Shown: positions 1-64,000 of the stretch, in pieces
Numbering within the stretch: position 1 is the first letter of the stretch
Layout of the letters: each line of letters starts with the position of its first letter
Assembly: GCA_963762255.1 (NCBI GenBank)
Contig: CAVXKA010000001.1
Location: 1,024,001-1,088,000 of the forward strand
Length of the DNA: 64,000 bases
Origin: Candidatus Eiseniibacteriota bacterium
GTDB lineage: Bacteria; Eisenbacteria; RBG-16-71-46; JABDJR01
Reading direction: 5' to 3'
Program-made: the position numbers and the translations under genes
The notes under the pieces: generated by a model
What the model was told of the DNA's origin: nothing
Database searches by the model: none
What the model saw: the letters and a program-made list of their open reading frames with translations, nothing else

Positions 1-1
1 C

Positions 2-874
2 CCTCCCGTTCGCACCCTGGAGGATTGGCGCCGCGTCGCCCGCGTGTGGCTCGCCGCGGCCGGGATCGATTCGGCGGCCGCTGAAGCCGACCTCATTGTC
101 CGTCACGTGCTCGGGTTGCGGCGCGTGGATCTCCCCTTGCAGCGCGCACGTGTGCTGTCTTGCGCCGAGCGACGTCGTCTCTCCAGGCTCTTGCACCGGC
201 GCGGCACCCGCGTTCCTTTACAGTACCTGTTGGGGGAAGTAGACTTCTGGAGCTTGAGCATTCGGGTCACTCCCGATGTGCTCGTGCCCCGTCCCGAGAC
301 GGAGGGCTTGGTGGAGCGTGTGCTCTCGTTTCTGGGGGACGACCCCGAGGGCACCGTGGTGGACGTGGGAACGGGCAGCGGCGCCATCGCGTTGGCGTTG
401 GCATCGGCCTGTCCCCGCCTCCAAGTGTGGGCCTCGGATCTCTCGCCGGGAGCGGTCCGGGTCGCCCGTGGCAACGCGCGGCGATTGGGTATCGAGGGCC
501 GACTGCACGTGTTCGCCGGCGATCTCCTCGATCCGTTCGTAGGTCGGGTCCCGCCGAGGCCGATCCGGGCCTTGGTGAGCAACCCTCCCTATATCGCCCC
601 GGGGGACCGATCTCGTTTGGCCCCCGAGGTAGTCGCGCACGAACCGTCCATCGCGCTTTTTGCGCCGGAGCGCGGACTCGGCGTCATACGGCGATTGATC
701 GACGGCGCAACGGACTTCCTCCCCGGAGGGGCGCTCCTCGCTCTCGAGATCGGCGAGGATCTCGGAGCCGAGGTTCGCGCGCTGTTGAACGCCGCCGGCG
801 CGTGGCGTGAGGTGCGCATCGAGCGCGACCTCGCCGGCCGGGATCGGTACGCATTAGCCCTCAGGACACATTGA
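2..874 (+). CDS. prmC: Peptide chain release factor N5-glutamine methyltransferase (HemK/PrmC); 5' end probably at or beyond the window edge
   Basis: PLQYLLG, VLVPRPETE, VDVGTGSGAIA and SNPPY motifs; the frame is open from position 2. Confidence 0.93.
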   Translation, partial: PPVRTLEDWRRVARVWLAAAGIDSAAAEADLIVRHVLGLRRVDLPLQRARVLSCAERRRLSRLLHRRGTRVPLQYLLGEVDFWSLSIRVTPDVLVPRPETEGLVERVLSFLGDDPEGTVVDVGTGSGAIALALASACPRLQVWASDLSPGAVRVARGNARRLGIEGRLHVFAGDLLDPFVGRVPPRPIRALVSNPPYIAPGDRSRLAPEVVAHEPSIALFAPERGLGVIRRLIDGATDFLPGGALLALEIGEDLGAEVRALLNAAGAWREVRIERDLAGRDRYALALRTH

Positions 875-911
875 TCGCGAACGTCGGGCGTTCGCTTCGA
901 GGAGAGACGAC

Positions 912-2672
912 ATGCGGCAAGTCCTCCACACTGGACGATCGAGCGCCTGCGCCGTTCTGGCCGCGGCGATGCTTCTGGGGCTCTTGCCGGCGGGATGCGG
1001 CGACGACGCCGGCAAACCGAATCTGCCTCCCACGGTGACGCTGATCGAGTTTCCAGACCCCGGAACTCCGGTGACCACCTCGACCCGGTTCGCCTGGACC
1101 GGATCCGATCCGGACGGGGAAATCGTGACCTATGAGTACACCCTGGATGCCGAAGAGGGCTACACGGCGGTCACGGACACCTTCATCGTGCTTGCGTTCG
1201 ACAAGACGGACGGCACGGAGTCCAATCCTCTCCCCCACGTCTTCCGGGTCCGGGCGGTGGATGATCGGTCCCTCGCCGGGACCCCCGCCGCGGGTCACTT
1301 CACGGTGGGGTATCCCAACGATCAACCGTCGGTGAACTTCACCCGCCGTCCGCCGAGCGCCGGCTACGCGGGCCCGACCGTGACCTTCGGATGGATCGCG
1401 GAAGACGGGGACGGCACGATCGTCGGGTACGAGTACCAGAACGTGACCGGGGACACGACGAGCGGGGGGTGGATCGCTACCGCCGACACCACCGTGAGCT
1501 TCGATTTCTCGGGGGACGGCGCCTCTCCCGGTGCTCGGCGATGGAGCCGGAGCCCGCTCAATCTCTATCAGGATTACACGTTCTACGTGCGCGCGATCGA
1601 CGACGAGAACAAGCGTTCCAACGTGATTCGCGCGCCCTACACTTCAGGTCCGGAGAACCTCGCGCCCAGCGTGGTCTTCCTCACCAAGCCCTCGGATCCA
1701 GTGACCGGGACCCCGCTCTGGACTTGGCAGGGAACCGACACGGACGGCGGCATTCTCCGTTACCAATGGGCATTCGATCTGACGTCCGACGCGGACTGGC
1801 AGTTGCTGGGCGAGGATCACTGGCTGGACCCCACCACGACCAGCTTCAACAAGCGGACGTTCACCCGCCAGGACGGGTCCGACCAGGCACCCCGGGACTA
1901 CACGTTTCACCTGCGGGCACAGGACAGCGACTCCACCTACAGCGCGCCGATCACCGACACGTTCACGGTTGCGGTGCCGAACGCGCCGCCGCGCGTCCAG
2001 TTTCTGTCACTGCCGTTTCCCACCACCCCGGTCGGCTACCTGCTGACGATCCGGTGGTCGGGCACCGACGACGGGATCATCGTCGCTTATGAATACGCGG
2101 TGGACGGAAGGGCCGACTGGATCACCCTTCCGGGCACGACGACATCGAAGGAGATCCGCTATACGTGCGCGGATTCTCTGGCCCTCGAGACGAATCCGAA
2201 TCCCGTCGCCCCGCTGGCCTTCGCCTACGGGCATCACACGTTCAGTCTGCGGGCTCTGGACGACGAGGGTGCGCGCTCGACGGAGGCCCAGGCGAGGTTC
2301 ATCACTCAGACCCGGACCCCGTTCACGACGATTCAGACTCCGCAGGGGCCGGGGGGTGAGGTGACGGTCGGGAACTCCTTCACCGTGACCTTCACCGGGC
2401 TCGATATCGACGGTCCGCTGCCGAACCGCCTGCCGGTGGGCGCGGATCTCAAGTTGATCCCGGTGTCCGACTTCGCCGATGTGCCGGATGCACAGGCCGC
2501 GGTCACTGCAGACACGGGGGAGTGGCTCGCGCTGCCGGCTGGTCTCTTCGAGACCGGAGTGACCGCCCTCTCCGGGAAGTTTCTCCTCGCGATTCGTACG
2601 CGCGATGAAGCACAGGCCGTCGAACCCTATTTCCATTACGGCCGGAACGTCCTCAAAGTCACAGTGCCCTAG
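912..2672 (+). CDS. Lipoprotein with about five tandem Ig/FN3-like beta-sandwich repeats
   Basis: Signal peptide ending LLPAG-C; repeated unit N..P.V...W.g.D.DG.I..Y.Y...(H/Y)TF..RA.D, four clear copies and one divergent copy. Confidence 0.7.
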   Translation: MRQVLHTGRSSACAVLAAAMLLGLLPAGCGDDAGKPNLPPTVTLIEFPDPGTPVTTSTRFAWTGSDPDGEIVTYEYTLDAEEGYTAVTDTFIVLAFDKTDGTESNPLPHVFRVRAVDDRSLAGTPAAGHFTVGYPNDQPSVNFTRRPPSAGYAGPTVTFGWIAEDGDGTIVGYEYQNVTGDTTSGGWIATADTTVSFDFSGDGASPGARRWSRSPLNLYQDYTFYVRAIDDENKRSNVIRAPYTSGPENLAPSVVFLTKPSDPVTGTPLWTWQGTDTDGGILRYQWAFDLTSDADWQLLGEDHWLDPTTTSFNKRTFTRQDGSDQAPRDYTFHLRAQDSDSTYSAPITDTFTVAVPNAPPRVQFLSLPFPTTPVGYLLTIRWSGTDDGIIVAYEYAVDGRADWITLPGTTTSKEIRYTCADSLALETNPNPVAPLAFAYGHHTFSLRALDDEGARSTEAQARFITQTRTPFTTIQTPQGPGGEVTVGNSFTVTFTGLDIDGPLPNRLPVGADLKLIPVSDFADVPDAQAAVTADTGEWLALPAGLFETGVTALSGKFLLAIRTRDEAQAVEPYFHYGRNVLKVTVP

Positions 2673-2690
2673 ACCCACCAGGGGGAGTCC

Positions 2691-3959
2691 ATGGACAAGT
2701 TCGTGGTGGAAGGGGAGGCGCGGCTTCGAGGCTCGATCGAGTGCGCGGGTTCCAAGAACGCCGCGCTCCCGATGATGGTGGCAGCTCTACTCGCCCCGGG
2801 TGCGAATCGGCTCATGCGCGTGCCCCGACTGCGCGACATCGCCACGCTCTCGAAACTCATGGAAACGCTGGGGACGGAGATCACTCGTGACGAGGGCACC
2901 CTCCTCCTCGACACCACCCGCCTGGATTCGGTGGAGGCTTCCTACGATCTTGTGAAGACGATGCGGGCCTCCGTGTACGTGCTGGGTCCGCTGCTCGCGC
3001 GGGCCGGGCATGCCAGGGTGTCGCTTCCCGGCGGTTGCGCCTGGGGTCCGCGTCCGGTGAATCTGCACCTCAAGGGTATGGAAGCGCTCGGCGCGAGAAT
3101 CGTGATCGACGAGGGATACATCGTGGCGGATGCCCCCGACGGTCTTCGCGGCGCCGACATCCTTCTCGACATCGCCTCGGTGGGGGCCACCGGCAACATC
3201 ATGATGGCAGCGGTCGGAGCTCGCGGGACCACCCGCATTCAGAACGCGGCCAGGGAACCGGAGATGCCCGCGCTGGCCGACCTCCTGAACACGATGGGTG
3301 CACGCGTAAGCGGTGCGGGAACCTCGGAGATCGTGATCGAGGGAGGTGCGCCCCTGCGGCCCGCCGCGGGAACGGTGATACCCGACCGCATCGAAGCGGG
3401 CACCTTTATGGTCGGGGCTGCTCTGACCTCGGGTGACGTGACCGTGACCGGGTGCATGCCCGCGCATCTCACCGCGCTCATCGCCAAACTGCGCGAGACC
3501 GGCGCGGAGGTCACGCGCGGCGAGGACTGGGTGCGGGTGGTGGGGCCGGCCCGCCCGCGCGCGGTGCAGGTGACCACCGACTTCTTCCCTGGTTTCCCCA
3601 CCGATCTGCAGGCGCAGATGATGGCGCTGGCTTCGGTTTCCGAGGGCACATCGGTCATCACCGAGCAGATCTACGCCGACCGCTTCACCCACGTGGCCGA
3701 GTTGACCCGCCTTGGGGCGAAGATCACCCTCGATCAGAACGTCGCGGTCGTGGAGGGGCAACCCTCTCTCTCCGGTGCGCGGGTGATGGCTACTGATCTG
3801 CGCGCCTCCGCCGCGCTTATCCTCGCCGGCCTCGTCGCCCACGGGGAAACCCATATCTCCCGCGTGTATCACATCGATCGGGGTTACGAGCGCATCGAGG
3901 CCAAGCTCGCCGCTCTCGGCGCGACAGTCCGCCGGGAGGACGAGCCGCTGGTGACATGA
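2691..3959 (+). CDS. murA: UDP-N-acetylglucosamine 1-carboxyvinyltransferase
   Basis: GSKNAALP, MRAS, LPGGC (catalytic Cys), PDRIEAGT, FPTDLQ, DLRAS and HIDRGY motifs. Confidence 0.97.
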   Translation: MDKFVVEGEARLRGSIECAGSKNAALPMMVAALLAPGANRLMRVPRLRDIATLSKLMETLGTEITRDEGTLLLDTTRLDSVEASYDLVKTMRASVYVLGPLLARAGHARVSLPGGCAWGPRPVNLHLKGMEALGARIVIDEGYIVADAPDGLRGADILLDIASVGATGNIMMAAVGARGTTRIQNAAREPEMPALADLLNTMGARVSGAGTSEIVIEGGAPLRPAAGTVIPDRIEAGTFMVGAALTSGDVTVTGCMPAHLTALIAKLRETGAEVTRGEDWVRVVGPARPRAVQVTTDFFPGFPTDLQAQMMALASVSEGTSVITEQIYADRFTHVAELTRLGAKITLDQNVAVVEGQPSLSGARVMATDLRASAALILAGLVAHGETHISRVYHIDRGYERIEAKLAALGATVRREDEPLVT

Positions 3960-3960
3960 A

Positions 3961-5889
3961 GTGACTGGCGCCACCCCCCGCTTCGCGGTCATCGGCACCG
4001 CCGGCCATATCGATCACGGCAAGACCGCCCTGGTCCGGCTCCTGACCGGCACGGATACCGACCGGCTCAAGGAAGAGAAGGCCCGCGGCATTTCCATCGA
4101 CCTGGGATTCGCCCACCTCGACCTGCCCGGGGGGATCTCCTGCGGAGTGGTCGACGTGCCCGGCCACGAACGTTTCGTGAAGAACATGCTCGCCGGGGCT
4201 TGCGGTGTCGACGCCATGCTCCTCGTGATCGCCGCCGATGAAGGGGTCATGCCCCAGACCCGCGAGCATCTCGACATTCTCGATCTGCTCGGTGTGCGCC
4301 GCGGCGTGGTGGCCCTCACCAAGATCGATCTCGTCGAACCCGATTGGCTTGACCTCGCGGCGGAATCCGTGCGCGAGTACCTGGAGGCGCGCGGCTTCGG
4401 CGAGTTCCCGATCGTCCCGGTCTCGGCGCGGACGGGTGAGGGCAAGGACAGCCTTCTGGCCGCGCTTGCCGCCGTCCTTGCCGAACTCGAAGAGCGCCCG
4501 AGCGGGCGAACGGCGCGCCTCCCCGTCGACCGCGCCTTCGTGGTCGAGGGATTCGGTACGGTGGTGACGGGGACCCTGTGGCAGGGCACCATTCGGGCGG
4601 GTGATCGTCTGGTTGTGGAGCCTGGCCATGTGGAGACCCGGGTTCGCAATGTCCAGGTGCACGGCGAAACGGTACCCGCCGGGCTGGCCGGGCAGCGCAC
4701 CGCCGTGGCCCTGGCAGGTGTGCCGCGCGAAGCGGTTCCGCGGGGGCACTGGCTTCTCACGCCCGACACGCTCGTCCCCTCGCACATGATCGATGTGCGG
4801 CTGCGAGTCCTGCGGGACGCCCCCAAGGAACTTCGACATCGCCAGCGCGTGCGATTTCATCTTGGTGCGAGCGAATTGCTGGGGCGCGTTGCGCTGCTCG
4901 AGGGAGAGAGCCTGGAGCCGGGGCGCGATGCCCTGGCCCAGATCCGTCTCGAAGCGCCGGTTGTGGCCGACCGCGGCGACCGCTTCGTGCTGCGTTCTTA
5001 CTCACCCGCGCGCGCGCTGGCAGGGGGAAAGGTCATTCTGCCCGTGGCCCCGAAGCGCCGACGCGGCCACGGGCCGGCGCTCGACGAGATCCGCCGCGAA
5101 GAGACGGGCAGTGTCGAGGAGCGGGTTCTGGCGACCCTGGACGGCATTCCCAATGGAGCGGGCGCGCTCGACATCGCGCGCGCGGCGGGAGTGCCTGCTG
5201 TAGCTGCCGAGATCGGTCTCGACGCGCTCGTGGCGGATGGGCGCGCGGTGCGGATCCAGGGGGATCTGCTCGTTTCGGCGTCGGTCTTGCGCGGGTTGGC
5301 CGAGGGCGCCTCGGGGGTCCTGCGGCAGCTCCAGCGGGACAACCCGCTGCGTTGGGGAACGAGTCGGGGGGAACTCAAGAGCCGACTCGGGGTCAAGCTC
5401 TCGCCCGCCGTCTTCGAGCGGGTGCTCCAAGATCTGACCGAGGCCGGCGAGGTGGCCGCTCGGGACGATCATCTTCGGCTCGGCGAGGAGAGCCAGATAC
5501 TTCCCCCGGAGATGCAGGCCCGGGTGGATCGGGTGGCGGGGGCCCTCGATCGGGCTGGGGTCACCCCACCCTCCATGAGGGAGCTGCAAGCGCAGCTCGG
5601 GTTCCCGGTGCAGGACATCCTCGAGCACTTGACTTTCCGGGGGGAGGCGGCGAAAGTCACGCCCGAACTGTACTTGCACCGCTTGCACTTGCGGCGGATT
5701 GTGGATTGGCTGGAAGGCTTCTTTGCCGAGAAGGATGATCTCAACGTCGCCGATTTGCGCGAGGGCCTCGGTATGAGTCGCAAGTATTCCGTACCGATTC
5801 TGGAATTCCTTGATCGGCAGGGGTGGACCCGGAGGATTGGCGATGTCCGCCAAGCGGGGCGCCGGTGGCAGGCCCCCTCGGATTCCTGA
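3961..5889 (+). CDS. selB: Selenocysteine-specific translation elongation factor
   Basis: GTAGHIDHGKT, EEKARGISIDLGF and DVPGHERFVKNM motifs; 642 aa with a C-terminal winged-helix signature SRKYSVPILEFLD. Confidence 0.95.
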   Translation: MTGATPRFAVIGTAGHIDHGKTALVRLLTGTDTDRLKEEKARGISIDLGFAHLDLPGGISCGVVDVPGHERFVKNMLAGACGVDAMLLVIAADEGVMPQTREHLDILDLLGVRRGVVALTKIDLVEPDWLDLAAESVREYLEARGFGEFPIVPVSARTGEGKDSLLAALAAVLAELEERPSGRTARLPVDRAFVVEGFGTVVTGTLWQGTIRAGDRLVVEPGHVETRVRNVQVHGETVPAGLAGQRTAVALAGVPREAVPRGHWLLTPDTLVPSHMIDVRLRVLRDAPKELRHRQRVRFHLGASELLGRVALLEGESLEPGRDALAQIRLEAPVVADRGDRFVLRSYSPARALAGGKVILPVAPKRRRGHGPALDEIRREETGSVEERVLATLDGIPNGAGALDIARAAGVPAVAAEIGLDALVADGRAVRIQGDLLVSASVLRGLAEGASGVLRQLQRDNPLRWGTSRGELKSRLGVKLSPAVFERVLQDLTEAGEVAARDDHLRLGEESQILPPEMQARVDRVAGALDRAGVTPPSMRELQAQLGFPVQDILEHLTFRGEAAKVTPELYLHRLHLRRIVDWLEGFFAEKDDLNVADLREGLGMSRKYSVPILEFLDRQGWTRRIGDVRQAGRRWQAPSDS

Positions 5890-5942
5890 GGCGCAGTCGG
5901 CATCGGGGCCGGAATAGCGGGATTGAGGGTCAGGTAGCAGAC

Positions 5943-6542
5943 ATGGAACGACGCTTGAGTGGGAGCCCGGAGGAAGACCTGCGGGATGCCCGCGACGCAG
6001 ATCTGGTGGCCAAGTCGAAGCTCGGGGACACCCGCGCTTTTGGCGAACTCGTTCGGCGGTACCAGAAGCCGGTATTCAGAATCGTCCTGCGCATGGTTCA
6101 CAGCCAGGACGACGCCGACGACCTGACCCAAGACACCTTCGTACGCGCGCACCGTGGGCTCAAGACCTTCAAGGAAGAGTTCGACTTTCATCCGTGGCTC
6201 TACCGCATTGCCGTCAACCAGGCCATCAACTTCATCAACCGCCGCAAGCGGCAAGCCGCCGCGGACATCGATGAAGTGCCGGAGCTGGACATGAAGATCG
6301 GACCGGAGCCTGAAAGCCCGCTTCAGTCCGCTTCACGCGGTGAGCTTCTGGAGAGGCTGGAACGGGCTCTCGATCGTCTTCCTGAAGACCAGAAAACGGT
6401 GTTCCTCTTGCGTGTTCAGGAAGGGCTCTCATATGAGGAGATCGCCAAGTCGATGGACACCCCCAAAGGCACGGTGATGTCCCGTCTGGCGAGAGCCCGC
6501 ATGGCTCTTCGCAAGCACATGGACCTGCCGCTACCCAGCTAG
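5943..6542 (+). CDS. ECF (group 4) sigma-70 factor
   Basis: Region 2 (AFGELVRRY..DADDLTQDTF..WLYRIAVN) and region 4 (LSYEEIA..GTVMSRLARAR); ATG at 5943 chosen as start. Confidence 0.92.
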   Translation: MERRLSGSPEEDLRDARDADLVAKSKLGDTRAFGELVRRYQKPVFRIVLRMVHSQDDADDLTQDTFVRAHRGLKTFKEEFDFHPWLYRIAVNQAINFINRRKRQAAADIDEVPELDMKIGPEPESPLQSASRGELLERLERALDRLPEDQKTVFLLRVQEGLSYEEIAKSMDTPKGTVMSRLARARMALRKHMDLPLPS

Positions 6543-6555
6543 AAGGATCTGCAAC

Positions 6556-7713
6556 ATGAGCGCCTCGATCCACCCCTCGCCCGAAGAGTTGAGCGGCTTT
6601 GTCGATCGCGAGTTGTCATCCACCGCCCTCGTCGATATTGAGAAGCATCTTGCCGGCTGCGCCGATTGTCGGGGGCTCATCGAAGCGTTCTCGTTCCTGA
6701 ACGCCATGGGCCCCGTCGTGGAGGAGAGCCTCCCGGGAGACGCGTACTGGGCCGATCTCCCGGATCGGATCCTTGTCCGCATCGCCACCGATTCCGCCGT
6801 GGCGCCCTCCGAGCGGGCCGGCGGGCGGTCGATCTGGGCGCGCCTCTGGCAGCCCCAGGGCGCTTGGCGCTACGCCATGGGCACGGTGGCCGCGGTCGTG
6901 GTGGTGGCGGGAGCATGGACGGTGATCCACCGGCAGCAGAGCCTCACCGAGCCGATGGGTGCGGGCTTGGCAGAGAACGGCGTTGTTTCCTCGCCCACTT
7001 CGACCGAGTCGGGTTCGCCGAGCGAGCCGCTCGTCGCCTCAAACCTCACGTCGACTCCCTCCGGCCCCGAGCCTCCCAGCGACTTCGAGGAGATGGTGCC
7101 CGGCATGAGCCCCGAGAGCTTCGCCCGGCGAGTCATCACGACCCTGGGCGGCCCTGACGACCTGGGGACCAGCCTCAACATCGCCGCCGCCGACAACGCG
7201 CCGCGGCCGCTCGCTTCCGGCGGGATCGGCACGCAGGTCGACTACTCGCTTCCGCCGCTGAACCTCCAGTCCCGCGCGGAGACCCAGGATTTGGTGAGTT
7301 GCGGGCCTGGCGAGAGCTGGCTGGAACGAGCGTACATCTGCGCGGTGAAAGCGGATGAAGTCGGCAACTTGGCTCTCGCTCGGCAAGGGTACCGAGTCAT
7401 TCAGCAAAACACGGATCCGAGCAGCATTCTGAATTGGGAATCCGGCTATCGCCTCACGTACCACAAATGGCGCGACCGGATCCTCGCCTCGCCTCCAGGC
7501 CCCAAGCGGGCGCAGGCGCTCGCCGACTTGAGCGAGTTGGCCAGCAAGAGCTACTCGACTTGGTCCAGCTCTGGCGGCGCCGATGATTGCCAGGCGGCCT
7601 GGTGCTTGAACCGTGCTTTCAGCAAGCTCGCAATCGAGATGACAACGACGAGCGAGCAGGAGCAGACGGATTGTCGGGTCGGCGAGTTGGTGCGCTGCAT
7701 CGGCGCGCCGTAG
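6556..7713 (+). CDS. Membrane-bound zinc-binding anti-sigma factor (zf-HC2) with an extracytoplasmic domain
   Basis: HLAGCADC (HxxxCxxC), one transmembrane helix, directly downstream of the ECF sigma. Confidence 0.82.
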   Translation: MSASIHPSPEELSGFVDRELSSTALVDIEKHLAGCADCRGLIEAFSFLNAMGPVVEESLPGDAYWADLPDRILVRIATDSAVAPSERAGGRSIWARLWQPQGAWRYAMGTVAAVVVVAGAWTVIHRQQSLTEPMGAGLAENGVVSSPTSTESGSPSEPLVASNLTSTPSGPEPPSDFEEMVPGMSPESFARRVITTLGGPDDLGTSLNIAAADNAPRPLASGGIGTQVDYSLPPLNLQSRAETQDLVSCGPGESWLERAYICAVKADEVGNLALARQGYRVIQQNTDPSSILNWESGYRLTYHKWRDRILASPPGPKRAQALADLSELASKSYSTWSSSGGADDCQAAWCLNRAFSKLAIEMTTTSEQEQTDCRVGELVRCIGAP

Positions 7714-7747
7714 CCTGCACAACCTTTCGCGCGAAACGCGGGCAGTG

Positions 7748-7781
7748 ACGGGGGCCACCGGGTTCGGTGGCCCCGTTTCGT
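7748..7781 (+). terminator. Intrinsic terminator after the anti-sigma gene
   Basis: GGGGCCACCG-GGTT-CGGTGGCCCC followed by GTTTCGTT. Confidence 0.7.
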
Positions 7782-7884
7782 TGGGTCTGGTCAACAGGGC
7801 GCGATCCAGGCAAAGTACCCGAGAGTTGCCACGCGCGGGCCGAGTGCGATCGTCGCCGGCCGCGCGAAAGGGAGGACCTTCGCC

Positions 7885-9449
7885 ATGTTGTCATCTTCAT
7901 CTCGCCTCGCCCCCGGAGCCGCGGCACTTCTCTTCCTTGCATGCGCCGTCGCGATTGCTCCGATCGCAGGTGGCGAGTCGGCACCGAGCCCGGTGCCGGA
8001 GGATTCTAAGGGCTGCGTGATGTGCCACGGCGCGAACTCGCCCGGCATCGTGGAGCAGTGGCGGCAGAGCACGCATGCCGACGCCGAGATCGGTTGCGTG
8101 GACTGCCATCACGCAGATGCCGCCGACGCCGACGGATTCGACCACCACGGAGCGCACATCGCCACCGTGGTGACGCCGCGCGATTGCGCCCAGTGCCACA
8201 GCGACGTGCAGGAAGAGTTCTCGCGCAGTCACCACGCCAAGGGGGGGAACATCCTCGCCTCCCTCGACAACTACCTGGCGGAGACCGTGGAGGGGATGCG
8301 CGGGGACTTCGACCCGCACTCGCCCACGCCGGGGAGAACGGTGGACAGAGTGAACGGCATGGCAAGCGCCAATCAGGGTTGCACGCAGTGCCACGGCAGC
8401 AAGCTGGCCCTGGTGGCCGTCGACGGCGGCAAAGTGACCGTGGATGATCTCAAGCCCGGCCCCGACGGCAGACCCACCGACGCCGCAGCGGTAGCGCGCA
8501 TCGCCCGCGACGCGGATGGGCGGCCCAGATACATGTCGAGACGTGGCCGAACACCGGCATCGGGCGCATCAACCTGGACGGATCGCTCGGCTCCTGCTCC
8601 GCGTGCCACAGCCGGCACGACTTCTCGCCCCGCCGCGCCCGGCAGCCGGAGAACTGCGGCAAGTGCCACCTCGGGCCCGATCATCCGCAGAAGGAGATCT
8701 ACGAGGAGTCCAAGCACGGGGTGGCCTATCGCGACCTTCGGGAGGAGATGAACCTCGACGCCGATTCCTGGGTGCTCGGCAAGGACTACAGCCAGGCTCC
8801 CACTTGCGCCACCTGCCACATGTCGGCAAACAAGAACAACGGCGGGCGCATCACCCACGACCCCGGCGAGCGGATCTCCTGGACCAACCGGCCGCCGGTG
8901 AGCCTCGTCATGGACACCGACAAGGATCACAATGTCGTGACCGCGGCCGATCTCGCGGAGCGCGCGAGGCTCACCGTGGACTCCGCTCAGGCCAAGCGGG
9001 GCCGCATGAAGGAAGCCTGCGTGAACTGCCATTCACCGGCTTATGTGGACGCTTTCTACACGCAGTACGACGAACTCGTCGTGCTCTTCAACGAGAAGTT
9101 CGCCAAGCCGGGGGGCGCGATCATGACCGCCCTGGGCAAGGAAGGACTGATCACCAAGACTCAGTTCGACGAGTCGATCGAGTGGACGTGGTTCTATCTC
9201 TGGCACCACGAAGGGCGGCGGGCGCGCCACGGCGCGGCGATGATGGCCCCCGACTACACGCACTGGCACGGCATGTACGAGGTGGCCGAGCGCTTCTACG
9301 TTGAATTCATCCCGCAGGCGCGGGAGATTCTGGACGAGGCTGCCGCGCACGGGAAAGCGGCCGAAGCGGATCGGGTACGCGCGGTGCTGGACGGCATCCT
9401 GAGCCGCCCCGAGCATCAGTGGATCAAGCCGCCGGACGGAGGGCGCTGA
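7885..9449 (+). CDS. Octaheme cytochrome c of the hydroxylamine oxidoreductase family, split by a one-base frameshift at about 8524-8527
   Basis: Joining the frames gives a signal peptide and eight CxxCH motifs (CVMCH, CVDCH, CAQCH, CTQCH, CSACH, CGKCH, CATCH, CVNCH), plus WPNTGIGRIN, GPDHPQ and APDYTHWHG. Confidence 0.88.
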
Positions 9450-9483
9450 GGCGGACGGGATTCCATGATGCGCATCGAACGGA

Positions 9484-10560
9484 CTATCCGTGGGGACCGT
9501 ACTTCCTGCGTGCGTGCGCGCGTGCCGCCTTATGGATCTGCTTCCACTTGGCCTTCTCGTCCAGCGCGGCCCGGACGTCCCGCTTTCTTTCCAGGAACTG
9601 GGTCTCGCGGCGAAGCTTGAGATAGTTCTCGAAACGGCCTGAGGAAAGCGTTCCATCTTCGATCGCCTGCCTGACGGCGCAGCCGGGCTCGCCGGAGTGA
9701 CGACAGTCGGTGAATCGGCAGCCGTGGGCCATGGTTTCGATGTCGTCGAACTCGGCTCGAAGGCCGCTCTCTTCCGTCCACAAGCCGAGTTCCCGCATGC
9801 CCGGGGTGTCGATGACCATGCCGCCCTCGGGAAGGAGCAGCAAGTGCCGGCGGCTGGTCGTATGGCGACCTCGCCCGTCCGACTCCCGGATGTGCCCCGT
9901 CTCCAGCCGCTCCTCTCCCAGCAGCCGATTGATGATGCTGGTCTTCCCGACCCCGGATGAGCCGAGAAGGACAGCGGTCCGGCCGCGCCCCAGGTGCGCC
10001 AGCAGCGCTCCCATGCCGCTTTGGGTGGCGGCGCTCACCGGAAAGACCGGCACGTCTGCGGCGATCGGCCGCAGCTCGCCGATCAGGGTGGGAACTCGAT
10101 CGCTGAGATCCGACTTGTTCAACACGATCGCCGCCGGAGCACCGCTTTCGCGCACGAGGGCAAGGTAGCGCTCGATCCTCCTCAGGTTGAAGTCGCGGTC
10201 GGAGTCGGTGACGATCCAGGCGGTATCGACGTTGGCGGCGAGCACTTGGGGCTCGGTGGTCCGCCCCGCGGTCTTCCGCGCAAACACGGTGGAACGAGGA
10301 AGCACCGCGTGGATGACTGCCGTGGATTCGCCGGCCGGTTCCACCGCGACCCAGTCTCCGACCGCGGGGAAGTCGAACCGCGAATCGGCGGTGAACCGGA
10401 GTCTTCCCGTGACTTCGGCACGGAGTTCTCCCTGCTCGCCGAGAACGACGTATCGCTCCCGGTGTTCTTCGACCACGCGAGCCGGAAGAAAACCGCAAGC
10501 GTGAAATGGCTCTATGGAAGCTGCAAGATCCGATTGCCAACCCAGGTCATGAAGATCCAT
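9484..10560 (-). CDS. rsgA: Ribosome small subunit-dependent GTPase A family protein (long paralog type)
   Basis: Circularly permuted GTPase order NKSD...GSSGVGKT...GRHTT...DTPG; zinc finger CRFTDCRHSGEPGC. Confidence 0.93.
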   Translation of the reverse strand: MDLHDLGWQSDLAASIEPFHACGFLPARVVEEHRERYVVLGEQGELRAEVTGRLRFTADSRFDFPAVGDWVAVEPAGESTAVIHAVLPRSTVFARKTAGRTTEPQVLAANVDTAWIVTDSDRDFNLRRIERYLALVRESGAPAAIVLNKSDLSDRVPTLIGELRPIAADVPVFPVSAATQSGMGALLAHLGRGRTAVLLGSSGVGKTSIINRLLGEERLETGHIRESDGRGRHTTSRRHLLLLPEGGMVIDTPGMRELGLWTEESGLRAEFDDIETMAHGCRFTDCRHSGEPGCAVRQAIEDGTLSSGRFENYLKLRRETQFLERKRDVRAALDEKAKWKQIHKAARAHARRKYGPHG

Positions 10561-10674
10561 GGCGTACGTATCCCCGTTTCATGAACTCAGTAGAAGCGAG
10601 GGTGCGTCCGCGGGGAAAGCCGACCGTTCGGCCGGGAGGTCAGGCGGGTATAGGAAGAAGGCGGTCCGAAAGGC

Positions 10675-10734
10675 TCAGACGGCCGGTCCCCGGAGGCGCA
10701 CCATGACCGATTGATTGCAGTTGAGGGCAGACAT
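10675..10734 (-). CDS. Putative leader peptide MSALNCNQSVMVRLRGPAV upstream of rsgA
   Basis: Strong SD GAGGAGG (10744-10750) before the ATG; lies between a sigma70 promoter and rsgA; overlaps a long inverted repeat. Confidence 0.6.
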   Translation of the reverse strand: MSALNCNQSVMVRLRGPAV

Positions 10735-10782
10735 GGCGTGGAACCTCCTCTCTGAAGTGGGACGCTGATTTCTTTCCATAAC

Positions 10783-10811
10783 AGAATAGGATGTCCGGGC
10801 ACGAGAGTCAA
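10783..10811 (-). promoter_or_regulatory. Sigma70-type promoter for the leader-rsgA transcript
   Basis: Minus strand TTGACT-17 bp-TATTCT. Confidence 0.65.
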
Positions 10812-10861
10812 GAACGGACGAGGCGCGGCAGTCCGGGGAGAATCGCGCCCACGACACTCGC

Positions 10862-11587
10862 TCAGTAGCGCAGAAGAACGAGCGCCGCGGTCGCCTCGCC
10901 GCGGCACGGGTCCCAACCCAAACGCAAGCGAGGACTCCGGTCCAGAGCGGCCCGGTCGTCTCCACCGCGATCCAGGATGAACTCCTGGAGCAGGTAGGCG
11001 CCCGCGAGCACGCCGGAGACGATCATCCAGGTTTTCGCCTTATCGTCGTGCGCTCCCGTCTCGTCATACTGGATCTCTGCTGCTGCGTCGTCGCCGGCCA
11101 AGGCGAGATCTTTGTACTTCTCGTAGGTGTCGTTCCCCGCTGAGCGCTCCGTATAGGCAAGGACAGCGGCGGCGCCCGCCCCGGCAAGGCAGGCGTACTT
11201 GAGGATCCGCCGACCACCTCCCGCTCCGTGCGCTGGGGCCGCGGTTGAAGACTCCTGTCGAGTAGACCCGGTCTCCACCTTGCCGGGCCCGACCGGCCGG
11301 GTGGTCTCCGGCTCCGGCACCGGTTGCACATGGTCTCGCGAAACCCATCCGACCAGCCCCGCACCGGTCCGGACCTGCAACCACCCTTCTCGCTCGTCCA
11401 ATCGCGCGAGGATGTCTCCACGGACCAGGGAGGCGAGGACGCGCGCGTCCGTGCCGGGTGATTCGCGGAGGTTGAGCCGCGAGGCGGTAACCGAGACCCG
11501 CTGCTCACCGCCTGCGGCAGGCTCGGGGATGGAGAGTGTCGCCACGCAGAATAGGACCAGGAGAGAGCAAGTAATGTAACTGCGCAT
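10862..11587 (-). CDS. Exported SH3b-domain protein with C-terminal hydrophobic helices
   Basis: Signal peptide, then LNLRESPGT...W..V....G..GWVS (bacterial SH3). Confidence 0.75.
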   Translation of the reverse strand: MRSYITCSLLVLFCVATLSIPEPAAGGEQRVSVTASRLNLRESPGTDARVLASLVRGDILARLDEREGWLQVRTGAGLVGWVSRDHVQPVPEPETTRPVGPGKVETGSTRQESSTAAPAHGAGGGRRILKYACLAGAGAAAVLAYTERSAGNDTYEKYKDLALAGDDAAAEIQYDETGAHDDKAKTWMIVSGVLAGAYLLQEFILDRGGDDRAALDRSPRLRLGWDPCRGEATAALVLLRY

Positions 11588-11738
11588 GGGATCCCCGTGT
11601 GAACGCGTCCGCAGCCGGGGGATGCTCGGACGGCGTAATCGCGGGCTCAAGATACCAGAAATCTCGCGACGAAGCGCGCCCCACGGAAAGCGACTCCCGG
11701 ACGTCGGAGCGTCCCTGGCCGGATGCCGGTGGCCGGCC

Positions 11739-13289
11739 TCAGAGCGGGATGTTGCCGTGCTTCTTACTCGGCAGCGACTGCCGCTTGTTGCGTAGCGAAT
11801 GCAGCGCGCGTATGAGCCGCGGCCGTGTCTCCCGTGGCTCGATCACGTCGTCGAGATAGCCCAGCTCCGCCGCGACGTACGGGTTGGCGAACTTGGCGTT
11901 GTACTCGTCGATGAGTCGCTTGCGCTCGGCGTCGGGGTCTGGCGCCGCGGCGATCTCGCGGCGGTATAGGATGTTCACCGCGCCCTCGGCGCCCATCACC
12001 GCCAGCTCCGCCGTGGGCCAGGCCACGTTGAAATCGCCACGGATGTGCTTGGACGACATGACGTCGTAGGCGCCGCCGTAGGCCTTGCGCAGCACGACCG
12101 TCAGCTTGGGCACGGTCGCCTCGCAGTAGGCGAAGAGGAGCTTGGCCCCGCTGGTGATGATGCCGTTCCACTCCTGTGCCGTCCCCGGCAGGAACCCCGG
12201 CACGTCCTCGAAGGTCACCAGCGGGATGTTGAACGCGTCGCAGAAGCGCACGAAACGCGCTCCCTTGACCGAGGACTGGATGTCGAGCACCCCGGCCAGG
12301 AAGCGGGGCTGATTGGCGATCAGCCCCACCGGATACCCGTCCAGCCGCGCGAATCCCACCACGATGTTGCGCGCGAAGTGCTCGTGTACCTCGAGGAACT
12401 TGCCGTCGTCCACCACGCCCTTGATCACATCCTTGACGTCGTAGGGCTTGTTCGACTCGGGCGGCACGAGGGTCTGAAGGCTTTCGTCCATGCGGTTGAC
12501 ATCGTCGGTCGGCTGGCGGTGCGGCGGATCCTCGACGTTATTTTGCGGCATGTATCCCAAGAGTTCACGGATGAGGCGCAGCGTGTCTCGGTCGTCGGCG
12601 GTGGCGAAGTGGGCGACCCCGCTCTTGGTGTTGTGGGTCATGGCCCCGCCGAGTTCCTCGTGGGAGACCTCCTCCTTGGTCACCATCTTGATCACGTCGG
12701 GCCCGGTCACGAACATCTGGCCCGTGCCCTTGGTCATGATCGTGAAGTCCGTGATGGCCGGGGAGTAGACCGCGCCACCCGCACAGGGCCCCATGATCGC
12801 GGAGATCTGGGGCACGACCCCGCTGGCCAGCGTGTTGCGCAGGAAGATGTCGGCGTAGCCGCCCAGGCTTGCCACCCCTTCCTGGATGCGGGCGCCTCCC
12901 GAGTCGTTGAGCCCCACGACCGGAGCTCCGTTCTGCACCGCGAGGTCCATGAGGTTGCAGATCTTGCGTGCGTTCGACGCGGAGAGCGTGCCACCGAAGA
13001 CCGTGAAGTCCTGGGCGAACACGTAGACGAGCCGTCCATCGATGGTCCCGAACCCCGCCACCACACCGTCTCCGGTGATCTTCTTCTTCTCCATCCCGAA
13101 GTCGGTGCAGTTGTGGGTGACGAAGACCCCCAACTCCTGAAAGGTGCCGGGATCGAGGAGCAGCTCGATCCGTTCCCGGGCGGTGAGCTTGCCCTGAGCG
13201 TGCATCTTCTCGATGCGCTCGGTCCCCCCGCCCAGGGCGGCCTCGGCACGGCGGCGCTGCAGCTCCTCGATGCGGTTCTTCACGCTCAT
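11739..13289 (-). CDS. pccB: Acyl-CoA carboxylase carboxyltransferase beta subunit (PccB/methylmalonyl-CoA carboxyltransferase type)
   Basis: [36 protein letters not shown] and terminal KKHGNIPL; SD before ATG 13289. Confidence 0.92.
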
Positions 13290-13470
13290 CTCCTCACCCC
13301 AGCCCGCGGCAGCGGCCGCGGAGCGACGTGGAATCCGGTTGTCCTGGCGGCGGTTGCGCACATGCTAGCCGCGCCCCCCAAGAGGGTCAACGGGCGCCGC
13401 CCCCCCGCGCTTGACGCAGGGGGACGCCCTCCCTAGCATCGTGCGGACAGCTTCGCTTGGGAGGAGTGAA

Positions 13471-14211
13471 ATGGACCTCAAGGACAAGATCGCGCTCGTG
13501 AACGGAGGCAGCGGGGACTTGGGGAGCGCCATTTGCATGCGGCTGGCGCGCGCCGGGGCCAAGATCGCGTTCACCTATCGGGCAGACAAACGCGAGGCGG
13601 ACGAGGTTGTGGAGGCCATCGAGGCCATCTCCGGGGCAGCCTTCGCGGAGGCGGTGGATCTTCTCGACTACGAGCAGGTTTCCGAGTTCACGAAGCGCGT
13701 GGTAGCCAAGTGGGGGCACCTCGACATCTTGGTCAACGCGGTGGGTGCCAAGGATCCGGCCTCCCTCTTTGAGATGACCCGGGAGCAGTTCGACCACGTC
13801 CTCGACGTGAACCTCAAAGGCTATTTCAACTTCGTTCGCGCGGCGGCCCCCGTCTTCCAAGAACAGCACTCGGGGAAGCTGGTCAATGTCGTGGCGCTGG
13901 GGGGAATCTCCGGTCACGCCATCGCCAACGAGTCGGCAGCAAAGATGGGGGTGATCGGCCTGACCCAGACCACAGCCAAAGAGTTGGGTCCCTTCAACGT
14001 GAACGTCAACGCGGTCGTGCCCGGAATGATCGAGACGGCCGCCCTCAAGGAACTCCCCTCGGAAGAGATCGATAAGGCCCTATCCCGCAGCGTTCTCGGG
14101 CGATTGGCCAAGCCCGAGGAAGTCGCCGACGTGGTGCTCTTTCTCTGCTCGGCGCGAGCCCGGCACATCACGGGCGAGGTCATTCGGGTCGATGGCGGCG
14201 AGCACTTGTAG
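13471..14211 (+). CDS. FabG-like short-chain dehydrogenase with degenerate catalytic residues
   Basis: SDR fold throughout (KIALVNGGSGDLG, VNAVVPGMIET, HITGEVIRVDGG), but YxxxK reads ExxxK. Confidence 0.85.
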   Translation: MDLKDKIALVNGGSGDLGSAICMRLARAGAKIAFTYRADKREADEVVEAIEAISGAAFAEAVDLLDYEQVSEFTKRVVAKWGHLDILVNAVGAKDPASLFEMTREQFDHVLDVNLKGYFNFVRAAAPVFQEQHSGKLVNVVALGGISGHAIANESAAKMGVIGLTQTTAKELGPFNVNVNAVVPGMIETAALKELPSEEIDKALSRSVLGRLAKPEEVADVVLFLCSARARHITGEVIRVDGGEHL

Positions 14212-14531
14212 TGGAATTAATCCTATTTAAGTGGTGTTGGGCCGGTCAGTAAGCCCTCCTCTGGGGCGGTCCAGCGTGGGATCGTGCTACATGTGGTGGG
14301 GTTCTCCCGGAGGTCGGCAGCCACAGGTAAGCTCTTTCCCTCTTGTCAGATGATCTGGCTTCGTGTACTGGTTTTGCGGTCCTATCTCGCGATCGCGAAC
14401 TGATGAGCGTTCACAGTCGGGAGATCTGGATCATGCGAGGGGACACGACCGTCCGGTCGGGCCCCGTGGAGAGGAGCGCGCCACGCCCACGGGCGGGCGC
14501 GCCAAGGACTAGCCAAGGAGGGTAGCTAAAA

Positions 14532-15026
14532 ATGAAGAAGGTCCTCTTCTTCACCGTAGCCCTGAGCCTGATCGCGACGGCGGCCATGGCACATGACGTG
14601 ACCGGCCGGTTTGGCCTGGGCTTTGTTTCGACGGACGCCCCTGTAGGCGGCCGTTACTGGTTGAACGAGAAGATGGGTATCGACGGCGGGATCGGGTTCT
14701 CGAGTCAGGACCTGGGCGAAGAAACCGCGACGACGTTCGTGCTGAACGCCGGCGTGCCGTTCATCTTCAACGCCGCGGGTGACCGTGTGAACTTCCTGAT
14801 CCGCCCCGGGATCGAGTTCACCAGCCTGGAAGCCGGCACTATCATCGAGCTGAGCGGCGCTCTGGAGTTCGAGGTGTTCGTCACCGACGACTTCTCGGTG
14901 AGCGCGGCGCACGGGATTGCCATCACGATGAACAGCCCGGACGAGGGCGATAGTGCTACCAACTTCGGTCTGTTTGGCAACAACTGGACCGGCTTCGGGT
15001 TCCACTACTACCTGAAGAGCAAGTAG
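14532..15026 (+). CDS. Small outer-membrane beta-barrel protein
   Basis: Signal peptide AMA-H, alternating amphipathic strands, C-terminal FGFHYYL; SD AAGGAGG. Confidence 0.75.
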   Translation: MKKVLFFTVALSLIATAAMAHDVTGRFGLGFVSTDAPVGGRYWLNEKMGIDGGIGFSSQDLGEETATTFVLNAGVPFIFNAAGDRVNFLIRPGIEFTSLEAGTIIELSGALEFEVFVTDDFSVSAAHGIAITMNSPDEGDSATNFGLFGNNWTGFGFHYYLKSK

Positions 15027-15063
15027 GCCGCGGGTCAAACCCGTGTCCGCAGGCTCTTGGTTC

Positions 15064-15100
15064 GAGGCCCCGTCGCGCGAGCGGCGGGGCCTTTCCTCTT
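15064..15100 (+). terminator. Intrinsic terminator between the two barrel genes
   Basis: AGGCCCCGTCGC-GCGA-GCGGCGGGGCCT followed by TTCCTCTT. Confidence 0.65.
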
Positions 15101-15135
15101 CGCGCCCTGGATGGCTCCCCCGATGCGTCCTCGGT

Positions 15136-15663
15136 GTGCTTCTCGTCGCGGTTGGGCTATTACCGGCTCAAGCGGCGCAGGCCGACGCACCGAACTCCCC
15201 GCGATTCGGCAGGGATGTTGCGGGCAGGTGGGGCATCGGGATGCTCTCCGCAGATATCCCGATCGGGGTTCGTCACCACTTCGATCACAGGATAGGAGTG
15301 GAGACCGGGATCGGTCTCGCGACCCGCTCCACCGACGGCTCGTCCCGGACCGACTTTGCCCTTGAAGGCGCTTTGCTGTACGCGCTGGCCCCCGGGGATC
15401 GGACGAACTTCTATCTCCGACCCTCCGCCGGGTTCCTCAGCGAGCAGCGAGCAGATGGAACCTACTCGACCATCGTGCTCGGCGCGGGGCTCCTCTTCGA
15501 AGTCTTTCTGACTCGCGATCTCTCCGTCTCCGCGGCCCAACGTCTGTCGATCGATTTTGTGGGCCCGCCTCCAGGTGACGGCCCGGCCTCAGACGATCGA
15601 GTCACAATCATGCTCCGCGGGGAGCGGTGGCCGCGGCTGGGCTTCGTCTACTACTTGCCCTAG
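15136..15663 (+). CDS. Second, paralogous outer-membrane beta-barrel protein (start uncertain)
   Basis: DVAGRWGIG...GDRTNFYLRP...FEVFLTRDLSVSAA...LGFVYYL aligns with the previous gene. Confidence 0.65.
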   Translation: MLLVAVGLLPAQAAQADAPNSPRFGRDVAGRWGIGMLSADIPIGVRHHFDHRIGVETGIGLATRSTDGSSRTDFALEGALLYALAPGDRTNFYLRPSAGFLSEQRADGTYSTIVLGAGLLFEVFLTRDLSVSAAQRLSIDFVGPPPGDGPASDDRVTIMLRGERWPRLGFVYYLP

Positions 15664-15726
15664 GTGGAGATCGGGTGGCTCGACGGGGACAGTTAGCCGT
15701 GGGGTGATCGATCGGTAGCCGCTGAC

Positions 15727-15760
15727 AAAAAGTTTGGGGCACCCGGCTTTCGGGTGCCCC
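15727..15760 (-). terminator. Intrinsic terminator, minus strand
   Basis: Minus strand GGGGCACCCG-AAAGC-CGGGTGCCCC-AAACTTTTT. Confidence 0.75.
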
Positions 15761-16162
15761 TACGGCGTCCACAAGAGCGGGCTTGTATACTCTTGCGACG
15801 CGCGATCCCCCCCTCAGGGATCAGGTTGGCCCCCGCCGTCCGCGCCGTCGTCCAAGAACGAGCTAGACCTTATTGGGAGGCATCCCAGGCCAAGCGGGCG
15901 CTTGCAGTGCGAACCCACCAGACGGTTCGCGATCGTCGGGAGCCAGTCGAGAGGATCGTCTCGGCCACCTTCGCGGCCGTCGGACCCAAACCTTCTTTGC
16001 CGTGATGCGCTCCCCAACGGCCTTGCAGAGAAGGCCGCGTGGGTGGCTCGAAAGGTGGCTGCCTCTTCACCTCGCGAGCCACCCTGCCGGGGTTGGAGAG
16101 TGGCACTGCGGCTTTTTGGTGCTGAAGCTGCTTCCCTCTTCCGAGAGTCTCGCTGCTTCGAC
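15727..16162 (-). ncRNA. Candidate large structured non-coding RNA (~435 nt), family not recognised
   Basis: Bounded by a sigma54 promoter and a terminator; about ten stems visible by eye; no ORF with an SD or a protein-like sequence. Confidence 0.6.
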
Positions 16163-16173
16163 GTCCTGTATTC

Positions 16174-16241
16174 GCAACCTACGTGCCATGCTCGGAATCG
16201 GACCCGTCCAATCTCGTAATCTATTATCAATCAATGAGTTA
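16174..16241 (-). promoter_or_regulatory. Sigma54 -24/-12 promoter with an upstream IHF site
   Basis: Minus strand TGGCACGTAGGTTGC (16188-16174); AATCAATGAGTTA (16229-16241) matches WATCAANNNNTTR. Confidence 0.75.
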
Positions 16242-16472
16242 GTCTCTAGCTCCGGAGTCCTTGCCGGGCGGGCTGCCGGGTCGGCGCCGGACTCCGGTGG
16301 GTACGGCGAAACCATCTCGACGACGACCGCACCTGTAATTCATTACAGGACAATGAGTTATTCGTGGGTACGGCGTACCCGTCAAACTGGACGTTGGGAA
16401 TCGTGGTAGTAACCGTTCGACGACTGCCCTGTCACGCTGGCGAGCGCTAGGATCGTCCCACCGAGGAGACGC

Positions 16473-17144
16473 ATGCCGGACTGGAATGAACTCTTCCGAG
16501 ACGATCGAAATGTCATCGAGAGCCCCGAGCCCATCGTGCTGGAGCTTGTTGCCACCCTCGCCGCGCGCTCACGAGTGCTCGATCTCGGTTGTGGAGCCGG
16601 TCGCCACCTGACCTTGCTTGCCGCGGCTTCCCACCGCGCGGTCGGGGTCGACGTGGCAACCGAGGGCCTTGCGCGATGCCGACGCCGACTCGAGGTGGAG
16701 ACCCTGCGGGCGAACCTCGCCCGGGCGGACTTCCGCCGTCCGCTGCCATTCCGCGATGCCTCATTTGACGCCGTGCTCGCCATCAAATCGATCAACCATG
16801 CGCGGCCCGAAGAGGTGACGCTGGCGTTCGCCGAGGCCATGCGTGTCCTACAGGTTGGTGGGAGGTTCGTCGCGAGCGTGATCGCGTCCACCGACGCTCG
16901 CTGCGGTGACGGGCACGAAATCGCGGAGCGCACCTTCGTGCATGACCGGCCTCCGGAAGAAGGGGTCGTACACCATTACTTCACGGAAGCTGAACTGAGA
17001 AACCTGCTTGGCCCGTGCGCATTCGTTGATCTGTTTCTCGTCGAGCGCTACGTGGCTCCCGAAGAGCCGATCTTCGGGCAGTACCGGTTTCGGGCTGGGG
17101 CGGCGCCCTTCTTCAGGCACTGGTGCTGTCGCGCCATACGCTAG
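16473..17144 (+). CDS. Class I SAM-dependent methyltransferase
   Basis: VLDLGCGAGRH and LPFRDASFDAV motifs; SD GAGGAG. Confidence 0.85.
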   Translation: MPDWNELFRDDRNVIESPEPIVLELVATLAARSRVLDLGCGAGRHLTLLAAASHRAVGVDVATEGLARCRRRLEVETLRANLARADFRRPLPFRDASFDAVLAIKSINHARPEEVTLAFAEAMRVLQVGGRFVASVIASTDARCGDGHEIAERTFVHDRPPEEGVVHHYFTEAELRNLLGPCAFVDLFLVERYVAPEEPIFGQYRFRAGAAPFFRHWCCRAIR

Positions 17145-17277
17145 CGCGCAGGCCTGTTTCAGGCCGCATCACTGTTCCAAGTTGAGACAGCACCTCTGTT
17201 TCGGATTGAATCAGAATCGCGTTGCGGCTTGCGCTCCAATGTGGGACGGGGCCTATGGCGGCGGCTAATGCTCTATA

Positions 17278-17332
17278 AAATAATGAGTTAACAGCCATTT
17301 AGCTCGCGGCCAGGAAGTGGCACGGCGGCTGC
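17278..17332 (+). promoter_or_regulatory. Sigma54-type promoter with an IHF-like site upstream of hsp20-dnaK
   Basis: TGGCACGGCGGCTGC at 17318-17332; AAATAATGAGTTA at 17278-17290. Confidence 0.65.
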
Positions 17333-17452
17333 AATTGGGGGTGCCGTACATTGAGGTGGGCATTGGAAAGCTCGCCTCTGAAGTCATGATTCCATACAAT
17401 CAACTGCCTCGCTCCGGCCGCGCCGGGGCAGGCCATCCGGAGGAAGAGAGCG

Positions 17453-17899
17453 ATGGCCATCGTACATTGGAGACCGATGGGTGATCTGGTCACTGTGCAG
17501 GACGAGATGAACCGCGTGTTCGAGGATCTGTGGCGCCGCAGCCCGCGGTCCGGCTCCCCCGGTTCGGCCGCGGCATGGTGGCCCTCGATCGATGTCCAGG
17601 AGACACAAAGCGAGTTCAGGCTCGTGGCGGAACTGCCCGGCCTCAAGCGCGATCATGTCAAAATCTCGCTGACAGACAACGTGCTGACGCTGCGCGGCGA
17701 GAAGAAGTCGGAGCAGGATCGGGAGACTGGGAGCTGGCACCAGGCGGAGCGCGCGTACGGCGTGTTCGAGCGGAGTTTTCAGCTCACGTGCCCGGTCGAC
17801 GCATCCAAGGTCAAGGCGAAGTTCGAGGACGGGGTACTCACGATCACGCTGCCCAAGTCCGAGGAGTCGCGCCCTCGTGAGATCAGCATCGAATCCTGA
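17453..17899 (+). CDS. Hsp20/alpha-crystallin small heat-shock protein
   Basis: AELPGL, ERAYGVFERSF and AKFEDGVLTITLPK motifs. Confidence 0.95.
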   Translation: MAIVHWRPMGDLVTVQDEMNRVFEDLWRRSPRSGSPGSAAAWWPSIDVQETQSEFRLVAELPGLKRDHVKISLTDNVLTLRGEKKSEQDRETGSWHQAERAYGVFERSFQLTCPVDASKVKAKFEDGVLTITLPKSEESRPREISIES

Positions 17900-17920
17900 T
17901 CCACAGCAAAGGTGACGAAC

Positions 17921-19816
17921 ATGGGAAAGATTATCGGAATCGACCTCGGAACCACTAACTCCTGCGTCGCCGTCATGGAGGGCGGCGAGCCGGTGGTGAT
18001 CCCCAACTCCGAAGGCGGTCGCACGACTCCTTCGGTGGTGGCCTTCGCCAAGAACGGAGAGAGGCTGGTGGGTCAGGTGGCCAAGAGGCAAGCCATCACG
18101 AACCCCACGAACACCGTCTATTCGATCAAGCGCTTCATGGGGCGCGCGTACGACGAGGTGAAGAACGAGTCCTCGATGGTGCCCTACGAGATCGTGGCGC
18201 ACGGAAGCGGGCAGGTTTCCGTCAAGGCGGGCGACCGCGAATCCACGCCGCCGGAGATCTCGGCCATGATCCTTCAGAAGATGAAGCAGACGGCGGAGGA
18301 CTACCTTGGCCAGAAGGTGACCGAGGCCATCATCACCGTCCCCGCGTACTTCAACGACTCGCAGCGGCAGGCCACCAAGGACGCCGGCCGCATAGCCGGT
18401 CTCGACGTCAAGCGCATCATCAACGAGCCGACCGCGGCCGCGCTGGCGTACGGGTTGGACCGCAAGAAGGACGAAAAGATCGCGGTGTACGACCTGGGCG
18501 GCGGCACCTTCGACATCTCCATCCTCGAGATCGGGGACGGCGTGTTCGAGGTGAAGTCGACCAACGGAGACACCCATCTGGGCGGAGACGACTTCGATCA
18601 TCGGATCATTCAGTGGCTGGTGGAGGAGTTCCGCAAGGCGGAGGGGATCGACCTGAGCAAGGACCCCATGGCGCTGCAGCGGCTCAAGGAGGGAGCGGAA
18701 AAGGCCAAGATCGAGCTGTCGACCACGATGCAGAGCGACATCAACCTCCCGTTCATCACCGCCGACCAGAACGGCCCCAAGCACCTGAACGTGAATCTCA
18801 CCCGGGCGAAGTTCGAGCAGCTCGTGGACGATCTCATTCAGCGCACGGTGGAGCCCTGCCGGAAGGCAATCGCCGATGCCAACCTCAAGCCGAGTCAGAT
18901 CGACGAGGTGGTGCTGGTCGGTGGGTCCACCCGCATTCCCAAGGTGCAACAGCTCGTCAAGGAACTCTTCGAGAAGGAGCCGCATCGCGGCATCAACCCG
19001 GACGAGGTCGTGGCAGTCGGCGCCGCCATTCAGGGCGGCGTTCTGGCCGGCGACGTGAAGGACGTGCTCCTGCTCGACGTGACCCCGCTTTCGCTCGGGA
19101 TCGAGACGCTGGGCGGAGTGATGACGAAGCTCATCGAGCGCAACACCACCATTCCGACCAAGCGCGCGGAGATCTTCTCCACCGCCAGCGACAGCCAGAC
19201 CGCGGTGGACATCAAGGTCTTCCAGGGTGAACGGCCGATGGCTGCCGGCAACAAGCTCATCGGATCGTTCCAGCTCGTGGGGATCCCGCCCGCACCGCGC
19301 GGGGTACCGCAGGTCGAAGTCACGTTCGACATCGACGCCAACGGTATCCTCAGCGTGTCGGCGCGCGACAAGGCCACCGGGAAGGAACAGAGCATCAAGA
19401 TACAGGCCTCCTCGGGGCTCTCCGAGCAGGACATCCAGCAGATGGTGAAGGACGCCGAGTCCAACGCGGCAGACGATCAGCGTCGGCGCGAAGAGGTCGA
19501 GGCCCGCAACAACGCGGACAATCTGGCCTATCAGGTCGAGAAGCTTCTCAAGGAGAACGGGGACAAGCTCGACGCCGAGACGCGGGCCAAGGTGGACGCC
19601 GGCGTGCAGCGGGTTCGCGAGGCGCTCAAGGGTTCGGATGTGGGCGAGATCAAGTCGTCGACCGACGCGCTGCAACTGGTCTTCCATGCCGCCACCCAGC
19701 AGATGTACCAGTCTGCGGGAGGGGCCGCCGGCCCGAGCGGGAACGAGTCACCGGGGGACGGCGGCAAGGGCAACAAGGGCTCGGTGGACGCCGATTTCGA
19801 GGTCGTGGACGAATGA
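17921..19816 (+). CDS. dnaK: Chaperone DnaK (Hsp70)
   Basis: [25 protein letters not shown] and terminal DADFEVV. Confidence 0.98.
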
Positions 19817-19859
19817 CCGACGCGCGGGCAGGGGACGCCCGTCCGAGCAAGGAGCGGCG

Positions 19860-20183
19860 ATGAGTGAGAGCGTGCAGACGGGGCGGTTGATCCCCTACCT
19901 GGTTGAAATGTTCCGGTTCCAGGCCTGGGTGGCTCTCGGCAAGGTGACCAACCCGGTGAGCGAGAAGGTGGAGCGCGAACTCCCGATGGCCAAAGCGATG
20001 ATCGATCTCCTCGGTGAGCTGGAGGAGCGCACCGAGGGGCATCGCAGCCCCGACGAGACGCGGCTCCTTCAAGGCGCGGTCACCGAGCTGCGACTCAACT
20101 ATCTCGATGAATTGAAGAGGCCGCAGGCTGCGGAGCAGCCCGTTGCGGACGCCGGCAAGCCGGCGGAAGCCGGTGAAGCGTGA
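19860..20183 (+). CDS. DUF1844-like small helical protein
   Basis: ALGKVTNP...AKAMIDLL..LEERTEG...ELRLNY pattern; SD AAGGAG. Confidence 0.7.
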   Translation: MSESVQTGRLIPYLVEMFRFQAWVALGKVTNPVSEKVERELPMAKAMIDLLGELEERTEGHRSPDETRLLQGAVTELRLNYLDELKRPQAAEQPVADAGKPAEAGEA

Positions 20184-20761
20184 TGGGTAAGAAGCCGAGG
20201 ACGGTGGAGATCAAGATCGAGCCCGAACAAGGCGAGCCCGCGTCGGCGGAGGGAAGCTCCGAAGCACCCGTTTCGGCCGACGAGACGGGGACGGACTCCC
20301 CCCGGACCGCCGGGGGGGGGCCTCGGCCGATCTCCTACGAGGAGGTATTCGACCGGTTGCAGCGCTTGCAGGCGGAGTTCGACAACTATCGCCGCCGTAC
20401 CGACCGGGAGCGTCTGGAAACGGGCGCACACGCCCAAGGACTTCTGGTCGAGCGGCTCCTTCCGGTGCTGGACGACTTCGACCGCGCGCTGGCTTCTTCC
20501 GGGGGCGGCGAATCGCCGGAAGTGCACGGCTTCGCGCTCATCCACGAGAAACTCCATCGCGCGCTCGCCGACGCCGGACTGGAGCGAATCGACTCCGAGG
20601 GCACCGTGTTCGATCCCGACATCCACGAAGCGCTCATGACGCAGGAGGTGGAGCCGGAGCTGGATGGAGTGGTGATCTGCGAGCTGGCTCCCGGGTACCG
20701 TTTTCGCGGACGGATGGTCCGTCCCGCTCGAGTGCAGGTGGGCAAGGCCGCCGATTCGTGA
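20183..20761 (+). CDS. grpE: Nucleotide exchange factor GrpE
   Basis: LQAEFDNYRRR, LLPVLDDFDRAL, FDPDIHEAL and GY....RMVRPARV motifs. Confidence 0.95.
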   Translation: MGKKPRTVEIKIEPEQGEPASAEGSSEAPVSADETGTDSPRTAGGGPRPISYEEVFDRLQRLQAEFDNYRRRTDRERLETGAHAQGLLVERLLPVLDDFDRALASSGGGESPEVHGFALIHEKLHRALADAGLERIDSEGTVFDPDIHEALMTQEVEPELDGVVICELAPGYRFRGRMVRPARVQVGKAADS

Positions 20762-20797
20762 GCGAGTTGAGAACTTGACGCCCCGGGGTGGGCGATA

Positions 20798-21529
20798 ATG
20801 CAGCCCAAGGACTACTACAAGACTCTCGGAGTCTCCGAGACCGCGACCGCGGACGAGATCAAGAAGGCCTACCGCAAGATCGCGCGGGCGAGTCACCCCG
20901 ACCGCAATCCGGGCAATCCAGCCGCCGAGGAGCGGTTCAAGGAGGCGAGCGAGGCCTACGAGATCCTCAGCGACGCCGAGAAGCGCCGCAAGTTCGACGC
21001 GTTTCGCCGGTACGGCGGTTTCGAGCCGGGCGGGGGTGGAGCCCAGGGCTTCCCCGGCGGTTTCGAATCGATGCCGGGCGGGTTCCGAGTGCATTTCGAT
21101 CAAGGAGAAATGGGGGATCTCAATTTCTCCGACCTCTTCGGTGAGGATCCGCGCTTCGCTTCTGTCTTCGAGCAGATCTTCGCGCAGATGGGCTCGGCCG
21201 GAGCCGGTCCGAAGAGCCGCCGAGCCGGTCGCGGGGGCTTCGGTGCGCGCCGCCCCCGGCGGACGCCCAAGGACGATGGCGGCGATGCGATCGCCGGAGA
21301 TCGGTTCTTCGAGCGCGACGGGCTCGACGTGCACTGCACGATCTGGCTCAAGCTGGAGCAACTGCAGCGGGGCGCCAAGGTGAAGGTCCGCACCCCCTCC
21401 GGGAAGAAGGCCTTGGTGAAGATCCCTGCGGGATTCAAGATCGGCGGCGTACTGCGACTCCCCGGTTTCGGGCTTAGCGCGGACGGGCAACAGGGAGACC
21501 AATACGTGCACGTGGAGGCGGTGGCATGA
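20798..21529 (+). CDS. Short DnaJ-family co-chaperone (J domain, G/F region, one C-terminal domain, no zinc finger)
   Basis: KDYYKTLGV...HPD...[13 protein letters not shown]; no CxxCxGxG repeats. Confidence 0.88.
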
Positions 21530-22425
21530 AGCCCGGCGCGAATGCAGCGGAGCTTCCCCACCTGTTGAGGCTGCTCGACGACGAATCCCCAGCGGTGCGG
21601 CCGGTGGTGATCGACCGCCTGGCCGCTTTCGGCGGCACCCTGGCCGCGGAGCTGACGAGGCTCCCCGAGCCGCCGGGGCCGGATACGCGCCGACTTCTGC
21701 GCGAACTCCTGGCCGGGCACCATCGCGGCTGGCTCCGTGAGGCCTGGCCGGGTTGGCTCGACGCCGACCCGGACGCCCTCAAGTTGGAGAAGGCGCTTGC
21801 GCTGCTCGGCGAATTCCAGGGGGGGCGACTCGATCCTCGCGGGCTTCCCGAATACCTGGACGATCTCGCCCTTGAGTTTCGCCGGACACGGCGAAAGCGG
21901 GATCCCGCGCATCTTGCCGAGTTCCTGTTCGAGTCCTGCGGTCTCGCCGGAGCGGAACAGGACTACCACCATCCCGACCACAGCAATCTCGTGCACGTGA
22001 TCACGGAGAAGCGCGGGATCCCGATCAGCCTGACCCTGACGTACATGCTGGTCGGCGGACGATTGGGTCTCGACATCCGAGGGTGCAGCTTCCCCGGCCA
22101 TTTCCTGGCACGTGTCGTCCGGGAGGGAGAGACCGTCTTCGTCGATTGCTACCATGGGGGCAAGTTTCTGCGCCGCGAGGATATCCTCGAAGTGCAGGCG
22201 GAAGCGTCCCGGCCGCTGGCTCGAGTTCTCGATGCCGTTCCCTCCGCCGAAGCGATCCTGCTCCGGGTCCTCAATAACCTCGTGCGCGCGTACGGGGCGG
22301 TGAACCGGCCCGAAGACGCCGCGCTTATGAGGGAACTCGCGCAGGGCATGCAAGCGACGCTGGCTCGCCATCGGTCGCCCCGGAAGCTTCCGGCCGGGCC
22401 CGCGGCCGGTCCCCGATCCGAGTAG
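21526..22425 (+). CDS. SirB1/transglutaminase-like domain protein
   Basis: [14 protein letters not shown] and ILLRVLNNL motifs; overlaps the dnaJ stop. Confidence 0.75.
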
Positions 22426-22447
22426 CACCGCCCACGCAGGGGCGAGG

Positions 22448-24145
22448 CTAGGGCGCCCCTTCGGCTCCGGTCACGACATCCACCACCCAGATCGTTTCGG
22501 TGTCGTCGGCGAGCGAGAGCCCCGGGTGATTGCGAATGGCCTCGCGCAGTCGCGTCACTTCTTCCGGCGGATACAGATCCGTGTGCACGAAGACATAGGT
22601 GATGCCGAGTTCGCGCAGCATCGCGACGGAAGCATTCTCGGGGAAGTGCTGCATCTCCGTTCGCAGCTTGCGCGTGATCGGGGGGACGAACGCGGCCACG
22701 CCGTTGGCGAGCCGCTTGTGATGGGCCAGGGAATAGAGCTGGTAGCGGGCATGCTCGATGCCCTCATGCTGCTCGTCGACGGCCATGGGCAACTCGACGA
22801 TGGCCAGCGGACCCGAAACGCTTCCGAGCCACGAGTACACCGCGGGAATGCCGTGGGGAAGCGGGCGCAAGAGCTGGATCGGAGCGGCGAACAGCTCGAC
22901 CGCGGCAAGAGCGCACAGCCCCAGGCTCCCCCAGCGCCGGCCCCGCAGGCGCGTTCCCTCCAGGCGAGCGGCCCCCGCTCCCGCCATCACCGCCACACCC
23001 AGCGCGGCCAGGACGACGAAGCGCACCGGCGCGCGAATGAAGGAAGCCCCCGGTAGCACATACCAGGCGAGGGCGAAGGGCATGGGTATCCGGCGAGCCG
23101 GATCGCCGAGCACCGGGCCCAAGGCCATCACTCCCCCGACTCCGGCGAGAAGGACGTAAAAGATCAACTCCGGGCGGTGGAGTTGCCTCCGCCACCCTCG
23201 GCGCGCGAGCCAGTACAGAGAGAGGATGCTGGCCACGACCCCGGCAAACAACGGATGCCGCGCGAACGATCGCCAAGGAGCCGCTCCCCTGAGGACGCTG
23301 TTGGGGGCAGGGGTCACGAAATCGACCGGCTGCGCGCTGAAGAGCGCGGTCGTGCCCAGGGACCGGCGCATCGAGATGTCGGCGCGGGCATTGCGCAGGT
23401 AAGGGGCCGTGAACGGAATGAGGGCGATGAAGCACATTGCCCCCAGCGCGAGAATGATCCATCGCTGGACGCTGACCAGGTCAAGGAACGAGCGACGCTC
23501 CACGACGAGGAGCACCGCGACGTACAGCAGCGTTGCCAGAAGGAGGAACACTCCGCCATAGGACGTCGAGAGGAACTGCGCGAATGAGAAGGCCGCGAAC
23601 AGGAAGAGGTGCCGTCGAAGCCTGGTCTCCACCCAGAGATGGAGCGAAAGCAGCGCGAACGGAATCCACATCATCGCCAGATTGTTGAGCTGGCCCGCGT
23701 TGTGGTAGCGATACGGGTGGAAGGCGAAGATGATGCCGGCCAGGATCCCGGCGATGGTGTTGTCGGTGAGGTACCGCACGAGGAGGAATGCCCCGAGGCC
23801 GGAGATCACGAATGTCAGGAGCCACGCCGTGTTGAACCCCACGAACATGTTCCCGAACGCCCAGTCCACGGGGGCGATCAGAACCGCCATGGCCGCCATG
23901 TTGTCCATGAAGGCAAGCGAGGAGTGGTAGGGGTAGAAAAACGTCGCCTGATAGAGGTTGAAGGGGTTGTCGCCGAGGGCCTGCGCGCTCCACGTCAAGA
24001 TGTAGAGGTTGAGCATGGCGTCGGTGGGTGGTCCGGAGGTCGGGATGTCGCGCATCATGTGCGTGGGGACCGGCCACAGAAAGACAATGGCGAGGGCGAT
24101 GAAGAGCCCCAGCACGAGGATGAGTTCTCGGCGGGAGACGATCAC
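22448..24145 (-). CDS. Polytopic membrane protein, probable GT-C/YfhO-like glycosyltransferase
   Basis: About 11-13 hydrophobic segments; FFYPY, FAFHPYR and IRAPVRF motifs; C-terminal soluble domain. Confidence 0.6.
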   Translation of the reverse strand: MIVSRRELILVLGLFIALAIVFLWPVPTHMMRDIPTSGPPTDAMLNLYILTWSAQALGDNPFNLYQATFFYPYHSSLAFMDNMAAMAVLIAPVDWAFGNMFVGFNTAWLLTFVISGLGAFLLVRYLTDNTIAGILAGIIFAFHPYRYHNAGQLNNLAMMWIPFALLSLHLWVETRLRRHLFLFAAFSFAQFLSTSYGGVFLLLATLLYVAVLLVVERRSFLDLVSVQRWIILALGAMCFIALIPFTAPYLRNARADISMRRSLGTTALFSAQPVDFVTPAPNSVLRGAAPWRSFARHPLFAGVVASILSLYWLARRGWRRQLHRPELIFYVLLAGVGGVMALGPVLGDPARRIPMPFALAWYVLPGASFIRAPVRFVVLAALGVAVMAGAGAARLEGTRLRGRRWGSLGLCALAAVELFAAPIQLLRPLPHGIPAVYSWLGSVSGPLAIVELPMAVDEQHEGIEHARYQLYSLAHHKRLANGVAAFVPPITRKLRTEMQHFPENASVAMLRELGITYVFVHTDLYPPEEVTRLREAIRNHPGLSLADDTETIWVVDVVTGAEGAP

Positions 24146-24267
24146 GGGGGGGACCTTCCGCGAAGGATCGCCGACAGGGGAGCGATCGCGAGGACCTCAC
24201 GGCCCACGAGATTGACAGTAAGTCCAGAGACTATATAGGGTTGCTGCAGCATCTACAAGGAGCAAGG

Positions 24268-25212
24268 GTGAAGCCCAAGAACGACCGGAGCGTCTTCGAC
24301 GAGATCAACGCCCTCGCCACCGAGGCCCGCAACCCGCGCTCGCTGGATCTCGATCGCCTCTCCACCGGAAACGTTCTGCGTCTCATCAACAGCGAGGACG
24401 CCGCGGTCCCTGAAGCGGTGGCCGGCGAACTCCCGCATATCGAAGAGGCGGTCGAGTTTGTGGTGTCGGCGCTTCGCTCGGGGGGGCGGCTGATCTACGT
24501 CGGGGCAGGAACGAGTGGGCGGTTGGGTGTGCTGGACGCCGCGGAGTGTCCCCCAACATTCGGCTCGGATCCGGCCATGGTGCAGGGCATCATCGCGGGG
24601 GGCGACCGTGCGCTGATCTGCGCGGTCGAAGGTGCGGAGGACGACGCCGAGGCGGGCGAGCAGGCGATCCGCGACCGCGGCGTCGGTGCGCGGGACGTCG
24701 TCTTCGGCATTGCCGCCAGCCGGCGAACACCGTTCGTGCTCGCAGCTGTGGCGCAGGCGCGGGCGCTCGGGGCGCGCACGATCTACCTCACGATGAGTCC
24801 GCGGGAGACCATCGACTTCCAGGTGGACGTGGCGATCTGCCCGGTGGTGGGGCCCGAGGTCGTCATGGGCTCCACCCGAATGAAGTCGGGGCTCGCGCAG
24901 AAGATGGTGCTGACCATGGTGACCACCGCCGCCTTCGTGCGGATGGGAAAGATCTACGAGAACATGATGGTCGACCTCATGGCGACCAGTGTGAAGTTGC
25001 GGGAGCGCGCCAAGAGGACGGTCATGACCGTGGCCCGAGTGGACTACGAGACAGCGACGGACGTGCTGGCGCAAGCCGGTGGCTCGGTCAAAGTGGCGAT
25101 CGTGATGATCAAGACGGGAGCGGGCTCCGACGAAGCGCGGCGGCGCCTGGATGCGGCCGGTGGATTCGTGCGGCGCGCCGTCGAATCCGAGGCAGAGAGG
25201 GAGAATCGATGA
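24268..25212 (+). CDS. murQ: N-acetylmuramic acid 6-phosphate etherase
   Basis: TEARNP, GAGTSGRLGVLDAAECPPTF, GPEVVMGSTRMKSG and NMMVD motifs. Confidence 0.95.
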   Translation: MKPKNDRSVFDEINALATEARNPRSLDLDRLSTGNVLRLINSEDAAVPEAVAGELPHIEEAVEFVVSALRSGGRLIYVGAGTSGRLGVLDAAECPPTFGSDPAMVQGIIAGGDRALICAVEGAEDDAEAGEQAIRDRGVGARDVVFGIAASRRTPFVLAAVAQARALGARTIYLTMSPRETIDFQVDVAICPVVGPEVVMGSTRMKSGLAQKMVLTMVTTAAFVRMGKIYENMMVDLMATSVKLRERAKRTVMTVARVDYETATDVLAQAGGSVKVAIVMIKTGAGSDEARRRLDAAGGFVRRAVESEAERENR

Positions 25213-26510
25213 TCGCCGAACTCTCGGGGCGTGGCCGGTATGCCTTGCGGACAGCGGCGATGGCATTCATGGGGCGCGCGGCCGCGACATGGATGTTGCT
25301 GGCCCTTGTCTTCGGCGGCGCCGCGTGCGGCAGGGGACGCGGCGATGCCAAGGACTCCGTCACGGTGACCTTCTGGCAGTTCTGGCCCGCGGAGACGGTG
25401 CGCCCCCTGATCGCCGCGTTCGAGGCGGCGAACCCCGGCATCCGGGTCGAGATGCAGCAGCTCACCTGGCAGAGCGGCCTCGAGAAGATCACCGCGGCGA
25501 CGGCGGCCGGACAGCCGCCCGACTTGTGCGAGCTGGGCACGACCTGGTTCGCCAAGTTCGCGGCGAACGGCGCGCTTGCCGACCTCACCGCGGACACGGA
25601 ACCCATGCGGTCCCAGTACCTCATGTGGGACGCATGCACCTACGACGGCAAGGTGTACGCGCTCCCGTGGGTGACCGGAACGCGCGTGCTCTTCACCAAC
25701 CGCGAGCTGGCGCGAGCGGCCGGGCTCGATCCCGACCGGCCGCCGGAGACCTGGGAAGAACTGCTGGCGTTCGCGCGCCAGGTGCACCGCCCGCGGGACC
25801 AGGTCTACGGGTACGGGCTCAATGCCGGCGAGCGGTACATCCAATTCAAGAAGTTCATGCCGTTCGCCTGGGGGAACGGCGGGGACGTGCTGAGCGCCGA
25901 CCGCGCGCGTTGCACCTTTGCGGAGGCGCCGGTGGCGGAGGCGCTCGATTTCTATCTTCAGCTCGGGCCGCATTCGCTTCTCGAGAAGCAGGAGGTTCTC
26001 GACCAGGCGTTCAAGGACGGGCGTCTGGGGGCGATGATCTCGGGGGCATGGCTCCTGAAGACGATCCCCCGCGATGCCCCGACCCTCGATTTCGGCGTGG
26101 CCCTCGTGCCCCGGCCTGCGACCGATCGCGGGTTCTCCGCCTCGTTCGGCGGCGGTGAACTGCTGGCGGTGTTCGCGCGTTCGTCGCACCGGGAGGCGGC
26201 GTTGCGGCTGGCGAAGTTCCTTGCCGAAGCTCCGCAGGCGATGGCGATCGCGCGGGCCGAGCAAAGCGTGCTTCCCGCCGCGAAGTCGGCCGAGTCGGAC
26301 CCCTTCTTCGCCGAGAACCCGAAACAGGCCGTGTTCCTGAAGCAGCTCGAGACCGCGGTCTTCCCGCCCAATCTCGAGGAGTGGGTCGAGATCGAAGATG
26401 TCGTAGACGCCGCGCTCGAGAAAGCGGTGTTCGGGAAGGCGACGTCGGCCGACGCGTTGGGCGAGGCCTGCCGGCGGATCGACGAACTCCTTTCCCGCGC
26501 CCCGCGCTAA
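25209..26510 (+). CDS. Sugar ABC transporter substrate-binding lipoprotein
   Basis: Lipobox GAA-C; FEAANPGIRV, PPDL, DGKVYALPW and PPETWEEL motifs. Confidence 0.88.
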   Translation: MIAELSGRGRYALRTAAMAFMGRAAATWMLLALVFGGAACGRGRGDAKDSVTVTFWQFWPAETVRPLIAAFEAANPGIRVEMQQLTWQSGLEKITAATAAGQPPDLCELGTTWFAKFAANGALADLTADTEPMRSQYLMWDACTYDGKVYALPWVTGTRVLFTNRELARAAGLDPDRPPETWEELLAFARQVHRPRDQVYGYGLNAGERYIQFKKFMPFAWGNGGDVLSADRARCTFAEAPVAEALDFYLQLGPHSLLEKQEVLDQAFKDGRLGAMISGAWLLKTIPRDAPTLDFGVALVPRPATDRGFSASFGGGELLAVFARSSHREAALRLAKFLAEAPQAMAIARAEQSVLPAAKSAESDPFFAENPKQAVFLKQLETAVFPPNLEEWVEIEDVVDAALEKAVFGKATSADALGEACRRIDELLSRAPR

Positions 26511-26551
26511 GCGTTTGCCCGCGCAAACCGCGCGGCCTATGATGCCCCGAC

Positions 26552-27415
26552 ATGCGCTCCTCCGCCCGCGGCACCCTCGCTTTCCTGAGCCCCTGGCTCC
26601 TCACCTTTGCCCTGTTCGGGGTGTACCCGCTCCTCTTCTCGCTCCTGGTGAGCCTTGCCGACTACAACCCGCTGCGGGGCGGCATGACCTGGGTCGGCCT
26701 GGACAATTACGGGCGCGCGCTGCGTGACCCGCTCTTCTGGCAGTCTCTCAAGGTCACGCTCTACTTCGTGGCGGGGACGATCCCGCTCACCACTGTCCTT
26801 GCGCTGGCCCTGGCGCTGCTGCTGAACCGCCCCCTGCGCGGGCGGGGGTTCTTTCGCGCCTCGTTCTTTCTGCCGACGGTCGTCTCCCTGGTGGTCGTGT
26901 CGCTCATCTTCAAGCAGGTGTACTCGCCGTTCGGGCTCTTGAACGCGTTCCTGCGAGGGCTGGGGCTCGAGGGGCACCCGTGGCTCCAGCATCCGATGAC
27001 CGCACTGCCCGCGGTCATGCTCATGGATGTGTGGGCGGCCATCGGCTACTACATGGTCATCTACCTGGCGGGTCTCCAGACCATCCCGGCGGAACTCTAC
27101 GAGGCCGCGGCGCTGGATGGCAGCGACGGGTGGCGGCGGCACTGGCACATCACGCTCCCGTTGCTCCTGCCCACCACGCTCTTCGTCGTGGTCATCAACA
27201 CCATCCGCAGCCTCCAGGTCTTCATCGAGATCTTTGTGATGACGCAGGGCGGCCCGCTCGACTCGACCCGCACCACCGTCTTCTATCTCTACGAGCAGGG
27301 GTTCCGCTACTTCGACATGGGCTATGCCAGCGCGATCGCCTATCTCCTCTTCGCGATCGTCATGCTGGCGTCCCTGGCCCAGACCCGGATCTTCAAGTCG
27401 AAGGTGGACGCGTGA
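26552..27415 (+). CDS. Carbohydrate ABC transporter permease
   Basis: WVGLDNY and LAGLQTIPAELYEAAALDG (EAA loop). Confidence 0.92.
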   Translation: MRSSARGTLAFLSPWLLTFALFGVYPLLFSLLVSLADYNPLRGGMTWVGLDNYGRALRDPLFWQSLKVTLYFVAGTIPLTTVLALALALLLNRPLRGRGFFRASFFLPTVVSLVVVSLIFKQVYSPFGLLNAFLRGLGLEGHPWLQHPMTALPAVMLMDVWAAIGYYMVIYLAGLQTIPAELYEAAALDGSDGWRRHWHITLPLLLPTTLFVVVINTIRSLQVFIEIFVMTQGGPLDSTRTTVFYLYEQGFRYFDMGYASAIAYLLFAIVMLASLAQTRIFKSKVDA

Positions 27416-28251
27416 GCGGGCGCGCGTCCGCGCGGAGCTGGGCCGGGCGGGGACTCCTGTGGGCCGTGCTCCTCGGAAGCCTCGTCACCATGCTCTTCCC
27501 GCTCTACTGGATGACCCTTCTCTCGCTCAAGGTCGAGGGGTTCACGCTGAGCGGGCCGGCCAGCCTTCTCCCGACCGGACTCACGCTGCGCAACTATCGG
27601 GACGTGTGGGCAGCGGGTCCCTTCGGGCGCTACTTCCTCAACAGCGCGCTGGTGGCAGCGGTCGTGGTCGCGGGGAACCTCCTCTTCTCCGCGATGGTCG
27701 GTTACGCTTTCGCCCGCCGCCGATTCGCCGGGAAGAGACCGCTCTGGGGAGCGGTGCTGGCCACGCTCATGATTCCCAAGCAGGTCATTCTGGTGCCGCT
27801 CTACATTCTGGTGGCCCGGGCGGGGCTTATCGATACCTTCACCGCCCTCACGGTGCCCTTCGTAGTCGACGCCTTCAATGTGTTTCTCATGCGCCAGTAC
27901 ATCCAGCAATTGCCGGTGGACCTCGAGGAAGCGGCGCGCGTGGACGGCGCGAGCGACTGGTCGGTGTTCCGGCGGGTGGTGCTCCCCCTGGCGCGACCGG
28001 CCCTGGCCGTCGTCGGCATCAACACGTTTCTCGTCAACTGGAACTCGTTCCTCTTTCCCCTCATTCTTACGAGCAGCGAGAGAATGCGGACGCTGCCCGT
28101 GGGTCTCGCTCTCTACAGCCAGGGCCAGCACGCGGTGGACTGGGGACACCTCATGGCCGGATCGATGCTCTCCACGCTCCCCGTTCTCGCGGTGTTTCTG
28201 CTCTTCCAGCGGCACATCATCGAAGGGATCACCGCGGGCGCCGGGAAGTGA
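27412..28251 (+). CDS. Carbohydrate ABC transporter permease
   Basis: YFLNS, DLEEAARVDGA and WNSFLFPL motifs. Confidence 0.92.
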   Translation: MSGRASARSWAGRGLLWAVLLGSLVTMLFPLYWMTLLSLKVEGFTLSGPASLLPTGLTLRNYRDVWAAGPFGRYFLNSALVAAVVVAGNLLFSAMVGYAFARRRFAGKRPLWGAVLATLMIPKQVILVPLYILVARAGLIDTFTALTVPFVVDAFNVFLMRQYIQQLPVDLEEAARVDGASDWSVFRRVVLPLARPALAVVGINTFLVNWNSFLFPLILTSSERMRTLPVGLALYSQGQHAVDWGHLMAGSMLSTLPVLAVFLLFQRHIIEGITAGAGK

Positions 28252-28302
28252 TGTGGTATCGTTCTCGACCTTCTCGCCACATGCTCATTCAGGGAGCCCT
28301 GC

Positions 28303-30276
28303 ATGGAAGACACGACGTACCCGACCCGCGAGCCCGGCATCGACCTGAAGGGTCTCGATCGATCGGTCCGCCCTCAGGATGACTTCTACCGCTTCGTGAA
28401 CGGCGCGTGGCTGGACCGGACGCCGATTCCCTCCGACTACGCGACCTACGGAGCGTTCCACGAGGTCTTCGAGGCCGCCGAGCGCGGGCTGCGCGTCATC
28501 ATCGAAGAGGCGGCGGCGGCGTGCGATGCCCCCGGTTCGGACGCGCAGAAGGTGGGGGATTTCTATCGGAGCTACATGGATGAGGCGCGCGCCGACGCGC
28601 TGGGACTCTCGCCGCTGGCCGACGAGCTGAGCCGCATCGACGGAATCCGGACCCTCGGCGGCGTCATCACCCAGATGGCCAGGCACCTTGTGCTGGGCGC
28701 CGACCCGCCGCTGCACGCTCTTGTCGATCAAGACGCCAAGCACTCCGACCGCTATATCGTCTACTTCACGCAGGGCGGGATCGGACTCCCCGATCGGGAC
28801 TACTACCTGCTCGAGGATCCGAAGTTCGCGGAGATCCGCGTCGCTTACGAGGCCTACATCGCCACGATCCTGCGTCTGATCGGTGTCGAGAGCCCCGACG
28901 GCGCGGCGGCCAGGATCGTGGCTCTCGAGAAGCGCATCGCCGAGCACCACTGGACCCAGGTCGAGAATCGCGACGAGGAAGCGCGGTATAACCGGGTCGA
29001 CATGAGCGGGCTCGGCGCGCTGGCCCCGCGGTTCGATTGGAGCGCGTACCTTGCCGGCGCCGGCGCCGCCGGTCAGACCGAAACGGTGGTGAGCCAGCCG
29101 AGCTTCGTCCGGGGCTTCGGCGCGCTGCTCGCCGAGGTCCCGGTCGAGACGTGGCGCGTCTACCTGAAATGGCATCTCGTCAACGCCTACGCACCGTACC
29201 TGAGCCGGGACTTCGTGGACGCCCGCTTCGACTTCTACGGCAAGACGCTCTCCGGCATCGACGAGATCCGCCCGCGATGGAAGCGAGCGGTAGGGGAGAT
29301 CGACGAGAGCCTGGGCGAGGTCCTGGGGCGCATGTACGTGGAGCGCCACTTCCCCCCCGAGGCCAAGGCGCGCATGAATGAGCTGGTGGAGAACCTGAAG
29401 CTCGCTTTCCGGGAGAGCATCGAGACCCTGGACTGGATGGGACCGGAGACTCGCCGGCGAGCGCTGATCAAGCTCGGGCAGTTCACCACCAAGATCGGCT
29501 ATCCCGATGTGTGGCGGGACTACGCCGGTCTCGTCGTGACGCCGGACGACCTAGTGGGAAACGTGATGCGCGCGCGGAGCTTCGAGCACGAGCGCCGCTT
29601 CGGTCACCTGGGTAAGCCCGTCGATCGCAACGAGTGGCAGATGACGCCGCAGACCGTGAACGCCTACTACAACCCGCTCATGAACGAGATCGTGTTTCCC
29701 GCCGCGATCCTGCAGCCCCCCTTCTTCGACATGAACGCGGACGATGCCGCCAACTACGGCGGGATCGGCGCGGTGATCGGCCACGAGATCGGCCACGGTT
29801 TCGACGACCAGGGGCGGAAATTCGACGGCGACGGGAATCTCACGGACTGGTGGACCGAGGCCGACGCGCGCGAGTTTGACGCGCGGGCCAAGAAGTTGGT
29901 TGAGCAGTTTGGTGCGTACAACCCCATCGACGACATGCACATCAACGGCGAGCTCACGCTGGGGGAGAACATCGGCGATCTCGGCGGGCTCAACGTGGCC
30001 TACCGCGCTTACCGCATTTCGCTACGCGGCCGCGAGGCGCCGGTGATCGGAGGCTTCACCGGCGACCAGCGATTCTTCATGGGCTGGGCGCAGGTCTGGC
30101 GCGGCAAGTATAAAGACGAAGAATTGCGAAACCGGCTCCTCACCGATCCCCACTCTCCCCCCGGCTACCGCGTGACCGGACCGATGTCCAATATGGACGA
30201 GTTCTACGCCGCGTACGGGGTGAAGGAGGGCGACGCGCTTCACCGCCCTGCGGGGGATCGCGTCCGCATCTGGTGA
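28303..30276 (+). CDS. M13 family metalloendopeptidase (PepO/neprilysin-like)
   Basis: PQDDFYRFVNG, VNAYY, HEIGH and GENIGD motifs. Confidence 0.95.
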   Translation: MEDTTYPTREPGIDLKGLDRSVRPQDDFYRFVNGAWLDRTPIPSDYATYGAFHEVFEAAERGLRVIIEEAAAACDAPGSDAQKVGDFYRSYMDEARADALGLSPLADELSRIDGIRTLGGVITQMARHLVLGADPPLHALVDQDAKHSDRYIVYFTQGGIGLPDRDYYLLEDPKFAEIRVAYEAYIATILRLIGVESPDGAAARIVALEKRIAEHHWTQVENRDEEARYNRVDMSGLGALAPRFDWSAYLAGAGAAGQTETVVSQPSFVRGFGALLAEVPVETWRVYLKWHLVNAYAPYLSRDFVDARFDFYGKTLSGIDEIRPRWKRAVGEIDESLGEVLGRMYVERHFPPEAKARMNELVENLKLAFRESIETLDWMGPETRRRALIKLGQFTTKIGYPDVWRDYAGLVVTPDDLVGNVMRARSFEHERRFGHLGKPVDRNEWQMTPQTVNAYYNPLMNEIVFPAAILQPPFFDMNADDAANYGGIGAVIGHEIGHGFDDQGRKFDGDGNLTDWWTEADAREFDARAKKLVEQFGAYNPIDDMHINGELTLGENIGDLGGLNVAYRAYRISLRGREAPVIGGFTGDQRFFMGWAQVWRGKYKDEELRNRLLTDPHSPPGYRVTGPMSNMDEFYAAYGVKEGDALHRPAGDRVRIW

Positions 30277-30396
30277 GCGGGCGGCCGACCCGGGTGGCAA
30301 GCCGAGGCCGCCGGAAGTAGAATCAGCCGTCGCGCGATCGGGCGGAGGCCCGCCTTTCCCCGCTTTCCCGCCCCTGTCGCCACGGAAGGAGAGATC

Positions 30397-31932
30397 ATGG
30401 CGGTGCATGTGGATGGGAAGAGCCTTCGGATAGAGAACGTGGTCGCGGTGGCGCGGCATGGCGAGGAAGTGGTGATCACCCCGCAGTCGCTGGACCGTAT
30501 TCGCGCCTGTCGCGCCATGATCGAGCGCAAGATCGCGGCGAACGAGACCATGTACGGGACGAACACCGGGATCGGCGAGCTGTCGGAGATGAAGCTCAAC
30601 GACGATCAGCTCCGGCAGTTCCAGCGCTACCTGGTCTACAACCACGCAGCCGGCATCGGCAAGCCGGCGCCGATCGAGCATGTTCGCGCGGCCATGCTCA
30701 GTCGCATCAACGTCCACTCCAAAGGCTACTCGGCCTGCCGTCCGGAGATCCCGCTCACCTACGCCGCCATGCTCAATCGCGGCATCACCCCGGTCGCGTG
30801 CGAGAAGGGAAGCGTCGGCGCGTGCGGCGACCTCGCGCCGATGAGCCAGATCGCGCTGAGCCTGATGGGCGAGGGCGAGTGCTTCTACCGGGGCGAGCGC
30901 ATGCCGACGGCGGCGGCGATGCAGAAGGCGGGGATTCCGGTGCCCGGGCTCGAAGCGCGCGACGGCCTCTCCGCGATCAACGGCTCGAACCTCATCACGG
31001 GGATGGCGTGCCTCCTGCTCTACGACGCCGAGCGGTGGACGACCCAGGCCGAGATCGCCGCGGCGATGACGCTGGAAGCGTTGCTGGCCAACATGAAGCC
31101 CTACAACCCCAAGCTCCACGAGCTGCGCGGGTTCCGCGGAGCCCAGACCTCCGCTGCCAATCTGCGCCAGGTGATGGAGGGTTCGGACCTCTGGACCGGG
31201 AAGATCAAGGTCAAGGTCCAGGACGCGTACTCGATGCGCTCCACCCCGCAGGTCATCGGGTCGCTCCGCGATCTTCTCTCGTGGGCGCGCACGCAGGTGG
31301 AGACGGAACTCAACGGCGTCGCCGACAACCCGATCTTCGATACGGAAACCGACACGGTGCTGACCGGCGCCAACTTCCAGGGCGTGCCGGTGAGCATGCC
31401 GCTGGATACCGTCGGCGCGGCTCTGTGCATGGTGTCGGTCCTGTCGGAACGCCGGCTGAACCGGCTGCTGAACTCGGCACTCTCGGTGGGGCTCCCCGCA
31501 TTCCTGACGAAGGGAGCGGGGATGTTCTCCGGCCACATGCTGAGCCAGTACACCGCCGACATGCTGATCGTGGAGCAGCGAATCCTGAGCACTCCGTCCT
31601 ATATCCAGTCCATCCCCGCCGCCGCGGACCAGGAAGATTTCGTGAGCATGGGGATGAATGGGGCGCTCAAGACGGTGCAGATTCTCGAGAACGCCCGCGC
31701 GGTGCTGGGGATCGAGATGATCGCCGCGGCCCAGGCGCTCGACTTCCGCGACTTCACGCCGGGGAAGGGGACGCTGGCCGCCCATGCCGCGATCCGTAAG
31801 GTCGTGAAACACCTCGAAGAGGACCGGCCGCTCCATACCGACCACAACGCAATGGCCGAGGCGGTCAAGCAGTGCTCGGTGTTGGAGGCGGTGGAGGCCG
31901 AGGTGGGGGCGCTTAAGGCGTCGTGGAGTTGA
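30397..31932 (+). CDS. Aromatic amino acid ammonia-lyase (histidine ammonia-lyase family)
   Basis: YGTNTGIG, GSVGACGDLAP, INGS, VQDAYSMR, DNP, NFQG and QEDFVSMG motifs. Confidence 0.9.
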   Translation: MAVHVDGKSLRIENVVAVARHGEEVVITPQSLDRIRACRAMIERKIAANETMYGTNTGIGELSEMKLNDDQLRQFQRYLVYNHAAGIGKPAPIEHVRAAMLSRINVHSKGYSACRPEIPLTYAAMLNRGITPVACEKGSVGACGDLAPMSQIALSLMGEGECFYRGERMPTAAAMQKAGIPVPGLEARDGLSAINGSNLITGMACLLLYDAERWTTQAEIAAAMTLEALLANMKPYNPKLHELRGFRGAQTSAANLRQVMEGSDLWTGKIKVKVQDAYSMRSTPQVIGSLRDLLSWARTQVETELNGVADNPIFDTETDTVLTGANFQGVPVSMPLDTVGAALCMVSVLSERRLNRLLNSALSVGLPAFLTKGAGMFSGHMLSQYTADMLIVEQRILSTPSYIQSIPAAADQEDFVSMGMNGALKTVQILENARAVLGIEMIAAAQALDFRDFTPGKGTLAAHAAIRKVVKHLEEDRPLHTDHNAMAEAVKQCSVLEAVEAEVGALKASWS

Positions 31933-32107
31933 GGCGGACCGGTTCGGCCGGGTAGGCGTGGCGGGTGCGGGCGGGTTGCGAGGGGTGATGCGCGGGCGGG
32001 GTCGATTGGGGCCGCGCCGCGCGAGTGAGCGGGGTGGGTGAGCGGGTTGATCACCCGGGTGAGCATTGTGTAGTGCGCGCGTTGGACGGCGGTGGACTTG
32101 AGCCGCG

Positions 32108-32167
32108 GCCAAACGCCTGAATCAAGCCGCGCCGCGAAGCGACGGCGGCTTGAATGAGTCGTCAGGC
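32108..32167 (-). mobile_element. Integron attC site (60 bp, degenerate core)
   Basis: Minus strand GCCTGAC GACTCATTCAAGCCG...CGGCTTGATTCAGGC GTTTGGC, closely resembling aadA-type 59-base elements. Confidence 0.75.
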
Positions 32168-32213
32168 ATGATTGGATTTTCCCCGCTTTCTGAGTCGCCC
32201 GGTAATGCCCTCA

Positions 32214-32960
32214 TCACCGCCTCATCAGCGCGAACACACCCCAGCCCACGTATTCACGCGTGTAGGCGGCGTAGCGCTCGGGTTCCGAGGTCAGTGTGGC
32301 TCGAACATCTTTCGCGAACTCGTCGTCGGGATTGGCTTCAAGCCATCGGCGCATGGTGAGCCATTTGGCCGCCTCGTATCTGTCCCAGCCGTCCTGGTCA
32401 GCCAGAACCATTTCAACGACGTCGTAGCCAAGGTGGCCGAAAGACGCTAGAAGTCCTGGAAGCATGAGAAAGTCGGAGATTGAGTGGGCAAGACACCCCT
32501 TGGCAACATCTTCCGTCGGCGGTAACTGCCGCCAGTAGGGCTCGCCGATGAGGATGATTCCTCCGGTGCGCAGGCTCCGCGCCAGAAGCTCGATAGTGCC
32601 GACGACTCCCCCGGCGATCCATGTAGCACCGAGACAGGCTGCCACACCGGCCTTGTCGTCCGAGACGTAGCCGGCAGCATCGCCATGGATGAACTTGACT
32701 TGATGGGCGACGCCGAGTTCTTCAGCGCGGAGTTTCGCTTGCTCGGTGAACAACTGGCTCATGTCGATGCCGGTGCCGATGACGCCGTAATCGCGAGCCC
32801 AGGTGCACAGCATCTCCCCCGAACCGCTGCCGAGGTCGAGCACCCGGGACCCCGATTCCAGACGCAGCGCCGCGCCGAGCGTGGCGAGCTTATCGGGTGT
32901 GAACGGGTTATGGATGCGGTGAGCACTTTCGGAGATGTTGAAGATCCGTGGGATGTCCAT
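32214..32960 (-). CDS. YjhP-like SAM-dependent methyltransferase in a gene cassette
   Basis: MDIPRIF...HRIHNPF and LDLGSGSGE motifs; visibly more A/T-ending codons than its neighbours; attC downstream. Confidence 0.85.
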   Translation of the reverse strand: MDIPRIFNISESAHRIHNPFTPDKLATLGAALRLESGSRVLDLGSGSGEMLCTWARDYGVIGTGIDMSQLFTEQAKLRAEELGVAHQVKFIHGDAAGYVSDDKAGVAACLGATWIAGGVVGTIELLARSLRTGGIILIGEPYWRQLPPTEDVAKGCLAHSISDFLMLPGLLASFGHLGYDVVEMVLADQDGWDRYEAAKWLTMRRWLEANPDDEFAKDVRATLTSEPERYAAYTREYVGWGVFALMRR

Positions 32961-33098
32961 TGTGAGAAATTCCCTTACGGGTGTGAATAGATTCGGTCAG
33001 GGCCTGACGCTATGGCGTTGATTTGCGGGCGGGCGCCACCGGCGACCGACCGTCATGTCCAACGCCTGGTTGGGCAGCGCAAAGTGATGGATATGTTC

Positions 33099-33506
33099 TC
33101 ATAGCGAGCCCCACAGAAAGAGACTGCGACTGCCGTCGCCGATCGAACCCGCGATGGAAACCAGGGCGACGATCACATGCTCCACATCAGCCGGCGCGCA
33201 GGCAAGCTCTTCAGTGGCCGCCCACCGTTTTGCTGCCGCGGCGACTCCCTCCGAATCGAGTCTACGCAGGAGTTCTACGAACGCGGCCGGGAACTTGAAT
33301 GTCCACGTCTCGCCGCTCGGCCGCACCTCCTCCAGGGCATGGGAGTCCGGGCTCCATTCCTTCCCCTCCAGGATCGCCCAGAGCGTCTCGAATTCCAGAT
33401 TCGTCAGGCCGCCGAGTTGCACGCTCTGGAAACCGGCCGCGGAGTCGCCGTCATAGGACCTCGCCTCCTCATCGGTCCCCACGAATAGCTCGGTCAGAAT
33501 CCCCAT
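33099..33506 (-). CDS. Hypothetical protein (135 aa), possibly cassette-derived
   Basis: SD GGAGG, protein-like composition, followed by a collapsed attC. Confidence 0.65.
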   Translation of the reverse strand: MGILTELFVGTDEEARSYDGDSAAGFQSVQLGGLTNLEFETLWAILEGKEWSPDSHALEEVRPSGETWTFKFPAAFVELLRRLDSEGVAAAAKRWAATEELACAPADVEHVIVALVSIAGSIGDGSRSLFLWGSL

Positions 33507-33610
33507 CTGATCCTCCGATAGCCTGCAGGGAGTGGAGCAGACTCCGCTTTCGATCCCGCCCCCGCGCGTCCGGTCCGGTTGACCGCAACGGTCAGCCGCC
33601 GCGCCGCCGC

Positions 33611-34210
33611 CTACTCCTCCCGCGGCCTCGGCTTGACCGCCTCCGCCACCGCTTCGGGGGGCGTCGTGGGGATCTGACGCAGCGCCTCGCGCCGCGCCTC
33701 CTCCAGGGAGGCGGCGCGCAGCTTCCACCGATACGGCGCCATCGACACCGGGGTCTGGTCGTCGATCTCCCCGCGCTCGTCGAGGGCCTTCATTTGTGCG
33801 TAGGTGTAGAGCCGCACCGGGATCGTGGGGATATAGAACCATGTGTGCTCGACGAGCCACGCATCCGGCTCGTCGGCGATGAGCCACGCCACGAGACCCG
33901 GCTCGAGGATCTCCTTCTCCCCGTCGAGCGTGACCCCGCGCAGCGAAGAATCGGCCAGGATGGGGGTTAGCCGCGTGGGGACGACCCATGCGCTGTCCGC
34001 GACGGCTGCATCCGCCGCCGCTGCGAGGCCCGGGCGCTTGGGTATCGTGCGCGGATCCGGGCCCGGGCCGCTCGTCTGCACGATGCGCGTCACGACGAAT
34101 CCGGTGATGGCGACGACCAGGATCAGGCCGAACGCGAGGACGCGAGAGCCGGGGATGCGGCGGCGGGCGAGCTTCGATGCGTCGGGTGCAGGAGGGCTGA
34201 TCGACGACAT
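33611..34210 (-). CDS. Hypothetical membrane-anchored protein
   Basis: One N-terminal transmembrane segment followed by a globular region. Confidence 0.5.
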   Translation of the reverse strand: MSSISPPAPDASKLARRRIPGSRVLAFGLILVVAITGFVVTRIVQTSGPGPDPRTIPKRPGLAAAADAAVADSAWVVPTRLTPILADSSLRGVTLDGEKEILEPGLVAWLIADEPDAWLVEHTWFYIPTIPVRLYTYAQMKALDERGEIDDQTPVSMAPYRWKLRAASLEEARREALRQIPTTPPEAVAEAVKPRPREE

Positions 34211-34297
34211 GGTGACGCGAATCTAGCCCGGCGTGAGCGAGTTGGCAAGGTAGCCGGATCGCTGGAAGTTCTGCGATCGCCGGGGACCGGCCGCCGG

Positions 34298-34528
34298 TCA
34301 GCCTGTCTGGCGCTTGCGGAAGTAGGCGAAGAGCGCGGCCAGTCCGCCCACCAGAATGAGCGCGCCGACCACTCGGAAGAGGCTGATGATCCAGGCGATC
34401 CCGATGCCGAGCGCCGCCCACTGAACCCACCAGTGCCCCGGCGACGTCACCAGGTTGATGACGAAGAGCAGGGCCAGGATCATCGGGCCGACGAACAGGA
34501 ATCTCACCGCACGCAGGGTTCTGAGCAT
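34298..34528 (-). CDS. Small membrane protein (2TM-domain-like)
   Basis: LFVINLVTSPGHWWVQWAALGIG; SD GGAG. Confidence 0.65.
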   Translation of the reverse strand: MLRTLRAVRFLFVGPMILALLFVINLVTSPGHWWVQWAALGIGIAWIISLFRVVGALILVGGLAALFAYFRKRQTG

Positions 34529-34560
34529 CGACTTGTCTCCCTCGGAAGGCCCTACGGGAT

Positions 34561-34640
34561 ACCGGCCGCGGCGGTTGCAGGGACTTGGGAGGGGGACCGG
34601 CCGCGCCGGTTGCAGGGACTTCGGAGGGGGTCCGGCCGCC
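34561..34640. repeat. 35-bp tandem repeat, two copies plus a partial third
   Basis: ACCGGCCGCGsCGGTTGCAGGGACTTsGGAGGGGG at 34561-34595 and 34596-34630. Confidence 0.85.
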
Positions 34641-34660
34641 CCGCCAGCGACAATCCGGGC

Positions 34661-34951
34661 CTAGGCCACCGCTTCCGCCGGCACCGCGAACATGCGGATC
34701 TCGTCGCAGCACTGCGAGCGTACGGAGTACTCCCGCACCGCCGCGACCAGGCGGTCGGCCTCCTCGGCGCCGACCACCGCCAGCAGCATGCTCGTCGTGC
34801 CCGGAAACGCCCGCGTGCCCAGCTTGCGGCCGCTCTTGCCCGCCCCCAGCACGTTCGGGATCTCGGTGTAGGCGTGGATCTCGTGCTTGTCGATCACTTC
34901 CTGCACGTCGGCGAGGCAATCCGACGGAACCAGCACCATCAGCATTTTCAT
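34661..34951 (-). CDS. P-II-like transporter-associated protein
   Basis: 96 aa; MKMLMVLV...AYT....V.GAGKSG.KLGTRAFPG...FAVPAE; overlaps the RND stop. Confidence 0.75.
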   Translation of the reverse strand: MKMLMVLVPSDCLADVQEVIDKHEIHAYTEIPNVLGAGKSGRKLGTRAFPGTTSMLLAVVGAEEADRLVAAVREYSVRSQCCDEIRMFAVPAEAVA

Positions 34952-37900
34952 GATTGTTCCTCCACCGCGACCGGCGTTTCGAGGCGCTTGCGCTCCATCA
35001 TGTAGTACAGGATCGGGACGACCACCAAGGTGAGCACGGTGGCGGTGATGGAGCCTCCGATCAACGAGATCGCCAGCCCCTGGAAGATCGGATCGACCAG
35101 GATTACCAAAGCGCCCACGACTACCGTCCCCGCGGTCAGCACGATCGGCCGCAGCCGCACCGCGCCAGATTCCAGGATCGCTTCCTTCAGCGGAAGCCCC
35201 CGCTCCAGCGCAAGGTTGACGAAGTCGAGCAGCAGCACGCCGTTTCGCACCATCACGCCGGCCAGGGCGATGAACCCGATCATCGACGTAGCGGTGAAGA
35301 ACCCGCCGAACGCCCAGTGGCCGAGGATGATGCCGATCAGGCTCAACGGAATCGAGACCATCATGACCAGCGGCGTGATCAAATTCTTGAACCATCCCGC
35401 GATGAGCATGTAGATGAGGAGGAGCACGACGCCGAAGGCCATTCCGAGATCGCGAAACACCTGCCGCGTGATCTCCCACTCGCCGTCCCAGCGCACCGCA
35501 TAGGCATCCTGGGTCCGCGGCTGCGCCGCGAAGAGCTGGGTCACCGGTTCGCCGCGCGATCCCGTCAGGGTCTCGATCCGCTTCTTCATGTCGAGGATCG
35601 CGTAGACAGGGCTCTCCTGCTTGCCGGACAGCTCGCCCACCACGTACACCACCGGGCGACCGTTCTTGCGGTAGAGACTCACCGAGCGCTCGTGCTCCAC
35701 CGGGTGCACGAGAGAGGCTGCGGGCACGAGCATCCCCATCTGGGAGGGGACGCGCACATCACCCACCGCGTGGAGCGAGGTCTGCTCGTCGCGCGGCCAG
35801 CGCACCACCATGGGTACCGGCTCGAAGAGATCCTCCATGTGAAGGTTTCCGACCGGAACTCCGCTGAGCGCCATATATACCGATTGTGCCACCGCGGCGG
35901 GCGCGACTCCCGTCAACGCGGCCTGGGTGCGATCCACCTCGAGGGTCCATTCCTTCTGCGGCGCCTCGACCATCCAGTCCACGTCCACCACGCCGGGGGT
36001 GGACTCCATGATGTCGCGTACCTTGCGCGCGAGCTCGAGCCGCTGCTCCTGGTCCGGTCCGTACACTTCGGCGACCAAGGTCGAGAGCACCGGCGGTCCG
36101 GGCGGGAGTTCGACGACCTTGATGTCGGCGCCGTGGCGCTGAGCCGCCGGAAGCGCGCGCTCGCGGAGCACGCCTGCCAACTGGTGGCTCTTGCGCTTGC
36201 GCTCCCCCTTGGGCAGCAGGTTCACCTGGATGTCGGCCGACTCCGGACCGCGCCGGTAGTCGTAGTGCCGCACGAGACCGTTGAAGGTAATGGGACCGGC
36301 GGCGCCGGTGTAGACCTGCATGCCGGTTACTTCAGGAAGCGACGAGAGCGCGCTCGCGATGTCGCGCGCGGCGGCGTCGGTGGTCTCCAGAGGCGTGCCC
36401 TCGGGCATGTCCACCAAGACCTGCATCTCGCTCTTGTTGTCGAAGGGGAGCATCTTGACGGTGACGACCTTGAGCGGCAAGAGCGTCAGCGTCGCCAGAA
36501 GCAGGAGGGTGATCCCGCCCAGGACCATCATGCCCTTGCGCGGTTCGTCGAGCAGCGGCCCCAGCACGCGATCGTAGAACTTGCGGAGCTTGGGCGGCGC
36601 CGTTTCTTCGGCGTGCTCCGAGCCCGCGCCTTCCTTCACCTTGAGCAACCGCTTGCCGAGCCACGGCGCGATGGTCAGCGCGACGATCAGCGAAAAGGTC
36701 ATGGCCATCGACGCGCCGATCGGCATCGGGCGCATGTAGGGGCCCATGAGGCCGCCTACGTAGGCCATGGGGAACACCGAGGCGATGACGGTCAGGGTGG
36801 CGAGCACGGTCGGGTTGCCGACCTCCGATACCGCGGCCAGAATCGCGGAGCGCACGCGCGGCGTGCGACGCATGGCCAGGTGCCGGTAGATGTTCTCGAC
36901 GATGATGATCGAGTCGTCGACCACGATGCCGGTAATGAAGATGAGGGCGAAGAGGGTCACGCGATTGAGCGTGTAGCCGAAGAGGTAGTAGGTGAAAAGC
37001 GTCAGCGCGAAGGTGACCGGCACGGAGACGAACACCACCACGGAGCCGCGGATCCCCAGCACCACCGCGGTGAGCACGGTCACCAGCACGATCGCGATGC
37101 CCAGGTGCTTCAGGAGGTCGGTGGCCTTCTCGTTGGCGGTCTCGCCGTAGTCGCGGGCCACCGTCAGATGGACGTCGGAGGGGATCAGGCGACCGCGCGC
37201 CGAGTCCACGCGCTGGAGAACCGCTTCGGCTACCCGCGTCGCGTCCGCGCCCTTGCGCTTGGCGATTGTAAGCGTGACCGCCGGGGCGCTTGCGCCCGCG
37301 CGCTGTCCGCTTCCGTGCTCGTGCTCGGCTGCGCCGCCGATCATGGCGACGTAGCTCTCGGTCTGCGCGACCTCGACAATGGAGGCCACAGCGCCGAGGC
37401 GTATGGGCCGGCCGTCGGCCACGCCCACCACGACCGAAGCCGACGTCCTCCGGCGTGCGCAAGAATGAGTTGGTGCGAATGAGTGTGGCCTGGTTGCCGT
37501 CCACCACCGTGCCGCCGGGCGCCGCGGCGTTGGCGGCCTGCAGGCTTCCGACGATCTGCTGGGCGGGAATCCCCGCCGCGGCCAGCGCGCGATTGTCGAT
37601 GCGCACTTCGAGCGTGCGCCGCCGCCCTCCGATCAACTCGGTCGCGGAGACGTCTGGGACGCTGCGCACCTCGTCCTCGAACGCGGCGGCGATGTCGCGC
37701 AGCATCGTCTCGTCGCCATTCTCCTGCCAGAAGGTGAGCGAGAGGATCGGCACGTCGTCGATGAGGCGTGCCTTCACCAGAGGCGGCGTCGCCCCCGCCG
37801 GCATGCCGTCCATGCCGCCGGCCAGGGCGTCATAGAGCTTCACCATGCTCCGCTCCTGGTCGTCGCCGACCTTGAAGCGGACGGTGACCATGGCCATGTC

Positions 37901-38182
37901 GCTGAGTGAGGTGGAGTAGACGTACTCGACGCCCGGGAGTTCCATGGCCAGACGCTCGATCGGGCGGGTGACGCGGTCCTCGACTTCGGACGGAGACGCG
38001 CCGGGCAGCCCGACGATCACATCGGCGAAGGGCACCACGATCTGCGGCTCTTCCTCGCGCGGCGTCTTGGCGATCGCAAGTGCGCCGAGTAGCAGCGCCG
38101 CGATCATGATGAGCGAGGTGAGCTTGGAGTCCAGCGAGACCGCCGCGAGGCGGCCCGCGAGGCCGTAGCCTTCCGGCTTCAT
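34948..38182 (-). CDS. RND efflux permease (AcrB/CusA family), split by a one-base frameshift at about 37438-37442
   Basis: N-terminal half PREEEPQI...EYVYS; C-terminal half GIVVDDSIIIVENI, RNGVLLLDF and RLRPIVLT. Confidence 0.9.
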
Positions 38183-39240
38183 CGTGCGACCTCCACCGCA
38201 TCGCCGTCCTCAAGGTCGGTGCGCGGCGCAAGGATGACCGAGCTGCCGGAGGCGATGCCCGCGGTCACCCGACCGTCGGCGGCAAGACGCACCCAGCGAA
38301 GCGCGGCGCGGCCGTCCTGGACCAGGAACACCCCGGTCAGCGGGCCGCGGCGAATGAGCGCCTCGGTGGGGAGGCGGAGCGCGTCATCGCTGCCCGTGCC
38401 GAACAGCGTGGCGCGCACGAACGAGCCGCTCGGAGCGCTCACGCCGTCTGCGCGCAAGTACGCCTCGATGGTGTGCCGATCCGCGCCGGGCGTGACGCGA
38501 TCCACGACTGCGGGGTACGCGGTGTCACCGGTCATGGCGATCGTGATCGACGCGCTGTCGCCGGGCGCGACCGGCCACTGCGCCTCGGCGGGAAGCGTGA
38601 TGCGTACTTCCAGGCTGCCGGGATCTTCCATCGCCACCACCGGCTGGCCCGGCAGGGCGAGATCGCCGGCGCGGGCGAAGCGGCGCACCACCACGCCGTC
38701 GCGCGGCGCGCGCAGGACGGCGTAGTCCAGGTTCTGCCGGCTCATCGTCGCCATCGCCTTGGCCTGCTCGTAGCCGGCCCTGGCGCCGGCAGCGGCGACC
38801 TCCATCATCTCCAGATCGCGCGGGGTAACCACCTGACTCACGGCGAGGCGGCGAAAGCGCTCGGCCTGCCGCTCCGACATCTCGGCGTTCACCTGCGCCG
38901 CTTGCTCCGCCGCCTTCGACTGCGCGAGGGCGGAGGCCAGCTCGGGGGAATCGAGGCGCGCGAGCACGTCGCCGCGGCGCACCACGGTGCCCTCGGTGAC
39001 GGGAAGCTCGACGATTCGACCGGCCACCTTGGTGGCGACATCGATGCGATCGCGCGCCACCAACTCGCCGGACACGTCCAGGCGGGCACGCTCGCTCGCG
39101 GGGGCGATCGCCTCGGCGCGAACGCGCACCGGGGCCTTCTCTTCCTTGGTCGGCACGCTCTCGCCGCGACCGCACGACGCGGCGCCGAACGCGAGCGCCA
39201 CCAGCGCCATCGAGGTGAGCACGAACGATTGCTTCTTCAT
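38179..39240 (-). CDS. RND membrane fusion protein (lipoprotein)
   Basis: Lipobox AAS-C; lipoyl-like halves V.EG..VRRGD.L and LRAPRDGVV. Confidence 0.9.
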   Translation of the reverse strand: MKKQSFVLTSMALVALAFGAASCGRGESVPTKEEKAPVRVRAEAIAPASERARLDVSGELVARDRIDVATKVAGRIVELPVTEGTVVRRGDVLARLDSPELASALAQSKAAEQAAQVNAEMSERQAERFRRLAVSQVVTPRDLEMMEVAAAGARAGYEQAKAMATMSRQNLDYAVLRAPRDGVVVRRFARAGDLALPGQPVVAMEDPGSLEVRITLPAEAQWPVAPGDSASITIAMTGDTAYPAVVDRVTPGADRHTIEAYLRADGVSAPSGSFVRATLFGTGSDDALRLPTEALIRRGPLTGVFLVQDGRAALRWVRLAADGRVTAGIASGSSVILAPRTDLEDGDAVEVAR

Positions 39241-40637
39241 CGGGATTCCTCCGCGGAGATCAGGGTCCCCGCTGCGAGCTTGAGGGCGGCCAAGGCGAGC
39301 GCGCGATCCGTGCGCGCCGCCGCTGCTCCGAGCCGCGTGCGGGTCAATGCGTCCTGGGATTGGGTGAGTTCAAGGGTGGTGACGAGACCTTCACGATGGC
39401 GTTCCTCGACGAGCCGGAACGACTCCTGTGAGGCGGCCACCGCGGCGTCGAGCGCCGCCGTCTGCAGTTGAGCCGCAGCCAGACGCTCGTACGCGGTGCG
39501 CGCTTCGTGAGCGGCGTTGCGGCTGGTCATGTCGTAGGCCTGCTGAGCGGCCTGCGCCCGCGCCGAGGCGGAGCGCACGCGCCCCGGGGCGCCGGCGTCG
39601 AGCCGCCACCGCGCGCCGAGGCCGACCATCCACTGGTTGCCCCCTTCGCCGAAGAAGTCCTGGCTGTTGTGCTCGGTCCCCGCCATGACCTCCATCGCGG
39701 GGAGAAGTTCGGCGCGGGCAACGCCGCGCATGGCGTTTGCGGCGCGCCACTGTTCGCGCGCCGCGCGCACGTCGCCGCGCTCTGTCGAGGTGTCGATCGC
39801 CTCCGAAAGAAGGGGAGCGGGGGAACCCTCGTGCTCACCGGGTTGCTGCAACGTGTCCTCGATGGGTTCTTCCGCTCCCAAGACCAAACCCAGCACGCCT
39901 CGCGCCTCCGCGCTGTCCGCGGCCGCACCGGCGACCATCGCCTCCATCTCGCGCACGTGGGCGACCAACGACTGGCGATCCGATTGAAGCGCCAGCCCCT
40001 GCGCCCAGAGGCTCTCCACCCGCGCCGCCTGCCCGCGCGCGGTGCCCAGCGAGGCGCGCAGAACAGCGACGCGTTCCTCGGAGAGGAGCGCCATGCGAAA
40101 CGCGCGCTCGGCATCGAACGCGGTGGCCTGCGACGTGCGCTGCGCGTTCTGATCGGCGGCCTCGGCCTGCGCCCGCGCCGCGTTCAGGCCCGACGTGATC
40201 GCGCCGCCGGTCCAGATCGGCTGGTGCACGCTGATCGCCGCGCGCCAGTTGGACACGGGATCCGGGGTGTTGAGGATCGAGAGGTCGAAGGCCCCTTTCT
40301 CGGGATCGAAGGTGCCGAAGTTGCTCGGCCCGAATCGCTCCTGAGCGAGCAGGCTTCCGAACACGTAGACCGGATGATCGGTCCGGCTCGCGCCAAGCTC
40401 GGCCTCCACGCGCGGGAGGCGGCTCAGGGAGGCGGATTGAGCCTGAAGACGGGCCGCGCGCGCCTCGGCGCGCACCGCCATCAGGCGAGGAGACTGGGAC
40501 AGGGCTCGAGCAATCGCGTCCTCGAGAGAGAGTTCTCCCGCATGGACCGGGCCCGCGGCCACTGCCCCCAGAACCAGAGCCAGCGCGACCGTGAGGCGCG
40601 CTGAGCGGGTTGTCGGAGAAAACAAATGGGTTATCAT
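39237..40637 (-). CDS. TolC family outer-membrane efflux protein
   Basis: LSLEDAIARAL, QPIWTGG and REGLVTTLEL motifs; first gene of the operon. Confidence 0.88.
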   Translation of the reverse strand: MITHLFSPTTRSARLTVALALVLGAVAAGPVHAGELSLEDAIARALSQSPRLMAVRAEARAARLQAQSASLSRLPRVEAELGASRTDHPVYVFGSLLAQERFGPSNFGTFDPEKGAFDLSILNTPDPVSNWRAAISVHQPIWTGGAITSGLNAARAQAEAADQNAQRTSQATAFDAERAFRMALLSEERVAVLRASLGTARGQAARVESLWAQGLALQSDRQSLVAHVREMEAMVAGAAADSAEARGVLGLVLGAEEPIEDTLQQPGEHEGSPAPLLSEAIDTSTERGDVRAAREQWRAANAMRGVARAELLPAMEVMAGTEHNSQDFFGEGGNQWMVGLGARWRLDAGAPGRVRSASARAQAAQQAYDMTSRNAAHEARTAYERLAAAQLQTAALDAAVAASQESFRLVEERHREGLVTTLELTQSQDALTRTRLGAAAARTDRALALAALKLAAGTLISAEESR

Positions 40638-40735
40638 GCTCGTCCGGTGGTGAGGGTGATTTCTGTTGCCTGGGGTACGGACGCTTCGACCCGGGATCGG
40701 TCACAGGCCGGGCGGCGGCCGGGGGAACGAGGAGC

Positions 40736-41374
40736 ATGGTGAGAAATCGCGAGGACGAGCACGATCCGCAGCGCGGGCGCGAGAGGGAGCGCGACGAGGA
40801 GATCCTCCGAGGCGTACTCAACCGCGATCCAGGAGCGTTCGACCGCTTCGTGGATCGCTTCGGCAACCGTATCTACGCTTTCGGGGTGCGCATGTGCGGC
40901 CACCGCGAGGATGCCGAGGACGTCTTCCAGGAAACTCTGGTCGCGGTCTATCAGAAGCTGGAGACCCTGCGGGAGCCGGGTGCCTTGACCACGTGGCTCT
41001 ACCGCATCGTGGCGAACTCGTGCCTGTCCCGCCGCCGCAAGAGCAAGTTCGCCCCCGATCGCGAGTTATCCCTGGATGAGCTTCTTCCCCAGGGGGGTGT
41101 CGTGGAGGACGGCCCGGCCCTTCCCGACGAGTCGGACCCTTCCAGCGACCTCTACCGCCGGGAACTTTCTGAAGCGCTGGACGCGGCCGTGCGTGACCTT
41201 CCACCCGATTATCGCGTCGTATGGTTGATGCGGGATGTGGAAGGTTTGAGCACCGAAGAAGCCGCGGAGGCCCTGGGGATCACCATCCCCAACGCCAAGA
41301 TGCGTTTGCACCGTGCGCGGCTGACCCTTCGCAAGCGCTTGGCCGCCTACCACCCCGGGGGAGCCTCGGTATGA
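40736..41374 (+). CDS. ECF sigma factor
   Basis: DAEDVFQETL, TWLYRIVAN and GLSTEEAAEALG...KMRLHRAR motifs. Confidence 0.92.
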   Translation: MVRNREDEHDPQRGRERERDEEILRGVLNRDPGAFDRFVDRFGNRIYAFGVRMCGHREDAEDVFQETLVAVYQKLETLREPGALTTWLYRIVANSCLSRRRKSKFAPDRELSLDELLPQGGVVEDGPALPDESDPSSDLYRRELSEALDAAVRDLPPDYRVVWLMRDVEGLSTEEAAEALGITIPNAKMRLHRARLTLRKRLAAYHPGGASV

Positions 41375-41631
41375 GTCACGAACACGAGCACCATCGCGAT
41401 CACGTCTGTGTCGATCTGGCGGAGCGTATTTCGGAGTATCTCGACGGCGAATTGCCGCTGGAGCTGAAGCTCGCGGTAGAGGAGCATGTCGGGACCTGCT
41501 CCAACTGCGAGAAGTTCGTCGATTCGCTCCGGCGGACGCGCGATCTCGCCCATCTCCTTCCTGCGGTGGAACTGCCGCCGGAGCGTCTCAAGGTTCTGTC
41601 CGAGTCCATCAAACGACAATTGGAATCGTAG
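41371..41631 (+). CDS. Soluble zf-HC2 anti-sigma factor with a His-rich N-terminus
   Basis: MSHEHEHHRDHVC...YLDGEL...HVGTCSNC; no transmembrane helix. Confidence 0.85.
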   Translation: MSHEHEHHRDHVCVDLAERISEYLDGELPLELKLAVEEHVGTCSNCEKFVDSLRRTRDLAHLLPAVELPPERLKVLSESIKRQLES

Positions 41632-41641
41632 GAGGAATACC

Positions 41642-41827
41642 ATGACGGTCGAACGCGGTGTCCGGTTGATGGCCGGAGCCCTGGTGATGCTGGGCCTCGT
41701 GCTCGGGCTCACGGTGAGCCCCTGGTTCTTCATCCTGGTGGGCTTTGTGGGCGTCAACCTCTTCCAGTCCTCGTTCACCGGGTTCTGCCCAGCCGAGATG
41801 ATCCTCAAGAAAGCGGGGCTCCGGTAG
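41642..41827 (+). CDS. DUF2892/YgaP-like membrane protein
   Basis: VERGVRLMAG...FVGVNLFQSSFTGFCP; SD AGGAGG. Confidence 0.85.
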   Translation: MTVERGVRLMAGALVMLGLVLGLTVSPWFFILVGFVGVNLFQSSFTGFCPAEMILKKAGLR

Positions 41828-41853
41828 TACGAACCCCCCAACCGGATCCCCGC

Positions 41854-41891
41854 GAGCGCCGGGCCCCTTTCGGGGCTCGGCGCTCCTCTTT
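41854..41891 (+). terminator. Intrinsic terminator
   Basis: GAGCGCCGGGCCCC-TTTC-GGGGCTCGGCGCTC-CTCTTT. Confidence 0.7.
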
Positions 41892-41973
41892 CCGCCTCCC
41901 CGCCGCCCGTCCACTGCCGTAGGATTGCCGGACCGCGCCGCCCGGCCCGGGTTCCGTTCCGCGAGGAGAGCGC

Positions 41974-42909
41974 ATGTACTCGGTTCCCGTCTGGGTCATC
42001 TTCAACGTCTGCCTCGTCGCCCTCTTGACCCTCGATCTCCTGAGCTTTCGCGGCAAGGAGCACTCGATGGGGCTCCGCGAGGCGCTCATCCGCAGCGCGG
42101 GCTGGGTCACCCTCGGACTGGCCTTCTTCGGCTTCCTCTGGCTCTGGGTCGGGAGCCGCGACGCCGTCGACTTCCTCACCGCCTACGTGGTCGAGCTCTC
42201 GCTCTCCGTCGACAACCTCTTCGTCTTCCTCTCCTTGTTCGGCTACTTCGCGGTTCCCCCCGAGTACCGGCACAAGGTGCTCTTCTGGGGCATCCTCGGC
42301 GCGATGATCACGCGCGGCGGGTTCATCCTGGCGGGCGTGGCCCTCGTGACGCGATTCCACTGGGTGATCTATCTCCTCGGCGCGTTCCTCATCTGGACCG
42401 GGTACAAGATGGCGGTGAGCACCGAGACCGACGTGCACCCGTCCAAGAACCCCATCGTGAAGTCCTTCCGTCGCCTCTTCCCGGTGACGCGCCGCTACTG
42501 GGGGAGTCGGTTCTTCATCCGACGCCGCGGACGGGCGATCGCCACACCGCTCTTCGTCGTGCTCCTCGCCGTGGAGACCACCGACGTCATGTTCGCGGTC
42601 GATTCGGTTCCCGCTGTGTTCGCGGTGACGACGAAACCGTTCATCGCGTACACGTCGAACGTGCTCGCGGTGCTGGGGCTGCGCGCCATGTTCTTCGTGG
42701 TGGCGGGCTTCATCGAGCGCTTCCGCTACCTGCACTACGGTCTCGCCGGCGTGCTGGTCTTCATGGGAGCCAAGATGCTCCTCGAGGACGTGCTCCCGAT
42801 CCCGACGCCGGTATCGCTCCTGGTGGTGGCGAGCCTTCTCACCTCGTCGATTCTCTTCTCGCTACACGTCACCAAGGAACAGGATCCGGAGGATGACCGA
42901 CAGGGATGA
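41974..42909 (+). CDS. TerC/Alx family membrane protein
   Basis: LSVDNLFVF, VLFWGILGA, DVMFAVDSVPA and SNVLAVLGLRA motifs. Confidence 0.93.
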   Translation: MYSVPVWVIFNVCLVALLTLDLLSFRGKEHSMGLREALIRSAGWVTLGLAFFGFLWLWVGSRDAVDFLTAYVVELSLSVDNLFVFLSLFGYFAVPPEYRHKVLFWGILGAMITRGGFILAGVALVTRFHWVIYLLGAFLIWTGYKMAVSTETDVHPSKNPIVKSFRRLFPVTRRYWGSRFFIRRRGRAIATPLFVVLLAVETTDVMFAVDSVPAVFAVTTKPFIAYTSNVLAVLGLRAMFFVVAGFIERFRYLHYGLAGVLVFMGAKMLLEDVLPIPTPVSLLVVASLLTSSILFSLHVTKEQDPEDDRQG

Positions 42910-44204
42910 AGTCGATCCTGGAGCTTCTCGCCAAACGCCGTCGCCGCGTGGTCGGGCTCATGTCCGGCACCTCCGCCGACGGCGTGGATGCCGCGCTGGT
43001 CGAGATCGAGAGCCTCGCGGGTCGCGCGGGGCGCGGAGTTGAAGCTTCGCCCGGCCGCGCGCTCACGTGGGACGTTCTCGATTTCGTGACCGTGCCCTAT
43101 CCCGATGCGGTGCGGGCCGAGATCCTGGGTGTCCAGCAAGGCGGGGAGCGCGTGCTCGAGCGTCTCACCCGTCTTCACTTCATCCTCGGACATCTCTTCG
43201 CCGACGCCGTCGAGGCGGTGGCGCGCGACGCCGGCGTGCCGCTTTCCGAGGTGGACGCGGTGGCGAGCCACGGCCAGACCGTCTGCCACTTTCCGGTCTT
43301 TCCCGATGCGGGCCTGACCCGCGAGGGGCCGGGCGCGGCGTCGTGGGGACGCGTCAACCGCGGCGGCGCCGGATGGGTTTCGGCCTCGACGCTGCAGATC
43401 GGCGAGCCGTCGGTGTTGGCCGAGCGGCTCGGCATCGCCGTCATCAGCAACTTCCGTTCGCGCGACGTGGCAGCGGGTGGCACCGGGGCGCCGCTCGTGC
43501 CGCTCGTCGATCATCTCCTCTTCGCTGATCCGGCGCGCTCGCGCATGGCGCTCAACGTAGGTGGCATCGCTAACGTCACCGCGATTCGCGCCGGCGCGGG
43601 CCGCGACGAGGTGATCGCGTTCGACACCGGCCCCGGCAACATGGTGCTCGACGCGTTGATGGGCATCGTGAGCGACGGGCGCAAGCACGTGGACGAGGGC
43701 GGAGCGCTCGCGGCCAAGGGGAACCCCGATCGTGAGATCGTGGAGGCGATCCTGCGGGAGCCCTTCTTCGCGCAGGCTCCGCCCCGCGCGGCCGGCCGCG
43801 AGCAGTTCGGCGCCCAGTTCACGCGCGCGTTCCTCGATCGCTGCCGCGCGCGGAAGCTCTCCGATGCCTCGGTGCTGGCCACCGCGACGATGCTCACCGC
43901 CCGTGCCGTGGAGAGCGCCTATCGGCGCTTCATCGAACCCGGCTTCGCGGTGGAGGAGTTGATCGTGAGCGGCGGCGGCGCGCACAACGTGACGCTCTTG
44001 CGCGACCTGGTCGAACTCTTCCCGGGCACGCAGGTCGTCACCTCCGACTACTACGGGCTCGATGTGGACGCGAAAGAGGCGGTGGCCTTCGCGCTCCTGG
44101 GCCATCTCACGCTGGAGGGAGAGGCGGGCAACCTCCCCGGCGTGACCGGCGCGTCGCGTCCCGTATTGCTCGGCGACATCACGCCTGGGGATCGGTTCCT
44201 GTGA
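42906..44204 (+). CDS. anmK: Anhydro-N-acetylmuramic acid kinase
   Basis: GLMSGTSADGVD, SHGQT, DVAAGGTGAPLVP, FDTGPGN and KEAVAFA motifs. Confidence 0.95.
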   Translation: MKSILELLAKRRRRVVGLMSGTSADGVDAALVEIESLAGRAGRGVEASPGRALTWDVLDFVTVPYPDAVRAEILGVQQGGERVLERLTRLHFILGHLFADAVEAVARDAGVPLSEVDAVASHGQTVCHFPVFPDAGLTREGPGAASWGRVNRGGAGWVSASTLQIGEPSVLAERLGIAVISNFRSRDVAAGGTGAPLVPLVDHLLFADPARSRMALNVGGIANVTAIRAGAGRDEVIAFDTGPGNMVLDALMGIVSDGRKHVDEGGALAAKGNPDREIVEAILREPFFAQAPPRAAGREQFGAQFTRAFLDRCRARKLSDASVLATATMLTARAVESAYRRFIEPGFAVEELIVSGGGAHNVTLLRDLVELFPGTQVVTSDYYGLDVDAKEAVAFALLGHLTLEGEAGNLPGVTGASRPVLLGDITPGDRFL

Positions 44205-45529
44205 GCGCGCGTCGTCTCATCCTGGCCGCGATGCTCCTCACGCCGCTACTCGGCTGCGCGGGGAAGAGACCGCCGGTGATGCCGCCGGGCGGTGAGATGC
44301 CCGAGCCGCCGGGGTCGGAGGCACAGCCGCCCGAATCGGAGGGCATCCAGGTTCCTATCGTGCGGATCGGACTGCGCACGCACGTCACCGAGGCCCGCAT
44401 CGGCTCGTCGCGGTCCTTCAGCGTGTCCGACGATCGAGGCGTGATGCTGAACGGCGAGGCGGGAGAAACGTACGCGGTCCGCCTCGAGAACGAGCAGGTG
44501 CTCCTCTACAGCGAGAACGGGGAGCTGCTGGGCCTGGCCAACGGTACGGTGCGGATCGTCGGGGACGCCGAGCGCGGCGAGATCGTACTCGACGGCGCCC
44601 GGTACCCGGGGAGTCTCGACGTGCGACGAAGCCCCAAGGGCGGGCTCAATGTCGTGAACGTGCTCGATGTGGAGACCTACCTGCGCGGTGTGGTGCCGCT
44701 CGAGATCGGCCATGCCGGCGACTATCTCGAAGCGGCGAAGGCCCAGGCGGTGGCGGCGCGCACGTACACCGCAGGTCACATGGGGCAGTATCCCGACGAG
44801 GGCTTCGATCTCGAGGCCGGCGTGCAGGACCAGGTGTACGGATCGATCGATCGCCGCCATCCCGATGCCGACCGCGCGGTGGAAGAGACGCGCGGTCTCC
44901 TCCTCGTCCACGACGGGAAGCCGATCCGCGCCAACTACTCATCCACCTGCGGCGGCAAGAGCGCTTCGATCGAGGAGAGCTTCGGCGCACAGGAGGTTCC
45001 CTATCTCAAGAGCCGCCCCGACGAAATGGATGGAAAGATAGCCTGCCGGACATCGAAGTATTTCCGATGGGAGGAGAGCTGGACGGCCGAGCAGTTGATC
45101 GGGATCCTCGCCCGCACCGTCCCCGCCGTCACCGGCAAGCCCTGGGTCGGCAAGAGGCTCAAGAACATCGAGGTCGTGGAGCGTGGGGCCAGCGGACGCG
45201 CGGTGCGCCTGCGCATCAAGACGGACAAGGCGACCTACGACGTGGACAAGGGAGCCATTCGCCGGGTGCTTCTGACCCCGGCTGGAGGGCCGCTCTGGAG
45301 CAACGCGTTCGAACTCAAGCTCAGGATGTCGGACGGCAAGGTGAAACGCGTGACCGCCAAGGGGCAGGGATGGGGGCACGGCGTCGGCATGTGCCAGTGG
45401 GGGGCGATGCAACTCTCTCGGGACGGCCACGGGTTCCGTGACATACTCAAGCACTACTACCCCGGGGCGCGTCTCGTGTCCTGGGGTCCGGAATTTCAGG
45501 CCACGAGCGGGAGGGATCATGGAAGGTAG
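44201..45529 (+). CDS. SpoIID/LytB-domain lytic transglycosylase lipoprotein
   Basis: Lipobox LLG-C; ETYLRGVVPLE, KAQAVAARTY, DQVYG and GWGHGVGMCQWGA motifs. Confidence 0.92.
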   Translation: MSARRLILAAMLLTPLLGCAGKRPPVMPPGGEMPEPPGSEAQPPESEGIQVPIVRIGLRTHVTEARIGSSRSFSVSDDRGVMLNGEAGETYAVRLENEQVLLYSENGELLGLANGTVRIVGDAERGEIVLDGARYPGSLDVRRSPKGGLNVVNVLDVETYLRGVVPLEIGHAGDYLEAAKAQAVAARTYTAGHMGQYPDEGFDLEAGVQDQVYGSIDRRHPDADRAVEETRGLLLVHDGKPIRANYSSTCGGKSASIEESFGAQEVPYLKSRPDEMDGKIACRTSKYFRWEESWTAEQLIGILARTVPAVTGKPWVGKRLKNIEVVERGASGRAVRLRIKTDKATYDVDKGAIRRVLLTPAGGPLWSNAFELKLRMSDGKVKRVTAKGQGWGHGVGMCQWGAMQLSRDGHGFRDILKHYYPGARLVSWGPEFQATSGRDHGR

Positions 45530-47270
45530 ATCGAGGGGCGGGCGGCGGCCCCGCCGGAGCGGCGTCTCCGATGAGGTCGGGACGGCCAAGCCGGATGGGG
45601 CTGTGGCAGAGGGGACGGCCCCGGCTGCGACCGCGCGGCCGCGCCGTCCTGGGCGTGGCGGCCCTGCGCGCAGCGGCCCTGCGCGTGGCGGCTCCGTGCG
45701 CGGGCCGCGACGAGGCCCCGCGACGGGCGGTGTGCGTTCGTCGGATCGCGCGCCTGAGCCCCAGACCCTGGAGATGGCCGTCGGTCAGCTCTTCATGGTC
45801 GGAGTCCTCCCCGACGCGACCTGGGACGAGTCGATCAAGGATCATCTCGCCAACTACTACGCCGGCATCTTCCTCAGACGGTCCAACCTGCGATCGATCG
45901 ACCGTGCCCGCCGCGCCATTCACGAACTGCGCCGCGCACTCGGGCGCGGGCTGCCGCCTCTGATCGGCATCGACGAGGAAGGCGGCTTCGTCACCAACAT
46001 CGGGCACCTCACCACTCCGGCCCCCACCGCAGCCGCGCTGGGGGCAGCGGACGACGCGGACCTGACCCAGGACGTCTACCACGGGATCGGGGACAAGCTC
46101 CGCGCGATCGGGGTCAACGTCGTCTTCGCCCCTGTTCTGGACGTGAACAGCGAGCCGGCGAACCCGGTGATCGGGACGCGCGCGTTCGGTTCGACGCCCG
46201 AGGTGGTGGTGACCCACGGTCTGGCCGCGTTGCGGGGACTTCAGGCCTCGGGGGTCACCCCCTGCGTGAAGCACTTCCCCGGACACGGCGCCACCAAGTT
46301 GGATTCTCATGTGGCCCGCCCCGAAGTGAAGGCCGACCTCGGCACGCTCAAGACTCGAGACCTCGCGCCGTTCATCGAGGCGTTCAAGCAGGAGAAGCCG
46401 CCGGCGATGGTGATGACGGCCCACGTGGCCTATCCGGCGCTCGACAAGCAGACGCCGGCGACGCTCTCCAAGGCCATCCTGCAGGATCTGCTGCGGAAAG
46501 AGCTGGGTTTTCAAGGGGTCGTGATCAGCGACGCGATGGAGATGAAGGCGATCGCCGACCGCATGCCGCCCGGGAAGGCCGCGGTGCAGGCGTTGGATGC
46601 CGGCGTCGACATGCTGCTCTATCCGCTCGATCCCGCGATGGCCGCGACCGCCTACGCCGCGGTTCTCGATGCGGTGCGCTCGAAGAAGTTGAACGAAGAA
46701 CGCATTCGGGGTTCCGCCGAGCGCGTGCACTCGCTGCGGCGGGCGCTGCGCGCTCAGGAATGGCTGCGCAACGACGCGGCGGAGGATCTGCTCGAGTACG
46801 AGCACGAGCAGACCTTCTTCACCGCTTCGCAGCGGGCGATCACCCTCGACGGCAACGCGGGCGTGCTGGCCGACATTGCCGCTGCGCCCGGCAAGAAGCT
46901 CTTCGTGCTCCCGCGCGAACTGGACGAGCACCACCGCATCATGATCGAGGTGGTGAAGGAGCAACTCGAGCCGGTCGGGTTCACCGTGGTCGATGTCTCT
47001 CCCCGGGTCGGCGCGGAAGAGCTCGCGCGGGTGGAGGCGCAAGCCGCCGAGGCCTCGGCGATCATCTTCGCCACCGTCTCGCGGGGCCCCATCAACGAGG
47101 AGAGCCGCAAGTTCATCGCCGCGCTCACCCGGCGGGACGTGATGAAGGTGGGGGTGGCGCTTCTGGATCCCGGGGACACGGACCAGATGATGGGGGCCAA
47201 CTGCCGGATCAGGACCTACGGGTTCGCGGTGCCCCAGCTCTGGGCGCTGTGCCAGGTGCTGGTGGGGTAG
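45519..47270 (+). CDS. nagZ: Beta-N-acetylhexosaminidase (GH3)
   Basis: IDEEGG, APVLDV, KHFPGHG...DSH and SDAMEM motifs. Confidence 0.9.
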   Translation: MEGRSRGGRRPRRSGVSDEVGTAKPDGAVAEGTAPAATARPRRPGRGGPARSGPARGGSVRGPRRGPATGGVRSSDRAPEPQTLEMAVGQLFMVGVLPDATWDESIKDHLANYYAGIFLRRSNLRSIDRARRAIHELRRALGRGLPPLIGIDEEGGFVTNIGHLTTPAPTAAALGAADDADLTQDVYHGIGDKLRAIGVNVVFAPVLDVNSEPANPVIGTRAFGSTPEVVVTHGLAALRGLQASGVTPCVKHFPGHGATKLDSHVARPEVKADLGTLKTRDLAPFIEAFKQEKPPAMVMTAHVAYPALDKQTPATLSKAILQDLLRKELGFQGVVISDAMEMKAIADRMPPGKAAVQALDAGVDMLLYPLDPAMAATAYAAVLDAVRSKKLNEERIRGSAERVHSLRRALRAQEWLRNDAAEDLLEYEHEQTFFTASQRAITLDGNAGVLADIAAAPGKKLFVLPRELDEHHRIMIEVVKEQLEPVGFTVVDVSPRVGAEELARVEAQAAEASAIIFATVSRGPINEESRKFIAALTRRDVMKVGVALLDPGDTDQMMGANCRIRTYGFAVPQLWALCQVLVG

Positions 47271-47358
47271 GGGGTTGGCGGGATGGGCCCCGCCGCGGTC
47301 CGCCGACGGGACTCCCGGGGGGGGATGCTCACCCGGGTGAGCATTGCGCGCCCCGGAA

Positions 47359-47387
47359 TTGACTTTAGCCCTCCAGACTGATACTTT
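47359..47387 (+). promoter_or_regulatory. Sigma70 promoter of tRNA-Asp
   Basis: TTGACT-17 bp-TACTTT just upstream of the tRNA. Confidence 0.7.
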
Positions 47388-47402
47388 TGGTCGCCCTTAG
47401 GC

Positions 47403-47479
47403 GGGGTCGTAGTTCAGCTGGTTAGAACGCCGGCCTGTCACGCCGGAGGTCGCGAGTTCGAATCTCGTCGGCCCCGCCA
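47403..47479 (+). tRNA. tRNA-Asp (GUC)
   Basis: Acceptor stem GGGGTCG/CGGCCCC, anticodon arm CCGGC-CTGTCAC-GCCGG, T loop TTCGAAT, encoded CCA. Confidence 0.97.
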
Positions 47480-47499
47480 TTTTGCTTCACGCTTCGGAT

Positions 47500-47538
47500 G
47501 AGCCGTCCGGTCTTTACCGGGCGGCTCTTGTCTTTGTC
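47500..47538 (+). terminator. Terminator after the tRNA
   Basis: GAGCCGTCCGGT-CTTT-ACCGGGCGGCTC-TTGTCTTT. Confidence 0.7.
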
Positions 47539-47557
47539 GGGAGACCCGGCGCTTGCC

Positions 47558-48886
47558 CTAGTCGATGCCGAATCGCTTGAGCTTCTCGTAGAGGGTCCGC
47601 AGCCCGATGCCGAGCTCCTCGGCGGCGCGCCGGCGATTCCCGCCGACATCGGCCAGCACGCGACGGATCGCCTCTTCCTCGATCTCCGCCATGGTCTGCG
47701 CGCCGCGTTTCCCTCGGGAAGGGACACCGATGGCATCGGCCATGTCCGCGCCCTGAACCGCGTCCCCTTCGGCGAGGATCGCAGCCCGCTCCAGAGCGTT
47801 GGCCAACCCGCGGATGTTGCCGGGCCAGCGACCCATACGAATGCGATCTCGCGCGTCGTTATCCAGGTGCAAGCCGGGGCGGCCCAGTTCCACCCGGATA
47901 CGCGCGAGAAGGGTCTCCGCCAAGGGAAGCAAGTCGCGCGGTCGCTCGCGTAGCGGAGGCAGTCGGATGGGGAAGACGGCCAGCCGATGGTAGAGATCCT
48001 CGCGGAACGCTCCCGATTCCACCATGGCCTCGAGGTCGCGGTTACTCGCGGCGATCCAGCGCACGTCCACCTCGATCGTTCGGGTGCCTCCGACACGTTC
48101 GAAGCGACCGTCCTGCAGCACCCGCAGGAGCTTGGCCTGCAGCTCCTGCTTCAGTTCTCCGATCTCATCCAGGAATAGCGTGCCCCCGTCGGCGAGCTCC
48201 AGTCGTCCTCTTCGCGCACCGGTCGCCCCCGTGAATGCGCCCTTCTCATGCCCGAAGATCTCGCTCTCCATAAGGCTCTCGGAGATCGCCGCGCAGTTGA
48301 CCGGGACGAACGGTCCGTCGCGCCGTGGACTCAGCAGGTGGAGGGTCCGCGCGACGATTTCCTTCCCCGTCCCGCTCTCGCCCAGCACGAGAACGGTGGT
48401 GTGCGTCGGCGCGACCTTCTCCACCGCCTTCAAGACCGGCTCCATGATCGGGTCTTCATACGTGAGAGGGGGCACCGAGGCCGCCTCGCGCGCCGAGCGG
48501 TCCTTCAACGTGAGGAGGCTCCGGCGCTCCAGCGCGCGTGCGACGATCAACCGAAGCTCACCCGGACTTGCGAGGGGTTTCTGGAGATAGTCGAACGCGC
48601 CAAGTTTCATCGCCTCCACCGCGCTGTCGACCGTGCCATGCGCGGTGAGTACGATCACTTCCATCTCCGGAAACGCGGCGCGGGCGCTGCGAAGCAGGGC
48701 CATGCCATCCGGCGCTCCCGGCATCCGGAGATCGGTGATCATGAGATCGAAGGCGCGATCCCGAAGCGAACGCATCGCAGCGGGTCCGTCTCCGGCCTCG
48801 ACGACGTCGTGGCCTCCTTCGTTCAGAGTCTCCGCGATGAACTCGCGGATGCCCGGCTCGTCGTCGACGATGAGAATGGCGGCCAT
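47558..48886 (-). CDS. Sigma54-dependent response regulator (NtrC/ZraR family)
   Basis: REC domain, GESGTGKE, GAFTGA, WPGNIRGL and a Fis-type HTH. Confidence 0.95.
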   Translation of the reverse strand: MAAILIVDDEPGIREFIAETLNEGGHDVVEAGDGPAAMRSLRDRAFDLMITDLRMPGAPDGMALLRSARAAFPEMEVIVLTAHGTVDSAVEAMKLGAFDYLQKPLASPGELRLIVARALERRSLLTLKDRSAREAASVPPLTYEDPIMEPVLKAVEKVAPTHTTVLVLGESGTGKEIVARTLHLLSPRRDGPFVPVNCAAISESLMESEIFGHEKGAFTGATGARRGRLELADGGTLFLDEIGELKQELQAKLLRVLQDGRFERVGGTRTIEVDVRWIAASNRDLEAMVESGAFREDLYHRLAVFPIRLPPLRERPRDLLPLAETLLARIRVELGRPGLHLDNDARDRIRMGRWPGNIRGLANALERAAILAEGDAVQGADMADAIGVPSRGKRGAQTMAEIEEEAIRRVLADVGGNRRRAAEELGIGLRTLYEKLKRFGID

Positions 48887-48898
48887 GCGTTCAGTTCC

Positions 48899-50185
48899 TC
48901 ACCGGGGGAGGGCGATCCGGAAGATGGCTCCCCCCTGCGGATGATTGGCGGCGGAGAGCGTACCACCATGGAGTTCCACGACGCGCCGAGCTACGGCGAG
49001 CCCCAGCCCGGTGCCGGTGGTCCGGGTCGTGAAGAACGGGTCGAAGATCCGTTCCTCTTGTCCCTTCGGGAGTCCCTCGCCGTGATCGCGAACGGTCACG
49101 ACAAGTGAGTTCCCGTCGACGAGCAGACCCACTTCCGGCCGCGAATCGTCCCCCCGCGAGGCCTGGTGCGCGTTGCGCAGCACGTTGATGAAGACCTGGC
49201 GCATGCGGACGCCGTCGAGCGGCCACGATGGGGGCGCATTCTCCGGGTGGAAATCGAAACCACCGGGGGCCACCTCCTCGATCGAAGCCTGGAGAATGGG
49301 AACGGGATCGACGGGAATTCGCTCGAGCGGACCCACCCGGACGAAATCGAGCAGGTCGGAGGTCAACGCCTCCAGGCGGGACGATTCCATAACCACGCGA
49401 TCCGCCTTGCGCCGGTCGGGGGATTCGGCGGGCAGGTGCTCCGCGAGGAGCTGCGCGTGTCCCTTGAGCGACGCGAGGGGGTTGCGGATCTCGTGGGCCA
49501 GAACCGCGGACATCTCGCCGAGCAAGCTCAGCCGGCGCTCCTGTTCCAGATGGCGCTTGGCCCCCTCGTAGCGACGCGACATTCCCCACGAGACGCCGGC
49601 CACCAGCATCATCACAACGGCGGCGGCGAGGCCGAAGGCGAGCAGCCCGCGAGCCTGATCCATGAGCCGGCTCGCCACCAGGGGCTCGAACTCGAAGGTG
49701 ATGCCGCCGTGCCGGGGCGCTCCTCGCGGGTCCCTTTCCAGGCCCGGCGGGGGCGGCGTGAATCTCGGCCGCATGAGCGACATCCGCACGCGAGATCCGA
49801 CTTGCGTCAGCCTGAAGCCGGGGTCGTCTCCCGATGGCGAGAACTCCATGCTGGGGCCCGACGCGGGCTCGCCGGCGGCAGCGACGATGCGATCCTCCGT
49901 GTCGAGGAGGGCCACGTAGCGCAACCCGTCCGCGCTTTGCTGCGCGAGCAGGCTGTCGAGGCCCACCTGGACCCCGACAGGGTCTTCGTGATCCATGCCC
50001 TGTCTGAGCGTCCCCATGATCGCGCGCTCGAAGATCCTCGCCTGGCCGGCGTGAAGCGCCGAGGTCGCCGCACGAGCGCTGCGGTAGTTGGACCAGGAGG
50101 CGAGGATGAGCGCGACACCCAGCACGCAGGCACTCGCGAGAAGTCCCCATCTGGCCCAGACTCCCTCGGACGATAGCTTCCACAT
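48899..50185 (-). CDS. Membrane sensor histidine kinase
   Basis: Two transmembrane helices; [20 protein letters not shown] and GTGLGL motifs. Confidence 0.94.
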
Positions 50186-50263
50186 GGTGATCGGCCCTTC
50201 CCAGTGCGCGCCGTCGCGAACTCCGGTGCCGCCGCCGATACCGGCGTGCGCGGCACCGAGGAA

Positions 50264-51694
50264 TCAGAGCTTACTCCTCGCCTCCCCCAAGCCGTCAGCG
50301 GGATCCAGATCCCCGACATAGTAGTCCAGCAGTCGACCCTGCCAGAGTACGTTGTACCGCGCGCTCACCAAGCCGCTCTCCGCGGCTACGAAGTCGGATC
50401 GCGAAAGCGTCACCTCGTAGAGCGTGGCCGCCCCGGCCGCGTAGCGTTCGTTCGTCGAGTCCAGCGCCTGCCGTGACGCTCGGGCGCGCGCGTCCGCGGC
50501 CCGCAGCCTCTCGTGGGCCGTATTCCAATCCAGGACCGCGCGCCGGACTTGCAGCGCCACTTCCTGCTCCACGTCGGACTCGGTCAACTGCGCGTTGTCC
50601 CGGCTGATCTGTGCGCGACGGACTCCGTTGCGCGCGGCGAACCGATCGAAGAGGGGCACGGAGACCGAGAGCCCGACGGAACCCGATCGCCGCAGATCGA
50701 GCTGGTCGAAGAAGGCGCCGTCGGCGGTGCCGGAGTATCCCGTTCCGTAGTCCGCGGAGAGGGAGAGCGCCGGCCAGTACTCGGCCTTCGCCGACCGCAC
50801 CTGCTCTCCGGCGGCAACCGAGCGGTCCGCTACGGCGGCAGCGTCCGCCCGCGTCCGCGCGGCGCGCTCGAGCAACGCGCTCAGATCGGGCTCCGAAGTG
50901 TCCGCATCGATCTCCGGCACCGGCGGAATCTCAAAGTCATAGACGCCCGTCGGATCGAGCTGAAGCACCTGGACCAGATCGACCCGGCTGAGTTCGAGCG
51001 TCCTTCGGCTCTCCACCGACGACAGTTGCGCCGCGGCGACGTTCGACTCCTGCTGGTACAGCTCGGAGATCGGTCGCTGGCCTTCTTCGACGAGGGCGCG
51101 CACGGACTTTTCCTGCTCCTGCTGGGCGGCCAGGTTCTCCGCCTGCACGCGGACCTGCTCGGTCGCTTCGATCATCGCGAGGTAGCCGGTGATCACCTGG
51201 AAGACCACGGTCTGGCGGGAACGTTCCAGGTCCTTCACTCCCGCCGCCTCTTCGAGACGAGCCGCGCGCAGCTCGGCGACGCGCGCCAGGCCGTCGAAGA
51301 GAACCACGCTCGAGGACAGTCCCGCGCCGAACGATGTGCCGGACTCGGTCCCGGATTGCGCGTAGGACTTGGATCCCGACAGGCCTAGCTGAAGGTCCGG
51401 GAGGAATCGCATCGTCGCGTCCGACACGGCGGCGCGGCTCATGGCGGTCTCGTTCTCGGCCCGCAAGACGGAGCTGTTCTGCTTGAGCGCGATCTCGATG
51501 GCTTCGGACAGTGAAATGCGCCGCGGCTCCGCGACCGCCCCTGCTTCGACGGCGCATGGTGCGGGTAGCACGCCGAAGAGCAGAAAAGCGGTGAGGGTGA
51601 GCGCCCCCGTGCGGAAGCCGCGGCGCTGGGATGATCGCCTCCTATCCCAAGCCCATGCCGATGCCATCTCTCTCATGTGCAGTTCCCCCGTCAC
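50264..51694 (-). CDS. TolC family outer-membrane protein
   Basis: ISLSEAIEIAL, VPLFD and ERYAAGAAT motifs. Confidence 0.88.
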   Translation of the reverse strand: MTGELHMREMASAWAWDRRRSSQRRGFRTGALTLTAFLLFGVLPAPCAVEAGAVAEPRRISLSEAIEIALKQNSSVLRAENETAMSRAAVSDATMRFLPDLQLGLSGSKSYAQSGTESGTSFGAGLSSSVVLFDGLARVAELRAARLEEAAGVKDLERSRQTVVFQVITGYLAMIEATEQVRVQAENLAAQQEQEKSVRALVEEGQRPISELYQQESNVAAAQLSSVESRRTLELSRVDLVQVLQLDPTGVYDFEIPPVPEIDADTSEPDLSALLERAARTRADAAAVADRSVAAGEQVRSAKAEYWPALSLSADYGTGYSGTADGAFFDQLDLRRSGSVGLSVSVPLFDRFAARNGVRRAQISRDNAQLTESDVEQEVALQVRRAVLDWNTAHERLRAADARARASRQALDSTNERYAAGAATLYEVTLSRSDFVAAESGLVSARYNVLWQGRLLDYYVGDLDPADGLGEARSKL

Positions 51695-52908
51695 TCGTAG
51701 CGCAGCGCTTCGATGGGATCCAGCCCGGCGGCGCGTCGGGCCGGGTAGTAACCGAAGAACACTCCCACCGATCCGGCGAAGACCAGCGCGATCAGCACGG
51801 TGCCCGGGGAGACCGCGGTCTTCCAGCCGGTGAACGTGCCGAGCAACGCGCTCCCGCCGACGCCGACGGCGACGCCGATCAGCCCGCCGGCCAGGCTGAT
51901 CACGATGCTCTCGACCAGGAATTGGGCCAGGATATCCGCGCCGCGCGCGCCGAGCGCCATTCGCAGCCCGATCTCGCGGGTTCGCTCGGTTACGGACACG
52001 AGCATGATGTTCATGATGCCGATGCCGCCCACGACCAGGGAGATGCTGGCGATGGCGGAGAGGAGCAGGGTCATCACCTGGGTCGTCTGCTGGGCGGTGG
52101 CGGCGAGATCGCTTTGAGTTCGAACCGTGAAGTCGTCCGGCTCGTTGCCGCCGAGCTCATGCGCCTCACGCATGATCGCCCGGGCCTCGTCCTGACCGGA
52201 GGCGATGTCCTGCGACGAGGACGTGCTGACCAGAATCTGCGTGATGAAGGTGTGGCCCGACAACCGGTTCTGCACCGTCGTGTAGGGTGCGATGATCACG
52301 TCGTCCTGATCCGCGCCCTCCGCGGTCTGACCCTTGCGCTGGAGCACTCCTATGACCTTGAAGGGGACGCTGCGGATCTGTATCTGACCGCCGACCGCGT
52401 CGCCCAACGGGAACAGGTTGTCGGCGACGGTCTTCCCCAGCACCGCCACCTTTCGCATCGCGCGTACGTCACCGGCGTCGACGAAGACGCCGGAGTCGAG
52501 CCCCCAACTGCGGATCGTCTGGTAGTCTGGGTGCACGCCGAAGATGAACGTGCGCCAGTTCCCCTGGCCTCCGATCACCTGAGCCCGCGTCGTGACCACC
52601 GGAGACACCGCGGAGAGCAGGAGACTCTGATTGCGCAGCCGTTCGGCGTCCTCGATGGTGAGGCGGTTGAAACTCTGCGCGCCCTGGCTCACTCCGGCCT
52701 GGGTCGTGGCGCCGGGCGTGATCACCAGCATGTTGGTGCCGAGGCCGCGGATGCGTTCCTCGATCTGCCGCTGGGCCCCGCCGCCGATCGCCACCATCAG
52801 GATGACCGCCCCCACGCCGATGATGATCCCCAGCATGGTGAGCAGGGTCCGCATCTTCTTCTTCACGATGCTCTGTCCAGCGATTCGGACGAGAATGGCG
52901 TTTCTCAT
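51691..52908 (-). CDS. MacB-like ABC permease
   Basis: RTLLTMLGIIIGV, GGIGIMNIMLVSVTERTREIG and PIEALRYE motifs. Confidence 0.94.
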   Translation of the reverse strand: MRNAILVRIAGQSIVKKKMRTLLTMLGIIIGVGAVILMVAIGGGAQRQIEERIRGLGTNMLVITPGATTQAGVSQGAQSFNRLTIEDAERLRNQSLLLSAVSPVVTTRAQVIGGQGNWRTFIFGVHPDYQTIRSWGLDSGVFVDAGDVRAMRKVAVLGKTVADNLFPLGDAVGGQIQIRSVPFKVIGVLQRKGQTAEGADQDDVIIAPYTTVQNRLSGHTFITQILVSTSSSQDIASGQDEARAIMREAHELGGNEPDDFTVRTQSDLAATAQQTTQVMTLLLSAIASISLVVGGIGIMNIMLVSVTERTREIGLRMALGARGADILAQFLVESIVISLAGGLIGVAVGVGGSALLGTFTGWKTAVSPGTVLIALVFAGSVGVFFGYYPARRAAGLDPIEALRYE

Positions 52909-53663
52909 GATGTGCTCGCCGCGGCGGGGAGTTCCATGGATTCGATATCTCGCGCGGCGTCGCGACGATCCGTCACCGGCACGTCCCGGATGACGCGCCC
53001 GTCGCGCAGCTCGATCACGCGCCGCGCGTAGCGGGCGATGTCCGGCTCGTGCGTGACGAGGATGGTGGTCATTCCCTCGGCATTGAGCTCCTGAAAGAGC
53101 CCCATCACCTCGAGCGACGTGCGGGTGTCGAGGTTTCCGGTCGGCTCGTCCGCCAGAAGAAGTGCGGGGCGCGTGACGAGCGCTCGCGCGATGGCGACCC
53201 GCTGCTGCTGACCGCCCGAGAGCTCGCCAGGTTCGTGCTCCGCGCGGTCCCCCAGACCGACGCGGCGGAGCGCCTCCTGCGACAGGCGGCGCGTGTCCAG
53301 ACGACGGCCGGTGCGGTCGTATAGAAGCGGGATCTCCACGTTCTCAGTTGCGCTCGTTCGCGCCAGGAGATTGAAGGTCTGGAACACGAATCCGATCCGT
53401 CGATTGCGCAGGTCCGCGAGCTGATCGCGGTTCATCTCTTCGACCCGGGTTCCATCCAACAGATAGCTGCCGGAAGTCGGACGGTCCAGACAGCCGAGGA
53501 TGTTCATGAGCGTGGACTTCCCCGACCCCGAGGCGCCCATGATCGCGATCATCTCGCCCGGCTCCACGCGCAGCGAGACACCGCGCAGGGCGTGCACCTC
53601 GGTCTTGCCCATGCGATAGACCTTGACGAGGTCCGTGGCTTCGATGACCGGCCGCGTGTCCAT
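52905..53663 (-). CDS. MacB/LolD-like ABC ATPase
   Basis: [18 protein letters not shown] and ADEPTGNLD motifs. Confidence 0.95.
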
Positions 53664-53674
53664 GTGCGTTTTCC

Positions 53675-54868
53675 CTACATTCCCGGAGGCGGGGGACCGG
53701 GCATGCTCCGGCTCTGCTGGGTCTGGAACGGATTGACGCCGGTGGAGGATGCGGTCCCGTTGGAGATCGAGGCGATGACCTGCATGCCTTCCTTGATGCC
53801 CGAGCCGCTGATCTCCGTGTACTGGCCGTCGCTGATGCCGGTCTGAACCGGCGTCGCGGCAGGCTTGCCGGCGTTGTCGAGGATCCAGAGTCGGATCGTC
53901 GCGCCCGCGGAGCCCACTTCGGTCCTCGTGCGCGGGCCGCCGGCCGCCGCCAGCATGTCCGAGGTCGGTGTGAACCGCAGGGCGGTGTTGGAGACCTTGA
54001 GGACGTCGGTAGCCTCGGCGACGATGAACTCCGCGGTGGCGGTCATGCCCGGCAGCAGGCGACCGTCCGGATTGGCCACCGACACGACGACCGTATAGCT
54101 GACGACGTTGTCCTGGGTGGTCGGTTGCAGCCGCAGCTGCCTCACCGTGCCGGCGAACGTCTCGTTCGGGTAGGCCTGCACGGTGAACTCGACTCGCTGG
54201 CCCTCATGAATTGTTCCGATGTCGCTCTCGTCCACGGAAGCGAGGATCTCCATCGCGGCGAGATCGCCGGCGATGAGGAAGATCTGCGGCGCGGAGAGGC
54301 TGGCGGCGACGGTCTGTCCCACATCGACGGTGCGGGCCAGGACCACGCCGTCGACGGGGGCGCGCACCTCCGCATAGCTCAAGTTCTGACGCGCGCGCTC
54401 CAGGTTCACTTCCGCCGAGGTGAGAGAGGCCTGCGCCACCGTGTACTGGTACAGAGCGGTGGCGTGCTCGCTCTCGGTGCTGACCTGACGCTCGAAGAGA
54501 CGCTCGATCCGGTCCTTCTCCTGGGTGGCCTGCGTGAGCTCGGCTTGGCCGCGCAGCAGCTCCGCCTCCGCGGATCGCACCGCCTGTTTCAGGAGCGTGG
54601 GATCGACGAGCGCGATGAGTTGACCCGCGGTGACGCGATCGTTGAAGTCCGCGTAGATCGCGGTGATCTTGCCCGAAACCTGCGTGCCGACCTCCACGGT
54701 CTTGATCGCCTGGAGCTTCCCGGTGCTGGAAACCACCGAGCGCACCGTGCCTCGCGAGATCTGGACGAACCGGAACTCCGTTTCGCTCGAGCGCCCCTGG
54801 CTCACGATCACCCAGGCGGCGACCGCGGCGATGGCGATGAGTGCGGGAATGACGATCTTCTTCTTCAT
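53675..54868 (-). CDS. MacA-like periplasmic adaptor
   Basis: VEVGTQVSGKI, RAPVDGVV, GQTVAASL and LLPGMTA motifs. Confidence 0.92.
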   Translation of the reverse strand: MKKKIVIPALIAIAAVAAWVIVSQGRSSETEFRFVQISRGTVRSVVSSTGKLQAIKTVEVGTQVSGKITAIYADFNDRVTAGQLIALVDPTLLKQAVRSAEAELLRGQAELTQATQEKDRIERLFERQVSTESEHATALYQYTVAQASLTSAEVNLERARQNLSYAEVRAPVDGVVLARTVDVGQTVAASLSAPQIFLIAGDLAAMEILASVDESDIGTIHEGQRVEFTVQAYPNETFAGTVRQLRLQPTTQDNVVSYTVVVSVANPDGRLLPGMTATAEFIVAEATDVLKVSNTALRFTPTSDMLAAAGGPRTRTEVGSAGATIRLWILDNAGKPAATPVQTGISDGQYTEISGSGIKEGMQVIASISNGTASSTGVNPFQTQQSRSMPGPPPPGM

Positions 54869-54890
54869 GGCCTCTCTCCGTCGCTGACGC

Positions 54891-55790
54891 TCACTCCGAC
54901 CCGGCGGCCGTGCTCAAGAGCACGGAGATCCACAGGTTGAGCGGCTCGCTTGCTTCAGGTCCGCCGCCGGCGCCTGGTCCGCGGCCTCCCGGTCCACCCA
55001 TGCCGCCACCGGGCCCGCCACCCATCCCACCACCGGGGCCGCCCATGCCGCCACCGGGCCCGCCGCCCATGCCGCCTTCGGGTCCACCGTCGCCCATATC
55101 GCCGCCCAGCCCTCCGGTTCCGCGTCCACCCTTGGGGCGGCCGGCCGGTCGCGTCATCTCCGCGGTCTCGATCCCCACCGCCAGGATTCCCTTCTCCGAA
55201 GCTCCGATTGCGTACGGCGTCTCCGCGGTCTTGTGGAACGGCACCTTGATCTCGAAGGCGAGAAGACCCTTCGACAGGTTCATCGCGACTTCGATCCCGC
55301 CTTCGCCCGGCTTGAGCACGTGCCCCGCACCGCCCTTCGGATCCACGATCTCGAGTTCTTTCGGGAGATCCTTGAATGCCTCCCCCAGGAAATCGGGCGC
55401 GCCGCCCTTGCCGGGGGACGGCATCAGGAGACGGCGCTCCTCATCTTTCAGAGTGCGCGGGTAGCGGATCCCGAACTGCTTTTCCTTCTTGCCGGTGGGG
55501 TTGAACCAGATCGTGAATCCCCCGGTCAGCACCTGGGCGAGGGCCCCGCGATCCTCGGTGAAGAGCGCGATGTAGAGATTCGTGTCGTCGTTCTGCAGGC
55601 CGACGCTGATCTGCTGATCTTCGAAGTACGTGATCGCGCCGTCCCATTCCGTGTTCTGCGCGTCGATCGCTACGTCACCGCCGCTCCACCGGCTCCAAAA
55701 CTTCTCTCCTCCACAACCGACGATCGCGACGGCGGCGATTGCTGCGATCCAGACCGCCAGGGTTCCGCTTCCTCTTCTCTGCGATGCCAT
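54891..55790 (-). CDS. Lipoprotein with a Gly/Met/Pro-rich low-complexity segment
   Basis: Lipobox IVG-C; carbohydrate-binding-like beta domain (IDAQNTEW, NDDTNLYI); GGMGGPGG repeats. Confidence 0.65.
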   Translation of the reverse strand: MASQRRGSGTLAVWIAAIAAVAIVGCGGEKFWSRWSGGDVAIDAQNTEWDGAITYFEDQQISVGLQNDDTNLYIALFTEDRGALAQVLTGGFTIWFNPTGKKEKQFGIRYPRTLKDEERRLLMPSPGKGGAPDFLGEAFKDLPKELEIVDPKGGAGHVLKPGEGGIEVAMNLSKGLLAFEIKVPFHKTAETPYAIGASEKGILAVGIETAEMTRPAGRPKGGRGTGGLGGDMGDGGPEGGMGGGPGGGMGGPGGGMGGGPGGGMGGPGGRGPGAGGGPEASEPLNLWISVLLSTAAGSE

Positions 55791-55890
55791 GAACTTCGTC
55801 TCCTCTCGCGACGTCGGGGTTGACGGCGGGGGAGTCGAGTTCGACGGAGGGGAACTCCCGGGCCTGTCTCGCGACATAGGAGTGCCATCC

Positions 55891-55993
55891 GCAGGAAGCG
55901 TGCCGAGGCTCTCTGCCCGATTCGATGGGGGCTCGGGGATTCAGCGGCGTGCTGAAGCTGTCGATTCCGCAGCGGGACTGCGGAATCGACAGC
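55891..55993 (-). promoter_or_regulatory. Sigma54-type promoter and upstream 16-bp inverted repeat
   Basis: Minus strand CGGCACGCTTCCTGC (55905-55891); GCTGTCGATTCCGCAG-N5-CTGCGGAATCGACAGC (55957-55993). Confidence 0.6.
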
Positions 55994-56031
55994 GGGCGAG
56001 GAGGGATGCGACGAGGCTCTCGGGCGGCGGA

Positions 56032-57366
56032 TCAGCCCTTCGGCTTGGCCTTGTCCGCGCCAAGCTTGAAGTCGAACGGGATGACGATCTCGGTTGCGAC
56101 CGGCTTGCCGTCCTTCATGGCCGGCGTGAACCGCCATTGCCGGGTCGCCTGCGTGGCGGCGTCGGTGAAGGAGGGCCATTCCTTCACGACCTGGGCAGGG
56201 ACGATCTTGGAGATCTCCCCCTTCTCGTTCAGCGTCACGGTAAGGAGAACCCGGCCCTCGGCCCCGGCCTTGAGGGCGTCTTCGGGGTACTTGGGCGGGA
56301 CCTGGTGGATCACGGTCGGCTGCACCAGTGCGGTGTCGGATGCGGCCGGATCCCCCGCACGCACGTTGAGCGGCAACAATGACCCGGCGATGAGGAGCAT
56401 CGCCGCGCCGGCGAGGATGAGTCGGTAACGGAGCATGGGTACGGTCCTCCATGAGGTGGATAGGCGGTCGAGCCGCCGTCGGATGAGTCCTTCGCCGCCG
56501 TCCCCCAGGGTCGAGGTGAGCGCGGCAGGGGCGAACCCCAGCTTCATGGCGCGGGCCAGGGCACGTGTATAGACCGCGGGCGACACGCCGCGGCGCAGTG
56601 CGCTCTCGTCGCAGGCGAACTCCGCGGACTCGTGCATCCTCCGCAGCAGCCAGTGGAGAGGCGGATAGAAGAAGAACCATCCGGCGATCAGGCGTTGCGC
56701 CAGAGCGCGCAGGGGATCGAACCGGCGGCGGTGCGCGTCCTCGTGCAGCAGGATGGCCCGCAGCTCCTCGCGAGGGAGAAGCTCCACGAGCCGCAGGGGC
56801 AAGATGATCGCGGGCCGGAGGAAGCCGGTCACCGCCGGCATCACCGAGCCCTCGGTGATGCGCACGCGACCGGCGGGGATACCGTGTGCGCGGGTGAGCG
56901 AGGCGAGCTTGCCGCTCAACGGATCGGGGAGCGCGTCGATGGGCCCGCCGAGGCCTCGGCGGGCGGCGCGCAGATCGGCGAGCAAACGGGCCATCGACCA
57001 CGCGACTCCGCCGACCCAGAGTGCGGTGACGGCGCCTAGAAGCGTCGCGGGGATCGCCCCGTGAGCCGCACCGGCGCTCGCATGCCGCGCGGGATCGAGC
57101 AGCGCGCGCACCGGCGCGAGCATGTGGAGGGGAGCGGATACGGCATCGAAGCGTTCCCCCGCCGCGAGCGTGACGGCGCCCAGGAGGCCCAGGGGCAGCC
57201 AGAGCTTGAGAAATCCGAGGCTCCACAGGAGTTCGGCGGTGCGGGCCGGCGCCCGGCGCAGTCCACGACTCAACAGCGCGAGCGCGGCGAGCACGAGCGT
57301 GCTCTGCCACAGATGCGTGAGGATCCCGACCCAGAACGCGAGAAGGAGGGGCTGCGCATCGCTCAT
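56032..57366 (-). CDS. BlaR1/M56 family sensor-peptidase fused to a TonB C-terminal domain
   Basis: HEDAH, EFACDE and IRRRL motifs; C-terminal PKYPEDALKAGAEGRV...WRFTPA..DGKPV. Confidence 0.9.
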   Translation of the reverse strand: MSDAQPLLLAFWVGILTHLWQSTLVLAALALLSRGLRRAPARTAELLWSLGFLKLWLPLGLLGAVTLAAGERFDAVSAPLHMLAPVRALLDPARHASAGAAHGAIPATLLGAVTALWVGGVAWSMARLLADLRAARRGLGGPIDALPDPLSGKLASLTRAHGIPAGRVRITEGSVMPAVTGFLRPAIILPLRLVELLPREELRAILLHEDAHRRRFDPLRALAQRLIAGWFFFYPPLHWLLRRMHESAEFACDESALRRGVSPAVYTRALARAMKLGFAPAALTSTLGDGGEGLIRRRLDRLSTSWRTVPMLRYRLILAGAAMLLIAGSLLPLNVRAGDPAASDTALVQPTVIHQVPPKYPEDALKAGAEGRVLLTVTLNEKGEISKIVPAQVVKEWPSFTDAATQATRQWRFTPAMKDGKPVATEIVIPFDFKLGADKAKPKG

Positions 57367-57755
57367 CGCTTGGTCCTCGCGCGCGGAGTGCGCTTGGGCA
57401 ATCCCTCCTCGATCGCCTTGAGATCCTCCACGGACATCGCGTCCATCTCGGCGAGGTGAGCGACAAGCGGCGCGGCCGATCCGTCGAAGAGCGTGTCGAG
57501 GAACCGGCGGATCTCCTTGCGGATCATGGCCGGCGCGGAGACGGTGGAGCGATAGACCCAGGCCTTGCCGTCCTGGCGCACGCGCTCGATCGCGCCCTTT
57601 TCCTCGAGCCGCTCCATGATCTTGCGCACGGTGGAGTAGCTGGGGGAGGCGGGGAGCGAGGCGTGAACGTCGCGCACGGAGCCCTCGCCGAGGACCCACA
57701 GGCGGCGCAAGCACTGGATTTCGAACCGGGAGAGATCCGGAAGAGAGCGTTTCAA
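57363..57755 (-). CDS. BlaI/MecI/CopY family repressor (TTG start inferred)
   Basis: LSRFEIQCLRRLW, SYSTVRKIMERLEEKG and FDGSAAPLVAHL motifs. Confidence 0.9.
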   Translation of the reverse strand: MKRSLPDLSRFEIQCLRRLWVLGEGSVRDVHASLPASPSYSTVRKIMERLEEKGAIERVRQDGKAWVYRSTVSAPAMIRKEIRRFLDTLFDGSAAPLVAHLAEMDAMSVEDLKAIEEGLPKRTPRARTKR

Positions 57756-57792
57756 GCGGTGATTCCCAAGCCCGGGAAGATCAACGCCCGAT

Positions 57793-57821
57793 AGTATGCG
57801 ACAAGTGTCGCATAAGGTCAA
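57793..57821 (-). promoter_or_regulatory. blaI-like promoter with a palindromic operator
   Basis: TTGACC-17 bp-CATACT enclosing TATGCGACA-AG-TGTCGCATA (57795-57814). Confidence 0.8.
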
Positions 57822-57851
57822 GCGGGAAGTGTCGACGCGCCGGGCCGGCCC

Positions 57852-59396
57852 CTAGTGCGTCGCGGAGCCCGCCGGCTCCACCAGCGCGGCCAGCTTCGTC
57901 CCCGACGCGGCCTGCACGTCCCTGTGGAGCGAGCCGCCGTGGCTATCCATGGTGACCATGGCCGGGAAGTTCTCGACCTCGATCTCCCACATCGCCTCGG
58001 GGGTGCCGAACTCCAGAAGATGGACCGCGGTCACCTGTTGGATGCAGCGGGCGTAGTACTGCGCCGCCCCACCGATGGCATTCAGGTACACCGCGCCGTG
58101 CTCCTTGAGCCCGGCCAGCGTCTTGGGCCCCATGCCCCCCTTGCCGATCACCGCGCGGATGCCGAAGCGACCGATGACGTCGGCCTGATAGGGCTCTTCG
58201 CGGATGCTGGTCGTGGGCCCCGCCGCGGTCATGATCCACTTCTCGCCTTCCTTCATCACCACGGGTCCGCAGTGGTAGAGCGCGGCGCCTCGCAGATCCA
58301 CCGGCGCGTCGTGCTTCATGAGGTAGGCGTGTACCGCGTCGCGCCCCGTCACCATGCGACCGTTCAAGAGCACGATGTCGCCCACGTGCAGCTCGCGCAC
58401 CTGCGCCTCGGTCAACGGCATCGTCAAGACCTTCTCCTGGCCGGTGCGCGTGAACCCGGCACCGGTGGCCATCGGCTTGATCGGCTCGTCGCGATAGAGC
58501 CAGCGTTTGATCGCGCCGGTCTTGGCGTCGAGCACGACGCCGAGGCGCCGATAGGCCCAGCAGTCGTAGGCGACGGACACGAAGAACGAGGCGGGCAGCC
58601 GGTTCAGGACGCCGATCTTGCAGCCCAGGAGCGTGACTGCGCCGCCGAAGCCCATCGTCCCGATGCCGAGCGTGTTGGCCGACTCCAGGATCTGCGCTTC
58701 AAGCGACGCCAGCTCCGCAACCGGGTTCACGTCGTCGAGCGTGCGGAAGAGCTGCTTCTTGGCGTGTTCGTAGCCGTTCGCGCGGTCGCCGCCGATGCAC
58801 ACGCCGATCGCTCCCGCGCTGCAACCATGTCCCTGCGCCTGCCACACCGCGTGGAGGATGCACTTGCGCACGCCCTCCAGCGTGCGGTCGGCGCGGCCCA
58901 TGTGATCGAGGTCGGCCGGCACCGAATACTGGATGTTCTTGTTCTCGCAACCGCCCCCCTTCAGGAGCAGGCGCACCTCGATCTCGTCGTCGTTCTCCCA
59001 CTGTTCGAAGTGAACGGTGGGCGTACCCGGCCCCAGGTTGTTGCCGCTGTTCTTTCCGGTGATCGAATCGACGGAGTTGGGACGGAGCTTGCCGAGCTTC
59101 GTGGCCTCGGCGAGCGCGGCCCGGATCTTTTCCCCGATCGCGATCTGACTCGCGCCCACCGGCGCCTTGATCTCGAACGTCGGCCAGCCGGTGTCCTGAC
59201 AGATCGGGCCGACGCCCTCGCAGGCGAGATCGATGTTCTCGGCGATGATGGCCAGCGCCTGAGCGCTGCGCGTGCCGGCCTCCTCCCGCTCCATTGCCCG
59301 CGTCATCGCGCGGCGCACGTCGGGGGGAAGGTTGGTCGAGGTCTCGGTGATGAGCTTGACCATCGATGCGTGCAGTTCGGCGAGGTGTTCCGGCAT
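57852..59396 (-). CDS. Class I (Fe-S) fumarate hydratase, fused alpha/beta
   Basis: ICQDTG, KGGGCEN, GRDAVH, GPTTSIR and GKGGMG motifs. Confidence 0.93.
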   Translation of the reverse strand: MPEHLAELHASMVKLITETSTNLPPDVRRAMTRAMEREEAGTRSAQALAIIAENIDLACEGVGPICQDTGWPTFEIKAPVGASQIAIGEKIRAALAEATKLGKLRPNSVDSITGKNSGNNLGPGTPTVHFEQWENDDEIEVRLLLKGGGCENKNIQYSVPADLDHMGRADRTLEGVRKCILHAVWQAQGHGCSAGAIGVCIGGDRANGYEHAKKQLFRTLDDVNPVAELASLEAQILESANTLGIGTMGFGGAVTLLGCKIGVLNRLPASFFVSVAYDCWAYRRLGVVLDAKTGAIKRWLYRDEPIKPMATGAGFTRTGQEKVLTMPLTEAQVRELHVGDIVLLNGRMVTGRDAVHAYLMKHDAPVDLRGAALYHCGPVVMKEGEKWIMTAAGPTTSIREEPYQADVIGRFGIRAVIGKGGMGPKTLAGLKEHGAVYLNAIGGAAQYYARCIQQVTAVHLLEFGTPEAMWEIEVENFPAMVTMDSHGGSLHRDVQAASGTKLAALVEPAGSATH

Positions 59397-59551
59397 TATG
59401 ATTCTCCTGAAGAAGGTGATACATGCATGATACCCGGATCCACGCCGCCGGGATGGCTCGCTTTACTCGTAAACACAATTCTCCCGCGGCGCGCCGGGGG
59501 CGCATCCAGCCCTCTAACCTTTTTCAACGTAGAGACTTATACTTGAGTTCC

Positions 59552-60733
59552 ATGAGCAAGTCCCAACCGGTCGGTCCCCACCGGCGGTTCCTGGTCACGA
59601 CCGCCGCCGGGATCGAGCCGCTCCTCGTCGATGAACTGCGCGAGATGGGCCTCGATCCCGAGCCTACTCCCGCCGGCCCGCTTGTGCTGCAGGGTGGCTG
59701 GGACACCGCGGCGACGGTGCTCATCCGCTCGCGCATCGCCTCGCGGCTCTTGCTCTCGCTCCGCGAGTTCTCGGCGCGCAGTCAGGCCATGCTCTACGAC
59801 CAGGTGCGCCGCATCGACTGGCCGACTCTCTTCTCGCCCTCGCTGACCGTCGCGATTCACGCGCACGGATCCACCGAGGGCACCGACTACGCGATCTCTT
59901 TCGCGCCGCTCAAGATCAAGGACGCGATCTGCGACGAGTACCGTCACAAAGGCCAACTCCGCCCGAACGTGGATCGGCACAACCCCGACGTGCGTCTCAC
60001 CGCGTTCTTCCATCACGGCCGCTGCGAGATCTCGGTGGATCTCTCGGGCGAGCCGCTGCATCGGCGCGGCTATCGCGCGGAAGGCGCCGAGGCCCCGCTC
60101 CGTGAGAACCGGGCCGCCGCCCTGCTGCGGTTCGCGGGGTACGATGGGTCCGGACCGCTGATCGATCCCTTCTGCGGGAGCGGCACCGTGGCCATCGAGG
60201 CGGCGCTGATCGCGATGCGACGCGCGCCCGGGCTCCTGCGGCCGATAAACCGGTTCGCGGCCGGCGCGCTCTTCCCGGAGGCCCGGACCGCACTCGAATC
60301 CGAGCGCGCGCGGGCAATGGCGGAGACGCTCGGTGTGCCGCCGCATGCGATCGCCGGGAGCGACCTGTCGGAGCCCACGCTGGCTATCGCGCGAAGCAAC
60401 GCGGCCAAGGCCGGTGTGGATCGCTTCGTGCGGTTCGAACTGAAGGACGCGCTGGAGATCGAGGCCGGGGGCGGTTGGATCGTGAGCAACCCACCCTATG
60501 GGGAGCGTCTCGCCGACCGGGACAGCGCGATCGCCCTCTTGCACGAGTTCGTGCATCGGATCAAGCATCATGGCACCGATTCGAAGCTCGCCCTCGTGCT
60601 GCCGCGCGGGGATCTCGAGAAGGCGGTGGGGCTCAAGTTTTCGAAGCGGCTTGCCGTGGAGAGCGGCTCGCTCGGCCTGCGGTTTCTCTTGTTCGAGATC
60701 TACTCTGGGAGTCGCAAGGGCGCGCGCTCGTAG
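59552..60733 (+). CDS. THUMP-domain RNA methyltransferase (RlmL-like)
   Basis: LHRRGYR, APLRE, DPFCGSGT and NPPYGER motifs. Confidence 0.9.
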   Translation: MSKSQPVGPHRRFLVTTAAGIEPLLVDELREMGLDPEPTPAGPLVLQGGWDTAATVLIRSRIASRLLLSLREFSARSQAMLYDQVRRIDWPTLFSPSLTVAIHAHGSTEGTDYAISFAPLKIKDAICDEYRHKGQLRPNVDRHNPDVRLTAFFHHGRCEISVDLSGEPLHRRGYRAEGAEAPLRENRAAALLRFAGYDGSGPLIDPFCGSGTVAIEAALIAMRRAPGLLRPINRFAAGALFPEARTALESERARAMAETLGVPPHAIAGSDLSEPTLAIARSNAAKAGVDRFVRFELKDALEIEAGGGWIVSNPPYGERLADRDSAIALLHEFVHRIKHHGTDSKLALVLPRGDLEKAVGLKFSKRLAVESGSLGLRFLLFEIYSGSRKGARS

Positions 60734-60747
60734 TCCGGAGGTAGCCC

Positions 60748-62046
60748 ATGTTGAACCGGATGATCTGGATCGTCGTCGGGCTTGTCGCCGCACTGACTTT
60801 CGGAGCCCACGCGTCGCGCGGCGGGATCTCCGAGATCGAGAAGAGCCGTGCCGCCTACCGGGACGCGGTGGTGGCCCGCCAGAACCGCGACTACCGCGTC
60901 TTCCTCAACCACATGCGCGAGTGCGCGCGACTCCGCCCGGATCACCCCGAGATTCTCCTCGGCCTCGCCGACGCGTTCGCGCTGGCCGGCGATCCCGACT
61001 CCGCGCTGACCTGCCTGGAGCGGATCGCGGAGATGGGGCTTACCGCGCCGGCGCGCGAGGACTCGGCGTTGATCCCGCTCCAGGGCGACCCGCGATTCAA
61101 GAGCGTGCTGGACCGATTCGACGTCAACACGCAACCGACGATGAGTTGCCGGATCGCGTTCACGCTGCCGCAGCAGGATCTCGTCCCGGAGGGGCTGGCT
61201 TACGATCCCGGGTCCAAGTCGTTCTTCGTCTCCAGCGTTCGCGAGCGGAAGATCATGCGCTACCAGCGAGGCGAGATCACCCGCTTTGCCGGCGGGCTCT
61301 CCGACACGCTCTGGAGCATGATGGGCATGCGACTCGACGCCAAGCGCGGACGCCTGTGGGTGGCCACCTGCGCGATCCGCGAGGGGAAGGGCGTTGCGGA
61401 GAAGGACCTGGGAGGAACGGGTGTCCTCGCCTTCGACATCAATACCGGTGTGCTCTCGTCGCGGCGCATGCTGCCCGCGGACGGCGCGGCGCACCTCTTC
61501 GGGGATCTCACGCTGGACGCGGAAGGCAATGTCTACGTCACCGACAGCGGCGGCGGCGGTCTGTATCGAATGTCCGCCACCGGAGGCGGGCCGCAACTCG
61601 TGATCCCGCCGGGGACGTTCGTCTCCCCGCAGGGGCTCGACATGGACGAGAGCGGGCGGATCCTCTACGTGGCCGACTACTCCCAGGGCGTGTTCCGCGT
61701 GGATCTCGAATCGAAAACCGCGGTGCTCTTGCGGCACCCGGGGCGCCAGACGTTGCTGGGCATCGACGGTCTCTACCGGTACGGCAACTCGCTCCTCGCG
61801 GTGCAGAACGGAGTACGTCCGCAGCGCCTGCTTCGGCTTGGGTTGAATGGATCCGGCGAGAAGATCGAGACGATCGAGATCCTGGAGTCGAGCCTGCCGA
61901 TCTTCGACGATCCGACCCTGGGCGTGATCGTCGGTGAGGCGTTCTACTTCATCGCCAACAGCCACTGGCCGCAGTTCGACGCCGAGGGGAATCTGCCGCC
62001 GCCGGAGCGACTCACGCCGCCGACGATCTTGCGCGTGGCGCTCTAG
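60748..62046 (+). CDS. Secreted protein with TPR-like helices and an SMP-30/gluconolactonase-like beta-propeller
   Basis: Signal peptide; propeller blades PEGLAYD, GNVYVTDS, PQGL, LYVADY and GIDGL. Confidence 0.75.
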   Translation: MLNRMIWIVVGLVAALTFGAHASRGGISEIEKSRAAYRDAVVARQNRDYRVFLNHMRECARLRPDHPEILLGLADAFALAGDPDSALTCLERIAEMGLTAPAREDSALIPLQGDPRFKSVLDRFDVNTQPTMSCRIAFTLPQQDLVPEGLAYDPGSKSFFVSSVRERKIMRYQRGEITRFAGGLSDTLWSMMGMRLDAKRGRLWVATCAIREGKGVAEKDLGGTGVLAFDINTGVLSSRRMLPADGAAHLFGDLTLDAEGNVYVTDSGGGGLYRMSATGGGPQLVIPPGTFVSPQGLDMDESGRILYVADYSQGVFRVDLESKTAVLLRHPGRQTLLGIDGLYRYGNSLLAVQNGVRPQRLLRLGLNGSGEKIETIEILESSLPIFDDPTLGVIVGEAFYFIANSHWPQFDAEGNLPPPERLTPPTILRVAL

Positions 62047-62087
62047 AGACGTTCGGGGATCGCTGCTCCTCCTTGGAGCCCGCCCGA

Positions 62088-63998
62088 TCAGACCCTTGCC
62101 GTCTGCTCCAGGAACTTCCGCACGCCCTTGTAGAGCCCCTCGCCGTTGAGCCCCGCCTCTGCGAGCACGTACTCCGCCTGGCCGCTCCCCAGGAAGTGCC
62201 CCTTCATGAACGGATGCAGCGTCGCGGCGCGCCCGCGATCGGAGCGCACCCATCGGTACATCGTCGGCAGCGTGAACCCGGTGATGCCCATCGCCTCCTG
62301 CGCGTGGCTCTCGGGGAAGATCTTCGTCTGCTCCTCCGCGGGGAGAAGGTCGAAGAGTTCGGCGCTGGCCACGTAGTAGACGCGCAGGTCCACGCCCTCT
62401 TGGTCGAGACGCGGAAGGGTCTCGTTCACGAACGACATCGCGACCCCGCTCTCCTGCAGCACGATCGTCGCGTCGGCTCTGCCTCGCGGGGCGCGGAGCA
62501 GATAGACGCCGGTGGTGCAGGCGGCGGCGGGGGCGAGCCCCAGCTTCTCGCGGTCCGGCACCTTTTCGTTGGGTCGCGTCACGAACGGCACGATCACCGC
62601 GGGGCGTCGCGCGAAAGTTGCGCTCACCAAGGGCCACATCTCGGCCGGATCCCACGGGGTGAGCGTGATCGCGGTGCCGCGCGGAAAGTTCTCCTGGAAC
62701 AGTTGGAGCGCTTGCGGATCCGCGTGCGTGGGGCCGTCCTCGCCCGTCTTCAAGCCCGCGTGGGCGGCGACGAGGATCATGGGGCGATACGGATCGGGTG
62801 CGATGGCGTGCCGAGACTGCCCGCCAATCGCGTGCAAGCGCGCCGCAATGTGGCCGAGAGGCGCGATGAACGCCCCATAGGAGGAAGCCACGCCGATGTG
62901 CCGCCCGTAGGCGCCGAGCCCCGAGCAGATGCCCGCCATGGCGTCCTCGCAGATGCCGCCGATCGATAGGAGCCGCGCGTTCGGGTTCGTCCTGGCGTTG
63001 AACCAGCCGGGAGCGAAGCCGTCGGCGATCTTGTCGACGCTGGTCGAGCCCAACAGGTCCGCCGCCGCGGTCAGGAACGCGCCGCCGCTCTCCTTGTTGT
63101 AGTAGTTGAGCACGCGACCCAGTTCGTTGCGGAGCGTGGTCACCGCACCCGGCTTGAGCGCGAGATCCGCCGGGGTCTTCGTCCCTTCACGCGCGGCCAT
63201 CGCGTACACCGCCTCCACGCGGGGCGCGCCGTTCCGTGACTCGCGGGCCGACTGGCCCAGGCGCTCGCGGGAGGCCACCAGCCTTCCCGCCAGCTCTTTC
63301 ACCGTGTCCGGCATCAATTCCAGCTCGGCGCGAAGGATGCCGAGCGCGGCCCAGAAACAGCCCTCCATCACGTCGGCGCCGTTCGGTCCGGAGCACGCCA
63401 GCACGTCCTTGCCGTGGCAGGTGGGGAGCGCGATCTTGCGGTCTCCCAGGAGGGGGATCAACGCCTCGTAGAAACCGTCCGTGCAGAGTTTGTGGCCGGC
63501 ACCGTGCGAAGCGCGCCCTTCGATTCCATACTTCCATCCCTTGACGGTGCGATAGACGATCGCGGTGGGCTGGCCGTTCTTGAGCGTGACCGCCTTGCGC
63601 TGCGCGGCCATCACCTGCTGGAAGTCCTTGCCGTCCGGCACGTAGATCACGTTCCAGTCGTGAAGGTAGAAGAGCTCGGCCGGAGTCCACTGCACGTAGT
63701 CGCCCGGCTGATCGCCGTCGCGGCAAACATGGTTGGAATCGATCGAGGCCTGGTTCCAGTCGAGGTGGATGAACGCGTTGTCGAGCGAGCCGGTGCCGGC
63801 GGCGGCCAGCGCCTCGACGACGCGGCCCGGCGTGAGTCCGCCTTCGCCCTCGACGATGTGCACGCGCGGCGCGTTCTCGCCCCAGTAGTCGCGGGCGCCG
63901 AACGCGAGACCGAGCGAGCTCGCCACGCCCACTCCCGACGCGCCGGTCGAGAGCTTCAGGAACGGCGTGGCCGGTGTCGGGTGCCCGTCAAGCGGCTT
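62088..63998 (-). CDS. Transketolase-like enzyme, 5' end beyond the window
   Basis: LDGHPT, STGASG, RTVKG, AADLLGS and TGEDGPTH motifs; frame open to the window edge. Confidence 0.85.
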   Translation of the reverse strand, partial: KPLDGHPTPATPFLKLSTGASGVGVASSLGLAFGARDYWGENAPRVHIVEGEGGLTPGRVVEALAAAGTGSLDNAFIHLDWNQASIDSNHVCRDGDQPGDYVQWTPAELFYLHDWNVIYVPDGKDFQQVMAAQRKAVTLKNGQPTAIVYRTVKGWKYGIEGRASHGAGHKLCTDGFYEALIPLLGDRKIALPTCHGKDVLACSGPNGADVMEGCFWAALGILRAELELMPDTVKELAGRLVASRERLGQSARESRNGAPRVEAVYAMAAREGTKTPADLALKPGAVTTLRNELGRVLNYYNKESGGAFLTAAADLLGSTSVDKIADGFAPGWFNARTNPNARLLSIGGICEDAMAGICSGLGAYGRHIGVASSYGAFIAPLGHIAARLHAIGGQSRHAIAPDPYRPMILVAAHAGLKTGEDGPTHADPQALQLFQENFPRGTAITLTPWDPAEMWPLVSATFARRPAVIVPFVTRPNEKVPDREKLGLAPAAACTTGVYLLRAPRGRADATIVLQESGVAMSFVNETLPRLDQEGVDLRVYYVASAELFDLLPAEEQTKIFPESHAQEAMGITGFTLPTMYRWVRSDRGRAATLHPFMKGHFLGSGQAEYVLAEAGLNGEGLYKGVRKFLEQTARV

Positions 63999-64000
63999 CG

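Follow-up and report, generated by a model that had tools for sequence, protein, structure and literature searches.

An OMP-like gene (15043-15663, plus strand; convergent) and a methyltransferase gene (16473-17144, plus strand; divergent) flank a region of this Candidatus Eisenbacteria genome. Does this region contain a gene of its own and, if so, what might its product do? The region lies within the window, that is, the whole 64-kb stretch of DNA analyzed, which comes from a genome that is 93.6% complete and has a G+C content of 66.7%. A first-pass annotation of the letters of the window had proposed a minus-strand unit for a structured noncoding RNA (ncRNA) transcribed from a sigma-54 promoter, and the refuting conditions stated with that proposal, as far as they could be checked, all turned out to favour it. 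We find on that strand a self-contained unit (15727-16188) composed of a sigma-54 -24/-12 box, a noncoding stretch of about 435 nt and an intrinsic terminator (Table 1), and we are confident that this is a real, stand-alone and sigma-54-dependent gene for a structured ncRNA.

Table 1. Features of the RNA locus and the aligned contigs from sequencing runs, in window coordinates
Feature	Coordinates	Strand	Description
RNA gene	15727..16162	-	about 435 nt; homologues 381-446 nt
Intrinsic terminator	15727..15760	-	10-bp stem 15736-15760 (9 of 10 pairs G-C), then AAACUUUUU
3' domain	15765..15821	-	P7 block AUCCCUGAGGGGGGGAUCGCGCG 15805-15821; P8/P8a hairpin 15765-15801, loop AAGCCCG
Central domain	15828..15944	-	closed by P5: GGCUCCCGACG 15934-15944 with CGGCGGGGGCC 15828-15838
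P2 helix	16034..16112	-	GCCGC 16108-16112 with GCGGC 16034-16038
P3 hairpin	16041..16084	-	invariant apical loop GAGGCAGC, 16058-16067
C-rich strand	16086..16101	-	ACUCUCCAACCCCGGC, invariant, unpaired in the conserved model
5' stem	16124..16159	-	GAAGC/GCUUC, 16155-16159 with 16124-16128
Sigma-54 -24/-12 promoter	16174..16188	-	TGGCAC-N5-TTGC, TGGCACGTAGGTTGC; sole match in the window
Exact IHF consensus	16229..16241	+	AATCAATGAGTTA, pattern WATCAANNNNTTR; -67 to -79
Proximal enhancer site UAS2	16299..16313	-	GGTTTCGCCGTACCC; centre at about -144; 67 bp from UAS1
AT-rich tract between UAS1 and UAS2	16333..16362	-	begins with TAACTCATTG, a 10-mer that also begins the IHF-like site
Distal enhancer site UAS1	16366..16380	-	GGGTACGCCGTACCC, inverted repeat; centre at about -211 from the predicted start
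Contig of run X1	15729..16149		421 nt; entirely within the RNA
Contig of run X2	15809..16071		263 nt; entirely within the RNA
Contig of run X6	15817..16145		359 nt; within the RNA, with 29 foreign letters at one end
Contig of run X7			5.5 kb; RNA and flanks; from a relative less than 90% alike; uninformative on transcription

The boundaries of the unit are also the boundaries of its conservation. When positions 15700-16420 were compared by BLAST with 40 relatives, query positions 233-693 (window 16188-15728) were matched in five genomes, a span that starts with the first base of the TGGCAC box (16188) and ends in the T-run of the terminator (15728), with 70-81% identity within the unit and unalignable flanks. 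Full-length homologues are present in eight other Candidatus Eisenbacteria genomes, which belong to a single order and to two of its families. A further 14 loci, on metagenome contigs, came from a pattern scan, and all 14 carry the RNA at full length; nhmmer matched the RNA over its full length in all 22 other loci. The RNA-bearing genomes are without exception metagenome-assembled genomes of Candidatus Eisenbacteria (Eiseniibacteriota). A covariance model of the 3' domain (R1) matched 9 of the 151 class-sampled and 9 of the 151 phylum-sampled genomes, and a model of the 5' domain (R2) matched 9 of 41 relatives; both models always pick the same nine genomes, with one copy in each. The RNA is found in six of the seven other genomes of the window's family, the single miss being 75% complete, and in both genomes of the sister family, whereas it was found in none of the 142 other genomes sampled from the phylum, the other families having been searched without a match. 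Weak BLAST matches in two genomes, G013 (40 nt) and G040 (28 nt), were confirmed by neither covariance model, and exact 19-mer matches in Thermosulfurimonas, two cyanobacteria and one proteobacterium, with no nhmmer match to the RNA, are attributed to chance. The RNA is a new family that, as far as searched, is confined to one order of Candidatus Eisenbacteria. The comparisons described below are based on 21 distinct sequences, the duplicates L041 and L042 having been left out of the 23 loci.

The first-pass annotation had described a -24/-12 box, an exact IHF consensus and an upstream enhancer in the layout of activator-dependent promoters, and the positions of the promoter, an enhancer and an IHF-like tract proved to be conserved across the 21 distinct loci. 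The pattern TGGCACN5TTGC occurs once in the window, compared to 0.10 matches expected from shuffles, and TGGCA(C/T)-N5-(T/G/A)TGC is found with identical spacing in 23 of the 23 loci. Similarly, WATCAANNNNTTR has one exact match in the window (0.09 expected) and belongs to an IHF-like, AT-rich tract near -78, next to the promoter; an IHF-like site at -75 to -82 retains eight or nine of the nine specified bases in about 10 of the 21 loci, four of which have all nine. The genome encodes two proteins of the HU/IHF family, for which IHF subunits are the best models, with scores below the curated cut-offs. Upstream activator sites are usually inverted repeats that lie 100-200 bp upstream, and in many cases an IHF bend separates them from the promoter. 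The two enhancer repeats detected here have the form GG(G/A)TA-N5-TA(T/C)CC, and each is followed by an AT-rich tract; tracts of this kind are visible in the UAS1-UAS2 interval of most aligned loci. The distal half-site, NTA(T/C)CC(A), lies at -195 to -210 in 20 of the 21 loci, the full GGNTA-N5-TAYCC motif occurs in 17 of the 21, and the proximal half-site lies at -129 to -145, 66-67 bp downstream of the distal repeat, in 18; the remaining three are the loci of the sister family (f2), which carry a variant. Furthermore, rpoN and 23 genes for enhancer-binding proteins with a strong Sigma54_activat match are present in the genome. Judged from its -24/-12 box and upstream inverted repeats, the gene has the sequence attributes of a sigma-54-dependent, enhancer-activated gene. 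At the opposite end of the unit, the GC stem and U-tract noted earlier were recovered by a terminator scan (stem 15760-15736, then AAACTTTTT) and are conserved among the loci, with double-sided changes in 4 of the 10 pairs; the f2 loci have a different, 11-bp terminator stem at the same place.

The minus strand of the unit (436 nt) folds at -220.3 kcal/mol, compared to -186.2 ± 6.4 kcal/mol for dinucleotide shuffles (z = -5.37, with none of 100 shuffles as good), as would be expected of the structured RNA initially proposed; the plus strand yields z = -4.06. In a 72-pair model built on a MAFFT alignment, 96.0% of the cells hold standard pairs, as opposed to 38-52% when the partners are slid, and compensatory changes on both sides are found in 26 of the 72 pairs, whereas column shuffles give 7.4 ± 2.1, none of the 500 reaching 26. 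In the 5' domain, a model-based alignment, which leans towards the model whereas the MAFFT alignment does not, has double changes in 18 of 31 pairs versus 5.7 ± 1.8. The frequent G-U pairs of the helices that covary would turn into A-C mismatches if the RNA were read from the plus strand; they thereby assign it to the minus strand, as do the promoter and the terminator. What is conserved among the homologues is base pairing and not a reading frame; with compensatory pairs in excess of the controls and no conserved frame, the unit has the general properties of a structured ncRNA.

Several of the hairpins drawn previously from the single sequence, namely, 16124-16159, 16041-16084 (P3 exactly), 15874-15887, 15804-15822, 15765-15801 and the terminator, reappear in the comparative model. 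The 5' stem encloses the hairpin CUCUC-GGAA-GAGGG (16134-16147), the loop of which is mostly a GNRA tetraloop among the homologues, as well as an invariant internal loop, A(G)CGAGA; both outer arms of the stem are absent together in three f2 sequences. P2 encloses the C-rich strand and P3, with both-side changes in four of its five pairs and 100% of the cells paired in the model-based alignment, and P3 displays both-side changes in 13 of 16 pairs, with the loop letters AGGCAGC invariant. P2 takes the place of the helix 15999-16018/16092-16112, which had been suggested to close this domain and which appears in the single-sequence folds of only 5 of the 21 homologues, compared to 11-12 of the 21 for the conserved pairing. 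For the second domain, the 3' arm of the closing helix had been placed about correctly, but the 5' arm, previously put at 15982-15993, corresponds to 15934-15944 in the conserved structure. This central domain includes P6 (15887-15891 with 15866-15870) and an invariant hairpin, GGGA-UGCC-UCCC (15875-15886), and both-side changes affect three of eight pairs in P5 and three of five in P6.

About 110 alignment columns are invariant in the 21 sequences, and they cluster in the internal loop of the 5' stem, the CUCCAACCCCGGC strand, the P3 loop, GGGAUGCCUCCC, the AUCCCUGAGGGGGGGAUCGCGCG block and the P8a loop AAGCCCG. The letters CUCCAACCCC.GC are the same in 21 of 21 sequences, and so are the P7 block and the P8a loop of the 3' domain, the helices of which never vary, so that their pairing is neither supported nor refuted by covariation. 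Several of the invariant blocks are complementary to each other (GAGGCA of the P3 loop to UGCCUC, CCCC to a G-run, GCGA to UCGC), and the long-range and tertiary pairings that can be proposed on this basis are beyond the reach of covariation because the letters involved are invariant. In its size, multi-domain build, 110 invariant positions and complementary blocks such as GAGGCA/UGCCUC, the RNA resembles a compact RNA more than a typical base-pairing sRNA.

Could the transcript instead be an mRNA that encodes a small protein, or act in cis on a neighbouring gene as its leader or antisense element? Mechanical open reading frames (ORFs) of 25-125 aa are found in all sequences, and a same-strand gene follows the RNA in some loci. 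However, such ORFs occur everywhere because the genome is G+C-rich and are expected at 63-67% G+C, and among the 21 sequences there is no ORF on either strand with a conserved start, stop or frame, in line with the original impression that the region holds no credible ORF. The indels that separate the homologues are not multiples of three, and a recurrent AUG at alignment column 71 is lost or changed in many rows, being GUG, ACG, AUA or absent elsewhere and lacking in at least nine sequences. A leader function is excluded by the variability of the downstream genes, which differ between lineages (a convergent OMP-like gene, as in the window, PPK2, TonB_C, an S8 peptidase or a convergent cNMP-binding protein), and a strong, conserved terminator closes the unit. 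We therefore regard the coding and the cis-acting alternatives as highly improbable.

The RNA was likewise compared with known families. A search of the locus with the 4227 models of Rfam 15, including those of RNase P, tmRNA, SRP, 6S, CsrB/Rsm, CrcZ, GlmY/Z and Qrr, as well as OLE, GOLLD, ROOL, HEARO and raiA, yielded no family at the gathering score, and the sole match at this level in the window is a tRNA (47403-47476); a relaxed search of 15300-16700 produced eight matches, all with E >= 1.2 and far below the thresholds. Consistent with the early statement that hallmarks of RNase P RNA, tmRNA, SRP RNA and 6S RNA were not apparent, the genome has its own copies of these RNAs elsewhere, all above the cut-offs: RNase P RNA at C3:36244-36629, 6S RNA at C2:243811-243989 and C1:103435-103588, SRP RNA at C3:338012-338111 and tmRNA at C3:695063-695424. 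A likeness to SRP RNA, in which the GGAA of the 5' hairpin is followed by GGGAAGCAGC and recalls helix 8, was dropped because no SRP model matched at E <= 10 and the true SRP RNA is located elsewhere. The size and the sigma-54 promoter of the RNA recall CrcZ and raise the question of whether it serves as a protein sponge with repeated motifs, either of the CsrB/RsmZ kind, binding CsrA through GGA loops, or of the CrcZ kind, binding Hfq through A-rich motifs. Yet GGA is found 6-11 times per sequence, compared to 7-10 expected from composition, with only three conserved positions, in accordance with the first impression that CsrB-type repeats are missing; the A-rich motif AANAANAA is present in 1 of the 21 sequences; and searches of the genome (93.6% complete) for CsrA (PF02599) and for Hfq (PF17209) detected neither protein. 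The sponge explanation is thus largely refuted, and its probability is very low.

Parts of the RNA are contained in 20 sequencing runs from 13 studies, and 15 of these runs are on record as RNA. We aligned contigs of four runs (X1, X2, X6 and X7) to positions 15300-16700 of the window; runs X9-X16, with word shares below 0.2, were excluded from the evidence. The X1, X2 and X6 contigs, which come from three studies, carry neither strand nor true ends and give no measure of the RNA level, fall within the RNA (Table 1). DNA may be present in such libraries because the X7 contig spans the flanks too. The presence of the RNA in RNA libraries of three studies supports the existence of the transcript, the 5' end of which is predicted from the sequence to lie near 16162. 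The metatranscriptomes in which it occurs bear the labels sediment, soil, ice, freshwater and bioreactor, an indication that the RNA is made in nature; the habitats beyond the four aligned runs are best considered as leads.

In the window's family, the RNA gene is located back to back with a heat-shock operon, hsp20-dnaK. Across the 22 loci tested, hsp20 is beside the RNA in 16 and dnaK in 13; hsp20 adjoins the RNA gene directly and divergently in five loci, and in six, including those of the window's type, the methyltransferase gene stands between the two. The operon has a sigma-54-type promoter of its own (TGGCACGGCGGCTGCA, window 17316-17331), with upstream sites (TGTTTC-N5-GAAACA) unlike the enhancer of the RNA gene, and we conclude that the two units are neighbours rather than members of one regulon. 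An enhancer shared with hsp20-dnaK was accordingly rejected, given the separate sites of the hsp20 promoter and the intervening methyltransferase gene in six loci. In the sister family, the RNA and the hsp20-dnaK operon are found on separate contigs. A diverged counterpart of the RNA gene was sought in the RNA-negative families, where no divergent sigma-54 promoter was detected upstream of hsp20.

Which regulator might control the RNA gene? The genome contains 29 strict sigma-54 sites, and the enhancer half-sites are present upstream of the RNA's site only; no further member of the same regulon was found among the 29. The enhancer motif is not enriched elsewhere in the genome, with 10 matches compared to 21-34 in shuffles. 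Because no second promoter with that enhancer was found in the genome, the RNA appears to be the principal, if not the sole, output of its regulator, and the activator seems to serve the RNA gene alone, at least in the window's genome. No gene for an enhancer-binding protein adjoins the RNA in any locus. Two candidates at a distance were rejected: an enhancer-binding protein encoded 9 kb away on the metagenome contig L042, the best match of which in the window's genome is only 41% identical, and this best match itself, the activator encoded at window 47558-48886, which has its close orthologues (75% and 66%) in RNA-less genomes.

Considered as a whole, these data are probably best explained by a stand-alone ncRNA, driven by sigma-54 and an enhancer, that acts in trans as the effector of a dedicated enhancer-binding protein; for the part of this explanation that concerns function, a trans-acting regulatory effector, we put the chance slightly above even. 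RNA polymerase with sigma-54 would wait in the closed state at the promoter until the dedicated protein, bound at GGRTA-N5-TAYCC and looped by the bend, opened it upon a signal. The RNA would then be the effector of that regulator's pathway, in the way that LuxO has Qrr and CbrB has CrcZ, and would act in trans via its invariant exposed blocks, namely, the CUCCAACCCCGGC strand and the GAGGCAGC and AAGCCCG loops. These blocks may pair with G-rich, Shine-Dalgarno-like sites of mRNAs or may offer a specific surface to a single protein, and we consider the two options roughly equal. A simple genome scan for complements of the C-rich strand near start codons detected nothing above noise.

A different possibility is that the transcript is a compactly folded, "ornate" RNA, either the core of a ribonucleoprotein (RNP) or a ribozyme, comparable to OLE or RNase P RNA, and made only under the condition sensed by the activator. 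The size and invariance of the RNA lend real weight to this alternative: at 381-446 nt, it has several domains closed by long-range helices, the 110 columns stay invariant while the stems covary, the complementary invariant blocks and the mostly GNRA loop of the 5' hairpin fit such a fold, and the occurrence in metatranscriptome assemblies of several studies resembles that of abundant, stable RNAs. Nevertheless, sigma-54 transcription that depends on an activator is usually found with conditional regulators rather than with housekeeping machines, the flanks vary except for hsp20-dnaK in one family and include no conserved gene for a partner protein, the distribution is narrow, encompassing two families, and the tertiary contacts, with letters that never vary, escape covariation. 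On balance, we consider an RNA of this type unlikely. We attach a similarly small probability to the bolder proposition that the RNA represents a new large, compact class, with a ribozyme or RNP core and pseudoknots formed by the complementary blocks, which would be the first known to be switched on by a sigma-54 enhancer-binding protein. On this view, the physical link to the sigma-54 heat-shock locus (hsp20-dnaK-grpE-dnaJ), observed in one family, would hint at a role in proteotoxic or envelope stress.

The preferred reading, a trans-acting effector of one regulator, has precedents of several kinds. RNAIII of Staphylococcus aureus, a multi-hairpin effector of about 500 nt, is what one signal-transduction regulator chiefly targets; this RNA presents exposed C-rich motifs to Shine-Dalgarno regions without Hfq, also encodes a peptide, and is transcribed from a sigma-70-type promoter. 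The Eisenbacteria RNA is unrelated to RNAIII in sequence, and pairing through a C-rich seed is here only inferred, the target scan being negative. CrcZ is about 400 nt long and depends on CbrB and sigma-54. It shares with the Eisenbacteria RNA the form of a long stand-alone ncRNA with its own sigma-54 promoter and intrinsic terminator, through which a single enhancer-binding response regulator mainly acts, a relationship that is inferred for the Eisenbacteria RNA. CrcZ and CrcY of Pseudomonas (PMC5113210, PMC4063720) are thus among the closest known systems. Unlike CrcZ, the Eisenbacteria RNA is without A-rich Hfq motifs (1 of 21 sequences), comes from another phylum and a genome in which the Hfq gene was not found, has no Rfam match, and is far richer in invariant sequence and long-range structure.

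In enterobacteria, GlmY is a sigma-54-dependent ncRNA and a dedicated target of GlrR. Qrr of Vibrio (bioRxiv 10.1101/2021.07.01.450815) is likewise encoded by sigma-54-dependent ncRNA genes that are dedicated targets of one activator, LuxO. Both Qrr and GlmY share with the Eisenbacteria RNA the order of enhancer, bend site and -24/-12 promoter, but they are about 100-200 nt long and work with Hfq or RapZ, whereas the Eisenbacteria RNA is about 435 nt long and multi-domain, occurs where Hfq was not found, and is matched by no Rfam family. In PMC9723947 and PMC12286853, OLE, GOLLD and ROOL appear as large ncRNAs with an intricate covarying structure, invariant blocks, a restricted range and no assigned biochemical function, all of which applies to the Eisenbacteria RNA as well. 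In contrast to these three, the Eisenbacteria RNA is smaller, does not match their Rfam models, has no conserved partner-protein genes beside it and is predicted to have an activator-dependent promoter.

In titles and the opening parts of abstracts, a literature search found neither an ncRNA from the uncultivated Eisenbacteria phylum nor an RNA such as the one described here. Few large, conserved bacterial ncRNAs of complex structure are known, and every one of them has led to new biology. The gene has an unusually clean control region, with an enhancer, a bend site and a sigma-54 promoter, and this provides an experimental handle that does not require culture, since the promoter could be reconstructed in a model host together with a candidate activator. 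Should one enhancer-binding protein have this RNA as its sole output, the pattern in which a signalling pathway leads to an RNA, as in LuxO-Qrr, GlrR-GlmY and CbrB-CrcZ, would extend to the FCB group and to organisms that have neither Hfq nor CsrA. Qrr, GlmY and CrcZ already exemplify the kind of gene, a stand-alone ncRNA dependent on sigma-54, whereas the family, its size, its fold and its host phylum are new.

The identical 10-mer TAACTCATTG opens the AT-rich tracts that follow both enhancer sites of the RNA in this genome, and this repetition suggests that a module composed of an activator site and a bend site has undergone a small duplication. A tandem pair of genes for beta-barrel-like proteins lies downstream of the RNA in convergent orientation and is also present in two further loci (L019 and L043). 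The closest orthologues of the enhancer-binding protein encoded in the window, with 75% and 66% identity, belong to two further families in the class and were not found among the nearer relatives; gain or loss may account for this patchy spread. Elsewhere in the genome that contains the window (G000), two loci, on contigs C1 (103435-103588) and C2 (243811-243989), exceed the Rfam gathering threshold for 6S RNA, with 49.6 and 87.3 bits, so that two 6S RNAs may be encoded here.

Features of the window discussed here (window positions)
Feature	Position	Strand	Remarks
Beta-barrel-like gene pair	14532-15026, 15043-15663	+	tandem paralogues; small outer-membrane beta-barrel-like proteins; weak Pfam OMP_b-brl matches
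10-mer TAACTCATTG, second copy	16232-16241	-	start of AT-rich tract after one enhancer site
10-mer TAACTCATTG, first copy	16351-16360	-	start of AT-rich tract after the other enhancer site
Heat-shock operon with upstream region	17160-21529		hsp20-dnaK-DUF1844-grpE-dnaJ
Sigma-54-type promoter	17316-17331		heat-shock operon; TGGCACGGCGGCTGCA
767-aa ORF antisense to dnaK	17384-19687	-	Pfam NAD-GH (PF10712), 3.9e-179
hsp20	17453-17899
dnaK	17912-19816	+
DUF1844 gene	19638-20183
grpE	20180-20761
dnaJ	20798-21529
Enhancer-binding protein	47558-48886	-	response-regulator type, 442 aa

NAD-GH, the Pfam family matched by the ORF antisense to dnaK, is a known artefact family consisting of Hsp70 genes read from the opposite strand; the real gene at this position is dnaK.

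The heat-shock operon itself is preceded by a sigma-54-type promoter. Further upstream there is an AT-rich tract, together with two or three TGTTTC-N5-GAAACA-type sites. Across the class, 24 of the 30 hsp20 loci display a sigma-54-type box 70-240 bp upstream of the gene. Enrichment of sigma-54-linked chaperone genes in Planctomycetota and Bacteroidota is described in a 2025 report (PMC12316311), and the sigma-54-type promoter of this operon seems to follow that trend in an additional phylum.
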